In this document: positions 1-64,000 of the stretch, piece by piece
How the letters are laid out: each line of letters begins with the position of its first letter
Numbering within the stretch: the stretch's first letter is position 1
The notes under the pieces: generated by a model
What the model was told of the DNA's origin: nothing
Databases searched by the model: none
Seen by the model: only the letters and a program-made list of their open reading frames with translations
Made by a program: the position numbers and the translations under genes
Assembly: GCA_943704425.1 (NCBI GenBank)
Contig: CALSCP010001419.1
Coordinates: 1-64,000 of the forward strand
DNA: 64,000 nucleotides
Reading direction: 5' to 3'
From: Ministeria vibrans ATCC 50519
Taxonomy: Eukaryota > Protista > Filasterea

Positions 1-86
1 CCCCCCCTCCCCTTTACCAATATTCGTGTATGTATTTCAAAACACTTTGCAGTTGCGCCTGCGTTCATTTTTTCCTCGTCTCTTTT

Positions 87-967
87 TTACTTGTTGGCCA
101 TGTACTCGTTGTACGCCTCCCTCTCTTCCTGAGCCAATTTCTCATACGGCTGCAATAAATATGAGAAAAAACAAAAAGTCATTACGTCATTTTAGTCTCA
201 CAGTAGGTAGGACGCACTGCACATGCAACGCCTTACCGCTCGGTGCTCTGCATCTGCACTGCGCCAGAGCTGTCCCATCAACTTAAAGATCTCCTTGCCC
301 TTGTAGCCCTCTGTGATGAATACAAACAAAAGAGAGAAGATGTGTGCGTGTATGAGTGTCAAGGGGTGCAAGAGTGTGATGGAAACACAAACGACGTACG
401 GTCAAGGAGTTCTTGGCGCTTTGCAATGCCTACACACAACACAATCATGATTAGCGTCGTTCCCGCCGAAGCAAGGGCAAGTATCTGTATAAGGGGAACG
501 CATCGTCTTACTAAAGTGGAGGTAAGCGTTGCGCGGCTTCTTTCCTTCGCGACTTCTGAAAGAGACAAACGAAACAGCGAACTTAGCTTTTTTTTGGAGT
601 GTTTTTGATTACACACAACGGAAAAAGGAGGCGGGGTTTCTAGCTGACTTACTCGTTGGTGGACTAAAAACAGCAGAGAGAGGAGCCCAAGAGGAAAAGA
701 GAACGAGAAAGACGAGTGTGTGAGAAACAGGGACGAAACAAAAAATCGACTGATTTGAATGAAGCACTGTCGGAAGCGCATCTTGCAAAGGACCCCGCTC
801 AACATTCGCAATGCCACCCCCTCCCCCCGCCCCTCCCAAGTGCGTGGGAGGGTGCGTGTGGCGGGGACGGAGCGCGCAATGCCGTCGAAGTGTCTTACGT
901 AGGTTGCTCTCCGAAGGATCGCGACGGACGGGCGTTGAATGGAAACACGGGTGAAAGCACGCAGCAT
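87..967 (-). CDS. Small single-HMG-box protein with probable mitochondrial presequence (6 exons, ~96 aa; TFAM/Abf2-like role inferred)
   Basis: Manual GT-AG splicing gives MLRAFTRVSIQRPSVAILRRATY|STNE|SREGKKPRNAYLHF|SIAKRQELLD|QGYKGKEIFKLMGQLWRSADAEHRA|PYEKLAQEEREAYNEYMANK*. KPRNAYLHF, MGQLW and PYEKLA..E...Y are HMG-box motifs. The N-terminus is Arg-rich and has no acidic residues. The ORF track does not capture this gene. Confidence 0.8.
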
Positions 968-1318
968 GGTATGAACAATGGGGATCTGAGGATCTGAGTT
1001 ACTCCAAGTCAACTGTATAAAACTAAAATAATCGTAATGAAAAGTGAAGACCTTGGTCACTTATCACTAATTCACTATGAACTTATGAAAGATCAGGTAT
1101 TTTTCTGTCGTCATGTCGACCATCTTTGGAATTTGAGTGTTGAAACGCTCACTACCCCGGTCATTGAACTCATTGTGGTCAAGCTGGCGGCTATGTATTG
1201 AATGGTTTAGGGTGTCTATATTTATTGAATCAAGCGTGATGAGAATACAAGCAGCGTAAGATAGGATGATTCATGAGTCATGACTTGTTTATCGTAATGC
1301 AGTGTATGAGTGTGCAAT

Positions 1319-3268
1319 TCATTGTACAGTCGACCAGACGAGCGGCCCATCGGCGGCAAAGAGAGGATGTTGTTCGTCGAGATAGGTTGTGAGGAAGAGC
1401 GGAGGGCGCACAAGGGTGACGACTTCCTCAAAGAGAGTGGCAGCGGTTGCAAGACGTGTTGTGTCAGCAGCCGTGGCGACAGGCTGAGCGGCGACGGTTT
1501 CGTCAATGAGACGACGCACAAGCACTGCATCGACACACTGTCCACCAGTGCCCTCCAACTCAACGTGGTGACGAATCTGCTGCCATACTTGCGCGCGTGA
1601 AATCTACAGAAAAAAAAAGAGACAATATAATTATATATACGTATATGGGTTGTTGAGAGGGAGAGACGAGAGCAGAAAGGAGAGAGGCTACGATACCTCG
1701 GCGGTGGCTGAGTCTTCGACGCAACCATTGAAAACAAAGTGACCGTGCCCGCGCAGCCACGCGTCGCAAAACAGCACGCCCACGCCGACGTTGAGCCGCA
1801 GTCCGTCCATTGTACCAGCTCCTATTATGTCATCAATATACAATTCATATTAACGTTATATTCGAACATCAAACTCTTGCGTACCTTCGGGAATTTTGAG
1901 GAGATCCTCCTTCTGAATAAGACGGAGGCGGTCGGGAAACTGACGATGAATTTGATGTGACGGGGTCTTGTGCTTGTGACTGACAGAGGCAATGTTGCTG
2001 GCGGATGTAGTGTTGTTGGCGGGGATGTCGGCAAAGACACGGTCAAAGGCGAGCTGGGTGTCACGCACGAGGGCCAGGTCGTAGATGATGGCACCGTCAG
2101 CCCCGCGTGCCGCTTCGCTGCCCTTGGCCCGCTGCACCTTGGCATGGAGGGCGGTGCGGCGCTCGGGAGCATCGCCGGCAAGGAACACGTCGCCAATCAT
2201 GCCGCCGGTGGCTGGGGCGCCGCGACAGTGGCTCACGGCAATGACTAGGTCGCGGTAGCAACGCATAAAGTGCCTGTCGAAGCTGACGTATTTGGCACGG
2301 TCGGGAAAGACAAACTCGGGGCGCGCGCCAAGACGACAGATGATGCTTGCTGCATAATCCCACATGCCACAGTTGAGACCGGCGGAGCGTTCGCGCAGTT
2401 CAAAGAGGATCTCGTGCATCTCAAAGGCGGCCGTGATGCTCTCGATGAGCACGCATCCCTTGATGCTTGCGTGTGCCACTCCCGTGCGCTCCTCTACCCA
2501 CGCCGCCACTTCATTCCACAACGACGCCTCCAGTGCACTTTCCAGTTTGGGCAGGTAGCAAAAAGGCCCAGCACCACTCGGAAGCGAGCCAGTGGCGCTC
2601 AGTTGCGCCTCGGCTTGCTTCTGGAGCGCCAGCAATGCACGCGCATTGTGATGGAAGTACAACACAAAGTCAAAGAGTGCACCGGGCACCCGTCGGCCGT
2701 CCACAAGCATGTGTCGCTCCCACATGTTCCATGAGCGCGGTCGAAACATAATGGTGGGCAGTTGGGCAGGCGCAGGTGCGCCTGGCAAGTGCCCAGTCAC
2801 AGCGCGATTCAAATTGTCGTGTGAGCGCAGGATGTTGGACCAGGAGGGCGCAAAGCCATCATCAAAGTCGCATTGTACACCCTGAGCATCCGAGGAGAGT
2901 GCAGCGACGAGTCGTGGCGTCTCGCAGGGCGCAGCGTCGCCAATGTCGCAGCGTCGATCGAGAAGCGCCGCCGGTACGGGCGCCACGGTCCAGGGCGCCT
3001 CACGAATGGCACGCGTCGCCGGCGAGTAGTCGGGTAGCATGCCGCCGTTGGACATTTGGGCGGCACGCCGCTCTCGCTCGCTCATCACACGCGCAATACG
3101 CGACTGAAATGTACGCGCGGCAGCAGCAATGGTTGCCAACGCCTCTGGAGTGAGTACGCGCGCGTACGCAGCTGCATCCACGCCTGCAGGCGGTCCACAG
3201 ATTTGTACGACACCCTGCGCCGAGGTGGACGTAAGGTGCGCACGAATCGTGTTAATTCGCTCGTTCAT
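1319..3268 (-). CDS. MLS1: Malate synthase (glyoxylate cycle), 3 exons (3268-1885, 1821-1697, 1603-1319)
   Basis: Motifs LDRRCDI, CDFDD, FRPRSWNM.E, YLPKLES, LIESI.AAFEM.EIL, GLNCGMWDY, and spliced EDSATAEISRAQVWQ containing the catalytic Asp. Confidence 0.93.
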
Positions 3269-3349
3269 TGAAAAAAAAAATGGATTGAGTTGATCCCAAC
3301 TTTCTCGGTCTTGAGAAAATCCTTTTTTTTTGTTGCTCATCTCTCAATC

Positions 3350-4364
3350 ATGGTAGGTTTTCAGTGTGTGTGTCATTGGGGATGCCATGGGGTGGCTACC
3401 AGGATGCCAATAGCGTCCCTCCATCCTTCCTTCCGTCTCGTCTCGTTTTTTTTTTTTTTTCTGTCCCTGCGCCATCTCTCCTCTCTCAACGCCCTGCAAA
3501 TCGACGAGTGCGTCATCTGCGCGGGGTGTGCACGGCTTGAACGCCGCTGTGGCAGCGTCCCACACGGCTGCGCCAGTGCCGCTGGTTGTCCTCGTTTTTG
3601 CATTTTGGCTCTTCTTTCCTGCCTGCTTTTCCCTTGGTCTGCCTAGGCACCGCGTTATGACAGCACTGTCTGATGCCCATGCTATGGCGTGTCTGCGACT
3701 TTTGTTTTTGCTCTCACGTTTTCTGACTTTTTTTTTTTTTTTTTTTTTTTTTTTCCTACTTTCACTCTCCTCAGACGAAGAAGCGACGAAACACTGGACG
3801 CAACAAGCAGGGCCGTGGCCACGTTGTCTTCGTGCGATGCTGCAACTGCGCTCGCGCCTGCCCCAAGGACAAGGCTATCAAGGTACAAAAAAAAAAGGAA
3901 AAAAAAAAAAAGAAGGAAGGAACGCTGCGTCAAGGGCATGTGTGGGGTGTGTCGTATGTACTCCCTTCTGGTGTGTGTATGTGTGTGTGCACACACTTGC
4001 GAAGAAGCAAAAGAGCAAAAGCCTTTTTTTTTTTCTCTCTCTCGTTTACGACTCGCTCACCTGTCTCCGATGTTTTCCGGCCTTGTAGCGATTCATTATC
4101 CGCAACATGGTTGACTCTGCTGCGCTCCGTGACATCTCTGAGGCGTCGTGCATCGAGGGATACGTTCTGCCCAAGATGTACATCAAGATGCACTACTGCA
4201 TCTCGTGTGCCATTCACTCCAAGATGGTCCGCAACCGATCGATGAAGACTCGCCGCTCGCGTGTTCCCCCGCCGCGCTTCCGCTCGGCCGCCCCGCGTCC
4301 CCAGCAGGCTGGCCAGCAGAAGACTGGTGGCGCTGCCGTCACTGCCGGTGCCCCCAAGAAGTAA
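3350..4364 (+). CDS. RPS26: 40S ribosomal protein S26 (eS26); exon 1 is ATG only
   Basis: Spliced M|[36 protein letters not shown]|[20 protein letters not shown]...[25 protein letters not shown]. Confidence 0.97.
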
Positions 4365-4503
4365 ATGAAACTTTTGTCAAATTGTGCCCTATAGCCCAAG
4401 GAAGGAAAGAAAGAATCAAGAATCGAGCGCTTGGATCTTTTGATATTTTGAAAAGAAAGTGCATTTTAAGAAATTGTAAAGGTTGCGTGGCGGTGCTGCA
4501 TCT

Positions 4504-5496
4504 TTATGCAATGGTAGGGTAGTTTGCAGCCATGGTGACGCCACACTCGCCGGCGGGGCCTTGAGTGGTGCCACGGCGGATGCGCATGTACCCTTGCTCG
4601 CCCCAGTCGCTGCCCCACTCGTTTTGCAGGGTGTAGTAGGGCGTGCCCGAGTCTGAGTCGACGCCATAACCCACAAGGGTCACCATGTGGTCCAGTTGGC
4701 TGGCGCTGCAGTCTGGGTCAGAGTACACGCCGCTCGTGTACAACTGGAAGGAGGGACGCGACGCGTCAATGGCCACCATGATAGGCTGTTGTGCGAGTGC
4801 CGCCGTGAGAGCCGGTTCGTTCTTGGGCGGCACCTGCACGTTGGCCGAGACATGGATTGTGGGGGTGCACGACGAAGATTGACACGCGCCCGTGCCGCTG
4901 TGGTAAGCGTCTGCCGCGCAGAAGCCACCGAGCGCAACGACACACGAGAAGTTGGCGGCAAGGCCACCGTGTGTAAAGCAACAGTCAGATGCCTCGTCGG
5001 TGCTTGCTGTCTCCTCGTCGCCGTTCCTGATGCGCGCTGCGGCTGTCAGCGTAGCGGTGAAGGGAATCGCCGCGCACTGTTGCATGGCACCGCAATTGCC
5101 CACGGGCACCACCACTCCCTTGGTGCGCCAATCGACACTGGAGGGCGGCACGGCGGGCGAGCTGGGCGCGAGAGTGGTCGCAGTTGGGCTGTGGTGTGGT
5201 CGTGCGAACCACTGGGCAAACTCAGACCCTGTCAGATCCGCAAATTTGTTCAGGGCGACCTTATGCGACGTGTCGTTGCGCGCATTGTGCTGCTCAACAA
5301 ACATGTGGTTCTTGGTGAAGATGGCCAGTCGATGGGCCCACTCGGAAGCGTCGTTGGCATACGTCTTGCCGTGCTCGATGACAAACTGTTGGAAGTGCGA
5401 CTCGACAGTGTGCGCGCGTGCTGTCGCGGCCGCGCCGGTGCACAGCAGTGACAGCACCACTACGAGTGTCGCTACAAGTGTACCAGGGCGGATCAT
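4504..5496 (-). CDS. Secreted cathepsin L-like papain-family (C1A) protein with I29 propeptide; divergent active site
   Basis: Signal peptide, ERFNIN-like propeptide with NKFADLT, mature-domain start SVDWRTKG, FQLYTSGVY, LDHMVTLVGYG, NEWG.DWGEQGY. Intronless. Confidence 0.88.
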   Translation of the reverse strand: MIRPGTLVATLVVVLSLLCTGAAATARAHTVESHFQQFVIEHGKTYANDASEWAHRLAIFTKNHMFVEQHNARNDTSHKVALNKFADLTGSEFAQWFARPHHSPTATTLAPSSPAVPPSSVDWRTKGVVVPVGNCGAMQQCAAIPFTATLTAAARIRNGDEETASTDEASDCCFTHGGLAANFSCVVALGGFCAADAYHSGTGACQSSSCTPTIHVSANVQVPPKNEPALTAALAQQPIMVAIDASRPSFQLYTSGVYSDPDCSASQLDHMVTLVGYGVDSDSGTPYYTLQNEWGSDWGEQGYMRIRRGTTQGPAGECGVTMAANYPTIA

Positions 5497-5893
5497 GGTA
5501 GCGGAGCGGGAAAGAAGAATTTGGTTTTGTTGATTCACTTGTGGATTCGACTTTGTTGTTGTTGTTGGACTCGGTGTTGTGTCGCTGTGTTGACACAAGA
5601 AAGAATAGACAAACAACTGCCAATTGACCGATCAAGGACAGTTCATGGTTTAATCAGATGCTGATTAGTGGAGCTCAGCCGCTCTGTGGAGGAAAGGATG
5701 GAGCGGGAGGCCGGAGAGGAGCGTACAATGCGACGCTGGAAAAAGTAATAATAAATTAATATTGAAGATAAGAATTATTCATAGTTCATACTTTTTATTC
5801 GACGCCCCTTCTCTCTGGCTGGTCCAGGCCCGAGTCCGCTTGACCCCCTGTTTTGTTTGGTCTGTTCTTGTTTGCCTGCTTACGACGACTAGA

Positions 5894-7239
5894 ATGATAT
5901 CTGTTCAGTCGTCCTTGCTCATTTTGAGTCTTTCTCTTTCCGTTCTCTCGGCAAACGTCTCAATTACAAACGACGACGGAAACATTATTGTCACGGCCAA
6001 CCGAATGAATATAAGCGGGAGCCTGTACGTGAACGGGTCGCTGGCGCTGACCGAAGCAACCCTACACGCTCTGGTCGACCTAAAGACGAAGGTGGCGGAG
6101 CTAGAAACGCGTTTGTTCTTGGCGGCCTCGTCCGCTTCTTACATTAGCACCTGGGACACCACCCGCACGGCGACTGGCTCAAGTAGCAACGTTCAAGTGC
6201 GCCTGCCCCTCCAATCCAATGGGACGTACAATTTCACCGCAAGTTGGGGTGACGGCTCTCAGAGCCACATTACAACGAGTGAGGACGCAGCAGTCGTGCA
6301 CACATACAGCCAGGAAGGGAACTACACCCTGGCCTTGCATGGCACAATCGAAGGGTGGCGCTTCAACAACGGCGGTGACCGACTGAAATTGCTGAGCGTG
6401 ACACAATGGGGCTCGCTCAAGCTCGGCAATGATGGCGCTTACTTTTACGGTGCCGAAAACATGCAGATTCTCGCGACGGATCCGCTCGATCTGTCGGGAA
6501 CGGATAACCTCGAAAGGGCGTTTCATCGCACAAATATCGGCACGATGGGGAATCTGAACAATTGGGACACGAGCAAGGTGAGTACACAAGTTGAGTGGAC
6601 TCATGGAAACTTGCTCGTATTATTCAAGTCGAGTCGACACATAAAACTTGCTCGTACACAAGTCGAGTCGAGGCATTAAAATGCACGCCCTCTATGCTAT
6701 ATATGTGTGTGCAGGTGAAAAAGATGAGCCACATGTTTCGAGATGTACCCTTATTTAACCAGCCGCTGAGCAGCTGGGACACGAGCAAGGTGACTGACAT
6801 GTCCTTTATGTTCTTGGGAGCGTCTGCCTTTAACCACCCACTCAACACGTGGAATACAGATTCGGTGAGAGACAGAAAAGAAGAAAACCAAATTGAGAGA
6901 AAACAGTGTGATGTTGACCGTCTTTTTTGCTGGTGTTCTCAATAGCTCCTCGACATATCCTTTATGTTCCGTTCGGCCGTGTCGTTTAATCAGCCTCTCA
7001 ATGCCTGGAACACAAGCAACGTAATATGGGTCATACAGTTATAATACTTGTTCTGACATGACATCTTACATCTTTGACGACAGGTGATTGACATGCAGTC
7101 GATGTTCGAGATGGCTTCATCCTTCAATCAAGATCTCTCTTCGTGGTGTGTCTCCAATTTTGCCTCCCTGCCCTCGTCGTTTGACCTCGAGGCTTCCCAA
7201 TGGTCCCTCTCCCGGCCTCTGTGGGGATCTTGTCCCTGA
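5894..7239 (+). CDS. Secreted BspA-like/DUF285 repeat surface protein with PKD-like domain (4 exons)
   Basis: Signal peptide; YNFTASWGDGS...HTYSQEGNY (PKD-like); KLLSVTQWG; repeats W(D/N)TS(K/N)V..MS.MF..A..FNQPL; C-terminus WCVSNF...P..F....W...PLWGSCP*. Confidence 0.85.
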
Positions 7240-7568
7240 TGTATACAGTTTTGATCAAAATAATAATAAGTGGACTGTAAACCTCACTCAAACTGTCATG
7301 TCCCTTCCAACCCCCAGAAGATATCTCTATCACTTTGTCTCTTTCTCTCTCCTCTCTCTCTCTCTATCACTTTGTCTTTTTCTCCCTCCTCTCTCTCTCT
7401 CTCGCTCTCTCTCTTAGAAAATAAATGATATGCGCTTTGTAATTTGTTTATTTTCAATCCCTTCAATGGGACATGTGCATATCACTCCCAGCTCATTGAG
7501 TGAGTAGTCACCAGTCATTAGTCAAGTCAGTCTTTTCTTTGCAGTGTTCAAGACCTCCCAGCCCATAC

Positions 7569-8962
7569 ATGATGAAGATTGTTGCACTGATCGGCGCGCT
7601 TGCTGTTGTGGCGCACGCGTCTGTGTATGTTTCGCCAACTGGCGATGACACGACCGGCACGGGCACCAAGGACCGCCCTTACCGCACCGTCCGCTATGCC
7701 CACGACAAGATCGACACTACGGGTGTCATCTACCTCATGCCCGGCGCCTACACCGGCTCAGAGAACATGTTTGAGCTGCAAAAGAGTCTCACGATTTCTG
7801 GCGCTCCCGGCGAGGATCCCGCCACCATTTGGTTCGATGGCCTCAACGTCAACAACGGCCCCATCTTCACCTTTAGCATTGTTAAGGGCGTACGTCTTCT
7901 TCTCTTTCTTTCATCTGTCGCTGTTTTTTTTTTCGTATTATTTTAATGTCATCCAGATTTTGCTTTACTTTTGCTCATCTCTGTTTTGCCTCAACGCGCT
8001 CCACCAACCCCGATTTTATATAATACCTACCGGGAGTTTGTGGTTCTTCCCCAGAGAGGACCGGAAGCGCGCGCGTCTGTTAATTATTTCTCTTGTTAGG
8101 CTCTCGTCGCAAACTTTATCAACGTGGGCTTCCGCAAGCACAAGAACGCCGGTTTCAACATGGGCATTGTGCACATTTTGTCGGCGACGGCGACCTTTTC
8201 AAACTGTCGCTTTGAGGATAACGATCGTTCGGTGACCATCACGGGACATCCGGGCGTCGCGCACTTCACCAATGTCCAGTGTGTCAACAACGGCGAGTGT
8301 ATCAGCGTGCCTTACGCCGACTTTGGCAACACCGCTACCATTGTGATCAACAATGTGACCGTCACCGGCAAGAACACTGGCTCCGGACTGTCCATTAGCA
8401 GTGGACCCACCACCGTCACCGGCTCCGGCTTCCACGCTTCCTACCTTGCCTTTGGCTTCGACCTGACCACTTCCGACAAGGATTTCGACATCAAAATGAC
8501 CAACGTCAAGCTCGACCACAGCCTGCGCGGCATCTACGCCTACGGCATGTTCGACGGAAAGCCCGCCAAGGGCCGCATTAGCCTCAACGGCGGCTCCATT
8601 TCCCACAACGCTCTCAGTCGCTCCACCGACAATGGCGCCGGGTACGCACGTTTTTTGTCTTCGCGTGTGTTCATCACACTCAAAACTCACCGTACATTTG
8701 CATTAGAATTCTTTTGGGGCGCAACATCATTGTCGACTTGACTGACATTGAGATCACGAACAACACTGTGACCGCCATGGGCGGTGGCTGGTCGTGCAAG
8801 GACCAGGGCACACTCAACCTCAACTCCCTGACTGTCGAGTACAACCGTGCGCCCGACGGTGCTGCTGGCTCCTGTGACGCAGGCTGTGCCTTTGTCGCTT
8901 CCAAGGTTGTTGCTCGTGACAATGTCGAGGACAAGAACACCAAGCGTTGCTCTGGCATCTAA
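7569..8962 (+). CDS. Secreted pectin-lyase-fold (right-handed beta-helix) protein with DUF1565-like N-terminus (3 exons)
   Basis: Signal peptide MMKIVALIGALAVVAHA, then YVSPTGDDTTGTGTKDRPYRTV and IYLMPGAY, followed by Asn/Gly/Thr-rich beta-helix-type rungs. Confidence 0.65.
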
Positions 8963-9121
8963 GCCATCAATCAATACACAGTCCCCAATAATCAATCAAA
9001 GTCAACAACAATTATAACAATAATAATAAAAATAATTTTTTTTTATTTTTTTTTCTTCGAAACTCCCCTTTCATCCTTCCCTCACTGGTAGCCACGCCAT
9101 CCATTGCGCAGTCACACATAC

Positions 9122-10438
9122 ATGGGGGGTGAGCCGAATGGGAATGGAACGCGGTCGCTAGGGCGCTTTTTTTTCGGAAATCGGTCTGCACACTCCGGCA
9201 ATCCAAAAAAAGAAGCGAAAGCCGCAAACGAGGCTCGCGCCAATGCCTCGACTGCCACCGCCCCAGAGCGACTTCCTGCACTCTTCAGTCCGCCACGCAC
9301 AAGTCGGGTTGTTGCCGACGCATCGCAGCGACCGGCGGAACGCGATTCGGGGTCGTCAGGGAGAACTACCGTCTCGCCGTTACTTTCACCGACATGTACA
9401 GGCACCCCACGCGTCCTTGACACAGCCGTCAGCCGACGACGGTCCGTTGCTTTTGGACCCGACCACTGCGATGACACTTATAGAGACACCTCCGGCTCGT
9501 CGTTTGTCTCGGAAGCGCCGAGAAGACAACCGTTGCGAGCGTGTCTCTCCGAACCTTTTGACGGTCGCCTTGCACTGCACCATGGCCCGTCCACACCGTC
9601 CGCGTCAACCCCTCACCCTCACACACACGGCCATCAACCCCATCAAGGCATGATATTGAGCAGACGGCACTCGGGAGGGTCGTCACCAGCCCGCGACGAG
9701 TCTCGCCCACCCTCGACAAGCCCTGTTGCACCAACTGGCCGTCTACTGCTGCCTGCACTCCTCTCACCCGTCGCCTCTCATCGTCGCCCAACACCCGTAG
9801 GCGACGACGACATATCACCACCACCATCGCCGCGGTTGCCCCCGGGCCCATCGCCCGGCTCGGCTCGTCGACATCGTCTCGACATGCTCAACAAGAAGAA
9901 GGCTCGCAGACCCACTAGCTGCAGCGTGTCGTACACAGCGCCATCCAAGCAGGACTATGAATGGCAACAATTTGAACAACAACTTCAACTGCAACTGCAA
10001 CTGCGTCAAGACGTAGTACCACCAGTCCAGCAACATGCAAACGACGACGACAACACCGCCAAAGTAGAAGAAGAAGAAGAAGAAGGAAACGACGACGAGG
10101 AGGATGGTAACACTCCACCACCTTCGCCCCCCGTTGTCACCAAAATGGTCGCACGCTCTCGTCAGCACACACTCGACACGACGGCTCTCATTGAATGCGA
10201 CGAACCGGCAAGCCGCAGCCTGGCCCGGCGCACGCGCAGCATGTCCCCGCCGGCGCCACGTGATGGCAAGACACCTGTGGCACGCACCACGAGTGCCATG
10301 ATGCTCTGGCGTACACCGGACCCGGTCGTCGAAGACACGGAGCCCATCGACGAGCGCGCGGCCGGCGCTGACTTTTCCCATCGACAGAAGCATCGCAGAG
10401 AATGGCAGCCGCGCGCAGCATCCGCCAATGACCACTGA
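9122..10438 (+). CDS. Hypothetical low-complexity (Pro/Ser/Arg-rich, probably disordered) protein
   Basis: 438-codon GC-rich ORF between AT-rich spacers; no recognisable domain. Confidence 0.6.
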   Translation: MGGEPNGNGTRSLGRFFFGNRSAHSGNPKKEAKAANEARANASTATAPERLPALFSPPRTSRVVADASQRPAERDSGSSGRTTVSPLLSPTCTGTPRVLDTAVSRRRSVAFGPDHCDDTYRDTSGSSFVSEAPRRQPLRACLSEPFDGRLALHHGPSTPSASTPHPHTHGHQPHQGMILSRRHSGGSSPARDESRPPSTSPVAPTGRLLLPALLSPVASHRRPTPVGDDDISPPPSPRLPPGPSPGSARRHRLDMLNKKKARRPTSCSVSYTAPSKQDYEWQQFEQQLQLQLQLRQDVVPPVQQHANDDDNTAKVEEEEEEGNDDEEDGNTPPPSPPVVTKMVARSRQHTLDTTALIECDEPASRSLARRTRSMSPPAPRDGKTPVARTTSAMMLWRTPDPVVEDTEPIDERAAGADFSHRQKHRREWQPRAASANDH

Positions 10439-10678
10439 GGGGGAGAATTATTATCACTAAAATATTTATTATTATTACTTATAGTGTCTTCTTCTTCTTA
10501 TTATTACTTATACTCGATGTACAATTTAAACAAACTCCGAAGCTAAGAGTTGAACACCAGTTAACGCCTCTCTCCATATGGCATATACACTAGCCTTGCT
10601 CTAATTACTAATATGTATTCCGTTCACTCTGCTATTCTCTCTTTTTGCGCATCTTTTGAGATTGAGTCACACTTATTC

Positions 10679-13073
10679 ATGTCCGCCGACAAAACCCCCG
10701 GCCTCGCAGCCGACGTCGATTCAATGTATGTCCCATTATTGTTCCTTGCCCAGTCTGCTGGACACGCCGAAGTACTCACGATCTCATTGTTTTAGCGACG
10801 CTCTCGAAATTGTCGAAAACCTTGACGCTCTCTTTTACCACATCCAAGATGGTCGTCGCGAGAGCGAATCGGCCTTGGATACTGTGTCGAAAGCAGCCAA
10901 GGCGTACGCCTCGCACGTAAAACAGGCTGTTGCCATGGGACAGACGTTTGTCACGAGCCTGAGATCTCTGGGCGAGGTAAACTTACTTGTTCGACTATAT
11001 ACAAAAAACCCAATTCACACCTCAGCCGGAACGTGACATCGCCTGCGCGCTTCGTTTTGCCCTCCTCTTGGCTGGCTGTGCGTCCCCGATGTGATCGACC
11101 CACAGCGCCGTGAATGCGTCGCTTGTCTTGGCTCTCTTCTCATTCCGATTCCAAACCATAACGATCGCGATCCTCTCCGCTATAAGCCATCGTTCAGCCT
11201 CTGTCCTCCCCTCATGCCACTGCCACACCATTCTTTGTCCAAACACAGTGCATGTGCACCGGACCCCGCGTTGCTTCTCACCCGTGGTTTCACATCCGTT
11301 TTTTTTCTTCTTTTTTTTCGGCAACAACCACTGCGCACCGCTTGCCTTACGTCCAGCCGCTGCATCGACAGCACGATTGCTACATATGCAGTGGATAAGG
11401 GGCTCAGAGTGGTCGTTGTGCAGCCGTAACGAGCGCTGGTCGTTCTGTTATTTTATTTTTTTCGCTTTTGGTTTTGTTTGCGCGCAGAGTGTAAACAAGT
11501 CACCGGGTGAGATGTATGGCCTTGGCAAAGCGGTGACCAATCTGTGTGATTGTAAGCTTCTTGCGCTCGAAGAGGAAGCTCGCTACGCAGATTTGGTGTT
11601 GGCGGTCGCGGAACAAGCTAAGGTACGACGACAGACACACCCCGCCACACAGACACAGACTCAGACAGACACGCACAAACACACCCACTCGCATTCACCC
11701 TCACTCGCACTCACCCTCACTTGCACACACACACACACTCTCTCTCTCTCTCTTAATCATCGCCCTGGGAGTATAGTCAACGAAAGATAATGCGGCGAGT
11801 GTGTCGGAGGAGCAAGGGAAAGACTACGAGAGACAGACAAAGGCGGGACACAGTGAGTTGAAAGTGCTGTCCAAGACGGCGAAAAGACACAGTACTCGAA
11901 TTGAAAAGGTGCGCACCGTTATCATGATCTTTTTGTGGTTGTCAGTAGAATGGGTTAGTAACTGTTGACATTGTGTAGGGTTCGGGTGAAGATGAAGGAA
12001 AGCTAAGGGAAACGAGTGAGACTGCGTCGCAAACAGTACGTTGCTTTGCCGAGTTTGCGCCCTTTTACATTTTTTGTTTTGTTTTTCGTGTGTGTCTTTG
12101 ATGTGTGTCAGGTTGCGGCACTGGAGAAGGTGCAAAAGGAGAGCCTGTTGCTTGCAATGGGGACGGACCGTCGGCGCATTGCCTCGTTTCTGTCGTCGCT
12201 CAATGCGTCGTTTCGGTCCGAGGTGTCGCATCTGCAGATGAAAGGTCCGTTGCAGGACAAGCTGCATGCCGCCGAGCAGGTGCTCAAGACGGTGCCCGAC
12301 AATGCAGACGAAGAGTAAGCAAGAAGACTACCATGATTAATTTGTTATATTGTTAACAATTTTGTAGTGAGGCAGTGCTGAATGAGTATGCATTGGGGGT
12401 ACGGAGTGTGCCGCGGTCCAAGGCAATGAAGCGACAATGGAACTGCGGCCCACTGAAGCGGATGCCGTCAATTGAGAGTGGGGCGAGCGGGAATGGCGGA
12501 GGGGCGTTGCGTCGCTCGGCCAGTCTGGAGAAGGTCACGGAAGGAACACTGCGGTCGGGCCACCACCTGTCGCGGTCGATGGAGGCACTGGACACGACAC
12601 GACTGGGCGTAAGTGGAGGGGCGCGGAGTGGCACTGAAAGCGACGACGAGGGCAGTGACCGGTCGCGCAGTCTGTCACCGTATCGTGGGCGAGCGGGGAG
12701 TGCGCACTCGGACAGCCATGTGCGATTTGGGGCACACAACACGGGCGGTGGAGGAGGAGGAGGTGGTGTTGGTGGTGGTGGTGGTGGGAGCGGCGAGGGG
12801 TCGCGACCTGGGTCAGCGGGACGAGGCGACGAGAAGCGGAATATGCGGGCACTTTTCTCTACCACGACGGCTCACTCGGCTGAAGCACTGGTGCGACTGC
12901 GGCGCGAGACATCCACCACCGACGTAAACGCGCAGGGGGTGGCCACAGAGCCACTCACAGCTAAAGAGCGGTACGAACAGATTCTGGCACTGGAGCGGGC
13001 ACTGGGCGGAGGGGTCGACGGCGACGCCGTGCACCCGCCCGACGTCATTGTGCGCGCCCCCTCCGCCCACTAG
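10679..13073 (+). CDS. Probable I-BAR/IMD (IRSp53/MIM-like) domain protein with disordered tail, multi-exon
   Basis: Helical exons KAAKAYASHVKQAVAMGQTFVTSLRSLGE|...LGKAVTNL..|KDYERQTKAGHSELKVLSK..|ALEKVQKESLLLAMGTDRRRIASFL resemble IMD helices; Gly/Ser-rich last exon 12368-13073. Confidence 0.5.
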
Positions 13074-13195
13074 TCCTCCCGCCTGACAGGCTGGCACTCA
13101 TGGCAGCGCACTGCGTTTAATATTTATACGATTTAATAATAATAGTAATAATTTCAAAGTATGTACAGAGCTGAGGGAAGTGCGCACTTCAACTT

Positions 13196-14116
13196 TTAGA
13201 GCATAAGGGTCGAGCGCACTTTGAACTTGCGCACAGCTCGTTCTGCGGCGCGAAATGCAAACTGATTGCCATGCAACAACAGTACTTGTTGACGCACATT
13301 CAACGAGAACACACTTCCTTTCTTTGGGACGTCTGTGTAAGAGAGAAAGAGAGAAAGAGGTTGAATGGGGTGTTCGCGTTCGTTCTTTTCACCGTCTCTT
13401 ACTGCGCGCTCGATTGTCAGGGCACACTACCAGAAACATGTTCTCTGTCTCGTGTACTACAATCCCTTCAATACCAATCATGGAGGGACATTTCGATTGG
13501 ACCACTACGTGAAAAGGAAAACCTTCCCCGTTGAACACCCTACCGAGGACCCTCAGCGTCGCGTACCTTTTAAAATGGCCCCGTGGAAGTCTGCCTTGAG
13601 CAACCGCGTTGCGGAGGCGTCGCCTTGCGCGCCCTGGTACTCGGGCACAAGCGCATGGATGTACTGGAGCCACAGCTGGTGCAGTTCCACATAGAGCGCA
13701 AAGCGCTGCTCCTCTTTGCTCAGCGACACCAGTCCGACTCTCGACGGTCCCCGTGTGCCTCGCACTATAGTTCTCGCTGGCACTTGGCTCCCATCGAGGC
13801 CGCTGGTCGTCGCAGCGGCCCCTGCTGCCGCTGTGCTGGTGCTCGTTGACGGCATCAAATGAACCAATTTGCGTTGGAGTTTGGTGGTAAAGAGCGAGTC
13901 GTCGGCGCCCTCGTCGCCGGCCATGCCCATCAGTGCTTTGACAGTCTGGCCCGCGGAGACGGCAGGGGCGGAAGAGAGTGCGGCGGGCGTCGACGGCACA
14001 CTGATGTGGCTGTACAGAAAGGCATCCGACGCTGCCGGCTCAAGGGCCATTCGCTTCGTCGGCGGAGGCGTCCCGGGCGGCGTTGACGTCGCTGAGAGCG
14101 ATCCTCGCCGTTTCAT
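13196..14116 (-). CDS. POP4: RNase P/MRP subunit POP4 (Rpp29), 3 exons
   Basis: LHQLWLQYI...LLKADFHGAILK|VVQSKCPSMIGIEGIVVHETENMF|VPKKGSVF...LHGNQFAFRAAERAVRKFK. Confidence 0.92.
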
Positions 14117-14357
14117 GGCAAAGAACAAGTCAAGAGCGAAGGAAGAAAAAAGAATTGAAACGGATCTAACTCACAATTTGGATAGGATGTCGTTCGAATT
14201 TGAGTCAATTTGTTGTCTGGTACGGCTGCGTTTGTCATATTTCCCAACCTTTTGTGTCGGATTTTGCAAATCATTGTTGTTTTCTTCTTCACATTTTACA
14301 ACTTCTTGGGGGTTTCTCTCGAAAAACACACACATATTCTCTCTCTCCATTTCCCAC

Positions 14358-15192
14358 TCATCGACCACGGAATCCACCACCACCGCCACCACGGAAACCA
14401 CCACCACCACCACCACCGCGGAAGCCACCACCACCACCACCACCGCGGAAGCCACCACCACCACCACCACCGCGGAAGCCACCACCTCCACCACCACCGC
14501 GGAAGCCACCGCCACCACCACCACCGCGGAAGCCACCGCCACCGCCAGCACCGCCACGGAAGCCACCGCCGCCTCGTGCCCCACCACGACCACCTCCACG
14601 GAATCCAGGCTTGTCTACTCGCCCACCCGGTGTCTACAGCAGTGAGAGAGAGAGACGGTGAGCAACACGATGCAATACACGAGTGACTTACTCGAGGTGC
14701 TTTGGGTCCCTTGGGCTGGGGCAGAAATCGAGACTTGGGCATCAGTCGGTAGGGATCAATAAACATCTTCTGGCCGGCGGAAAAGGACGTCGCAACACAA
14801 CCCTCGTCGAGTTTTACTGTGAACATCTATAAAGTAGCAAAAGAGGACAAATGATACAATTATATTTGTGTTTCATAGTGTGTGTGAGTCAGTCTCAAGG
14901 TGCGCACTTGTTGCCACTTACGACGTTGGTCAACGAGCCAAACACCTCGTCAATCTTGCCGATGCGAGTCTTGTCCTCGTAAAAAATGTAAGCATTGAAT
15001 TGCCTAAGAGACATAAAAGAAAAAACGACGACACATTTTCAACACTAACTTTGACTAACGTCGCACAAAAAAAGGTCCACGCTCATTCTAAAAGAGTCAC
15101 TTACGGCACCATCTCGCTTGTAGACTTGCACACAAGCTCGCCTTCGCACGGATGCATAAAGGCTCCGACTTCTACAGAGGACAGCGTGGACA
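14358..15192 (-). CDS. GAR1: H/ACA snoRNP subunit GAR1 (5' end lost in the N gap)
   Basis: Exons give [18 protein letters not shown]|[22 protein letters not shown]|[31 protein letters not shown] and a C-terminal RGG/FRGG repeat exon. Confidence 0.93.
14365..14575. repeat. ~27-bp coding tandem repeat encoding the GAR1 FRGGGGGGG tail
   Basis: Repeated CCGCGGAAGCCACCACCACCACCACCA units. Confidence 0.9.
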
Positions 15193-15240
15193 CTGCAGGT
15201 GAGAGAGGAAAACCAGCACGAAAAAAAAAAAAAAAGGAGA

Positions 15241-16033
15241 NNNNNNNNNNNNNNNNNNNNNNNNNNNNNNNNNNNNNNNNNNNNNNNNNNNNNNNNNNNN
15301 NNNNNNNNNNNNNNNNNNNNNNNNNNNNNNNNNNNNNNNNNNNNNNNNNNNNNNNNNNNNNNNNNNNNNNNNNNNNNNNNNNNNNNNNNNNNNNNNNNNN
15401 NNNNNNNNNNNNNNNNNNNNNNNNNNNNNNNNNNNNNNNNNNNNNNNNNNNNNNNNNNNNNNNNNNNNNNNNNNNNNNNNNNNNNNNNNNNNNNNNNNNN
15501 NNNNNNNNNNNNNNNNNNNNNNNNNNNNNNNNNNNNNNNNNNNNNNNNNNNNNNNNNNNNNNNNNNNNNNNNNNNNNNNNNNNNNNNNNNNNNNNNNNNN
15601 NNNNNNNNNNNNNNNNNNNNNNNNNNNNNNNNNNNNNNNNNNNNNNNNNNNNNNNNNNNNNNNNNNNNNNNNNNNNNNNNNNNNNNNNNNNNNNNNNNNN
15701 NNNNNNNNNNNNNNNNNNNNNNNNNNNNNNNNNNNNNNNNNNNNNNNNNNNNNNNNNNNNNNNNNNNNNNNNNNNNNNNNNNNNNNNNNNNNNNNNNNNN
15801 NNNNNNNNNNNNNNNNNNNNNNNNNNNNNNNNNNNNNNNNNNNNNNNNNNNNNNNNNNNNNNNNNNNNNNNNNNNNNNNNNNNNNNNNNNNNNNNNNNNN
15901 NNNNNNNNNNNNNNNNNNNNNNNNNNNNNNNNNNNNNNNNNNNNNNNNNNNNNNNNNNNNNNNNNNNNNNNNNNNNNNNNNNNNNNNNNNNNNNNNNNNN
16001 NNNNNNNNNNNNNNNNNNNNNNNNNNNNNNNNN
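15241..16033. other. Assembly gap (N run) probably hiding the 5' ends of GAR1 and the TOM1-like gene
   Basis: Continuous Ns; the genes on both sides point away from the gap and lack starts. Confidence 0.95.
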
Positions 16034-16121
16034 TCTATCACTTTGTTTCCTCTATCACTTTGTTTCCTCTATCACTTTGTTTCTTTCCTCTCTCTAACTC
16101 TAACTCTCTATCACTTTCTTA

Positions 16122-16926
16122 GACATGGTCGACAATTTCTTCCATGCCGTCTCATCGCTTGTGGCGGGCGTTGCTATTGTTGTCTCGGGCGGTCAGCTGT
16201 ACCTGCGTTTGCGTCGCTTTCCGATCGATGGGCCCGGAAGAAAAGAGAAGATGCGAGAGGTATGAAGGATGTGATGTGTGAACAGCCAAGAGTCGACCTT
16301 CTGATGGACTTATTCTTTTAACAGATTGGAATGACAACCGTTGTGTTGACGCTGTGCTTTGCCTTCCGCGCCGCTCTGACATGTCTTGTCGCGCTTGTGC
16401 GCTCCATAGACTCCATTTACTGGTTCCTCTTTGTCTTCTTCGTTGTCACCGAAGTCATTCCCTGTGTTCTCGTACGCCTTATCAACACTTGTTTGCTCTG
16501 CTTGACTCACACACCCACTCACTCACACGCTACATTACGTAGGTGCTGTACATCCTGCGCCGTCTGCCTCCCAAGCGACCCCTGCGCCACACACCCTCCT
16601 CATCGTCGTCCGACAACAGTCAACACACCCACCACATCAGCTCGCACAGCCAACAGAACCTCTACGCTATCTCTCCCCCCCCACTCTCTCCATCCTCCTC
16701 ACCACCCCCCTCTGCACCCACCGCTATCATTCCTTCCTCCTCCAACACATCCATCTCCATTCTCCCTTCCGCCTCCACCTCAACCTCCACCTCCGAACGA
16801 GCCCCCCTTCTCCGCACCCGTCCTCTCTCCGACGGCGCCACTCGTTCTCTACCCTCCTCCACCGCCACTCCTGCCCCAGCTCGTCTCTTCATCTCCGCCA
16901 GTCTTAGTCTTCCCAAGTACGTCGGC

Positions 16927-17012
<86 letters not shown>

Positions 17013-17157
17013 GTCTTTACTTTCTGGTCCTTTTCTCACTCCCTTCCCTCTCACTCACAGGTCCTCTTTGCTCGATTCCGTCATTCGCCCCACTCCTCAG
17101 ACTCACAGCGCGTCACTTCACATTCAAAACGCAAACGCGTACGGTTCGCTCCGCTAA
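16122..17157 (+). CDS. TOM1/THH1 (DUF1084, GPR137-related) multi-TM protein, 3' exons only
   Basis: Spliced GGQLYLRLRRFPIDGPGRKEKMRE|IGMTTVVLTLCFAFRA...EVIPCVL|VLYILRRLPPKR matches the plant TOM1 pattern GG.LF.MLRRFPIES.GR.KK...EI.PS.LVLYILRKLPPKR. Confidence 0.8.
16931..17008. repeat. (CA)n microsatellite in an intron
   Basis: Direct observation. Confidence 0.98.
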
Positions 17158-17285
17158 AACCCTCAAATCAACCACACGTAAAAGCAACAATACGAGAGAA
17201 TGACAACAATCTCAACAATGTGTATAATGATAAAATTAAAATAATGCCAAACTGGAACATTTATTCACACGAAGGCGCATAATAA

Positions 17286-30047
<12,762 letters not shown>

Positions 30048-30516
30048 AGAGCGTAGCGGCAAGTTGAGTTGGCGCTGTATTCGCGGAGGTTGTCAAGGAG
30101 AATGTGTGACGTTGCCAGGGGGACGGGATGTCAAAAGGTGCGAAATTCTTCGCCGTTTCAAAAGTGACCAAACAGCCGCGTCCTTTTAGTCTGTTTGCTC
30201 TACTGCGTCTACTCGGCACCTTTTTGTTTTGGTAGATTGGCGAAAGGTAGTCGAGGGTCGACGACGTTTGGCGGAAAAAGATTATTGAGTTTTCAATTAT
30301 TAAAAGTAACTCAGAATAATAATTATTATGACAATTACAACGTCCCAAACACACAAGGGGCGTCATGAAATCTAAATTCTTGGGAATTTCTTTAGAGGAC
30401 AGACAGCCCGTCCAGGCTCTTCCTAAATCCTAATTGTAAATTGACCGTATATACGTCATTCGACAACCCTTTAACCCCCCTTGGGTATAAAATGAAAATT
30501 AAGTTTGTTTGTACAT

Positions 30517-31527
30517 TCAAGTCTGCAACGCCGCGCACGCTGCCGTCGCCGAGTCCAGGACGGCAGTCTTTCGCTCAAGCAACGCTCTAGAATCTGCATA
30601 CAACTGTCGCTTCACTTCGATTTCGCCTGTCACACGTCCGTTTGCGCGGCGAATCTGTAGACGGCGGGCGGGGGCTCATGATTAGTACAGCCCTCGTACC
30701 AGGTCTTTTTGTGTACCTCTTCAAGTTGTGCTTTGAGTCGATCACGCTCAGCAGATTTTGCTGCAATCATGTGCGCCGCGACACGTCCGGCGGGTGTGTT
30801 GAGGTTCCCTGAAGGGACCCTATGCAAATTTGAGACGTATCAATAATGAAACAAAGGGATATGGTACGGAACACGCTTACTTGTTCTCTGCCGACGACGA
30901 TGTCCCCACAAGTGCATCCAATGTATTTAACGAGTCTCGCACGTTTTTTTCCTCTTGCAAGATCAACTCAAACTCGTGCTGGGGACGAAAGAACAGAGTT
31001 GAATTGTTTGAAAATATTGCGTCGTTTTTTTTTTTTTTTTTTTTTTTTTTTTTNNNNNNNNNNAAAGCGCATTCGCTCTTTGCGGGTCAGCATGTTCGCC
31101 TAATGACACGCGACACACGGAAAAGTCCACTTCTCTTACCTCTACGCTTTGACGCAGGTACACCTGAAACTGTTCATATGTATGGCCGATTTGCTTCTTC
31201 TGTGATGACGAGGCGCCCGTAAAACAGTTGGCAGCGTCGTCCGCGCTGAGGTTTAGAGCGAAAGTGTTTGAAAAAACCATTAGAACTTCACTGTCGCTTA
31301 GAACGTAAAATATACAGGCGCCACAGCCGATTCGACTCAATAGGGTGTCTGATACACATGTCACGAGGACAATGCGGAGTGGAACACTGGACTATTCGGC
31401 TTGGTTTCCAGACAAGGAAAAATAACACTTACGAGACATCGGCCAACATGGTCTCGGTTGCCTTCATCAGGACCTGTCTCAGTCGTCGCACGCGCACTCC
31501 ATCGCTCGAGTCAACCACTTCTTCCAT
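30517..31527 (-). CDS. Probable Mis12-complex kinetochore subunit Nnf1/PMF1-like (about 5 exons)
   Basis: Spliced MEEVVDSSDGVRVRRLRQVLMKATETMLADVS|ADDAANCF...YLRQSVE|HEFELILQEEKNVRDSLNTLDALV followed by a coiled coil; fits the Nnf1 pattern R..RL / CF / EF..I..E.NV...L..LD.L. Confidence 0.65.
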
Positions 31528-31607
31528 CTTGAAAAATTAAGTTGATAAGTTTGATTTAAGATTTTAGTTTCAGTTTTTTGATTTTTTTTTTGATTTTTTT
31601 ATTCATC

Positions 31608-32332
31608 ATGAACCTCTCCGAGGCGCAAGAGGACGAAATTATGGCCCTCGAGTCTATATACGGTGATCACTTTAGTCGCGAACCGGCAGACGAGACGAGC
31701 GTGAAAATCAAGGTCTACTCGACCATAACTTGGACGAAGTTTGTCTTGAAAATCGTCTTTCTCTCGCTTCTCAACAGGTTTCCGTTGCAGTCGAGGTACC
31801 CAGTGAGTTTTCCGTCACCATGGACGGCGGTACAACGTGCATTCCTGTCGAGCATTTGCCCCCCATTGGTCTTTTTGTCAAGTACACTGCCAGCACCTAC
31901 CCACACATCCCTACGTTTGCCCTCGACTGCTCTTGGCTCACCATCGACAAGGTAGGAGGAACCAAGCCGACCGTCGTGGTCGATCAAGAGTGCCTGGGCC
32001 ATGCGACAGGCGATTGAGCAATTGAGTCTAATGGTGTGACTGTCTGTCTCATACTCCCTCCCTTTCATTCCCAGTTGAGTGCCCTTCACCGAGAACTCAC
32101 TGACAGCTTTGATGGCGAACCCGTTGTCTTTGACTGGTGCACGACGCTGCAGTCGCTCGATTTGAGCAGCCAGAATCCGTTTCAGTTGGACATTTCGCTG
32201 GTCAACTCGCCTCAAAGTCCCAGTCCTAACACCAAGAAACCGCCCGTCCGCCAATCGGCGCTGTCCATTCCAAAGTTGCTCCAAAGTATCATTGAGTTTG
32301 ATGCAGCAGAGAAACAGCGCATCTTTGACGAG

Positions 32333-32422
<90 letters not shown>

Positions 32423-33517
32423 GAGGAGGAGGGGGAAAGAAGCAAAGTGATAGATAGATTGTGATAGAGAGAGAGGAGGAGGGGGAAAGAAGCAAAGTGA
32501 TAGATAGATTGTGATAGAGAGAGAGGAGGAGGGGGAAAGAAGCAAAGTGATAGATAGATTGATAGAGAGAGAGGAGTGAGAATAACAAAGTGAAAGTGGG
32601 GGAAGAACAAATAGAAATAGAAAGAGGGGGAGAACAAATAGAGACGTGAACTCGCTGACCATTCACTTTGTATATCCCACTCAGTCGTACATTGAATGCG
32701 AAATCTGCTACAGCGAGCTTGCCGGGCACAAGTGCCATCGTTTGTCGCTGTGCGGACACACGTACTGTCGGGCCTGTCTGACGGCATCGTTCACGAGCGC
32801 CCTCTCTAGCAACCAGTCACGTCCACAGTGTCCCACGGGCGACTGTACGTTTGACGTGTCCCCGCTCGACCTTAAAGTGCTCTTGAGCGCCGCTGTCTAT
32901 GCACAATACGAGCAACGGCTGCTGGAGAAGACGCTGTCGGCGATGGACGACGTGCACTACTGCCCGCGCCCCGGCTGCGGCAAGCTCGTCCTCGTCGAGC
33001 GCGATCTCGGCCGCTGTCCATGTGGCTTTGTCTTCTGTCTCATCTGCAATCGCGTCTACCACGGCGTCTCGCCGTGCAGCGTAGAACACGCACAGAAGCT
33101 CCTCGATGAGTACCAGACGGCGTCGCCTGCCCGGCAAGAGGAACTCGAGCGCCGCTACGGTCTCAAGAAGCTCCTGAAGATGCGCGAAGAGGCCGAAACG
33201 CTCGCCTATATCCATGAGATCTCCCAGCAGTGCCCCCATTGCAAATTTGCCATCCAAAAGACCACTGGCTGCAACAAAATGGTGAGAGCGACGACAATAG
33301 CATATTATTCATCTGTTCTAATTGGTAGGTGTGCACCTCGTGCCGCAATCACTTCTGTTGGCTGTGCTTGGCCAAACTTAATGCAGCCGACCCTTACGAG
33401 CATTTCCGCATGGGCAAGAGTGTCTGTGCAGGACTGCTATTTGACGGTATGGCCAATCCAGACTGGGACGACGAAGAGGAGGAGGAAGAGGAATACGAGG
33501 GCGGCCTCTTTGATTGA
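31608..33517 (+). CDS. RNF14: RWD + RBR (RING1-IBR-RING2) E3 ubiquitin ligase, RNF14/ARA54-like
   Basis: EAQEDEIMALESIY and HLPPI.L (RWD); CEIC...CGHTYCRAC; YCPRPGC...CGFVFCLICNRVYHGVSPC; CPHCKFAIQKTTGCNKM|CTSCRNHFCWLC; PYEHF. Confidence 0.88.
32335..32570. repeat. (GA)n microsatellite followed by ~3 copies of a 50-bp minisatellite, in an RNF14 intron
   Basis: GGGGGAAAGAAGCAAAGTGATAGATAGATT recurs at 32431, 32481 and 32531. Confidence 0.95.
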
Positions 33518-33896
33518 TATTGAACGAAAATGTTGTATGATTGTATAATAATAATATTATAACGCTTCCACACACACTCTCTCTGGGGCCGTCGGGGCTT
33601 CACTCGGGCGGTCTTTACTGTGTGTCTTTGCTCTCTTATTCTTCAGCCTTTCCTTTTCGCTGTACGCTTATGAGTTATGAGTTACAGTAACCAAAACATT
33701 TCAACTCCCAACCTAATGTACAAACAAAGTACACATACAATCATACATTATTCAAAAAACTCAAAAAATCAAATTAAATTTAATTGGTTCTCAGTTAGCG
33801 TTGCGCGCGTGGAGTTGCACTCCAACGCAAGATCGAAAGACACTGCGCTCTATTCGTCTATCTCTTTCTTTCTTTCTCTTTTTTTTTCTTTTCTTA

Positions 33897-35710
33897 ATGT
33901 CAAACACATCGCGTACGCCGTCGCCAGGCAGCTTCCCGGCGGACCTGCTCGACGTCGGGATCGACCATAACTTTGATCTTCTGGACGACCTGTGGGAGGA
34001 GACGGTCATTGCAGGCGGTACGGCCGGCAGCGGCGACGATTTCGACAGGGCGGCCGAACCTTCGTCGACGAACGATACCAACAGTGCATTCCCTCACACT
34101 CAAATGGACACCTCCATGACGCTCGACGATGAAACGGAAGCCGCCAAGGTGCGTCGATCCAGTCGCCGTCGACGGCCCTCGTCGGCTGCAGCGGCCGCGG
34201 CGGACGCGTCAAGCACAACAGCGCATCCCACAAGCGCCGCTTCGCTCGGGGGTCGCCGCCGTCGCCCACCACCTCCCGCGCCTACCACCACCACCACCAC
34301 CACCACCAACACCACCACCAGCAGCCCCTCTACCATGGCCGCTGCGCACAACGATGATCCCCAGTCGTGGCAACAGCAGACAAGCGCGCCGTTGCAGACT
34401 GGCTTTGGTTTGGGCAGCGGTGTGCCTCTTTTTCGCTCCTCAAGCTCACAGCCGGACGCTTCGCTCTCGTTCACCCACTCGCTCCTGGGCAGCTCGGGCG
34501 CTCCCCAATCAACGGGGCTTGTTGGGCGACTCTTACACAACACCCAAACACACATGCCCATGGCATCCGGTAGCACTGCCTTTGGCGGTGGCACAGGAGG
34601 AAGTGGTGGTGTTGGCGCTGGTGGATCTTTTGGCCTGGGCGCCCCACTGATCTCTTCATCCACCACTACAACCACAACAAGCACGCGCCCAGCTGCCGCA
34701 TCGGCCGCCGCCTCAAGCACTCTGTCCGGCTCTTATCCGAGACAACAGCCGCTCTTTCACCACGGCCTTTCCCGCGATGGCTCAGCGTCCGGCAGTCTCT
34801 ACGGCAGCACCACTAGTCTTTACGACAGCAATGACCATCTCGACTCGTTTTCCGGACCCCTGCACCCCGACATCTCCTACAACGACGATGACGATAACGA
34901 CAACAACGGCAACGACGACCCCTCCTCCGCCTCAGCATCAAACACCCCTCATCACGACCAAACCAAAAAATCCCTCACTCCCTACCGTCGCAAATTGCTC
35001 AAGCGCGACACTCACAATCAAATTGAGCGAAGGTATCGTCAAATGATTCCCAATTTACTTCTCCTAATAGATCTATGTTCTTCTCTTCTGTCCCCTTTTT
35101 TTTTTGCCACACAGACGACGTGACGGTACCAAACAAACGCACTTTTACCCACAACAATTCTCATGCTGAATAATCATATCTTTATTTCCTTTTACTCTCT
35201 CTCTATCACTTTGTTTCTTTCTCCTTTCTCTCTCTCTATTTGTTTCTCTCTATTGTATATGTAGCTATTAATGATCGCATTACGGAATTGGCAGCACTGG
35301 TACCGGACGATTTCAGCCGAGATAAACAGTCGAAGGGACAAGTGCTCAAGACGTGTGTGGAGTACACACAGCACTTGCAGGCGCAAAACCAGCAGTACCG
35401 CGACGAGTACGAGCGCATCCTCCGCGTCAACATGCTCCTTGAACAGCGCCAGCGCGACTTCCAGAATCGCATCTCTCAGCTCGAACAGACCATTCAGGAG
35501 CTTGAACATCACATTGCGACGCTCGTGCTCAACGAGCATCGCCCCAACACCGCCAATCTAGCTGCCCCAACGACTCCCTCCGCTGCTGCTTCTGATGCTG
35601 CGACGGCCGACCCTGGAAATTGCAGTGAGAGCGACTCTTCTCATGTACATGCCCACTCTCCCTACGACCATCACAAAACTCCGCCCGACAGTCGGGAGCC
35701 CGAGGCATAG
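33897..35710 (+). CDS. bHLH-leucine zipper transcription factor (MITF/TFE/USF-like)
   Basis: Spliced KRDTHNQIER-RRRD-AINDRITELAALVP...KQSKGQVLKTCVEYTQHLQ plus a zipper. Requires the 11-nt exon at 35115-35125. Confidence 0.88.
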
Positions 35711-35797
35711 ACAACTCGAGAATCACTGTATTTTTTTGTACTGTACAAATATTTTATTTTTTCTTCCAGCAAAATAACCATATGCTCTGATATGAAT

Positions 35798-38700
35798 TCA
35801 GTATCTCTCAATCACAACAAGCGATGAGTCGACACACGCAAACTCACTCTCGCGCTCGAGCGCAGTGGTACACACGCGCACCATGCCCAAGGTAGTCTGC
35901 AACAGGAGATAGGGCACGCCCTGCAAAGCACACAAGTGAACGTGCGCGACGTCCCGAAGCACAGAGGGTGTGTCGAGGGTGGAAGCAGAGCGTACACCTT
36001 CAGGCACTGCAAGCGTCACCGTTTGGCGCTCTTCACGTTCTGCATTGACAAACAGCAGCTCGTACACGTGATCGGCGGTTGTCAAGGAGGAGGAGGGTGG
36101 CAACGACGACAACGACGTCGTGGTGCTCTTGGCGGACCAGGCAGTGAGATCAGTATAGCCCGATGGGAGCGAGTTGTACGCCGTCTCGGGCGGACCGACC
36201 GATGTAAGCACTGCGCCGTTCTTGGACCAGCTGAGGGTGAAAACGACAAGGTCCCCGTCGATTCCGTTGTAGCCAAGCACGTGAAGGTGAGAGGGAGCCG
36301 TGACTGACGAGAGTCGGGCACTGCCAGTCGACGCCACACGCACGCACCGACATTCAAGAGTAGCACGGTCGTCTGACGGCAGACCGTCGCCCGTAAAGTG
36401 GGCCAAGTCCAGCGCGTGCATCTCGCCTGTGGCACTGTTGTAGAGCAGTGCGCAGTCGCGTGGAGGCCAGGCATTGTGGCCAGTCGGATGCGACACGGTG
36501 ATCAAGTGAGTCGCACCGCGCGGACACTCGACCGGCGCCCCAAGCGACGTGGCACAAACAACGTTGCGTAGAGAACAAATGGACTCGGCGAGGACAAGCT
36601 GCACTGAGCCAGTGGTGCGCTCGTACGCAAGGAATCCATCGCGGACAGGCGTAAACAGCCACAGCAGTGCTGATGGACTGTTGCCCGGACGATTTCTACC
36701 CAGACCCGTCTGTAGCGACTGACCGCGATCGGGCGCTCGTCTGGGCCGTACAACTTTTAGAAGACACGCGAGTGACGCGTCCGCCGACAGCGCGACCACA
36801 AGCGACGAGCGTACCCCGGAGAGTAAAGGACGGCCGCGCGTGCCACGGACCGGAAGCGCATCAGCGACGTCGACATAACGCACAAGTTGTGGGGCGTCCA
36901 AGTCAAGCTCAGTCATCAGCGTCTGAGTCAGCGTGCGCAGCTCGTTGCCCACACGAAGAAGCTCCTCGCGTTGCTCAAGTGTTGTTGGTGGTGCATGCTG
37001 GTAGGCAAGACGCACGTGAAGTGAATTCGCTGGCGGCAACACAGCGTGTGCTCGACCGCAAGCGGCGAGAGCTGCGGCAGTCCAAGCCGCGAGCGCCGAG
37101 CCCACCCGACGGGAGACACACTCGAGGGGAACGCTCTCAAGATTGTCGCTGGTGGCAGCCGTTGGCTGCGAAGCTTTGACCCGAAACGACGTCCAACTGG
37201 CACTCTGACACTGCAGTGCACAGCGCGAGACGAGACTCGAGCACAGCTGCGTCCACGTTGCCATGCCGGTCATGGCCGCCGGAATGCCATCAAAGAGCCG
37301 CAGCAAATCCACGTGGAACGACGATGGAGGTGGCAGCCAAAACAGCAAGCCTACGCGGCTCTCGCGTATCACATTTTGCATCTGACACAGGACTGAAACA
37401 AAAATAACGTCAAAATAATAACGAACGATGATCAAAAAATGAATTGAAATTATTATCGATTGATTACCGTCAAAGACACGAGACGCAGGTGAAATAGTAC
37501 AGGTGAAGCTAACGCCCTCGTAGCGAGCAACAGCTCCGCGAGCATTAAAGCGCGAGGAAGGGAAGGGAGCATGAGGCCAGCGGAGGCCAGCGGCAAGGGT
37601 GTCGGCGGCAAGGTGTGACAGAAGCACTTTTTCGGTGGCCAGCAAAGCCGAGAGTTTAGTAGTGCAATTGGAAGATAGATTGTCGTCGTCGTCGTCGTCG
37701 TCAAGCTGACGATGTTGTACACTCTCAAACTGCAGTGTGTAGCCGGCGGTGCTGCCAAGTGTGGCAAGGCACGCCTGGCGCACGCGTTCGAGCATGTGGT
37801 CAGGAGCGACGACTAGAAGATTATTCACAGGTGTGCCACGCAGAAGAAGACGCACTGCCATGAGAGTTTGCAGGAGGGTACGAGACGGGGCCGGTAACAG
37901 GCACATGGTGTGATCAATGCCGTGGCTATGGACAATTTGTTGCAGACTTGCTTGCTCCAGTGCGTCCGTCAGCACCAACACGGACGCAGCGCCGTTGAGA
38001 GTTGCACCCGCATCGCCACACGACCGCACATAGCCACACGCATGTTCCACAAGTCTATTCCACTCAGCTCGACGTGTGTCCGACGATGATGAAGAAGACG
38101 ACGACGGCAATGATACTACTGGCGGACCAATGACAACCGTTGCAAGAGGATTGCGCAAAAGCATTTCGCCATTGGCAATTTGTGGGATGCCTAAAAGGCG
38201 ACGCAAAAATCCACTGTGACTAATCACAATCACAAGCGCTGCACCACTCAAGTGACCGTCGCCTGAGCTGTCAAGCCACTAAAAAGAATAGAATATAATT
38301 TAAAGTGAGTCGCAATGACGATGTCATCCATTGTACAAAAGGGGATAAAAGAGAGAATAATGCGTCGACGTACTCTTCTGAAACATCGAGCGCGCTCAGC
38401 AATGTTTGCCTCTGACTCACGTTCGACGCGGGATATGGTCCCATTGGCAAGGGCGCCTTTTGGACGGAAAGGACAGCCGTCGACGCACCAGGCGTCGTCG
38501 GCGACGAGAGGCTCCTCGTCGGCACTCATGTCAACAAAGGCATCGTTCAAGAACCAGTGGTTGGCGACAAGCGAGAAGGACACGCGAGGGAATTCGGCTT
38601 GCAGGAGGGACGCACGTCGGCCGACGTCGCAGTCGGCATGGACCACTTCGGCCAGCAGGGGCTGCGCTACGATGCGAATCCCGCGCGGCAGTGCCATCGC

Positions 38701-38992
38701 CGTTGCAAGACAGCGCGTCAGAGGCGACGTGACCGCTACGCGAAACGCTGTCAGCAACAGAAACAGGCAGTCAACGCATGCATATACCTACGACCCGGTC
38801 CAGGCCGGTCGCGAGGAATCCGGCGCTGTCGAGGAAGCGTTGAAAGTCTTGTGACAAGTTGGCGAGCTGTGAATGGCCCTGCGTCGAAAGTGGTGCGTCC
38901 CGCAGCCCGTGGGTGTTGCTCCCCTTGCTTGCCGCCGCATTGTGCTCGCTTTCTACGTGTCTAACATATGCGACGACGGGCGCCTGGAGCAT
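35798..38992 (-). CDS. Multidomain fusion: histidine phosphatase (PGAM-like) + DUF218-like + DUF1868-type 2H phosphoesterase + probable beta-propeller
   Basis: YVRHVESEHN, DAPLS..G..Q, SPLTRC..TA and VISHSG (His phosphatase); SRTLLQT..LLVVAPDHMLER (DUF218-like); RFNARG..YEGVSF, LPPPSSFHV and LHVRLAY (2H); beta-rich C-terminus. Three short introns. Confidence 0.65.
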
Positions 38993-39214
38993 CAGACACT
39001 GATTTATATTTTTGATCTTTTATCAACTTGATTAGAAAAGGATTGTTTTATAGTTTATATACACCTGTAAAATAATATGACTAATGTAAACCGAGACTAC
39101 TCTAGAGTTCTATATTGTCCCATTCCCACTTCCAAGCAAATGGTGGTACATTTAGTATTATTGTGGTCACTATAATAATAAAAATATAATAATAATTGTG
39201 TTTGTTTTGTTTGT

Positions 39215-42200
39215 TTATGTGCTCCCTCCTCGCATACGCAGCACAAGCATGACACACCGACTTTTGGCATCGGTACTCCCTTCAACAATACCGTAGACGT
39301 CCAAGGCGACATTCTCCACAAGATGCTTTCCGTTGAAGACTAGACGCTGATCTTTGCAGGGGATGCCTTCCCGGTCAGAGATGAGACTCTGGAGGTGCGC
39401 CACCGTCTTGCCAGGCTCGCAGACGACAGTAATCGTTTTTCCGGTTAGTGTTCGGATGGAAACAGGAAAGCCACCGCGTTGGAGGGCAGCCGCAGCCTGC
39501 CGCTGGCGCTCGGCCTCTTCGTAGGCGAGAGCATCCTCATAGAGGCTCGCCAGACGACGACGATTGGCGCCCGTGGCGGATGTCTGTGCGTAGCTGTGCG
39601 CCAACCAGTGGTCAAACCAGGCAAGGGCGGCGTCGGGCAGCTCACGACGGATGTATCGGTGACTCTGGACGACAACAGTGGCCGTGTCGTGTGGGGCAGG
39701 GCGATCGAAAATGTGCACCAGGATAGCAATGAGACAGGCTTCGCTGCGATGCTGAATGGCCATATCGATCCAACCAACGTTGAGCGACGCATACGACGTG
39801 TTAGCAACACCACGGTCGAGCAGCAGCCGCACCATGTCGGGCGCATCGTTGGCAATGGCCATGTGTATGCAGTGCAAGTAGGCCCACGAGAGTTGGCCAG
39901 GTCCGACCACCTCCTTGTGTACGCGCTCGTACTCGGCTCCGCCTGGTATCTCGCTGAGACGCTCTCGTGTGCCACTCAAACTTGGATCCGAAAGAGCAGC
40001 GTCGTCGAGCTTGAGCGACTGGGCGCCAAACGCAGTGCCACACGAGGCGACGCGATTGTCACGACAGCCTGCATTGATGAGCAGCCGCACTGCCTCTATG
40101 TTGCCCACTTGCGTCGCCAGGAACAGCTCAGTGCGTTGCGTCGCGCTCCCCTCGGCAAAGGTAGTGAGCGACGCATTGGCAGCCGAGGCGGCCTCAACGA
40201 GCGCACGCACCATGGCAGTCGTGCCACGCAGACACGCCAGGTGGGTGAGCCCAAATGCTTCGGGGCGTGAGTCAGCCCAGACGGTCGAGACGGTGACGCC
40301 GTAGCGGGGACGATACGGTGGCTGCGTCTTGCCAAAAAGCTCCTCGGGTGGTGTAGCTCGCACAAGGGCCACAAAGGTCTCTTCGTTGATGGGCGTGTCG
40401 GGTGAAAGCATGTCAAAAAGACGCACAACCGAGTCGGGCACCTCACTGGCGGTAGCGCCCTGAGGCGCGTCAACAAGAGTCGTACTGAATGCTTTGGAGA
40501 GGTGGCGCACGGCGACAGCCAGACATTCAATGCCAACGCCAAGACTGCCACGCTCGAGGACCGTCGGAAGCGCATCCAGAGCAAACTTTCCTAAGGCCTC
40601 GTTAAGACGCTGGAGGTCGGCTGACGCCGCCGGATTGTGCGCGACCGAGTCGTGGTCCTGGACGCCGAGTGAGGCCAAATAGGTGCTCATGCGGATGGTG
40701 TCGCTGACGGAGAGATCGCGCGATTTTTCGCGTAGAATGGTGCGCAGTGCAGCTACAAAGGTCGCCTGGAACTGCTCGGGATGGTCGGTGGACGCGCGAA
40801 GGTGGCGACTTGTGTTCTCGTGCATCCACACGTCGCCATTGAGAGAGCGCTGGACAAAGGCGCAGCGGGCGGCGAGGGTGCAGCACGAATCGACGGATGT
40901 GGTCGACGTCCAGCCAAGGTGCACAAGCACGGCCGTGTAGATGTCGCAGGGAATGCGGCACTGTGCCGGAAAGCACGCGAGTACTTGAAGAAACTTGACG
41001 GTGCGGGTGCGCGAGTGCTGCGACAGCTCCTCGAGTGCTTTTGAGAGCAGGTAGGTGTCGTTGTCTCGGCCATCTTCTCCGTGTGCCTCCTCATCCTCTT
41101 CCGTCGTGGCAAATCCCACGAGCGCTTCGAGAGGGTTGGTCGCGTGAGCACATGTGGCGGCGACCACGGAGAGAAGAAGTAGGTTGTGCTGGGTTCGAGT
41201 GGACACTTGTAGTGCAACGGAAGGGGACAGGTCGCAGGGGCAAGCGGCGCTCAGGAAGGCGGGCGCGAAGGCAGGGTCGACTGTGGCAAAGTCTACAAGG
41301 ATGGGAGTGGGGCGGATGTCGCAAAGGTGGGCAAGGGAGCGCGTCGTGATTAAGAGAACAAGATTTGAGGGCAAGGCAAGGAAGGGAGCAAGCTGGGCGG
41401 CCGAGGAGACGTTGTCAAGGACGACGAGGCGACACAATGACGACAAGGACGAGGTGGAGGTGGAAGAATTAGAAGAAGAAGAGGATGAGGGGCAAGCATA
41501 GCTGGCAAGCGCCTTCTGTAGCGCCTCGGGGGTGGTGAGGTCGGCGACCGATCGGACATCACGGCCCGTGAGAGTGGCAAGTAACTGTTGTGCTTGGGCG
41601 ATTCCGGTTGTATCGCTCAGAGCAAACTCAAGCCACACTGGTGTGTGTGTATTCTCATGATGGTTTGCGTCGATGGAAGATGAGAATCGTTCCAGAAGCC
41701 GTGCAGTGGGTAGATCCGATGTCGAGAGGTCGGAGGCAAAGCGCTCACTGTGCGGTGCAGTGCGGGCGACGAGGCGGGCCAGCAGCGCTGCGGCAGTGCT
41801 CTTGCCCGATCCTCCAGGACCTACAAGGGCGATACAAGAGGCAGTGCTCACGACAAGCGCATTTGCAGCCGCCACGAGCGGACGGTGTTGAAGTAGTAGT
41901 ACAGTAGGAAGGGTCTTGGCGGAGCGTTGAAAGAGCCAATTGGCGCGCGCGCGACCATGTTGCGCCGACTCGTTGATCGATGATAGCTCCAAAATTTCCG
42001 TCCGTAGCAGATCAATGTCGTCTTGGCTTTGAGCTGTCGCTGTGCGACCGTCGCCTTGCGCCATACTGCGAATCCAATCGACAACGAAAACACCACAATC
42101 GTTGCCGGTGGTCTGACGGAGGGAGACAGGCGCCGCGACCAACGGGACGTCACGGCCACTGTACCAGTTGGCGGGCGGTGTGCCCTCGACCGACTCGATG

Positions 42201-43060
42201 ACTGCCGCAAGACCCACAAGAAGCTGTTGAGCCACTTGATGGCATCGGGGTGCACTGGGTGGAGGCAGCGAGTCGAAGAGGACGGCACGCCAGCACTTTG
42301 AGTCGGCAGTGTCGCGACTGACACGCAGCAGCGTCCAATGTTGATTGTCAATGTTGAGAGGAAGCAGCACACTTGTGGTGACGCCGCGCTTGAAGAAGTC
42401 GCGAGTGGCATTCACCTGTGCAGCAAGAGTCAGACCGGGCGCCATGGCTGGGTTGGTGGCGAGCACAGCGACCGTGGCAGGCTCCACAATTGCACAATTT
42501 CGACCTCGCGTTGAAGATGGCACGAAATGCTGCAGGGCCAACACAATCATGTCGTCGGTAAGCCAGACGCTATTGTTCTGACTCGAGGGGGGCTGTGGTG
42601 GGGCATATTCAAGGCTATGGAGACGAGCGGCGCGCGTGGCCATGGCGTCGACACACGATGCCAAGTTCACGTCGCGACTGAGCTGCACAGCACAGCTCAT
42701 GAGGTGTTCGTAGGCGGGATCACAACCAAGAGTATCACGCGAGCAATTGAAGAGAAACAGCAGCGGCAGCGCTTGCGAGCGAGCCAGTCGTGCGGCAAAA
42801 TCCCGTTGGGTCGACGGGTCGGATACAATGAGAATGGCGAGACGAGTCGAGTCGATGATAGATTCGGGTGCCTCTGCCTTGTTTTCAGCAAACGCATTGA
42901 GGTACACACTGAGGCCATGCTGTTCGGTGAGACTTGTGTAGAGGAGCTGGGCAAGGAGTGGGTGGGCGTGGAAGATGGCGCAGTCGTAACGCTTGCGATA
43001 CAGCCGCCCTGAAACAGCCTCAGACGAGGACGATTGCACCGCCGACGTGGGAGTTGACAT
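39215..43060 (-). CDS. NLR/STAND-like protein: TIR-like + Ulp1/C48 protease + NB-ARC-like NTPase + ankyrin repeats + C-terminal ubiquitin domain
   Basis: Intronless, 1281 aa. YDCAIFH...GLSVYL...IIDSTRLAILIVS (TIR-like); WLTDDMI, PLNIDNQHWTLL, FDSL, QTTGNDCGVFV (C48); GPGGSGKST, LVVLDNV, LLITTR (STAND); THLACLRG, LFLATQVGNIEAVRLLINAG, IHMAIANDAPDMVRLLLDRG (ankyrin); TLTGKTI...EGIP..QRLVFNGK...LVLRMRGG (ubiquitin). Confidence 0.88.
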   Translation of the reverse strand: MSTPTSAVQSSSSEAVSGRLYRKRYDCAIFHAHPLLAQLLYTSLTEQHGLSVYLNAFAENKAEAPESIIDSTRLAILIVSDPSTQRDFAARLARSQALPLLFLFNCSRDTLGCDPAYEHLMSCAVQLSRDVNLASCVDAMATRAARLHSLEYAPPQPPSSQNNSVWLTDDMIVLALQHFVPSSTRGRNCAIVEPATVAVLATNPAMAPGLTLAAQVNATRDFFKRGVTTSVLLPLNIDNQHWTLLRVSRDTADSKCWRAVLFDSLPPPSAPRCHQVAQQLLVGLAAVIESVEGTPPANWYSGRDVPLVAAPVSLRQTTGNDCGVFVVDWIRSMAQGDGRTATAQSQDDIDLLRTEILELSSINESAQHGRARANWLFQRSAKTLPTVLLLQHRPLVAAANALVVSTASCIALVGPGGSGKSTAAALLARLVARTAPHSERFASDLSTSDLPTARLLERFSSSIDANHHENTHTPVWLEFALSDTTGIAQAQQLLATLTGRDVRSVADLTTPEALQKALASYACPSSSSSSNSSTSTSSLSSLCRLVVLDNVSSAAQLAPFLALPSNLVLLITTRSLAHLCDIRPTPILVDFATVDPAFAPAFLSAACPCDLSPSVALQVSTRTQHNLLLLSVVAATCAHATNPLEALVGFATTEEDEEAHGEDGRDNDTYLLSKALEELSQHSRTRTVKFLQVLACFPAQCRIPCDIYTAVLVHLGWTSTTSVDSCCTLAARCAFVQRSLNGDVWMHENTSRHLRASTDHPEQFQATFVAALRTILREKSRDLSVSDTIRMSTYLASLGVQDHDSVAHNPAASADLQRLNEALGKFALDALPTVLERGSLGVGIECLAVAVRHLSKAFSTTLVDAPQGATASEVPDSVVRLFDMLSPDTPINEETFVALVRATPPEELFGKTQPPYRPRYGVTVSTVWADSRPEAFGLTHLACLRGTTAMVRALVEAASAANASLTTFAEGSATQRTELFLATQVGNIEAVRLLINAGCRDNRVASCGTAFGAQSLKLDDAALSDPSLSGTRERLSEIPGGAEYERVHKEVVGPGQLSWAYLHCIHMAIANDAPDMVRLLLDRGVANTSYASLNVGWIDMAIQHRSEACLIAILVHIFDRPAPHDTATVVVQSHRYIRRELPDAALAWFDHWLAHSYAQTSATGANRRRLASLYEDALAYEEAERQRQAAAALQRGGFPVSIRTLTGKTITVVCEPGKTVAHLQSLISDREGIPCKDQRLVFNGKHLVENVALDVYGIVEGSTDAKSRCVMLVLRMRGGST

Positions 43061-43153
43061 GAGAAAGTAGTAAGAGGGAAAGTGAACAGAAAATATTAAT
43101 AATTATTATTCTTTTTTTTACTTTACAATCTTAATGACGTTGTTAAAAATTAT

Positions 43154-44321
43154 TCACATTTTTCCGTCGGTCGGACCGACCACGAGCGGGCCGTCGTCGT
43201 CGTCACCTTCACCCTCCTCGAAAAACGCCCATTCGCATGTGTCGCACAAATGCGTGCGTAGCCCATGAGCTCGCCACACTAGCTCGCGTGACTCCCTATC
43301 GTTTCGGAGATCGTCGACCGACGAGAAGAAACGCTAATAAGGTGGAAAATCAATATTATCTCTTTCAACAATAATGATACAAATTTTTTTTAAAAAAAAA
43401 AATAAGTTAATATGTATAGGTACCTGAAGGGCCTGCACCAAAAAGTTATTGCCGGGCTCGACAAGATCGACAAAAAAGTCGGCGGGCACTTCGCGAATCT
43501 GATGGGAGAGCACATCGACAAAGTCGACAAAGAGATCGCGATGGAGTTGAAGCGCACGCTCACTGAAGCAGAGAAGACGCACCAGACGCTTCCATTGTTC
43601 AAACGCCGTCAGAGAATGTCCGAGCAAGAAGCACAGATAGGCGTATTCGAGTTCGCCAAGAATCTCCATGGCATCTACACATCCAAAACCACATTATTAG
43701 TGCTCTTCGCACAACTTTTCTTTTTAAGCGTGTGCCTGTCATTGATTGGAGCATGATGCCGAGCGAATACGAGTGATCTAGGCTGTGCCGGGTGATTTCG
43801 GCGGGAGTGGCACCCGGCGGGTAGCATGGCGATGGAAACGGCGTGAAGCGCAGAGCTTGGTCGTCGCTCGGATTGATCTTGCCGTCGGTAGGCTCAAGCC
43901 GACGCCACAGCGACTCAGTAATGTGGCCTGAAAGCGAAACCCAGCGCGCGAGCTCCCCGCCGTGTGGGTAGGGGCCCAGGAAGGGATCAAGGCCGCGGTG
44001 GTCGTCGCGACAGCGTTGGATTTCGTCGACGTCTTGTGAACGTTCCACATCCTCAGTCTGCGCGTCCCAGCGTAGCACCACCGTCTCGGCGGGCGACATC
44101 CACAGGAACATTCCGGTGCGGGGTCCCTGGCCGCGTCCCTCCTTGCCAACGGGCGCCCAGTGCACAAAATGCAAATGTTTCGGAAGAAACTTGACACCTC
44201 GAAAGCGCTCGCCGACCGTCCACGAGTTCATGTCGACGCCAACCTGGGTGCCTGGTGGCACATTGAGCACAACAATGCGGCCGCCAATCTCGAACCATCG
44301 TTGCGCCTCCTCCTGGTTCAT
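43154..44321 (-). CDS. AAR2: U5 snRNP assembly factor AAR2
   Basis: NVPPGTQVGVDMNSWTVGERFRGVKFLP..HFVH, LDPFLGPYP, EITRHSLDHSY, ILGELEYAYLCFLLGHS..AFEQWK. Confidence 0.93.
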
Positions 44322-44396
44322 CTCATAAAATGTCTGATCACCGATCACTGATGAGTGAAACGTTATAATTTGCGTTATTCAATCATTCTACTCAAC

Positions 44397-45604
44397 ATGT
44401 TCCGCAAGCCGTTTCGTGTCAAGTCGGACAACCTTGTCAAATCGTCGGATATTCGTCGATTACGAGCGGACATGCAACGAGCCTTTCCAGCGCTGAGCGA
44501 CGCAGACGTCGACCACATCGTCCCTGCCAAAGCGCCGCTTCACCTGCAACGCCTGCAGTTGCACGGTGGCGCCGTGTGCAACGTCTACTTCATCGATGGT
44601 GTTCCCGTTCTTTTTGAAGGCGCAGACAAGTCTAAGCGGCTCTATCCGTCCGGTAAGGCCACCGTTTCATCTCGACCGCTCGTTTCGTCTCACACCGCCA
44701 CACATTCGCCAGTCTACACACAATGGCGTGTGCCACACATTGTACCTGCCTGGACCACATCTGAAAATGCCCTTGCGCACATCGGACAGGGAGCAGGTGC
44801 GTGGAATGGTCCACCGTACGAGTGTGTTTGGCTGACTTGTCCGTTTGTTTCAGATCTTTTCTTGCCTGGCGTGCAACAGCAGTCGAACCTGGGCGAGTTT
44901 GGCGTGGGAGAAGTACGTGCCGTGTGTGTTGCAGGTAGCGGCGCTGCGTCGGCCGTCGGCGTGACAGCTGTGACAAGTGACGACGTTTCCGCCATGGGAG
45001 ATAACGTACAAGGAAAAGGCGTACACATCCTGCACACGGTCGGCGACGAGCTGTGGAGTGCCGGTCCTAAAACAAAGCTGCCCGCAATTGCATCTGCTTC
45101 ACCAACTAGAAATGACAGCAGTGTAGAAGGGTGCGGTGACGATGCCATCAAAGCGGGAGTCGCATCGACAAGCGAGCGGCAGCAGGAAGCGCAGAACGAC
45201 GAGGCAAATGAAGCGGAGGGGGAAGAAGGAGAGGAGGATGATTTTGACATGGACTCGTATGCGGAACAGTGTCTCTTTCAAGCGCTGCGCACGACGGTGA
45301 AAGACCGTGAGCTGCCAATGCTGGTGAGCACGTTGTTTGCCGAGCATGTTTTGAAGAGCCGCAGGGAAGGCGCGCCGGTGCTGGCCATCAAGCGTACGCG
45401 CTTCAAGAAGGTCTCAAGGTTCCTGGAGGCCATGGAAGAGGAAGGTATTGTAACACTCAAGGTGGAGCCCAATGGTGTGGCGTTTCTGGAGACGGTGGAA
45501 AGGGCGCATCCGCGACTGCGTTCGGCAGTGCTCACCAAGGACACGGTGGCACTGGCCGAGGCAGAGGAGCGACAGCGCACGCTCAACAGAGGTAATATTA
45601 ATTT

Positions 45605-45635
<31 letters not shown>

Positions 45636-45672
45636 TAATAATAATAATAATAATAATAACAATAATAATAAC

Positions 45673-45707
<35 letters not shown>

Positions 45708-45715
45708 TAATAATG

Positions 45716-45810
<95 letters not shown>

Positions 45811-46550
45811 GAACAATAATAATAATAATAGAAAAATAATAAAAATAATACAGTTGGGCATTGGCATGTAAAAATAGTTTTGTGTGTGTGTGACAGATTT
45901 TCTCATATCCTTCGCGTTCGTGTGTTTAGAGATGGCGAGTTATCGGAGTGTGTACCAGGCGAACAAGACCCACACTCAACTGTTTAGTGTCTGGGCCGAG
46001 TCTAAAGGCATTGAGTTTGATCGACANNNNNNNNGTTCGTGTGTTTAGAGATGGCGAGTTATCGGAGTGTGTACCAGGCGAACAAGACCCACACTCAACT
46101 GTTTAGTGTCTGGGCCGAGTCTAAAGGCATTGAGTTTGATCGACACAAAACGTATTTAATCCCAAGTCAAGTCAGGTCAGTCGAATACCGTCACACACAC
46201 CAAGTACACTAAGCACACACATTCATCCATCCATCTATACATCCATCCATCTATATAATGCACACTAATTATGCATACACATACACATCCATGTACACAC
46301 ACTAATAACATTTATGCACACGTACACATACATACACACACACGTGAGGTAGAATAACTGACTGTTTTGGAAATGTGAAGGGAAGCGGTGGATGTGTATG
46401 TGCGACTGAACGGACTGGGGAGTGGGCGGAAAGTGACGCTCGATACGGTGTTGGCTGATGTAACGCAGAGCGATGAGTCGACGCTCAATCGCGATGACAT
46501 CTCTCGCTGGTAAGGACAATATATTCAACTGCACACAGTGTTTGTAATGC

Positions 46551-46582
<32 letters not shown>

Positions 46583-46969
46583 TCGTGTGTGTGTGTGGCG
46601 TGTTAATATAGCGTGCTTGGGAAGATGGACGCGTACTGCTTTGTGCGACTGGCGGGGGCAGAGCGGGAGACGCGGATGCGAGGCAAGGAGCCACGGAAGG
46701 TGACGGTGACGCTGAAGACGGTGATGGGGCGCAAGACGGTGACGGCTATTGCGAATGTGCAGGCGTACGGGATAGAAGAAGGGACGCTGGCCAAGGAGCT
46801 GGCGCAGGCGGCAGCATCGAGTGCGACGGTGGAGACAAGCAGTGGCGTGACGGAGGTGCTGGTGCAAGGCCCTGCGAGTGGTATTGTCGTGCGCCACTTG
46901 CGTGACCGCTATGCCTTGCCCGAGGCCTTTGTCGAGGTTCTCGATCGCACAAAGAAGAAGAAGAAGTGA
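44397..46969 (+). CDS. EIF2D: Translation initiation factor eIF2D/ligatin (pre-PUA/PUA ... SUI1)
   Basis: MFRKPFRVKS....KSSD.RRLR, GA|DLFLPGV, GKGVHILHTVGDELW, IKRTRFKKVSRFL, and SUI1 motif GRKTVT...EVLVQG. Confidence 0.9.
45606..45830. repeat. (AAT)n microsatellite in an eIF2D intron
   Basis: Direct observation; accounts for the spurious poly-N and poly-I ORFs. Confidence 0.98.
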
Positions 46970-47013
46970 AAAGAAAAACAGTACCGACACAACGGTGATT
47001 GGATCATCGCTTT

Positions 47014-48295
<1,282 letters not shown>

Positions 48296-48467
48296 TGAAA
48301 AGAAAATGTTTGAAAAATGAAAGAGTTAAACGAATCAAATAATTTTCGTCGAATTGAATATTGATCTCCATTTGCAACGGGTGTCGGCGCGTCGCCTATT
48401 CCGCGATTCTGCTTAAGACACTGATTGCTTATTAGATAGTACGCTGTCCCCGTCAACAGCACACGCA

Positions 48468-49186
48468 ATGGATCCGACGGCTCGCTTCCAAGCGCTGTAT
48501 GACCTTGGAACGGATGTCACCATTAACCCCTGCCTGAAGCTGCACATGTATTACAAATCGGCTGCCAACCTGTTCGTTCAGGTGAGAGAAATGAGTCAGA
48601 TATATATCATTTATTTTGAATTTTGATGGAGGGGAAAACACCGACTCACGACACTCTGTTGATCCGCACACGTCCGCACAGGCACATACATACGACGGCG
48701 AAGGGCAGGATGAGCGTGCCTTTGTGCTCTTTGTGAAATACATTACGTCCGAAGAACGAGAAGAAGCCACTCAGTGCTCAACCTTCCACTTCCTTCTCTT
48801 CTGTAGACTTGTCCTGCGCAAAATCCCAACGCATCCCGACTTTAAGACGTCGACATTGAAGCAGGAACATGCTGCGGCACAGGGTAGCAAGTGCAAGGAG
48901 GCGCTGCGCAAGGCTGAATCGTTGAAGGCACTCATCAAGGCGAAGTACCAGGCTGAATGGGACGACGCTCTTGAGGCTGCAAGGCTGAAGGAGAACGAGG
49001 AGCAGGAGGCGAGAGAACAGACAGAACGCGACGAGGCGGAAGAGAGGATACGGAAGCAACAGCCGAACGGGGGCGAATGTGTGGAGGCACAAAGAGACGA
49101 CACTGAGGATCCGTTTGGCGCGCTCTATGAGCGAACTCCTGTGCCCATCACACCCGCCATCCCCACCAGTACCACCACCACCACCG

Positions 49187-49221
<35 letters not shown>

Positions 49222-49909
49222 GCCACTACTCCGACTGCTCCCACCTCTACCAGCAACACACCTCCATCGCCCGTTCTCAGTGCTCCCCCACTGCGCCACA
49301 TGGTCCTTCCAGCCTCCCTCCCCGACACCTTCCGCACCTTGGCGACCGAGAGCACCGCAGCCAACCGCGAGACGTGTGGGCTGCTCTGCGGCACTCTTCA
49401 CCACGACGTGCTTGTTGTTACAACACTGCTGCTTCCCCGCCAGACGGGCGCGAGCGACTCATGCGAGATGATGGACGAAGACGCTATCTTCTTGTACCAA
49501 GACGAGAATGAGCTCATGACACTCGGATGGATACACGTAAGACCAAAACTACAACTCAACTCCTTCCCCTCTGCTTCTCAGCGGAAAGCACAGTACTCAC
49601 AGAGAGAAACATGCACTTTTGTGTACATAGACACACCCTACGCAAACGGCATTCCTCTCGAGCGTCGACCTGCACACGCACGCATCGTACCAGCTCATGT
49701 TGGGCGAGGCTGTCGCTGTCGTTGTCGCTCCGTCCTACCGCACCACTGGTACATTTGCTCTCACCCTTCCGCATGGTCTGCGCACCGTTGTCGACTGTCG
49801 CCAGCCTGGCTTTCATCCCCACGCCAATGCCGACTCGCTCTTCGAAGAAGTGTCTTCGCGTGTGACGTACGATCCAGAGCGCCCTCTGAAAATCCACGAC
49901 ATGAGATGA
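48468..49909 (+). CDS. STAMBP: AMSH/STAMBP JAMM deubiquitinase with N-terminal USP8-dimer/MIT-like domain
   Basis: [11 protein letters not shown]...IPTHPDF; [10 protein letters not shown]; LMTLGWIH|[30 protein letters not shown]; GFHPH. Confidence 0.93.
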
Positions 49910-50295
49910 ATTGCATAATATTTTGAGTCTTTTTGTGTATTAACCAGTCGTCTCTTACATCTCAACGAGTAAACCTTTCATTTCCTTATTAATTCTCTAT
50001 TAAACTTCAAATTATTTAGTGTCACAGTTCTGTGTGTCACTCACAGTCTCACAGTCGTGTTGTGATGATGATTGCTTTCCCTCGCCCTACTAGTTAGGAG
50101 TCACTGGATCTCTCATGTGAGTCAGGTCACGACGTGGGTGCGCTTTATCTTTCTTCACGTCGACACCGGACACCAAAATTTGATCGCGTGTGTGACGATC
50201 GATTGACTTATGCCAACTCTGGCAACTCAACACTAAATCAAATTGAACGAACATTTGTCATTTTTTTTTTCGTTCGTTCACGCAGGATCTTCAGT

Positions 50296-52189
50296 ATGCC
50301 TCAAAACGACGAGTGGGAACCCGTCTCGCTGTATCCGGACAAGCGGGTGTTTTACAACGCAAAAGCGCGCAATGTTGTCGAGCGCGCGCCGACAGCCGGT
50401 GAAAGCGCCTCGCCCGTAGAGGCCAAGAGGTACCCCGCCCACCCTCCACCCCTGTCTTGTTCCACATGCGCTCATCCACTCGCTCGCTCGTCCCTGCCGC
50501 TAGCCGGCGAGTCCACGGAAATCTGTGTGTTTTGGTGCACGGCGCAAACAACCTTCTCGCCAGCGACCGCAACGGCAAATCTGACCCATACTGTGTCCTC
50601 GGCGTCGACTGTAACGGTCATGTGAAGCCCAAGGAAAAGACAAAGGTTGGTAGCAAGATATATTCGGGCTGTAATAAAGTTTCATTTTCGAACTTTATTC
50701 AGGTTATCAAGTCGGAGCTGTGTCCTCGCTGGGAAGAGCGAAAAGACATCCGCGTCGATTATGGTCGCTACTTACAGATCCTTGTGATGGATCGTGACCG
50801 TCTGACACGCGATGATCGTCTTGGCCACGCTTTTGTTGACCTCACACAAATCACTTCGGGCTCACAACGTCTCCAAGTCGACTTGACTCCGTCCGGTTCT
50901 GTCGACGTCACTCTGGAACTTGCCGATGAGAGCGATCTCTTTGGCATGAGTCTCCAACAAGCATGTCAACGTGAAGGGTAAATACGTGTTGTGTTGGTCC
51001 CACTGCAACGCGTTTTAACAGCTATGCATTTCCTTCAGCGCCACTCCACCACGCATTGTGAGCGAATGCATTGCGGCAGTAGAGGCGCGCGGTGTCGACT
51101 CAGTCGGTCTCTACCGACTGTGTGGCAATCTGGACCACGTCAAGAAGTTGCGCCATGACTTTGATCGCAACTCCGTCTCGAGCGACTCGCCCGTCGATCT
51201 GAGTGCCCCTGAAATTGGCGTTGACGACATTGCATCACTGCTCAAGCTCTACTTCCGCGAACTCCCCGAACCGCTGTTGACCGAAGCACTTTTTCCGACT
51301 TTTATGGAGGCGTACCGACAGGCCAAGGAGCAGTCACTTGCACCGGCGCAACAGAGCACTCTGTATACAGCAGTGCTCGATCAACTGCCCAGCGAGAACC
51401 GAGCGACACTCGAGCCGCTTATGACCCACCTCACTCGCGTGCTGGCAGCCGCCGACATCAATAAGATGACAGCACGCAACCTAGGCGTGTGTTTTGGCCC
51501 CACGCTGTTGTCGCCCTCCTTCGCCATCACCACTATGCCCAGCATGCTTGAACTTGAAGTACGCCAATCGTCTCTCTTAACATTCGGTTCTCATTGCCTC
51601 CTTCTTCGTGTTTTTAGGCTCAAAATGGCGTAGTGGAGTTCCTGATTAGCCACTGGCCGCTCAAGGAAGACTCTTCTGCAACAGCATCTGCAACCACAGC
51701 CACTCCCCCCTCCGGAACCGACGACACGCAGTGGCTTTACAAGGCTCTCTTTGCGCGTTTCGATGCCAACGGTGACAATGCCATTGACGCCACCGAGCTC
51801 AGACGCCTCTTTGCCGATCTTGGTGTGTCTCCTCCCCCTGAAGTCCAGACGCTCTCGGACTCCGATGGCTTTTCTTTTGAACAGTTTAGTGCTTTCCTCC
51901 AAAAGTGTGATCTCTACGAAAGGTCCGACCACCACAAAACAACAGAAACAAAAAAAAAAACAAGACGAGGGGGAGGAGGATACACACATGTTGATTCTTG
52001 AGACTCAAAAAAAATGTCGTCTTTTTATAGTGTGTTTTGGCTGAAACAGGCGAGACCGCGGCGCCGTCTACGGTCGCCATGCAAGCGAATTTGGCAGAAA
52101 CACGACACAGATGGACGCGGCTCACTCTCATACGACCAAGTCAGTACCACCTCACCATTGCCTAATTGAATGTTATTTCTCACTCGCGT

Positions 52190-52287
<98 letters not shown>

Positions 52288-52881
52288 TATCACTTTGTCA
52301 ATCACTTTGTTTCACTCTCACTATCACTTTGTTTCCCTCTCACTATCGCTTTGTTTTCCTCTCACTATCGCTTTATCCTCTCTCTCTCTCTTTCTCTCTC
52401 TTTCTCTTTGTTAGTTTCGTGTGATGCTTTGCGACGACTTTTCGTGCTCATACGACTCTGACGAGGACTTTGATGTCGTAGTGCGTCTTCTCGACGCAAA
52501 CGGCGACGGTTCCATCGATTACGCTGAAGTAACATATTCAGACTTAGTTGTGTTTCTCTTGCCTCACTCACTCATATACATATACTCCAGTTCAGCGACT
52601 GGTACACACACAGCGACGCAGCGATCGACACCCGTTCGCTCACGCGCGCCCAACTGGATCGTCTACGTACTCTCCTCTATTCCTTCCGCTGCTACGACTC
52701 AGACGCCTCCAACGCACTCGACCGCACCGAGTTTGCCGAGCTGTACGCGTCCCTTGTGAACGCCGGGTACGACATGGGTGACCCCACTACTGCCTTTGAC
52801 AGCATGGACAAGCTCAATGTTGGCACTGTCAGCTATGCCGACTATGTTCAGTTTCTTCTTGAGTATAATGGACAACTCTAA
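50296..52881 (+). CDS. C2 + RhoGAP + EF-hand protein
   Basis: NLLASDRNGKSDPYC, ELCPRWEE, VMDRDRLTRDDRLG (C2); GLYRLCG, ASLLKLYFRELPEPL, NKMTARNLGVCFGPTL (RhoGAP with Arg finger); DANGDNAIDATE, DANGDGSIDYAE, DSDASNALDRTE (EF-hands). Confidence 0.88.
52191..52283. repeat. (CT)n microsatellite in an intron
   Basis: Direct observation. Confidence 0.98.
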
Positions 52882-52959
52882 AAAGCTTCTTTTGTGTTTG
52901 TTTTGTTTTTGTTTCTTTGTTACACTTGTCGTCTCTCGTCAATGTCGCACGGCAGGGCA

Positions 52960-54175
52960 TTACTCGGTCCACGACTCTTCTACAGTAGCGCGCACCTTCT
53001 TCTCGTACTCACGTCGGTTCTCTTGAAACAGCTGTGCCGCTTGTGAGTTGGCCGGACTCGCTGCGTTAGGTTCGTCCAGAAGACTCTGTGATGTGGCGGT
53101 GATGTCAGCGCCCGAGACGACCTCCTCCTTTCTCGCATAACTATCTTACCTGAATGGACGTAAGAATCGCTGCAACGTCGTAGGTGGGACTCCACCGGTT
53201 CTGTAGAATATCAAGACAAATGGCACCTATCCACACACACCCACACACACACACAGCAATTCAGCGATGGTCTGTCGGTCGCTTTCCCCTTTCTCCTTAC
53301 CGTCGGCATAGACGTTGGGATGGAACATTTTGGAGACAAACTTGACGACAGGCGACTTGTTGGGGTAGTCTTCGGTGAACTCCAGACGCAGCTTGAAGGT
53401 GCCTGAAAACAGGCACAGAGTCATCAGCAATCGACGCATAATACACCACCCTCAGCTGCGCAACGGTATCCGTCGAGCACCGCCGTCCAAGCAGCACACA
53501 ATAAATGGGTTCGACCCACAAAGTCAAAAACTCGTCACGAATCGTCCCCCCACAAAAAAAAAAAAGAAAAAACACACTTAAACCCAACTCAACGGAATCC
53601 TTTCACCGCCATTTCGTCGCCACGACAACAGCACTGGTCCACGAAGTCATCCCACGCACAACAGAGGAGCAAACAACGCCCACGAGGCGCACAAGCGGGG
53701 CATTTTCTTCTTTTTTCTCAGGCGTACCATCCTCAAACGGGGTGTCGACAGGTCCAAAGATGACTGCGTTCCACAGCATAATGTTGCTGTCCATCGGCGA
53801 CCCAGACACGCCACCAGGAGGGTCGTTCTGAAGTCTACACGGGTACCAGACGCGAGAGAGTGAGAGAGGGTAAGTGAGAGAGACTGAGAGACTGTTGAAA
53901 ACGTCAAAAAAAAAAAGAAGAAGAAGAAGAGATTTGCACTGACAAGCCTTTTAGACCCTATCCTTCACAAAGTACGCCATGGACGTAAGCAATGCCGACA
54001 CATCACAGAAACCCAGACAATATCGTCCGCATTTCCCGATGCAAAATCGACCAAGAAAGTCGGTCGATCATCGTCATACAAACCGCCCCGCTTCCTCTCT
54101 CCCAAGCAAAAGCAACTAGGACCCGGTGTACCTCTTAAAGTCTCGCATCAAACGGCGTCTTGCAGGGGTCGACAT
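52960..54175 (-). CDS. RAD6: Ubiquitin-conjugating enzyme E2 RAD6/UBE2A
   Basis: Spliced [15 protein letters not shown]|[13 protein letters not shown]...[15 protein letters not shown]|TFKL...FHPNVYADG|[17 protein letters not shown]|[13 protein letters not shown]. Confidence 0.97.
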
Positions 54176-54274
54176 GTTGAAGGCGGTTGTCGGGCTATAC
54201 AATACTGAACTTACTCAACGTGTACTCAACATAGTGAACTAAGAATATCATTTGATCACCTTAGACTTTTACCA

Positions 54275-57200
54275 ATGGCGCTACGCGCCCTCTGTTTTGC
54301 GTCTGCTCTGATCCTGCTGACGCTACCGACTGCCTTGTGTACGTTTCCCAGCAGCAGCGACATTTGTTCTATTTGCCGGTGTTCTCATGACGCCATTGGA
54401 CTTGTCATCGACTGCAAGGGACTCGGACTCACCCAAGTCCCTCCTGTGCCGCTCAACACCACCGTCCTAGATCTCTCGCACAACTCACTCTCGGTATCTG
54501 CCTTGCCCGAGAATGTCTTTGAAGGCCTCACGCAGCTGTACGCTCTCGACATCGCGGAGAATCCTATCGGTGTATGGCCCACGGCGCTCGCCCTTGCTGA
54601 TCTTCCCGCCCTCGAAATTCTCGACCTAACGGACTGCTCGCTCCACGCTCTTCCAGCCGGGGCCCTAGAAAAGACACCCAACTTGACCATGCTCTTCCTC
54701 GCAAACAACCTCCTTACTGCGAGCAGCATTTACAGTGGCGCATTTGAACCCCTTCACGCACTGCGCTCTCTTCTCCTCGACTCAAATCGATTCCAAACGC
54801 TGCCGCTTGCTCTCCAGCACGGTAGCTTCTCTGAACTCACCGTGTTGAGCATCAACAACGTGGGGTTGGGTCATCTCCAAGCACATGCCTTTGCGAACAT
54901 GCCCAGACTGGAAAACCTGGGCCTCAAGGGAAACAGGCTGACGAACAACTCAATCAGCCCCTTCGCCTTTGCCGGCCTGTTCGCCCTGCGGCTGCTCACA
55001 CTCGACTTCAATCCTCTTTCTTCTTTTCCCATGGCGCTCGCCACCTCGCCCATGCCCAATGTTACTAGCTTGTCCCTGGGGAACACACTCATCTCGTCGC
55101 TGGAAGGCGGTCATATCTTTCGCCAGGTGCCCAACTTGGCAGCGCTCGACTTGTCGGGGAATCAACTGGCCGCCATCAACATTGAGTGGACTACGTTTAA
55201 CACCACCCGTCACCTGAAGAGTCTCTTCCTGCACAACAATCCTCTTGGCACCTACCCCTTTGCTCTTATTGTGGGCACTCTGCCTTGTCTCAACGAACTC
55301 ACACTGCGCTCCACCAAACTCTCCGCCGTGCCCGCCGAGGCCTTTCTTCAGTTTGCCTCGAATATCACTCTGCTCGACCTTAGCTACAATTATCTCACGG
55401 CCGACTCGCTCGCACCGCATGCCTTCAGCGCCACCCACTCCCTCAACCAGATCACTCTCTCCTCCAACGCACTCGGTCACTACCCCGCCGCCCTCCAGTC
55501 ACAGGCGCTCGCCAGCGTACAGTGGCTACGGCTCGACGAATGCGTCATTCGCGTGCTTCCCGACGATGCCTTTGCCACTATGCCCCAACTGTTGTACTTG
55601 TCGCTCCAGCGCAATCAGCTCGGTCGACTGCCCTCCACTCTTTTCGACTTTAGCCCTCACCTGGTGACACTCGACCTTTCGCAAAATCCTTTGGGTTGTG
55701 ACTGGCCCCCGGCTCTGCTCTCTACCGCCTTGGCCAATGTGAAGACTCTCTTCCTGTCGGGCGTTGGTCTCACTTCGGTTCCTCGCAATGCCTTTGTCAA
55801 CATGCCCGACGTCGGCCTCCACGCTCTTGACCTGTCCAACAACACGCTTACCGCATCCTCCATTGATCCCGACGTCTTTCGCAGCACACACCTTGTAACC
55901 ACACTCACTCTTGACAACAATCCCCTCGGTGCCATTCCCGACGCACTCTTCCTACTTCCCGTCGGCGTCTCGACCCTCAGCATGAACAACGTGAAACTCG
56001 CTGTCGTCCCATCCAACTCGTTCGCCAACGACTCCGTCATCGACTACCTCTGCCTTTCCAACAACCTGCTCACAGCCGACTCCATTGCACCCACCGCGTT
56101 TTCCTCCCTTGAGCGTCTCTCCACCCTCGACCTCTCGGGCAATCCCCTTGGTCGCTGGCCCGACGCCCTTCTCCTAGGCCCCGCCCCTCGCTACGGCGAC
56201 CATCTTGCTACGCTCAACCTTGCCTCGACCAATATCTCGTCCATCCCCGAGAATGCCTTTGCCGGCCTTCGCGCTCTCACACAACTTTTTCTCAACGACA
56301 ATCCCGCTCTTGCGTCGCTGCCCGCGAACCTCTTCGATGAAACCCGCCTGCTCAACTCCGTGTCACTCGATCGCACCTTCTTTCCCGACTTCCCAGCCGC
56401 CCTCTCGCACATCCCCTCCCTCACCACCCTCTCCATGGTCGACTGCTCCCTCAGCTATGTGCCGCAGGCCGCCTTTGAGAACACGGCCCTCATCAAGTAT
56501 ATCAACTTTGCCTCAAACTCCATCACGGCCGTTGACTTTCTCACCGACGCCTTCGCCATCGAGACACTTATTCTCGACTTCAATCCTCTCGACCCCTTGC
56601 GCTTGTCAAGCCTTCGCCTTGTCATTCAGCTTGAGGTCCTCTCGCTCGTCCACTGCAATCTTGACATTTCCTTGGCGTCCGTCGCGTTCACGTCTCTGCA
56701 GAACTCTCTCAGTGAGCTGTACCTCGACGGCAACAACGCTCCTTACTACCCCGACCTTTTTAAGACTTTTTCTGCGCTCCGTATCCTTTCCATGCGCGAC
56801 ACCGGCTTGCCTGCGCTGCCCGACGATGCCTTTTACAACCTGCAGTCGCTCAGCGGCGTCTTCCTCAGCGGCAACCAACTTCATTCTATTCCCGACATGC
56901 TCTTCTCCGAGGCACTCTCTCTTGAGCAAATCAACCTTGATAGCAACCATCTTTTGGCGTATCCGACGCGTGCTCTGGCGCAGCTGCGCACCGTCTCGTC
57001 CATTTCCCTCGCGAACAACAACATCTCTGCAATCTCTGTGGGCTCATTCGACGCCACCCTTGCGCTGCGGCACCTAAACTTGTCTAACAACGCCATCGAG
57101 GCGATCCCCTGCGCCCTCTTCGACACTCTCCACCTCGACACGCTCTCTCTCGTTGACAACAGCCTGCGCAACGCATCCGCCTGCTGGCTTGATGCTCTCT

Positions 57201-58841
57201 CCAAGGTCGAATCCTTTTCGCTCTCGGGAAACAGTCTCGTCAATGTCGACCACGCTTTCAGCCGCTGGCACAATTTGCGTCTGCTTGCGCTCACCTCCAA
57301 TCGTCTGCGCACCGTCCCGGCCGGACTGCCCGTCTCCCTTGAGATGCTCTTTCTCGACGACAACGATATTGACACACTCGACCCGTCTGCTATCGTTCCC
57401 ATCGGCAACCTCACGTACATTGGATTGGCTGAGAACCGTCTGTCGACGCACCAGGTCCAACGCCTTCTTTCGTACTACACCAATGCGCAGCTGCGCTTGC
57501 TCACGATCAACGTTATTGCCAACGAACTCACGGGCTCCTTTATGGTACCACCCATCAATGCAATTGACCTCAGCTCGAATGGCCTCACCTCAGTCGTGAC
57601 CGATTCGCTTCCCTTCACGCGCGAATGGGGTCTTCTCTCTGTATTGAACCAGACGGGCTTTACCGGACCTGCCTGTCCCCCTAATGTCGTGGGCGCTTGG
57701 CCCGTGTGCGACGGTATCTGCTCGGCCTACTGCACCCCGCACGGTATGGGCGGCTGCTCGTCGCCGTCACCACGCAGCTGCTGTCCCCTCGGTTACCACG
57801 GTCCGAACTGCGCCTACGCCTTCCACTGCCAACCAGGTCTTTGCGGACCCCACGGCACGTGCGAGGAGCACAATCTGATTCCCCTCTCCAAAGATGGTCT
57901 CGCCTTTACGTACAACCTTACGTGTACCTGCACCGACGGTTTCTACTCGCTGCAGCCCACGAGCGCCGCCGCTCTCAAGGTCACCAATGTGCCTTCGTGC
58001 GTCAGTGTGTGTCCCAGCGACACGTACATATCCGCCAACAATGCGTGCGAATCGTGCAGCTCGACGTGCGGTACGGGCGGCTGCAAGGGACCCTCCAGCA
58101 AGGACTGCATTGAGAACCACACGGCGCGCACTGCGACGGCCGCCAGCTCTTCGTCCGTCATCATTGTGCTGCTCGTGGCACTCCTAGTGTGGCGACTGGG
58201 CGTGCGCAAGCGACGACGCGACGTAGCCCAGACCAAAGGACTGTACGAACGACTGCTTGAGGACGTCAATCAGGTGTGGCAGGTCTCCGAGCAGGATGTA
58301 CGCTTTGAGCGTCGCATTGCCAGTGGTGCTTCAGGGGAGGTACGAAAAAAAAAAAGTGAACTGCAATGATATTAATGTAATAAAATATTAATATTATTTT
58401 AGGTGTGGTTTGGGGAGTGGTTGGGACGATCGGTGGCAGTGAAAAAGCTACGAATGGAGGTCGCAGAGACGGACGACGAGCTGTTGAGGGACTTTAATAA
58501 GGAAGTGGCGTTCCTGAAAGGGATGCGACACCGCAACATTGTGCTGTTCTACGGCGCAGGGCGGCTCGAAAGCACCAACTGCCCCTTTTTGGTGCTCGAG
58601 CACATGGAGCGCGGCTCGCTCGACAAGCTGCTGCATGCGTCGGATGAGAAGGTCACGTGGGACTTGCGTGTGTCCATTGCGAATGATGTTGCTCGTGGCA
58701 TGCGCTTCCTTCACAAGCGCGATCCGCCCGTGCTCCATCGCGACCTCAAGAGTCTCAATGTGCTGCTCAACGACCGTTGGATTGCGAAGGTAAAAAAGAT
58801 ATTTGTTTTGGGAAAGGCAATCGCATTATATTTTGCGTGCA

Positions 58842-58906
<65 letters not shown>

Positions 58907-59492
58907 ATATATGCATGTATATATAAAAATTATGGTCTTTGATTAAATATCTGCCTAGATTGCGGATTTTGGTGAATCGCGAGCGATTGAGGCGCTGCAG
59001 GGAACGAGGAAGCGAGGACGACGCGCACGCGCAATGGACGCAATGCAGTCTGCAGTCTCTGCTGCGACGAATGGGAAAGGTGGTGGAGGTTTGCATGGCA
59101 GTGGAGGTAGTAGCAGTGGTGGTGGCAGTGGAAGTGGCAAGGAAGTGTCACCGGGGGGCTCGGCACACTCGTCGGCGCGGGGGATCACGTCGCGACGAGG
59201 CACGCCTGGATGGTGTGCGCCCGAGGCACAGACCGGCGAGCAGTATGGTCTGTCGGCGGATGTGTTTTCCTTTGCCATTGTCATGTGGGAGATTGCAGCG
59301 CGCTCCTTTCCCTTTGAAGACCTGCCCACCTGGGCCGTGGGCGATGCGGTGGCTGAGGGTCAGCGGCCATCCGTGCCCACCGACACTCCACTGCTTTACG
59401 CGGAGCTCATGGAACGCTGTTGGGACCACGATCCCACCAGGAGACCCACATTTGACATGTGCTGTGATCTTCTGGACGATGTACTCTTGTAA
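54275..59492 (+). CDS. LRR receptor kinase: signal peptide, LRRNT, roughly 40 LRRs, EGF/furin-like Cys-rich region, TM, TKL-type kinase (3 exons)
   Basis: CSICRCS...IDCKGLGLTQVP; LxxLxLxxN array; TM VIIVLLVALLVW; IASGASGE|VW, VAVKK, HRDLKSLN, IADFG, GTPGWCAPE, DVFSFAIVMWE. Confidence 0.92.
58846..58902. repeat. (GT)n microsatellite in an intron
   Basis: Direct observation. Confidence 0.97.
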
Positions 59493-59581
59493 TATTTTAA
59501 TTAAGAAAATAAAATTAATAGAGAATCGAGAGCTGCAGAATGATTCAATTTTTCACAATTCACAGTCATTAATTTTTATTC

Positions 59582-60997
59582 ATGGAAATCTTAGAGTGCA
59601 GCGTCCGCGAGCCCACGCGCGTTGGGGACTCGCTGACGGGACACATGGAGTATGCGGTGACGACGGAGACGAGTCTGCCCGAGTACGCTGCGCCCTCCGT
59701 CACGGTCCGCCGCCGCTTTCGCGACTTCTTCTGGCTTCGCGAGGCGCTTGTTGAGAACCACCCAGGCGTGGTGGTCCCAGTGGGTCCTGAAAAGAATCTT
59801 ATTGGTACAGCAAAAGGGGGGCGATGTCGTGTGTTGAACTTAATTGTGTGTTACGACAACTGCTTAGCGTCCAAGACAGCCAAGGAAGATTCTGTCTTCA
59901 TCGAGCGAAGACGACACGCTCTCGAACGGTTCCTGCGCCGCGTTGCTGCACATCCCAAGTTACGCAACAGCACTCATTTGAGGTATTTCCTCGAGTATCC
60001 CGAAAAGGTAAGCGACAGAGACATGGTTTGAAGAAGACATTTGGGATGACAGAAACTCACTCGATTTTCTGGGTTAGATTCGCGAGTCGACCACAAAACC
60101 AACGCAACAGCTCAGCACCGCCTTCTTCAGCATTATCAAAGACGTGCGCAAGTCTGTTGCCTCCGTTGTGGCTAGTGCGTCAGTAACAGTCAATGAGCAA
60201 GAGGATGCCTGGTACACACAAAGACACAAACAAACGGCTGTCTCGCTCTCTGACACACGCTTTCTCTCACTCTTCTACAGGTTCAAAGCAAACGAAGTGC
60301 GCCTAGATCATCTTCATTGCGACTTGAAACTCCTTCACAAAGTGATGCGCACGGCAGTCACTGATCTTGAACGTAGGCTCAAATTGCGAAACAGCACGCT
60401 CTTATCTTCCGTGTAGAACTGAGTGGAGCTTACGCACGCACTGCCAAGGCACTTGGTGGGCTGGGAGGCGAGACACTGGGGCACCATGTGCCGGTGAGCA
60501 GTGCGCTGACGTCGCTGTCGTCGATCCTGGCGACGTCAAGTATGCGCGCACACGAGCAGATGCGCGACCTGGCTGTGTTTCAGGACACGGTGCAGGACTA
60601 CGTTGTCATGGTGCACGTTACCAAGGACAAGTTTAGCGACCGCGCCGACCTCTTCAACGCATGGTCCTCCACCAAGAGCAAGTACCTGCGTCGCAAGGAG
60701 ACCGCTCAGCGCCTGCGCGCCGACCCGTCCGCCAGCGAGGACAAGAAGACAGTCGCCATCTGCGACTTTCTCGAGACCAAGGACAAGCTCAAGGCGCTCA
60801 AGGAGCAGTTTCGTGAGTTTACCAACAATTTGCGCGACGACGTGGACCGCTTCTATGCGGAACACACTGCCGAGTTTATGGCAGCCATTGAGAACTACAT
60901 TGCTCGCACCTGTGTCCGCCAGCGCGAGCTGCTAGTTCTCTGGCGCGACTACGGGCCCGTTGTCGACACCCTCGTTGCTGCCTTGCCCGCCGCATAG
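59582..60997 (+). CDS. Sorting nexin (PX-BAR)
   Basis: VRRRFRDFFWLREAL....PGVVVP..PEK, FIERRRHALERFLRRVAAHPKL (PX), followed by a helical Vps5-type BAR region. Confidence 0.9.
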
Positions 60998-61287
60998 TTT
61001 GTACATTTTCTTTTCATATAATTATTTTTCGGTGAGTAAACTTTTCACTTCATATTATTTTAAGAAATCTTCTTCATCATTTATTTTGTCACAGCTCGAT
61101 TACGTCCTGTACGAAAGCGGCAGTTAGTTGGGGCGCGAAGGCGTTTGTATGCTCCACGTGACTGTTTGACGTTAGTGTTCGCTGATGAAAGAGAGACTCG
61201 TTTAAAAGTGTGTGAAAGTGAGCGGTTCATAATTTCTAGTCAAAGTGATCAAACTTCAAAGTAAATATTCTTTTTTTTTGTTTCAAA

Positions 61288-61726
61288 ATGCGTCCCTCCT
61301 CTGCCAGTGCCACCAGCAAAACCGACGTTCCCGTGCGACGCACCGGGCGTGTTTCAAAGCCCCCGGCGCGCTTTGTGCCTGGGAAAGAGCCTCTGCCTGT
61401 TCTCCTCGAAACCATGATTCGTGATATTGCATCGGCCGCCACTAAGAAAGAAGGCCTGGCGTTTGACGTTGACGCCGTCTCGGTCCTTGAGCAAGGTGAG
61501 CATTAACGTTATTAATAATATTCGTTTTAATTTATGTTTACGCGCGAAAATTGAAAAAAAAAACAACTATTCGTTTTCATTTCCAGTTCTCCAAGTCGCT
61601 CTGAAGAATCTTCTTGCTTCAGCGTATGCCCATGCTCAAAGTAAAGGCCGTGAGTCCATTGAGAAGGCCGACTTGGATGCCGCTTGCTCAGTGCTTCAAA
61701 AATTCAAAACGAGCACCAAAAAATGA
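61288..61726 (+). CDS. Small divergent histone-fold protein (H3/CENP-like fold), 115 aa, intron 61496-61586
   Basis: Basic tail, then MIRDIA.....LAFDVDAVSVLEQVLQVALKNLL..AY.HA....R.SI...DL.AA, which parallels the H3 fold LVREIA....LRFQ..AV..LQE.......LF....A.HAKR.TI...DI.LA. Confidence 0.65.
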
Positions 61727-61822
61727 GCAAAATTTCGATGCGCATCTTGTACAGTACACACGCAAACACACAGGCACAACCAACCGGGAAAACGTGCTCA
61801 CAAAATAAGAGAGAAGAAGTAT

Positions 61823-63601
61823 TCATTCGATGTCGTTGAGGCGAACTGCCGAATGGTCGCGTTCGCGTGCAGCTTCGGCAGCCACATCCTGTAGGTGTTT
61901 GAGCAGGATCTCGTTTCGCACGGCGTCCTCAACGTCCTCCATTGTCATGCGACGGCGTGAGTCGTACGTCTGTACAATCACATTGTCCACTGCACGCGGA
62001 TGGTCGCGCTATAGAGTAGGAAAAGGGCGTGTGAGAGACAGACCAAACACCAAATGGAGGACTTACATGTGTCGCTTCAGAATGTGCCGTCGCTACTTCG
62101 GCTCGTCGCGCATTCTCATGGTCGTCCACGGGATCCTATAATACACACATCCGAAAGCGGCAAGAGGGTGAGGGGGATAAATGGGGGGNNNNNNNNNNAG
62201 CGTTGACGTAGGTACATGAAGAGCGCCATGTACACAGACGGACACACACAATCGTACAAAGTCACCGGCGGTCGCCTCGGTGGAGGAAGTGGCGGCAATG
62301 GTATCTTCAAGTTTTAAGGCTTGGACAGCAGCAGTGGCGCTGGCGGCAGCAGGCGCAGCGTCGACGGGCTGGGGTGAGGCGTCAGGGGTGTCGGGACCCG
62401 CAGTTGCAGTCGAGTCCACGCCCGACGTGGCATTAGGGTGGACAATGCTGGCAATGGTGCCCTTGACGCGTGTCTTGACGTTGCGCACAAACTTCTTGAA
62501 GCCGTGAGGCTTGTCCGACGCGAGTTTGATAAACTCGGCCTGCTTGAGGCGCTGAAGTCGCTCAAATATGAGGTGGTACGTGTTCTTGATGGAGCTCTCC
62601 TCGGGCGTCGCCAGAGCTGCCTGCACATCGCCCAACTCATAGCCAAAGTCAGTCAGCATCTCGTCGACGACCTCCTCGTCAAGCTGGGTGGTAGGGATGA
62701 TGCTCTTGCGCGGGATCACAAAGGTCGCCAGATCGTTGCCTGAGCTGAAGACGCCCTGAAAGAACTCATGGCGCACGACTGCTTCCATGTCGGGCCGCAG
62801 CATGGGGTTGGTGTTGAGCACAAACTTGATCAGGTCGCAGATCACTGAAAAAAAAACAAGCGAGACGGAGAGAGAGAGGAGAAAGAAACAAAGTGACGGT
62901 GAGAGGAAAAATAAGGACAGGAGAGCTTTCGACTCTTTTTTTTCTTTCTCGCGTGCGCGCGCGCTCTCTCTCTCTCTCTTTTCTGTTTCTGAGACGGACC
63001 TGGTGCGACTGTGTTTGGGATGCGCGTGTATCGACCAGAGATGACGCGGTCGTACAGCTGCTCCATGGTCTTGGCCGTAAACGGGTGCACACCCACGGCC
63101 ATGTGGTACAGAATGACGCCGAGAGACCACACGTCCACCTTGTTCCCAGCGTACTTGATCCCCTGTAGAATCTCCGGCGCCGCATACGACGGTGACCCAA
63201 TAAACGACGCAAGCACGTCACCCTCGTCAAACACATTGGTAAACCCAAAGTCAATAATTTTGACCGTCTTGTGGTCCGCCGTCACCATAATGTTCTGCGG
63301 CTTCAGGTCCCGATGCACAATGTTGTTGCTGTGCAGGTACATCATTGCAGAGCATATCTGCCGGAACAGATCTCGCACGCGCCCCTCTGGCATTCCCGCT
63401 CCCTCTGTTCGCGTGATCTCCTTCTTCAACTCTCCTCCCGAAATGTGCTGAAATGCAAAAATAATCATCAATACAATATTGATCGGATCTACACGCCGTC
63501 TTGATTACCTCCATAATCAACACGATGACCTAACACACCACAGAGACAAAATACAAAGCACTTGTTAGTAAACACGATCGCGACACCACAAACAAAACGC
63601 C

Positions 63602-63662
<61 letters not shown>

Positions 63663-63864
63663 TATATATATATATATATATATACACCACTCCTATGATG
63701 TGTCACCTCGTCTGTCTCAAGCACTTCGTACAGCTTGACAATGTTTGGGTGCTGCAACAGCTTCAAGTAGCGGATTTCCCGTCGCAAGTACTTGTAGCGT
63801 CGCTCACGCGTCGCCTCCTTTTGATTGTCGATCGAACTCTTCTCAATCACCTTCAGCGCAACCT
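61823..63864 (-). CDS. SNF1/AMPK-related (MARK-like) Ser/Thr kinase with UBA-like domain; 5' end outside the window
   Basis: VALKVI, REIRYLKLLQHPNIVKLYEV, HRDLKPQN, KIIDFG, FIGSPSYAAPE, VDVWSLGVILY, UBA-like LDEEVVDEML..FGY. Confidence 0.9.
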
Positions 63865-64000
63865 GTACAGCAAACAGAAGACGCGTGTCAGTGCCCCAAA
63901 CACGCCACTCTGTCTCTTCGACGCCAAGCGCATTTCTGTGGCTTCTCGCCCGGCGCGGATAGCTCCTTGGCCGCACACGTGATACATTGAACCCAATAGA

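What the first reader, a model, noticed from the sequence alone, without database searches (positions are those of the whole stretch)
39215..43060. NLR/STAND-like receptor carrying both a Ulp1-type protease and its own capped ubiquitin domain
Seen: one intronless ORF with the order TIR-like (~42995-42610), C48 protease with intact His/Asp/Cys and oxyanion Gln (HWTLL, FDSL, QxxGNDCG; ~42570-41990), NB-ARC-like P-loop (Walker A near 41800-41822), ankyrin repeats (~40260-39720) and a ubiquitin domain. Known: effector-STAND-repeat is the layout of NLR-type immune receptors, and C48 proteases cut after the di-Gly of Ub/SUMO/NEDD8. Inference: a switchable immune or death receptor in which oligomerisation activates a Ubl protease and the fused ubiquitin is a substrate, a decoy for pathogen deubiquitinases, or a conjugation handle. 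I know of no described receptor with this combination.
Basis: partly seen in the sequence, partly recalled or inferred. Interest (0 to 1): 0.93.

Follow-up and report, generated by a model that had tools for sequence, protein, structure and literature searches.

The report
Protease-switch-ubiquitin fusion protein in a protist
A marine single-celled eukaryote makes one large protein that joins a ubiquitin-type protease, an Apaf-1/plant-NLR-type ATP switch, ankyrin repeats and an unprocessed ubiquitin; the layout recurs in at least three other organisms and appears undescribed.

Summary
The ORF at 39215-43060 (minus strand, 1281 aa) is real. Spliced RNA contigs cover it from 39090 to 43082 without any joint, so it is one unspliced transcript and not a chimera.

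- **Confirmed domains:**
  - A C48/Ulp1 protease with Trp166, His241, Asp263, Gln316 and Cys322 invariant.
  - A divergent NB-ARC STAND ATPase with Walker A, Walker B, TTR and an MHD-type His.
  - Four ankyrin repeats.
  - A ubiquitin domain ending RGG plus the cap Ser-Thr.
- **Not confirmed:** the N-terminal "TIR-like" module (residues 1-160). No sequence or structure test supports it.
- **Family:** the same layout occurs in the choanoflagellate Didymoeca costata and in two unnamed public assemblies. Those two carry a genuine TIR between the protease and the NB-ARC.
- **Precedent:** ULP1-NB-ARC fusions are already known (soybean Rpp1). The ankyrin and pro-ubiquitin combination was not found in the literature searched.
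- **Caveat for the immune reading:** the gene is single copy and its ankyrin part is the best conserved, which looks more like Apaf-1 than a diversifying immune NLR.
- **Best reading (inferred):** a nucleotide-gated oligomerising switch that controls a Ubl protease, whose first substrate is its own capped ubiquitin tail.

This is a new variant of a known kind.

The parts
39090..43082 (-). Transcript: unspliced, with a 5' UTR of about 22 nt and a 3' UTR of about 125 nt
   Evidence: X1 RNA contigs cover 39090-40141 and 40143-43082 with no joints. X1 splices the neighbouring genes, so it is RNA.
39215..43060 (-). Coding sequence of 1281 aa plus a TAA stop
   Evidence: GC3 is 0.57-0.69 in all segments, against 0.22-0.30 in the flanks.
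42581..43060 (-). N-terminal module, residues 1-160, fold unassigned.
   Evidence: No Pfam, HMM or PDB match. pLDDT 28-55. Weak language-model lead to TIR clusters. Absent from the Didymoeca homologue, which starts at the position of Met121.
41981..42577 (-). C48/Ulp1-type cysteine protease, residues 162-360. WLTDD (Trp166) at 42551-42565, His241-Trp242 within 42326-42346, Asp263 within 42266-42280, Gln316 to Cys322 (QTTGNDCG) at 42092-42115.
   Evidence: Pfam PF02902 at 27.5 bits. AF2 pLDDT 75-94. Foldseek matches OtDUB, NopD, XopD, Ulp1 and SENP at E of about 1e-7. H241, D263 and C322 are invariant and Q316 nearly invariant across a 10-sequence alignment; W166 is invariant in the four full-length proteins.
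40781..41878 (-). Divergent NB-ARC (NBD-ARC1-WHD), residues about 395-760. Walker A 41795-41821, Ser-rich insert 41447-41491, Walker B LVVLDN 41411-41428, TTR 41336-41350, degenerate GLPL 41162-41188, FPxxxxIP 40949-40975, VWMHE (MHD-type) 40817-40831.
   Evidence: Homologues hit Pfam NB-ARC at 1.2e-9 and 2.8e-6. The family profile hits ADR1-L2 at 4e-7 and an RPW8 domain-containing NLR (8zf0, which I take to be NRG1) at 9e-4 in the PDB. Foldseek matches Apaf-1, CED-4 and NRC2.
40271..40780 (-). Helical linker domain, residues 761-930 (HD2-like position)
   Evidence: The AF2 model is helical here. It is the least conserved part, at 29% and 18% identity.
39701..40270 (-). Four ankyrin repeats, residues 931-1120, with a conserved 60-residue insertion between repeats 2 and 3 (SSC...LKLDD at 40001-40048) and the GWIDMAI motif at 39755-39775
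   Evidence: Pfam Ank_2 4.2e-7 and Ank 3.9e-6. Helix pairs in the AF2 model. Best conserved part, at 42% and 35% identity.
39470..39700 (-). Conserved helical linker, residues 1121-1197, ending in an invariant Gly-Gly (1196-1197, nt 39470-39475) directly before ubiquitin strand 1
   Evidence: This RGG aligns with the RGG of the preceding unit of polyubiquitin.
39224..39469 (-). Ubiquitin domain, residues 1198-1279. About 47% identical to ubiquitin, with a 6-residue insertion before the last strand. Ends LRMRGG (Gly-Gly at 39224-39229).
   Evidence: Pfam ubiquitin 7.2e-12. PDB ubiquitin alignment. The equivalents of K11, R42, K48 and G75-G76 are invariant in the family.
39215..39223 (-). Two-residue cap Ser1280-Thr1281, then the TAA stop
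   Evidence: Homologues have the caps YK, SDY and VEIEKERV after the same Gly-Gly.

Best explanation
The gene encodes a single-chain, nucleotide-gated switch protein of the Apaf-1/plant-NLR (NB-ARC STAND) class.

Shown:
- The domain order is an unassigned N-terminal module, an active-looking C48 Ubl protease, NB-ARC, a helical linker, four ankyrin repeats and ubiquitin-GG-cap.
- It is expressed as one unspliced mRNA.
- This layout is conserved in four lineages.

Inferred:
- The ankyrin module holds the ADP-bound switch closed until a conserved ligand or perturbation is met.
- Nucleotide exchange then drives oligomerisation, which brings the N-terminal C48 domains together. In the relatives that have one, it also brings the TIR domain together.
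- The first substrate of the protease is the protein's own C-terminal pro-ubiquitin. The cap (Ser-Thr here) is trimmed after Gly1279, in trans within the oligomer or in cis, exactly as ULP/SENP/DEN1 enzymes mature SUMO and NEDD8 precursors.
- The exposed Gly-Gly then makes the activated receptor a substrate for the cell's E1/E2 machinery (self-conjugation, chain building on the conserved K48/K11, or timed destruction). The protease may also strip other Ub/Ubl conjugates.
- The trigger may be infection or stress.
- The single-copy, conserved-sensor pattern is closer to an Apaf-1-like death or stress switch than to a polymorphic pathogen receptor.
For: - **Gene model:**
- **C48 fold and motifs:** the catalytic set W166, H241-W242, D263, Q316, C322 is conserved.
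- **NB-ARC:** supported by the homologues' Pfam hits, a profile hit to ADR1-L2 and fold hits to Apaf-1, CED-4 and NRC. K420, D549 and H747 are invariant, and the sensor Arg573 is kept in Didymoeca but is His in P0002.
- **Protease-ubiquitin pairing:**
  - All four family members pair the C48 domain with a C-terminal ubiquitin.
  - Its Gly-Gly is invariant while the following 2-8 residues are unrelated (ST, YK, SDY, VEIEKERV). This is the signature of a Ubl precursor.
  - The TIR comes and goes between members.
- **Ubiquitin surface:** the equivalents of R42, K48 and K11 are invariant, and the residue at position 72 stays basic.
- **C48 subgroup:** in an exhaustive phmmer scan of 1.84 billion proteins, the only hits to the C48 region were small C48 proteins, four of six also carrying a TIR, plus one full-length relative. 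Canonical SENPs did not appear.
- **Genome context:** at least 29 other NB-ARC loci.
- **Polymorphism:** 4 synonymous to 2 nonsynonymous changes, which fits a constrained gene.
Against: - No biochemical evidence exists for any step.
- The protein's own NB-ARC Pfam score is below threshold (11 bits).
- The NOD-to-C-terminus model is of low confidence (mean pLDDT 55).
- The second Walker B acidic residue is Asn here and in Didymoeca, so ATP hydrolysis may be weak.
- Arg74 of ubiquitin is not conserved in the relatives (tails RVIGG, KLVGG, RLLGG), so use by the canonical ubiquitin E1 is uncertain.
- The gene is single copy, its ankyrin region is the best-conserved part, and its neighbours are housekeeping genes (AAR2, eIF2D). 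None of this indicates an immune role.
Confidence: 0.5

Rival explanations
1. The ubiquitin domain is never cleaved or conjugated. It acts as a non-covalent Ubl module in one of two ways. It could be an intramolecular pseudo-substrate that sits in the S1 site of the C48 domain and keeps the resting protein closed. Or it could be a docking handle for proteasome or UBD proteins, as in Parkin, OASL or USP-type UBL domains. The protease then acts only on other cellular Ub/Ubl conjugates once the switch opens.
For: - Protease and ubiquitin lie at opposite ends of a STAND protein, where N- and C-terminal parts commonly contact each other in the resting state (general knowledge of Apaf-1 and NLR structures).
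- The position equivalent to ubiquitin Arg74 varies among members.
- There is a 6-residue insertion in the ubiquitin of this protein.
Against: An uncleaved Ubl has no need to keep an invariant Gly-Gly followed by a short unrelated cap across proteins that are only 25-35% identical. The equivalents of K48, K11 and R42 are also invariant.
Confidence: 0.2
2. Tripwire or integrated decoy. The ubiquitin-GG-cap, and the RGG-ubiquitin junction that mimics a polyubiquitin joint, are baits for deubiquitinases or Ubl proteases of viruses or bacteria. Cleavage by the invader releases autoinhibition and fires the switch, as viral proteases fire NLRP1 and CARD8 (own knowledge).
For: - The RGG at 1195-1197 aligns with the end of the preceding unit in polyubiquitin and is conserved in all four members.
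- NLR integrated decoys are an established principle.
- The marine protist setting brings heavy exposure to viruses.
Against: - Deubiquitinases need a folded ubiquitin on the N-terminal side of the scissile bond. Upstream of Gly1197 the model shows a helix, not a Ubl.
- Removing two residues from the C-terminus is a small change to sense.
- The constant presence of the protein's own active-looking C48 domain is left unexplained.
- The gene is single copy and conserved, and not diversifying.
Confidence: 0.12
3. A housekeeping regulator of Ub/Ubl homeostasis with no role in conflict or death. On this view it is a SENP/DEN1-like processing enzyme that has acquired an ATP-dependent scaffold and carries one copy of its substrate.
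For: - Single copy, conserved sensor, housekeeping neighbours and steady expression in four RNA samples.
Against: - Very patchy distribution. Only four lineages were found among 1.84 and 5.8 billion proteins, and none in JGI metagenomes or viral contigs.
- The protein is fused to a TIR that retains the conserved Glu in two members.
- Its C48 relatives are mostly TIR-linked, and the genome has separate canonical C48 loci.
Confidence: 0.1
4. The ORF is an assembly or annotation chimera of separate genes.
For: None was found. The X1 contigs break at 40141/40143, but the two pieces abut and the break lies next to a T/A variant at 40097.
Against: - A DNA contig from X10, apparently genomic since it shows no spliced joints, spans 39142-43570.
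- RNA contigs abut without a joint.
- The same colinear layout is present in a Didymoeca transcript and in two other assemblies.
Confidence: 0.02

Closest known systems
Soybean Rpp1 and other plant ULP1-NBS-LRR / Peptidase_C48 NLR-ID proteins
   Same: A Ulp1/C48 domain lies N-terminal to an NB-ARC switch with a C-terminal repeat sensor (PMC9528084; PMC4759884; PMC11297723).
   Different: - The plant proteins use LRR, not ankyrin, and have no ubiquitin domain.
- They are members of expanded, polymorphic resistance clusters.
- No sequence link to them was found, so the fusion is probably independent. The C48 here groups with small C48 proteins, most of which also carry a TIR.
Apaf-1 / CED-4 / Dark (AP-ATPase apoptosome proteins)
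   Same: - NB-ARC with a WHD and an MHD-type His.
- Best structural matches to the model.
- Single-copy, conserved protein whose oligomer activates a cysteine protease.
   Different: - In Apaf-1 the protease (a caspase) is a separate protein recruited through CARD, whereas here a clan CE protease is fused in cis.
- The sensor is ankyrin, not WD40.
- Apaf-1 has no Ubl.
Plant TNLs and fungal NB-ARC-ankyrin NLRs
   Same: - The relatives P0002 and L009 have TIR directly before NB-ARC, as in TNLs.
- NB-ARC followed by ankyrin repeats is a common fungal NLR layout (PMC4986451, PMC9815663).
   Different: - The 19 Pfam N-terminal effector domains listed in the fungal survey read here include no C48, and the text does not mention C48 or Ulp1.
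- No C-terminal ubiquitin follows the repeats in those proteins.
- This protein itself lacks a verifiable TIR.
Ubl precursors and their maturases (pro-SUMO with Ulp1/SENP, pro-NEDD8 with DEN1/NEDP1, polyubiquitin with DUBs)
   Same: - Gly-Gly followed by a short, variable C-terminal extension.
- C48 enzymes remove exactly such extensions (established knowledge; the structural hits include SENP2-preSUMO complexes).
   Different: Here enzyme and precursor are the two ends of one 1281-aa polypeptide, separated by a STAND switch. Maturation would leave the Ubl attached to the receptor.
Bacterial CBASS Cap2/Cap3 priming and Bil systems (own knowledge); Ubl-coupled STAND and ternary conflict systems (PMC7159879)
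   Same: An immune sensor or effector carries a C-terminal Gly or a Ubl that is unmasked by a dedicated peptidase and ligated to targets.
   Different: - The bacterial systems are multi-gene operons.
- They use JAB peptidases and their own E1/E2.
- No homology to this protein was shown.

Membership tests
Peptidase C48 (Ulp1/SENP, clan CE) | Profile match above the curated cut-off | tested here: met
   PF02902 at 27.5 bits against a cut-off of 20.7, residues 231-354. Homologues score 48 and 32.8 bits.
Peptidase C48 (Ulp1/SENP, clan CE) | Catalytic His-Asp-Cys, oxyanion Gln and tunnel Trp (WLxD motif) | tested here: met
   W166, H241, D263, Q316 and C322 are invariant in the four full-length proteins. 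H241, D263 and C322 stay invariant and Q316 nearly invariant across 10 sequences. Positions.
Peptidase C48 (Ulp1/SENP, clan CE) | Clan CE fold | tested here: met
   AF2 pLDDT 75-94 over residues 162-360. Foldseek probability 1.00 to OtDUB, NopD, XopD, Ulp1, SENP1/2/5/7 and NEDP1.
Peptidase C48 (Ulp1/SENP, clan CE) | Hydrolysis after the Gly-Gly of a Ubl | not testable with these tools
   Needs an enzyme assay.
NB-ARC / AP-ATPase STAND NTPases | Profile match of this protein above the curated cut-off | tested here: not met
   PF00931 scores 11.3 bits at E 0.21, covering the Walker A only. The genome-wide PF00931 scan does not pick up this locus.
NB-ARC / AP-ATPase STAND NTPases | Profile match of colinear homologues and of the family profile | tested here: met
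   P0001 scores 38.3 bits (1.2e-9) and P0002 27.2 bits. Family profile A4 hits ADR1-L2 (9jbn) at 4.1e-7 from Walker B through GLPL to the WHD, and an RPW8 domain-containing NLR (8zf0) at 8.9e-4.
NB-ARC / AP-ATPase STAND NTPases | Walker A Lys, Walker B Asp, sensor-1 Arg (TTR) and MHD His | tested here: met
   K420, D549, R573 and H747 are present. K420, D549 and H747 are invariant. The second Walker B acidic residue is Asn550, and the GLPL motif is degenerate (NLLLLSV).
NB-ARC / AP-ATPase STAND NTPases | NBD-ARC1-WHD fold | tested here: inconclusive
   The top Foldseek hits are all Apaf-1, CED-4, a STAND-TPR protein and NRC (E 1e-6 to 1e-4). However, the model has mean pLDDT 55 and the TM-scores are about 0.2.
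NLR-type immune receptor (functional class) | Tripartite layout of effector, NOD and repeats | tested here: met
   C48, then NB-ARC, then ankyrin.
NLR-type immune receptor (functional class) | Lineage-specific expansion and a diversifying sensor | tested here: not met
   No paralogue in the 29.7 Mb genome. The ankyrin region is the most conserved part, at 42% and 35% identity.
NLR-type immune receptor (functional class) | Role in defence or cell death | not testable with these tools
   Needs genetics and challenge experiments.
TIR domain (for residues 1-160) | Profile or HMM match | tested here: not met
   No Pfam hit at E up to 1. An HMM and hhalign built from the family's own TIRs give a score of -1.4 and a probability of 0.1%. 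PDB phmmer finds no TIR.
TIR domain (for residues 1-160) | Flavodoxin-like TIR fold | tested here: inconclusive
   The AF2 model shows strand-helix alternation at residues 26-94 but with pLDDT 28-55. Language-model neighbours include TIR clusters at 0.86-0.88, below the lead threshold.
TIR domain (for residues 1-160) | Catalytic Glu of the WxLxEL motif | tested here: not met
   The relatives' TIRs keep it (WPLWEL and similar). No equivalent Glu follows the ILIVSD strand in this protein.
Ubiquitin family | Profile match and beta-grasp sequence | tested here: met
   PF00240 at 45.3 bits, E 7.2e-12. About 47% identity to ubiquitin over 74 aligned positions.
Ubiquitin family | C-terminal Gly-Gly available for conjugation | tested here: inconclusive
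   Gly-Gly is present and invariant but masked by Ser-Thr. Unmasking and conjugation are untested.
Ankyrin repeats | Profile match | tested here: met
   Ank_2 at 30.9 bits against a cut-off of 27.3, and Ank at 27.3 bits against 21.1.

The most novel reading that the evidence does not exclude
A self-unmasking, self-conjugating receptor. On activation, the STAND oligomer uses its own C48 protease to expose the Gly-Gly of its own ubiquitin tail. The whole activated complex is then ligated by the host E1/E2/E3 machinery onto targets or into K48/K11-linked chains. This would couple sensing to covalent tagging, or to a built-in destruction timer. It would be a eukaryotic, single-polypeptide counterpart of CBASS Cap2/Cap3 priming, present in close unicellular relatives of animals.
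Probability: 0.15. Interest if true: 0.9.

Novelty: new variant of a known kind. Interest (0 to 1): 0.68.

Why it matters
STAND/NLR switches normally release a death-fold adaptor, a TIR NADase, a pore former or a caspase. Here the constant partners of the switch are a Ubl protease and an unprocessed ubiquitin, placed at the two ends of the same chain and conserved together across distant lineages.

- If the protease matures its own tail, this would be a direct link between NLR-type activation and ubiquitin-type conjugation in one molecule.
- One homologue comes from a choanoflagellate, so the family bears on which cell-death or immune switches existed before animals.
- The idea is directly testable with a handful of point mutants: Cys322Ala, Lys420Ala and Gly1278-Gly1279 to Ala-Ala.

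Tried and rejected
**Searches for relatives**
- Three word-indexed homologue searches, with the window protein, P0002 and P0001. Only Didymoeca P0001 turned up; the other two found only themselves.
- An exhaustive phmmer scan of residues 1-930 against 1.84 billion representatives. It gave 8 hits: one full-length relative and small C48 or C48+TIR proteins.
- JGI metagenome and IMG/VR scans with NOD-ankyrin patterns found nothing.

**TIR tests for residues 1-160**
- Pfam, an HMM and hhalign built from the family TIRs, PDB phmmer, BLASTP against the TIR-C48 protein P0004, and AF2 were all negative or uninformative.

**Other attempts**
- PADLOC gave only P-loop noise for this protein.
- The profile search of the PDB with the NOD-to-ubiquitin alignment was swamped by ubiquitin. 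It was repeated with the NOD alone.
- The idea of a two-gene module with the downstream phosphoesterase-like gene gained no support. The transcripts are separate (38939 against 39090) and the relatives give no neighbourhood information.
- The organism could not be named. "Holozoan or choanoflagellate-related" is inference from the Didymoeca hit only.
- Accession-number searches in papers found nothing.
- The gene pieces of L009 were used separately by reference and never joined.

Full report
**1. Gene model**

- The window carries one open frame of 1281 codons at 39215-43060 on the minus strand.
- Laying public runs on 37800-43700 showed that run X1 is RNA. Its contigs skip three short CT..AC intervals (minus-strand GT..AG introns at 38279-38373, 38736-38787 and 43334-43423) in the two neighbouring genes.
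- The same run covers 39090-40141 and 40143-43082 with no joint. The two pieces abut beside a T/A variant.
- A contig from X10, apparently genomic DNA since it shows no spliced joints, spans 39142-43570.
- A run of 21 T before 43094 marks the poly(A) site of the upstream minus-strand gene. The transcript of interest therefore starts within about 12 nt of it.
- The 22 nt before the ATG at 43060 hold no other ATG.
- GC3 is 0.57-0.69 in every segment of the ORF, including the first 160 codons, against 0.22-0.30 in the flanks.
- Six variants among runs split 4 synonymous to 2 nonsynonymous.
- The ORF is a genuine, unspliced, expressed gene and not a chimera. Pieces at 99% identity or more also occur in a marine poly(A) metatranscriptome (X7).

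**2. Domains that hold**

- *C48 protease.*
  - Pfam PF02902 is above its cut-off.
  - An AF2 model of residues 1-400 has pLDDT 75-94 over 162-360.
  - Foldseek returns only clan CE Ubl proteases: OtDUB, NopD, XopD, Ulp1, SENP1/2/5/7 and NEDP1.
  - His241, Asp263 and Cys322 are invariant and Gln316 nearly invariant in a 10-sequence alignment, and the WLxD tunnel Trp166 is invariant among the four full-length proteins.
- *Ankyrin and ubiquitin.* Both are above their Pfam cut-offs.
- *Ubiquitin domain.*
  - It is about 47% identical to ubiquitin, with a 6-residue insertion.
  - It ends LRMRGG, followed by Ser-Thr and the stop.
- *NB-ARC.* This protein alone scores only on its P-loop, at 11 bits. 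The assignment rests on three other lines:
  - Colinear homologues hit PF00931 at 1.2e-9 and 2.8e-6.
  - A profile of the NOD region alone has the plant helper NLR ADR1-L2 as its best PDB match, at 4e-7. The alignment runs from Walker B through the GLPL region to the winged helix.
  - A low-confidence model (pLDDT 55) still retrieves Apaf-1, CED-4, a STAND-TPR protein and NRC2 as top Foldseek hits.
- *NB-ARC motifs.*
  - Walker A GPGGSGKST at residues 414-422.
  - Walker B LVVLDN at 545-550, with Asn in place of the second acidic residue.
  - TTR at 572-574.
  - A degenerate GLPL motif.
  - An invariant WMH at 745-747 in the place of the MHD motif.

**3. The domain that does not hold**

The proposed TIR-like module (residues about 22-150) failed every test:
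- There is no Pfam match.
- It does not match an HMM or hhalign profile built from the TIRs of this protein's own relatives.
- No TIR appears in a PDB sequence search.
- It shows no similarity to the TIR of P0004, which has the same TIR-then-C48 order.
- AF2 pLDDT is 28-55.

What remains is a strand-helix alternation in a poor model and language-model neighbours at 0.86-0.88. By the tool's own statistics that is only a lead. The module also lacks the Glu of the WxLxEL motif and is absent from the closest homologue. I leave it unassigned.

**4. The family**

| Member | Source | Layout | Ubiquitin tail |
|---|---|---|---|
| P0001 / P0010 | Didymoeca costata (choanoflagellate), transcript-derived | C48, NB-ARC, ankyrin, ubiquitin; 30% identical over 90% of the query | VIGG-YK |
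| P0002 | unnamed assembly, 4.3 kb contig L004 | C48, TIR (TIR_2 1.2e-18), NB-ARC, ankyrin, ubiquitin | LVGG-SDY |
| L009 | unnamed genomic contig; gene in four frame pieces separated by gaps of about 60 nt or more | as P0002, to which it is 37% identical | LLGG-VEIEKERV |

- The constant parts are therefore C48, NB-ARC, ankyrin and ubiquitin-GG-cap. The TIR is optional and sits between the protease and the NB-ARC when present.
- A second Gly-Gly, directly before ubiquitin strand 1, is also invariant (RGG-F, RGG-Y, SGG-W, NGG-F).
- Against polyubiquitin, this second Gly-Gly aligns with the RGG of the preceding unit. The module looks captured from an internal polyubiquitin repeat.
- The other hits of the exhaustive search were small C48 proteins, four of six with a TIR on one side or the other, and not canonical SENPs.
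- Nothing was found in JGI metagenomes or IMG/VR.

**5. Context**

- The upstream genes are AAR2 and an eIF2D-like gene. The downstream gene is a separately transcribed, spliced gene. There is no sign of an island or an operon-like module.
- The genome (29.7 Mb) has no paralogue of this protein.
- It has at least 29 other NB-ARC loci in long open frames and three other C48 loci.
- Per-domain identity to the homologues is highest in the ankyrin region (42% and 35%) and lowest in the helical linker. This is the opposite of a diversifying NLR sensor.

**6. Mechanism**

- *Shown:* the architecture, its expression and its conservation.
- *Inferred from the established behaviour of NB-ARC proteins:* an ADP-locked monomer opens on ligand binding and oligomerises.
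- *Inferred from the established behaviour of C48 enzymes:* they bind a folded Ubl and cut after its Gly-Gly, including short precursor extensions. The clustered protease domains therefore most likely trim the cap of the receptor's own ubiquitin.
- The co-conservation of an intact catalytic set with an invariant Gly-Gly under an unrelated cap is the main argument.
- The invariance of the equivalents of R42, K48 and K11 suggests that the unmasked tail meets the ubiquitin machinery.
- Whether the trigger is infection is open. The single-copy, conserved-sensor pattern resembles Apaf-1 more than polymorphic NLRs.
- Rivals are a non-cleaved autoinhibitory or docking Ubl, a tripwire for invader DUBs, and a housekeeping maturase.

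**7. Comparison with what is known**

- A Ulp1 protease before an NB-ARC is described. Soybean Rpp1 is a ULP1-NBS-LRR, and Peptidase_C48 is among plant NLR integrated domains.
- In the fungal NLR survey read here, the 19 Pfam N-terminal effector domains listed include no C48, and C48 or Ulp1 is not mentioned in the text.
- Surveys of prokaryotic and metazoan STAND and death-domain systems mention Ubl or Ub fusions, but not this layout.
- No paper found combines C48, NB-ARC, ankyrin and a C-terminal pro-ubiquitin. The library is limited, so this is absence of evidence.

**8. Verdict**

- This is a real and conserved but rare family: a new variant of the effector-STAND-repeat kind.
- Its distinguishing feature is a protease and precursor pair flanking the switch.

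Noticed in passing
G000:C986, L010:4415-9283 (minus): A 1623-aa open frame with PARP_reg, PARP, VIT and VWA domains (vault-PARP/PARP4-like) carries an embedded ubiquitin domain at residues 1430-1500 (Pfam 2.9e-17). It was found because its ubiquitin is 44% identical to that of the finding.
   Followed up: partly
whole genome G000: At least 29 loci match Pfam NB-ARC above the cut-off, in uninterrupted open frames of 738-2201 aa. That is a large STAND repertoire for a 29.7 Mb genome. Earlier notes of the scan call several of them caspase-NB-ARC-TPR; I did not check this.
   Followed up: partly
window 43082-43094: The poly(A) site of the upstream AAR2 gene (a run of 21 T before 43094) lies only about 12 nt from the first transcribed base seen for the finding (43082). 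Gene spacing here is extremely tight.
   Followed up: no
window 43157-44348 (minus) and 44355-45608 (plus): The neighbours are housekeeping genes: AAR2, split by a 90-nt intron at 43334-43423, and an eIF2D-like protein (Pre-PUA and WH_eIF2D domains).
   Followed up: partly
window 40001-40048 (residues 1005-1020): A 60-residue insertion between ankyrin repeats 2 and 3 contains a motif conserved in all family members (SSC, then YGA, then LKLDD). Its function is unknown.
   Followed up: no
P0004, P0006, P0008, P0009: Small proteins or gene fragments from unrelated assemblies pair this C48 subtype with a TIR domain in either order. All keep the conserved Glu of the TIR WxLxEL motif. This looks like a recurrent C48-TIR association.
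   Followed up: partly
P0010 against P0001: The second Didymoeca isoform has a 22-residue Tyr/Ile-rich in-frame insertion in the NOD region, probably a retained AT-rich intron.
   Followed up: no
window 42635 (table 7): One X1 contig matches a short stretch starting at 42635 and then runs on for more than 255 unlike letters. This is probably a short repeat or a chimeric contig. It is not seen as a joint.
   Followed up: no
window 35798-38992 (minus): The downstream gene has two introns confirmed by RNA (38279-38373 and 38736-38787). It gives only faint Pfam hits (DUF1265 and a weak His_Phos_1). It is transcribed separately from the finding.
   Followed up: partly

What the first reader, a model, noticed from the sequence alone, without database searches (positions are those of the whole stretch)
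39215..39475. C-terminal ubiquitin ends LRMRGG-ST: a masked, potentially conjugatable tail
Seen by alignment to ubiquitin: L8, V70, R72, R74 and G75-G76 are kept, I44 becomes V, only K11 and K48 of the seven lysines remain, about 6 residues are inserted before the last strand, and just two residues (ST) follow the di-Gly. Known: Ubl precursors carry short caps removed by proteases, and R72 favours the ubiquitin E1 over the NEDD8 E1. Inference: removing ST, possibly by the in-cis protease, would expose a free GG so the whole receptor could be ligated to targets, conceptually like bacterial CBASS cyclase conjugation.
Basis: partly seen in the sequence, partly recalled or inferred. Interest (0 to 1): 0.85.

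Follow-up and report, generated by a model that had tools for sequence, protein, structure and literature searches.

The report
Capped ubiquitin tail on NLR-like protein
A 1281-residue immune-receptor-like protein of a marine protist ends in a real ubiquitin domain whose Gly-Gly end sits under a short, variable cap in all ten relatives found, so the whole protein may be clipped and then attached to other proteins like ubiquitin, though nobody has tested this.

Summary
Window 39215-39475 (-) encodes the last 86 residues of an unspliced 1281-aa ORF (39215-43060). They form a true ubiquitin domain (Pfam 7e-12; ubiquitin chains in PDB 6e-15).

I found nine further lineages, one of them a choanoflagellate. 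All end in GG plus 1-8 unconserved residues, none starting with Pro, and position 72 is Arg in 9 of 10.

A second GG, a polyubiquitin relic directly before the domain, has decayed in four of nine readable lineages. Three other ubiquitin domains embedded in proteins of this genome lack GG. Its NEDD8 ends ALRGG-C.

The in-cis C48 protease keeps its triad, oxyanion Gln and both Gly-Gly tunnel Trp residues. However, one relative has a different N-terminal domain, so self-processing is not obligatory.

Best reading (0.45): a precursor-type ubiquitin-like tail that is clipped and then conjugated, carrying the receptor with it. Clipping, E1 charging and conjugation are inferred, not shown.

I found no description of this architecture in the papers searched. 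The scan had noted it only on this same window, not on other DNA.

The parts
39215..43060 (-). Whole ORF, 1281 aa plus TAA stop. Order: N-terminal TIR-like region, C48 protease, NB-ARC-type P-loop ATPase, helical region, Ank-like module, long helix, ubiquitin domain, 2-residue cap.
   Evidence: It is single-copy in the 29.7-Mb genome. Probable RNA contigs cover 39090-43082 with no joints.
42600..43003 (-). N-terminal TIR-like region.
   Evidence: Ours has no Pfam hit here. The relative P0013 has Pfam TIR_2 (2.4e-7) in the same position before its C48 domain.
41999..42571 (-). Ulp1/SENP-type C48 (CE clan) cysteine protease. Key residues: W166 (WLTDD), H241-W242, D263, Q316, C322.
   Evidence: Pfam PF02902 27.5 bits against a cut-off of 20.7. 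Residues are conserved in alignments A1 and A2. The A2 profile hits XopD, SENP5, NopD, OtDUB, Ulp1 and SENP8 in PDB. Coordinates.
41141..41878 (-). P-loop STAND (NB-ARC-type) ATPase. Walker A GPGGSGKS at 41798-41821, Walker B LVVLDNV at 41408-41428, TTR motif at 41336-41353.
   Evidence: Ours gives only weak Pfam P-loop hits. The homologous region of P0001, P0003 and P0027 hits PF00931 above its cut-off. Alignments.
39701..40291 (-). Conserved Ank-like module, the best-conserved part of the family apart from ubiquitin.
   Evidence: Pfam Ank_2 and Ank. Alignment A3 has 49% mean column identity. pLDDT is 85-94 in the P0037 model.
39476..39700 (-). Helical linker that ends at the hinge ...QRGG. 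The R of RGG is 39476-39478.
   Evidence: Helices. Alignment.
39470..39475 (-). Upstream GG directly before ubiquitin position 1. It is a polyubiquitin-junction relic and a probable hinge.
   Evidence: Kept in 5 of the 9 lineages readable there and lost in P0037, P0008, L020 and P0027. The same relic is described and shown unprocessed in Toxoplasma PUBL.
39224..39469 (-). Ubiquitin fold, residues 1198-1279, ending LRMRGG. K11 is at 39437-39439, K48 at 39326-39328 and the 6-aa insert at 39254-39271.
39218..39223 (-). Two-residue cap (Ser-Thr) after Gly76.
   Evidence: Caps in relatives are YK, VEIEKERV, SDY, NIRFISY, IQFKN, C, ASI, H and HSYV.
39215..39217 (-). TAA stop codon, followed by an A/T-rich 3' UTR down to about 39090.

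Best explanation
The C-terminal domain is a ubiquitin captured from a polyubiquitin gene. It has been kept in precursor form, with a free and flexible LRxxGG tail masked by a short disposable cap.

A Gly-Gly-specific protease removes the cap. In most family members the plausible candidate is the protein's own C48 domain, acting in cis or on a neighbour after NB-ARC-driven oligomerisation. A cellular deubiquitinase is the alternative.

The exposed Gly76 carboxylate is then activated by a ubiquitin-type E1, since Arg72 is kept, and ligated to lysines. The whole receptor-like protein thus becomes covalently attached to targets, to itself or to sister protomers.

Shown here: the fold, the tail, its conservation and the intact protease residues. 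Inferred: cleavage, E1 charging and conjugation.
For: 1. GG is invariant in 10 of 10 lineages, whose Ub domains are on average only 43% identical over the eight aligned. G75 and G76 are 2 of 12 invariant columns.
2. The Ub domain is always at the extreme C-terminus. It is followed by 1-8 residues with no conservation of length or sequence and never Pro at P1'. This is the pattern of Ub, NEDD8 and SUMO precursors (established knowledge).
3. Internal controls point the same way. The upstream GG relic, of the same origin, has decayed in 4 of 9 lineages. The three embedded Ub domains of this genome that could be read to their end lack GG (LRVNS, LRLRGE and one without a recognisable tail), whereas its NEDD8 ends ALRGG-C.
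4. Position 72 is Arg in 9 of 10 and Lys in one.
5. The C48 domain keeps His, Asp, Cys, the oxyanion Gln and both tunnel Trp residues. It is present in 6 of the 7 lineages whose N-terminus is known, including a short form, C48-Ank-Ub, that lacks NB-ARC (P0037/L019).
6. The tail is predicted free: pLDDT is below 50 for the last 9 residues, next to a confident Ub fold.
7. There is precedent that N-terminally extended ubiquitin works. Toxoplasma PUBL has 311 aa, an unprocessed RGG relic and an essential terminal GG.
8. The gene appears transcribed and unspliced.
Against: - There is no biochemical evidence of any kind.
- A conjugated modifier of about 140 kDa has no precedent, and E1/E2 access to such a protein may be sterically limited.
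- P0027 keeps Ub-GG-cap without a C48 domain, so the cis-protease link is not obligatory.
- The C48 profile matches SUMO-, NEDD8- and ubiquitin-directed CE proteases about equally, so its substrate cannot be assigned.
- The AF2 model gave no usable picture of C48 docking onto Ub, because the C48 part had pLDDT 30-70.
- The sample is only 10 lineages. The contrast of 10/10 against 5/9 GG retention is suggestive, not statistically strong.
Confidence: 0.45

Rival explanations
1. In-cis regulatory ligand. The Ub tail docks in the Gly-Gly tunnel of the protein's own, or a neighbour's, C48 domain as a substrate or product mimic. This holds the protease or the receptor in an off or on state, or drives head-to-tail assembly. 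GG is conserved for that binding and nothing is ever conjugated.
For: C48 and Ub co-occur in 6 of 7 lineages with a known N-terminus, including the short C48-Ank-Ub form. The tunnel Trp residues and the triad are intact. UBL domains that regulate a deubiquitinase in cis are established for USP4, USP7 and USP14 (general knowledge).
Against: Known regulatory UBLs have lost GG. A true scissile bond with non-Pro P1' in all members would be cut rather than merely bound. P0027 keeps Ub-GG-cap without C48. Arg72 conservation is not explained.
Confidence: 0.2
2. Integrated decoy or tripwire. The capped ubiquitin is bait for pathogen enzymes that act on ubiquitin, such as viral or bacterial deubiquitinases or ubiquitin-modifying effectors. 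Their action on the tail activates the NLR-like switch.
For: The NB-ARC architecture carries swappable N-terminal effector-type domains, namely C48, TIR and another. Plant NLRs carry integrated domains, including ULP1 in soybean Rpp1. This genome is reported to hold many protease-NB-ARC proteins (unchecked notes).
Against: The gene is single-copy, with no sign of diversification in this genome. The short form lacks the NB-ARC switch. A bait would be expected to mimic ubiquitin closely, yet ours is only about 47% identical to it.
Confidence: 0.12
3. Carrier of a releasable small modifier. Cleavage happens at both GG sites, ...RGG|F before the domain and GG|ST after it. This frees an ~82-residue ubiquitin-like protein, perhaps only on receptor activation.
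For: A GG followed by an aromatic residue directly precedes the domain in 5 lineages, with a hydrophobic residue five positions upstream. Some CE-clan proteases, such as adenain, cut linear xGG|x sites (general knowledge).
Against: The upstream GG is lost in 4 of 9 lineages. There is no ubiquitin fold upstream for a Ulp- or DUB-type enzyme to grip. The same relic is not processed in PUBL.
Confidence: 0.08
4. Plain ubiquitin-like interaction or degron domain, for proteasome or shuttle binding or as a K48 chain acceptor. On this view its GG and cap are leftovers of capture from a polyubiquitin gene.
For: K48 is kept in 9 of 10 lineages, Asn in L021. G47 and the EGI loop are invariant in the eight aligned. 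Ubiquitin-fusion-degradation signals are known (general knowledge).
Against: GG is retained 10 of 10 despite about 43% mean identity. The position is invariably terminal. The sister relic GG has decayed, and the other embedded Ub domains read to their end in this genome have lost GG.
Confidence: 0.1

Closest known systems
Toxoplasma gondii PUBL, plastid ubiquitin-like protein (PMC5487736)
   Same: A ubiquitin-derived domain sits at the C-terminus of a larger protein. An RGG relic lies directly before the domain. PUBL's terminal GG is essential while its upstream RGG is unprocessed and dispensable.
   Different: PUBL has 311 aa, and its extension is a plastid-targeting leader. It has no protease, ATPase or repeat domains. 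It belongs to the apicoplast ERAD-like import machinery.
Ubiquitin, NEDD8 and SUMO precursors with their processing proteases (Ulp1/SENP, SENP8/DEN1, UCHs)
   Same: GG is followed by a short, variable C-terminal extension that a Gly-Gly-specific cysteine protease removes. This genome's own NEDD8 ends ALRGG-C. The C48 domain shares the family's catalytic and tunnel residues.
   Different: Here precursor and protease lie in one 1281-aa polypeptide with an NB-ARC ATPase between them. The modifier would carry an N-terminal extension of about 1200 residues.
Bacterial CBASS CD-NTase conjugation (Cap2 E1-E2, Cap3 JAB)
   Same: Conceptually the same: an immune protein is itself the thing conjugated, through its C-terminus.
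   Different: The CD-NTase has no ubiquitin fold. The system needs a Cap2 E1-E2 fusion and a Cap3 JAB protease encoded in the same operon. No CD-NTase, E1 or E2 domain was detected in this protein or in the seven neighbouring ORFs scanned. The protease here is CE clan, not JAB.
Tetrahymena BUBL/BIL2 'single-ubiquitin-dispensing platform' (PMC8616854)
   Same: A ubiquitin-like domain lies in one polypeptide with an autoprocessing domain. The peptide bond after the Ubl powers one round of ATP- and E1-independent isopeptide formation.
   Different: The processing domain there is intein-like (BIL), not a C48 protease. It follows the Ubl directly, and the locus is polyubiquitin-like rather than a STAND protein.
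Soybean Rpp1 ULP1-NBS-LRR, and NLRs with integrated domains (PMC9528084)
   Same: A Ulp1-type protease domain is fused to an NB-ARC immune receptor.
   Different: Rpp1 has LRRs and no C-terminal ubiquitin. It is a plant lineage, with no sign of shared descent with this family.
UBL domains of deubiquitinases (USP4, USP7, USP14)
   Same: A ubiquitin-fold domain lies in cis with a ubiquitin-directed cysteine protease.
   Different: Those UBLs lack a terminal GG, are not at the extreme C-terminus under a cap, and are not conjugated (general knowledge).

Membership tests
Ubiquitin family (PF00240, beta-grasp) | Sequence match to the family profile above the curated cut-off, over the whole fold | tested here: met
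   45.3 bits against 25.4. It aligns to ubiquitin 1-76 in PDB chains at about 6e-15. beta-beta-alpha-beta-beta secondary structure in the models.
Conjugatable (type I) ubiquitin-like modifiers | C-terminal Gly-Gly (or Gly) at the end of the fold | tested here: met
   LRMRGG in ours. GG is present in 10 of 10 lineages.
Conjugatable (type I) ubiquitin-like modifiers | Made as a precursor with a short C-terminal extension that is removed | tested here: inconclusive
   The extension is present and variable, 1-8 aa, never Pro at P1'. Removal cannot be tested with sequence tools.
Conjugatable (type I) ubiquitin-like modifiers | Adenylation and thioester formation by an E1, then isopeptide linkage to substrates | not testable with these tools
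   Only indirect evidence: Arg72 is kept in 9 of 10 lineages, whereas this genome's NEDD8 has Ala72.
Conjugatable (type I) ubiquitin-like modifiers | Small free-standing protein, or N-terminal unit of a cleaved fusion | tested here: not met
   The domain is the C-terminus of a 1281-aa multidomain protein.
Peptidase C48 (Ulp1/SENP, CE clan) | His-Asp-Cys triad, oxyanion Gln, and two Trp residues forming the Gly-Gly tunnel | tested here: met
   H241, D263, C322, Q316, W166 and W242. His, Asp, Cys and the His-adjacent Trp are invariant in alignment A2. Pfam 27.5 bits against 20.7. The residue roles come from established Ulp1/SENP structures.
Peptidase C48 (Ulp1/SENP, CE clan) | Defined substrate (SUMO, NEDD8 or ubiquitin) | tested here: inconclusive
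   Profile hits are XopD 1.6e-6, SENP5 2e-6, OtDUB 4.5e-5, Ulp1 1e-3 and SENP8 2.5e-3. No single specificity class stands out.
NB-ARC / STAND (NLR-like) ATPases | Walker A, Walker B and the NB-ARC profile | tested here: inconclusive
   Ours has the Walker A, Walker B and TTR motifs but only sub-threshold Pfam P-loop hits. The aligned regions of P0001 (38.3 bits), P0003 (27.2) and P0027 (30.5) pass the PF00931 cut-off of 23.5.
CBASS Cap2/Cap3 conjugation system | CD-NTase substrate, E1-E2 fusion (Cap2) and JAB protease (Cap3) encoded together | tested here: not met
   No CD-NTase, E1 or E2 domain in the protein or in the seven neighbouring ORFs scanned. The neighbours are AAR2, eIF2D and an AMSH-like JAB protein 5.5 kb away that looks like a housekeeping gene.

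The most novel reading that the evidence does not exclude
The cap is not only a mask but also the energy source. The in-cis C48 cysteine attacks the Gly76-cap bond and forms an intramolecular thioester. It then passes Gly76 directly to a lysine instead of to water. This would give one E1- and ATP-independent round of self-conjugation on receptor activation.

The acceptor could be, for example, K48, kept in 9 of 10 lineages, on a neighbouring protomer's Ub domain. That would give covalent K48-G76 chains of whole receptors. In principle it parallels the Tetrahymena BIL2 ubiquitin-dispensing platform.
Probability: 0.06. Interest if true: 0.95.

Novelty: new variant of a known kind. Interest (0 to 1): 0.72.

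Why it matters
If the tail is clipped and used, this would be a eukaryotic immune-receptor-like STAND protein that acts as its own ubiquitin-like modifier. The closest parallels are the covalent conjugation recently found in bacterial defence (CBASS cGAS conjugation and Bil-type systems).

The family is rare but spans deeply diverged marine protists and a choanoflagellate transcriptome. It therefore bears on how ubiquitin-type chemistry and NLR-type switches were combined before animals arose.

It also gives enzymologists a natural ubiquitin with an N-terminal extension of about 1200 residues, and a protease, substrate and switch in one chain. The prediction is directly testable with two point mutants, one in GG and one in C322.

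Tried and rejected
- My first guess of a trypanosomatid genome was dropped. Other notes and my own look at the canonical ubiquitin genes show introns.
- A guess of a Nannochloropsis-like alga was dropped, because no light-harvesting-protein gene was found (weak negative).
- The single-sequence AF2 model of the last 161 residues was poor, mean pLDDT 54.
- The AF2 model of P0037 with a 9-row alignment gave a confident Ank-Ub part but a poor C48 part.
- Word-indexed protein searches with P0002 (region 60-335) and P0001 (region 40-1035) found only the queries themselves.
- The viral contig scan found no relative. The metagenome scan gave one new locus, L020.
- No paralogue exists in the genome.
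- The seven neighbouring ORFs scanned hold no E1 or E2 domain.
- Paper searches for this architecture found nothing on it. They returned only plant ULP1-NLRs and general STAND surveys.
- Spliced gene models (L005, L021 and the canonical ubiquitin genes) were read exon by exon.
- In L021 the last strand and GG-H stop lie in a different frame from the rest of the Ub exon. I left this as it is and count that lineage with this caveat.
Full report
**What is there**

Window 39215-39475 on the minus strand translates to 86 residues followed by a TAA stop. These are the end of a single open reading frame, 39215-43060 (-), of 1281 residues.

Pfam finds the following in this protein:
- a Ulp1-type C48 protease, residues 231-354
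- a P-loop, GPGGSGKS
- ankyrin repeats
- a ubiquitin domain, residues 1201-1263 (E 7.2e-12)

Against solved structures the last 86 residues align end to end with ubiquitin at about 6e-15 for monoubiquitin chains.
- L8, V70, R72, R74 and G75-G76 are kept.
- I44 is replaced by V.
- Only K11 and K48 of the seven lysines remain.
- Six residues are inserted before the last strand.
- Two residues, Ser-Thr, follow the di-glycine.

Identity to ubiquitin is 36 of 76 positions, by my hand count.

**Is the gene model sound?**

The genome has 29.7 Mb in 2860 contigs, and the gene is single-copy. Contigs of a run that is probably RNA lie at 39090-40141 and 40143-43082. There are no joints, and the neighbouring contigs stop at the gene's borders. 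A poly-T loose end at 43094 marks the poly(A) site of the upstream gene.

Two contigs of a poly(A) marine metatranscriptome also lie inside the ORF. The ORF, including the stop after Ser-Thr, is therefore very probably the real unspliced message. The strain differences seen do not touch the ubiquitin domain.

**Relatives**

The family is rare.
- A word-indexed search found one full-length relative, from the choanoflagellate Didymoeca costata (EukProt; P0001 and P0038). It is 30% identical over 90% of the protein.
- An exhaustive HMMER scan of 1.84 billion representatives used residues 160-1195, with the ubiquitin domain left out on purpose. It gave seven hits below 1e-10, plus weaker ones.
- Contig look-ups and one metagenome scan added DNA context.

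The lineages and their domain orders are:

| Lineage | Domain order or state |
|---|---|
| ours | TIR-like, C48, NB-ARC, Ank, Ub |
| P0001 (Didymoeca) | C48, NB-ARC, Ank, Ub |
| P0003 / L004 | C48, TIR, NB-ARC, Ank, Ub |
| L005 / P0002 | same as P0003, split by introns |
| P0037 / L019 | complete ORF with an in-frame stop upstream: C48, helices, Ank, Ub, no NB-ARC |
| P0005 | C-terminal fragment |
| P0008 | C-terminal fragment |
| L020 | C-terminal part; completes P0004 |
| L021 | intron-rich locus with C48, NB-ARC, Ank and Ub exons |
| P0027 | distant member: NB-ARC, the C-terminal module and Ub, but a different N-terminal domain with no Pfam match |

I read spliced loci exon by exon and did not join exons.

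All ten lineages end in GG followed by a short cap. The caps are ST, YK, VEIEKERV, SDY, NIRFISY, IQFKN, C, ASI, H and HSYV. In L021 the last strand and GG-H stop sit in another frame than the rest of the exon. That is either an assembly error or decay. I left it as found.

The caps share neither length nor sequence, and none begins with proline, which would block Gly-Gly-directed proteases.

In an alignment of eight of the domains, mean pairwise identity is 43% and only 12 columns are invariant: T7, G10, E34, G35, I36, Q41, G47, K48, L56, V70, G75 and G76. Over all ten lineages, position 72 is Arg in nine and Lys in one. Positions 73 and 74 vary.

**Controls**

1. A second GG lies directly before ubiquitin position 1: QRGG|F in ours, SRGG|Y, RNGG|F, DSGG|W and ASGG|F in others. 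This is the junction of a polyubiquitin gene, so the domain was captured from one. The relic is lost in P0037, P0008, L020 and P0027. Of two GG motifs with the same origin, only the terminal one is invariant.
2. Within this genome, three other ubiquitin-derived domains embedded in larger proteins were read to their end, and none has GG. One ends LRVNS, at the N-terminus of a P-loop protein. One ends LRLRGE, inside a 1649-residue open frame with no stop. The third has no recognisable tail. The NEDD8 gene, by contrast, ends ALRGG-C.

So the tail groups with the conjugatable class, not with embedded ubiquitin-like domains. With ten lineages this is suggestive rather than statistically strong.

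**The protease**

The C48 domain keeps the catalytic His, Asp and Cys (H241, D263, C322) and the oxyanion Gln (Q316). It also keeps both tryptophans that clamp the Gly-Gly in Ulp1/SENP structures: W166 in a WLxD motif, and W242 next to the catalytic His. The roles of these residues come from established Ulp1/SENP structures.

A profile of five family members matches these CE-clan proteases:

| PDB match | E-value |
|---|---|
| XopD | 1.6e-6 |
| SENP5 | 2e-6 |
| NopD | 2.2e-5 |
| OtDUB | 4.5e-5 |
| Ulp1 | 1e-3 |
| SENP8 | 2.5e-3 |

Membership in the CE clan is clear, but the substrate class is not.

The domain is present in six of the seven lineages whose N-terminus is known, including the short form without NB-ARC. 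P0027 shows that Ub-GG-cap can persist without it. Self-processing is therefore plausible but not required, and ordinary cellular deubiquitinases could trim the cap.

**Structure**

An AF2 model of P0037 built on the family alignment gives the Ank-like module, a long helix and the ubiquitin fold at pLDDT 85-94. The last nine residues fall below 50, which indicates a free tail. The C48 part is poorly modelled. The model does not show whether the tail reaches the protease.

**How it most likely works**

I commit to the precursor reading at 0.45. The cap is removed. The exposed Gly76 is activated by a ubiquitin-type E1, and the whole protein is ligated to lysines of targets, of itself or of sister protomers. 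The NB-ARC switch may control when this happens.

Two points make this physically reasonable. N-terminally extended ubiquitin is known to be conjugation-competent (general knowledge). Toxoplasma PUBL is a natural case with the same unprocessed RGG relic and an essential terminal GG.

The steps of cleavage, charging and ligation are all inferred.

The rivals are:
- a non-conjugated in-cis ligand of the C48 domain (0.20)
- an integrated bait for pathogen enzymes that act on ubiquitin (0.12)
- a plain interaction or degron domain (0.10)
- a releasable small modifier cut at both GG sites (0.08)

The most novel reading not excluded is E1-independent transpeptidation by the cis protease, with the cap bond as the energy source. 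It is analogous to the Tetrahymena BIL2 platform.

**Comparison with what is known**

The parts are all known kinds. The combination is a Gly-Gly protease and a capped ubiquitin at opposite ends of an NLR-like ATPase, conserved across distant protists. I did not find it described in five full-text searches. Plant ULP1-NBS-LRR proteins such as soybean Rpp1 lack the ubiquitin.

CBASS is a functional analogy only. Its defining parts were not detected in this protein or in the seven neighbouring ORFs scanned.

**Earlier notes**

The scan had noted this ORF only on this same window. Other unchecked notes report many protease-NB-ARC proteins in this genome.

The stretch given to read laying was 4501 letters.

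Noticed in passing
window 39470-39478 (-): The residues ...QRGG directly abut ubiquitin position 1, like the junction between units of polyubiquitin. This suggests the domain was captured from a polyubiquitin gene. The relic is kept in 5 of 9 readable lineages, and Toxoplasma PUBL has the same feature.
   Followed up: yes
window 48616-49923 (+): An ORF with USP8_dimer (MIT-like) and JAB/MPN domains, an AMSH-like deubiquitinase, lies about 5.5 kb upstream of the receptor gene. It is probably a housekeeping gene and the proximity is probably chance.
   Followed up: partly
window 43094 and 43082: A poly-T loose end at 43094 marks the poly(A) site of the upstream minus-strand AAR2 gene (43599-44348). 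The transcript contig of the receptor gene starts at 43082. The two genes are thus about 12 nt apart, and the 5' UTR is about 22 nt.
   Followed up: partly
L009 (= G000:C986:41283-41495, -) and L007 (= G000:C2215:6831-7040, -): Two other ubiquitin-derived domains sit inside large proteins of this genome. One is internal to a 1649-residue open frame and ends LRLRGE. The other is the N-terminus of a P-loop protein and ends LRVNS. Both lack GG.
   Followed up: partly
L011, L013, L015-L018 (G000:C615, C1674, C2364): The canonical ubiquitin genes of this genome are split by introns after Gln31 and after Glu64. The receptor's ubiquitin domain has no intron.
   Followed up: no
P0027, residues 1-360: This distant family member has a non-C48 N-terminal domain with no Pfam hit. 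It carries a His-Gly ... Cys pattern (SHGDG, ALCNG) reminiscent of caspase-fold proteases. Not tested.
   Followed up: no
L019:105-1880 (+) (P0037): A complete short family member, C48-helices-Ank-Ub of 591 aa, with an in-frame stop upstream and no NB-ARC. It shows that protease, Ank module and capped ubiquitin can stand without the ATPase.
   Followed up: partly
L021:4331-4400 (+): In this intron-rich relative the last ubiquitin strand and ...RMVGG-H stop are in a different frame from the rest of the Ub exon. This is either an assembly error or a decaying copy. K48 is Asn here.
   Followed up: partly
P0013 (TIR_2 at 52-153, C48 at 315-404): A fragment of a relative has a Pfam-significant TIR before its C48 domain, the same order as in the window protein.
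   Followed up: partly
window 39169-39221: The A/T-rich low-complexity 3' UTR starts directly after the stop. The reads tool masks it as a repeat, which makes contigs appear to break at 39222.
   Followed up: no
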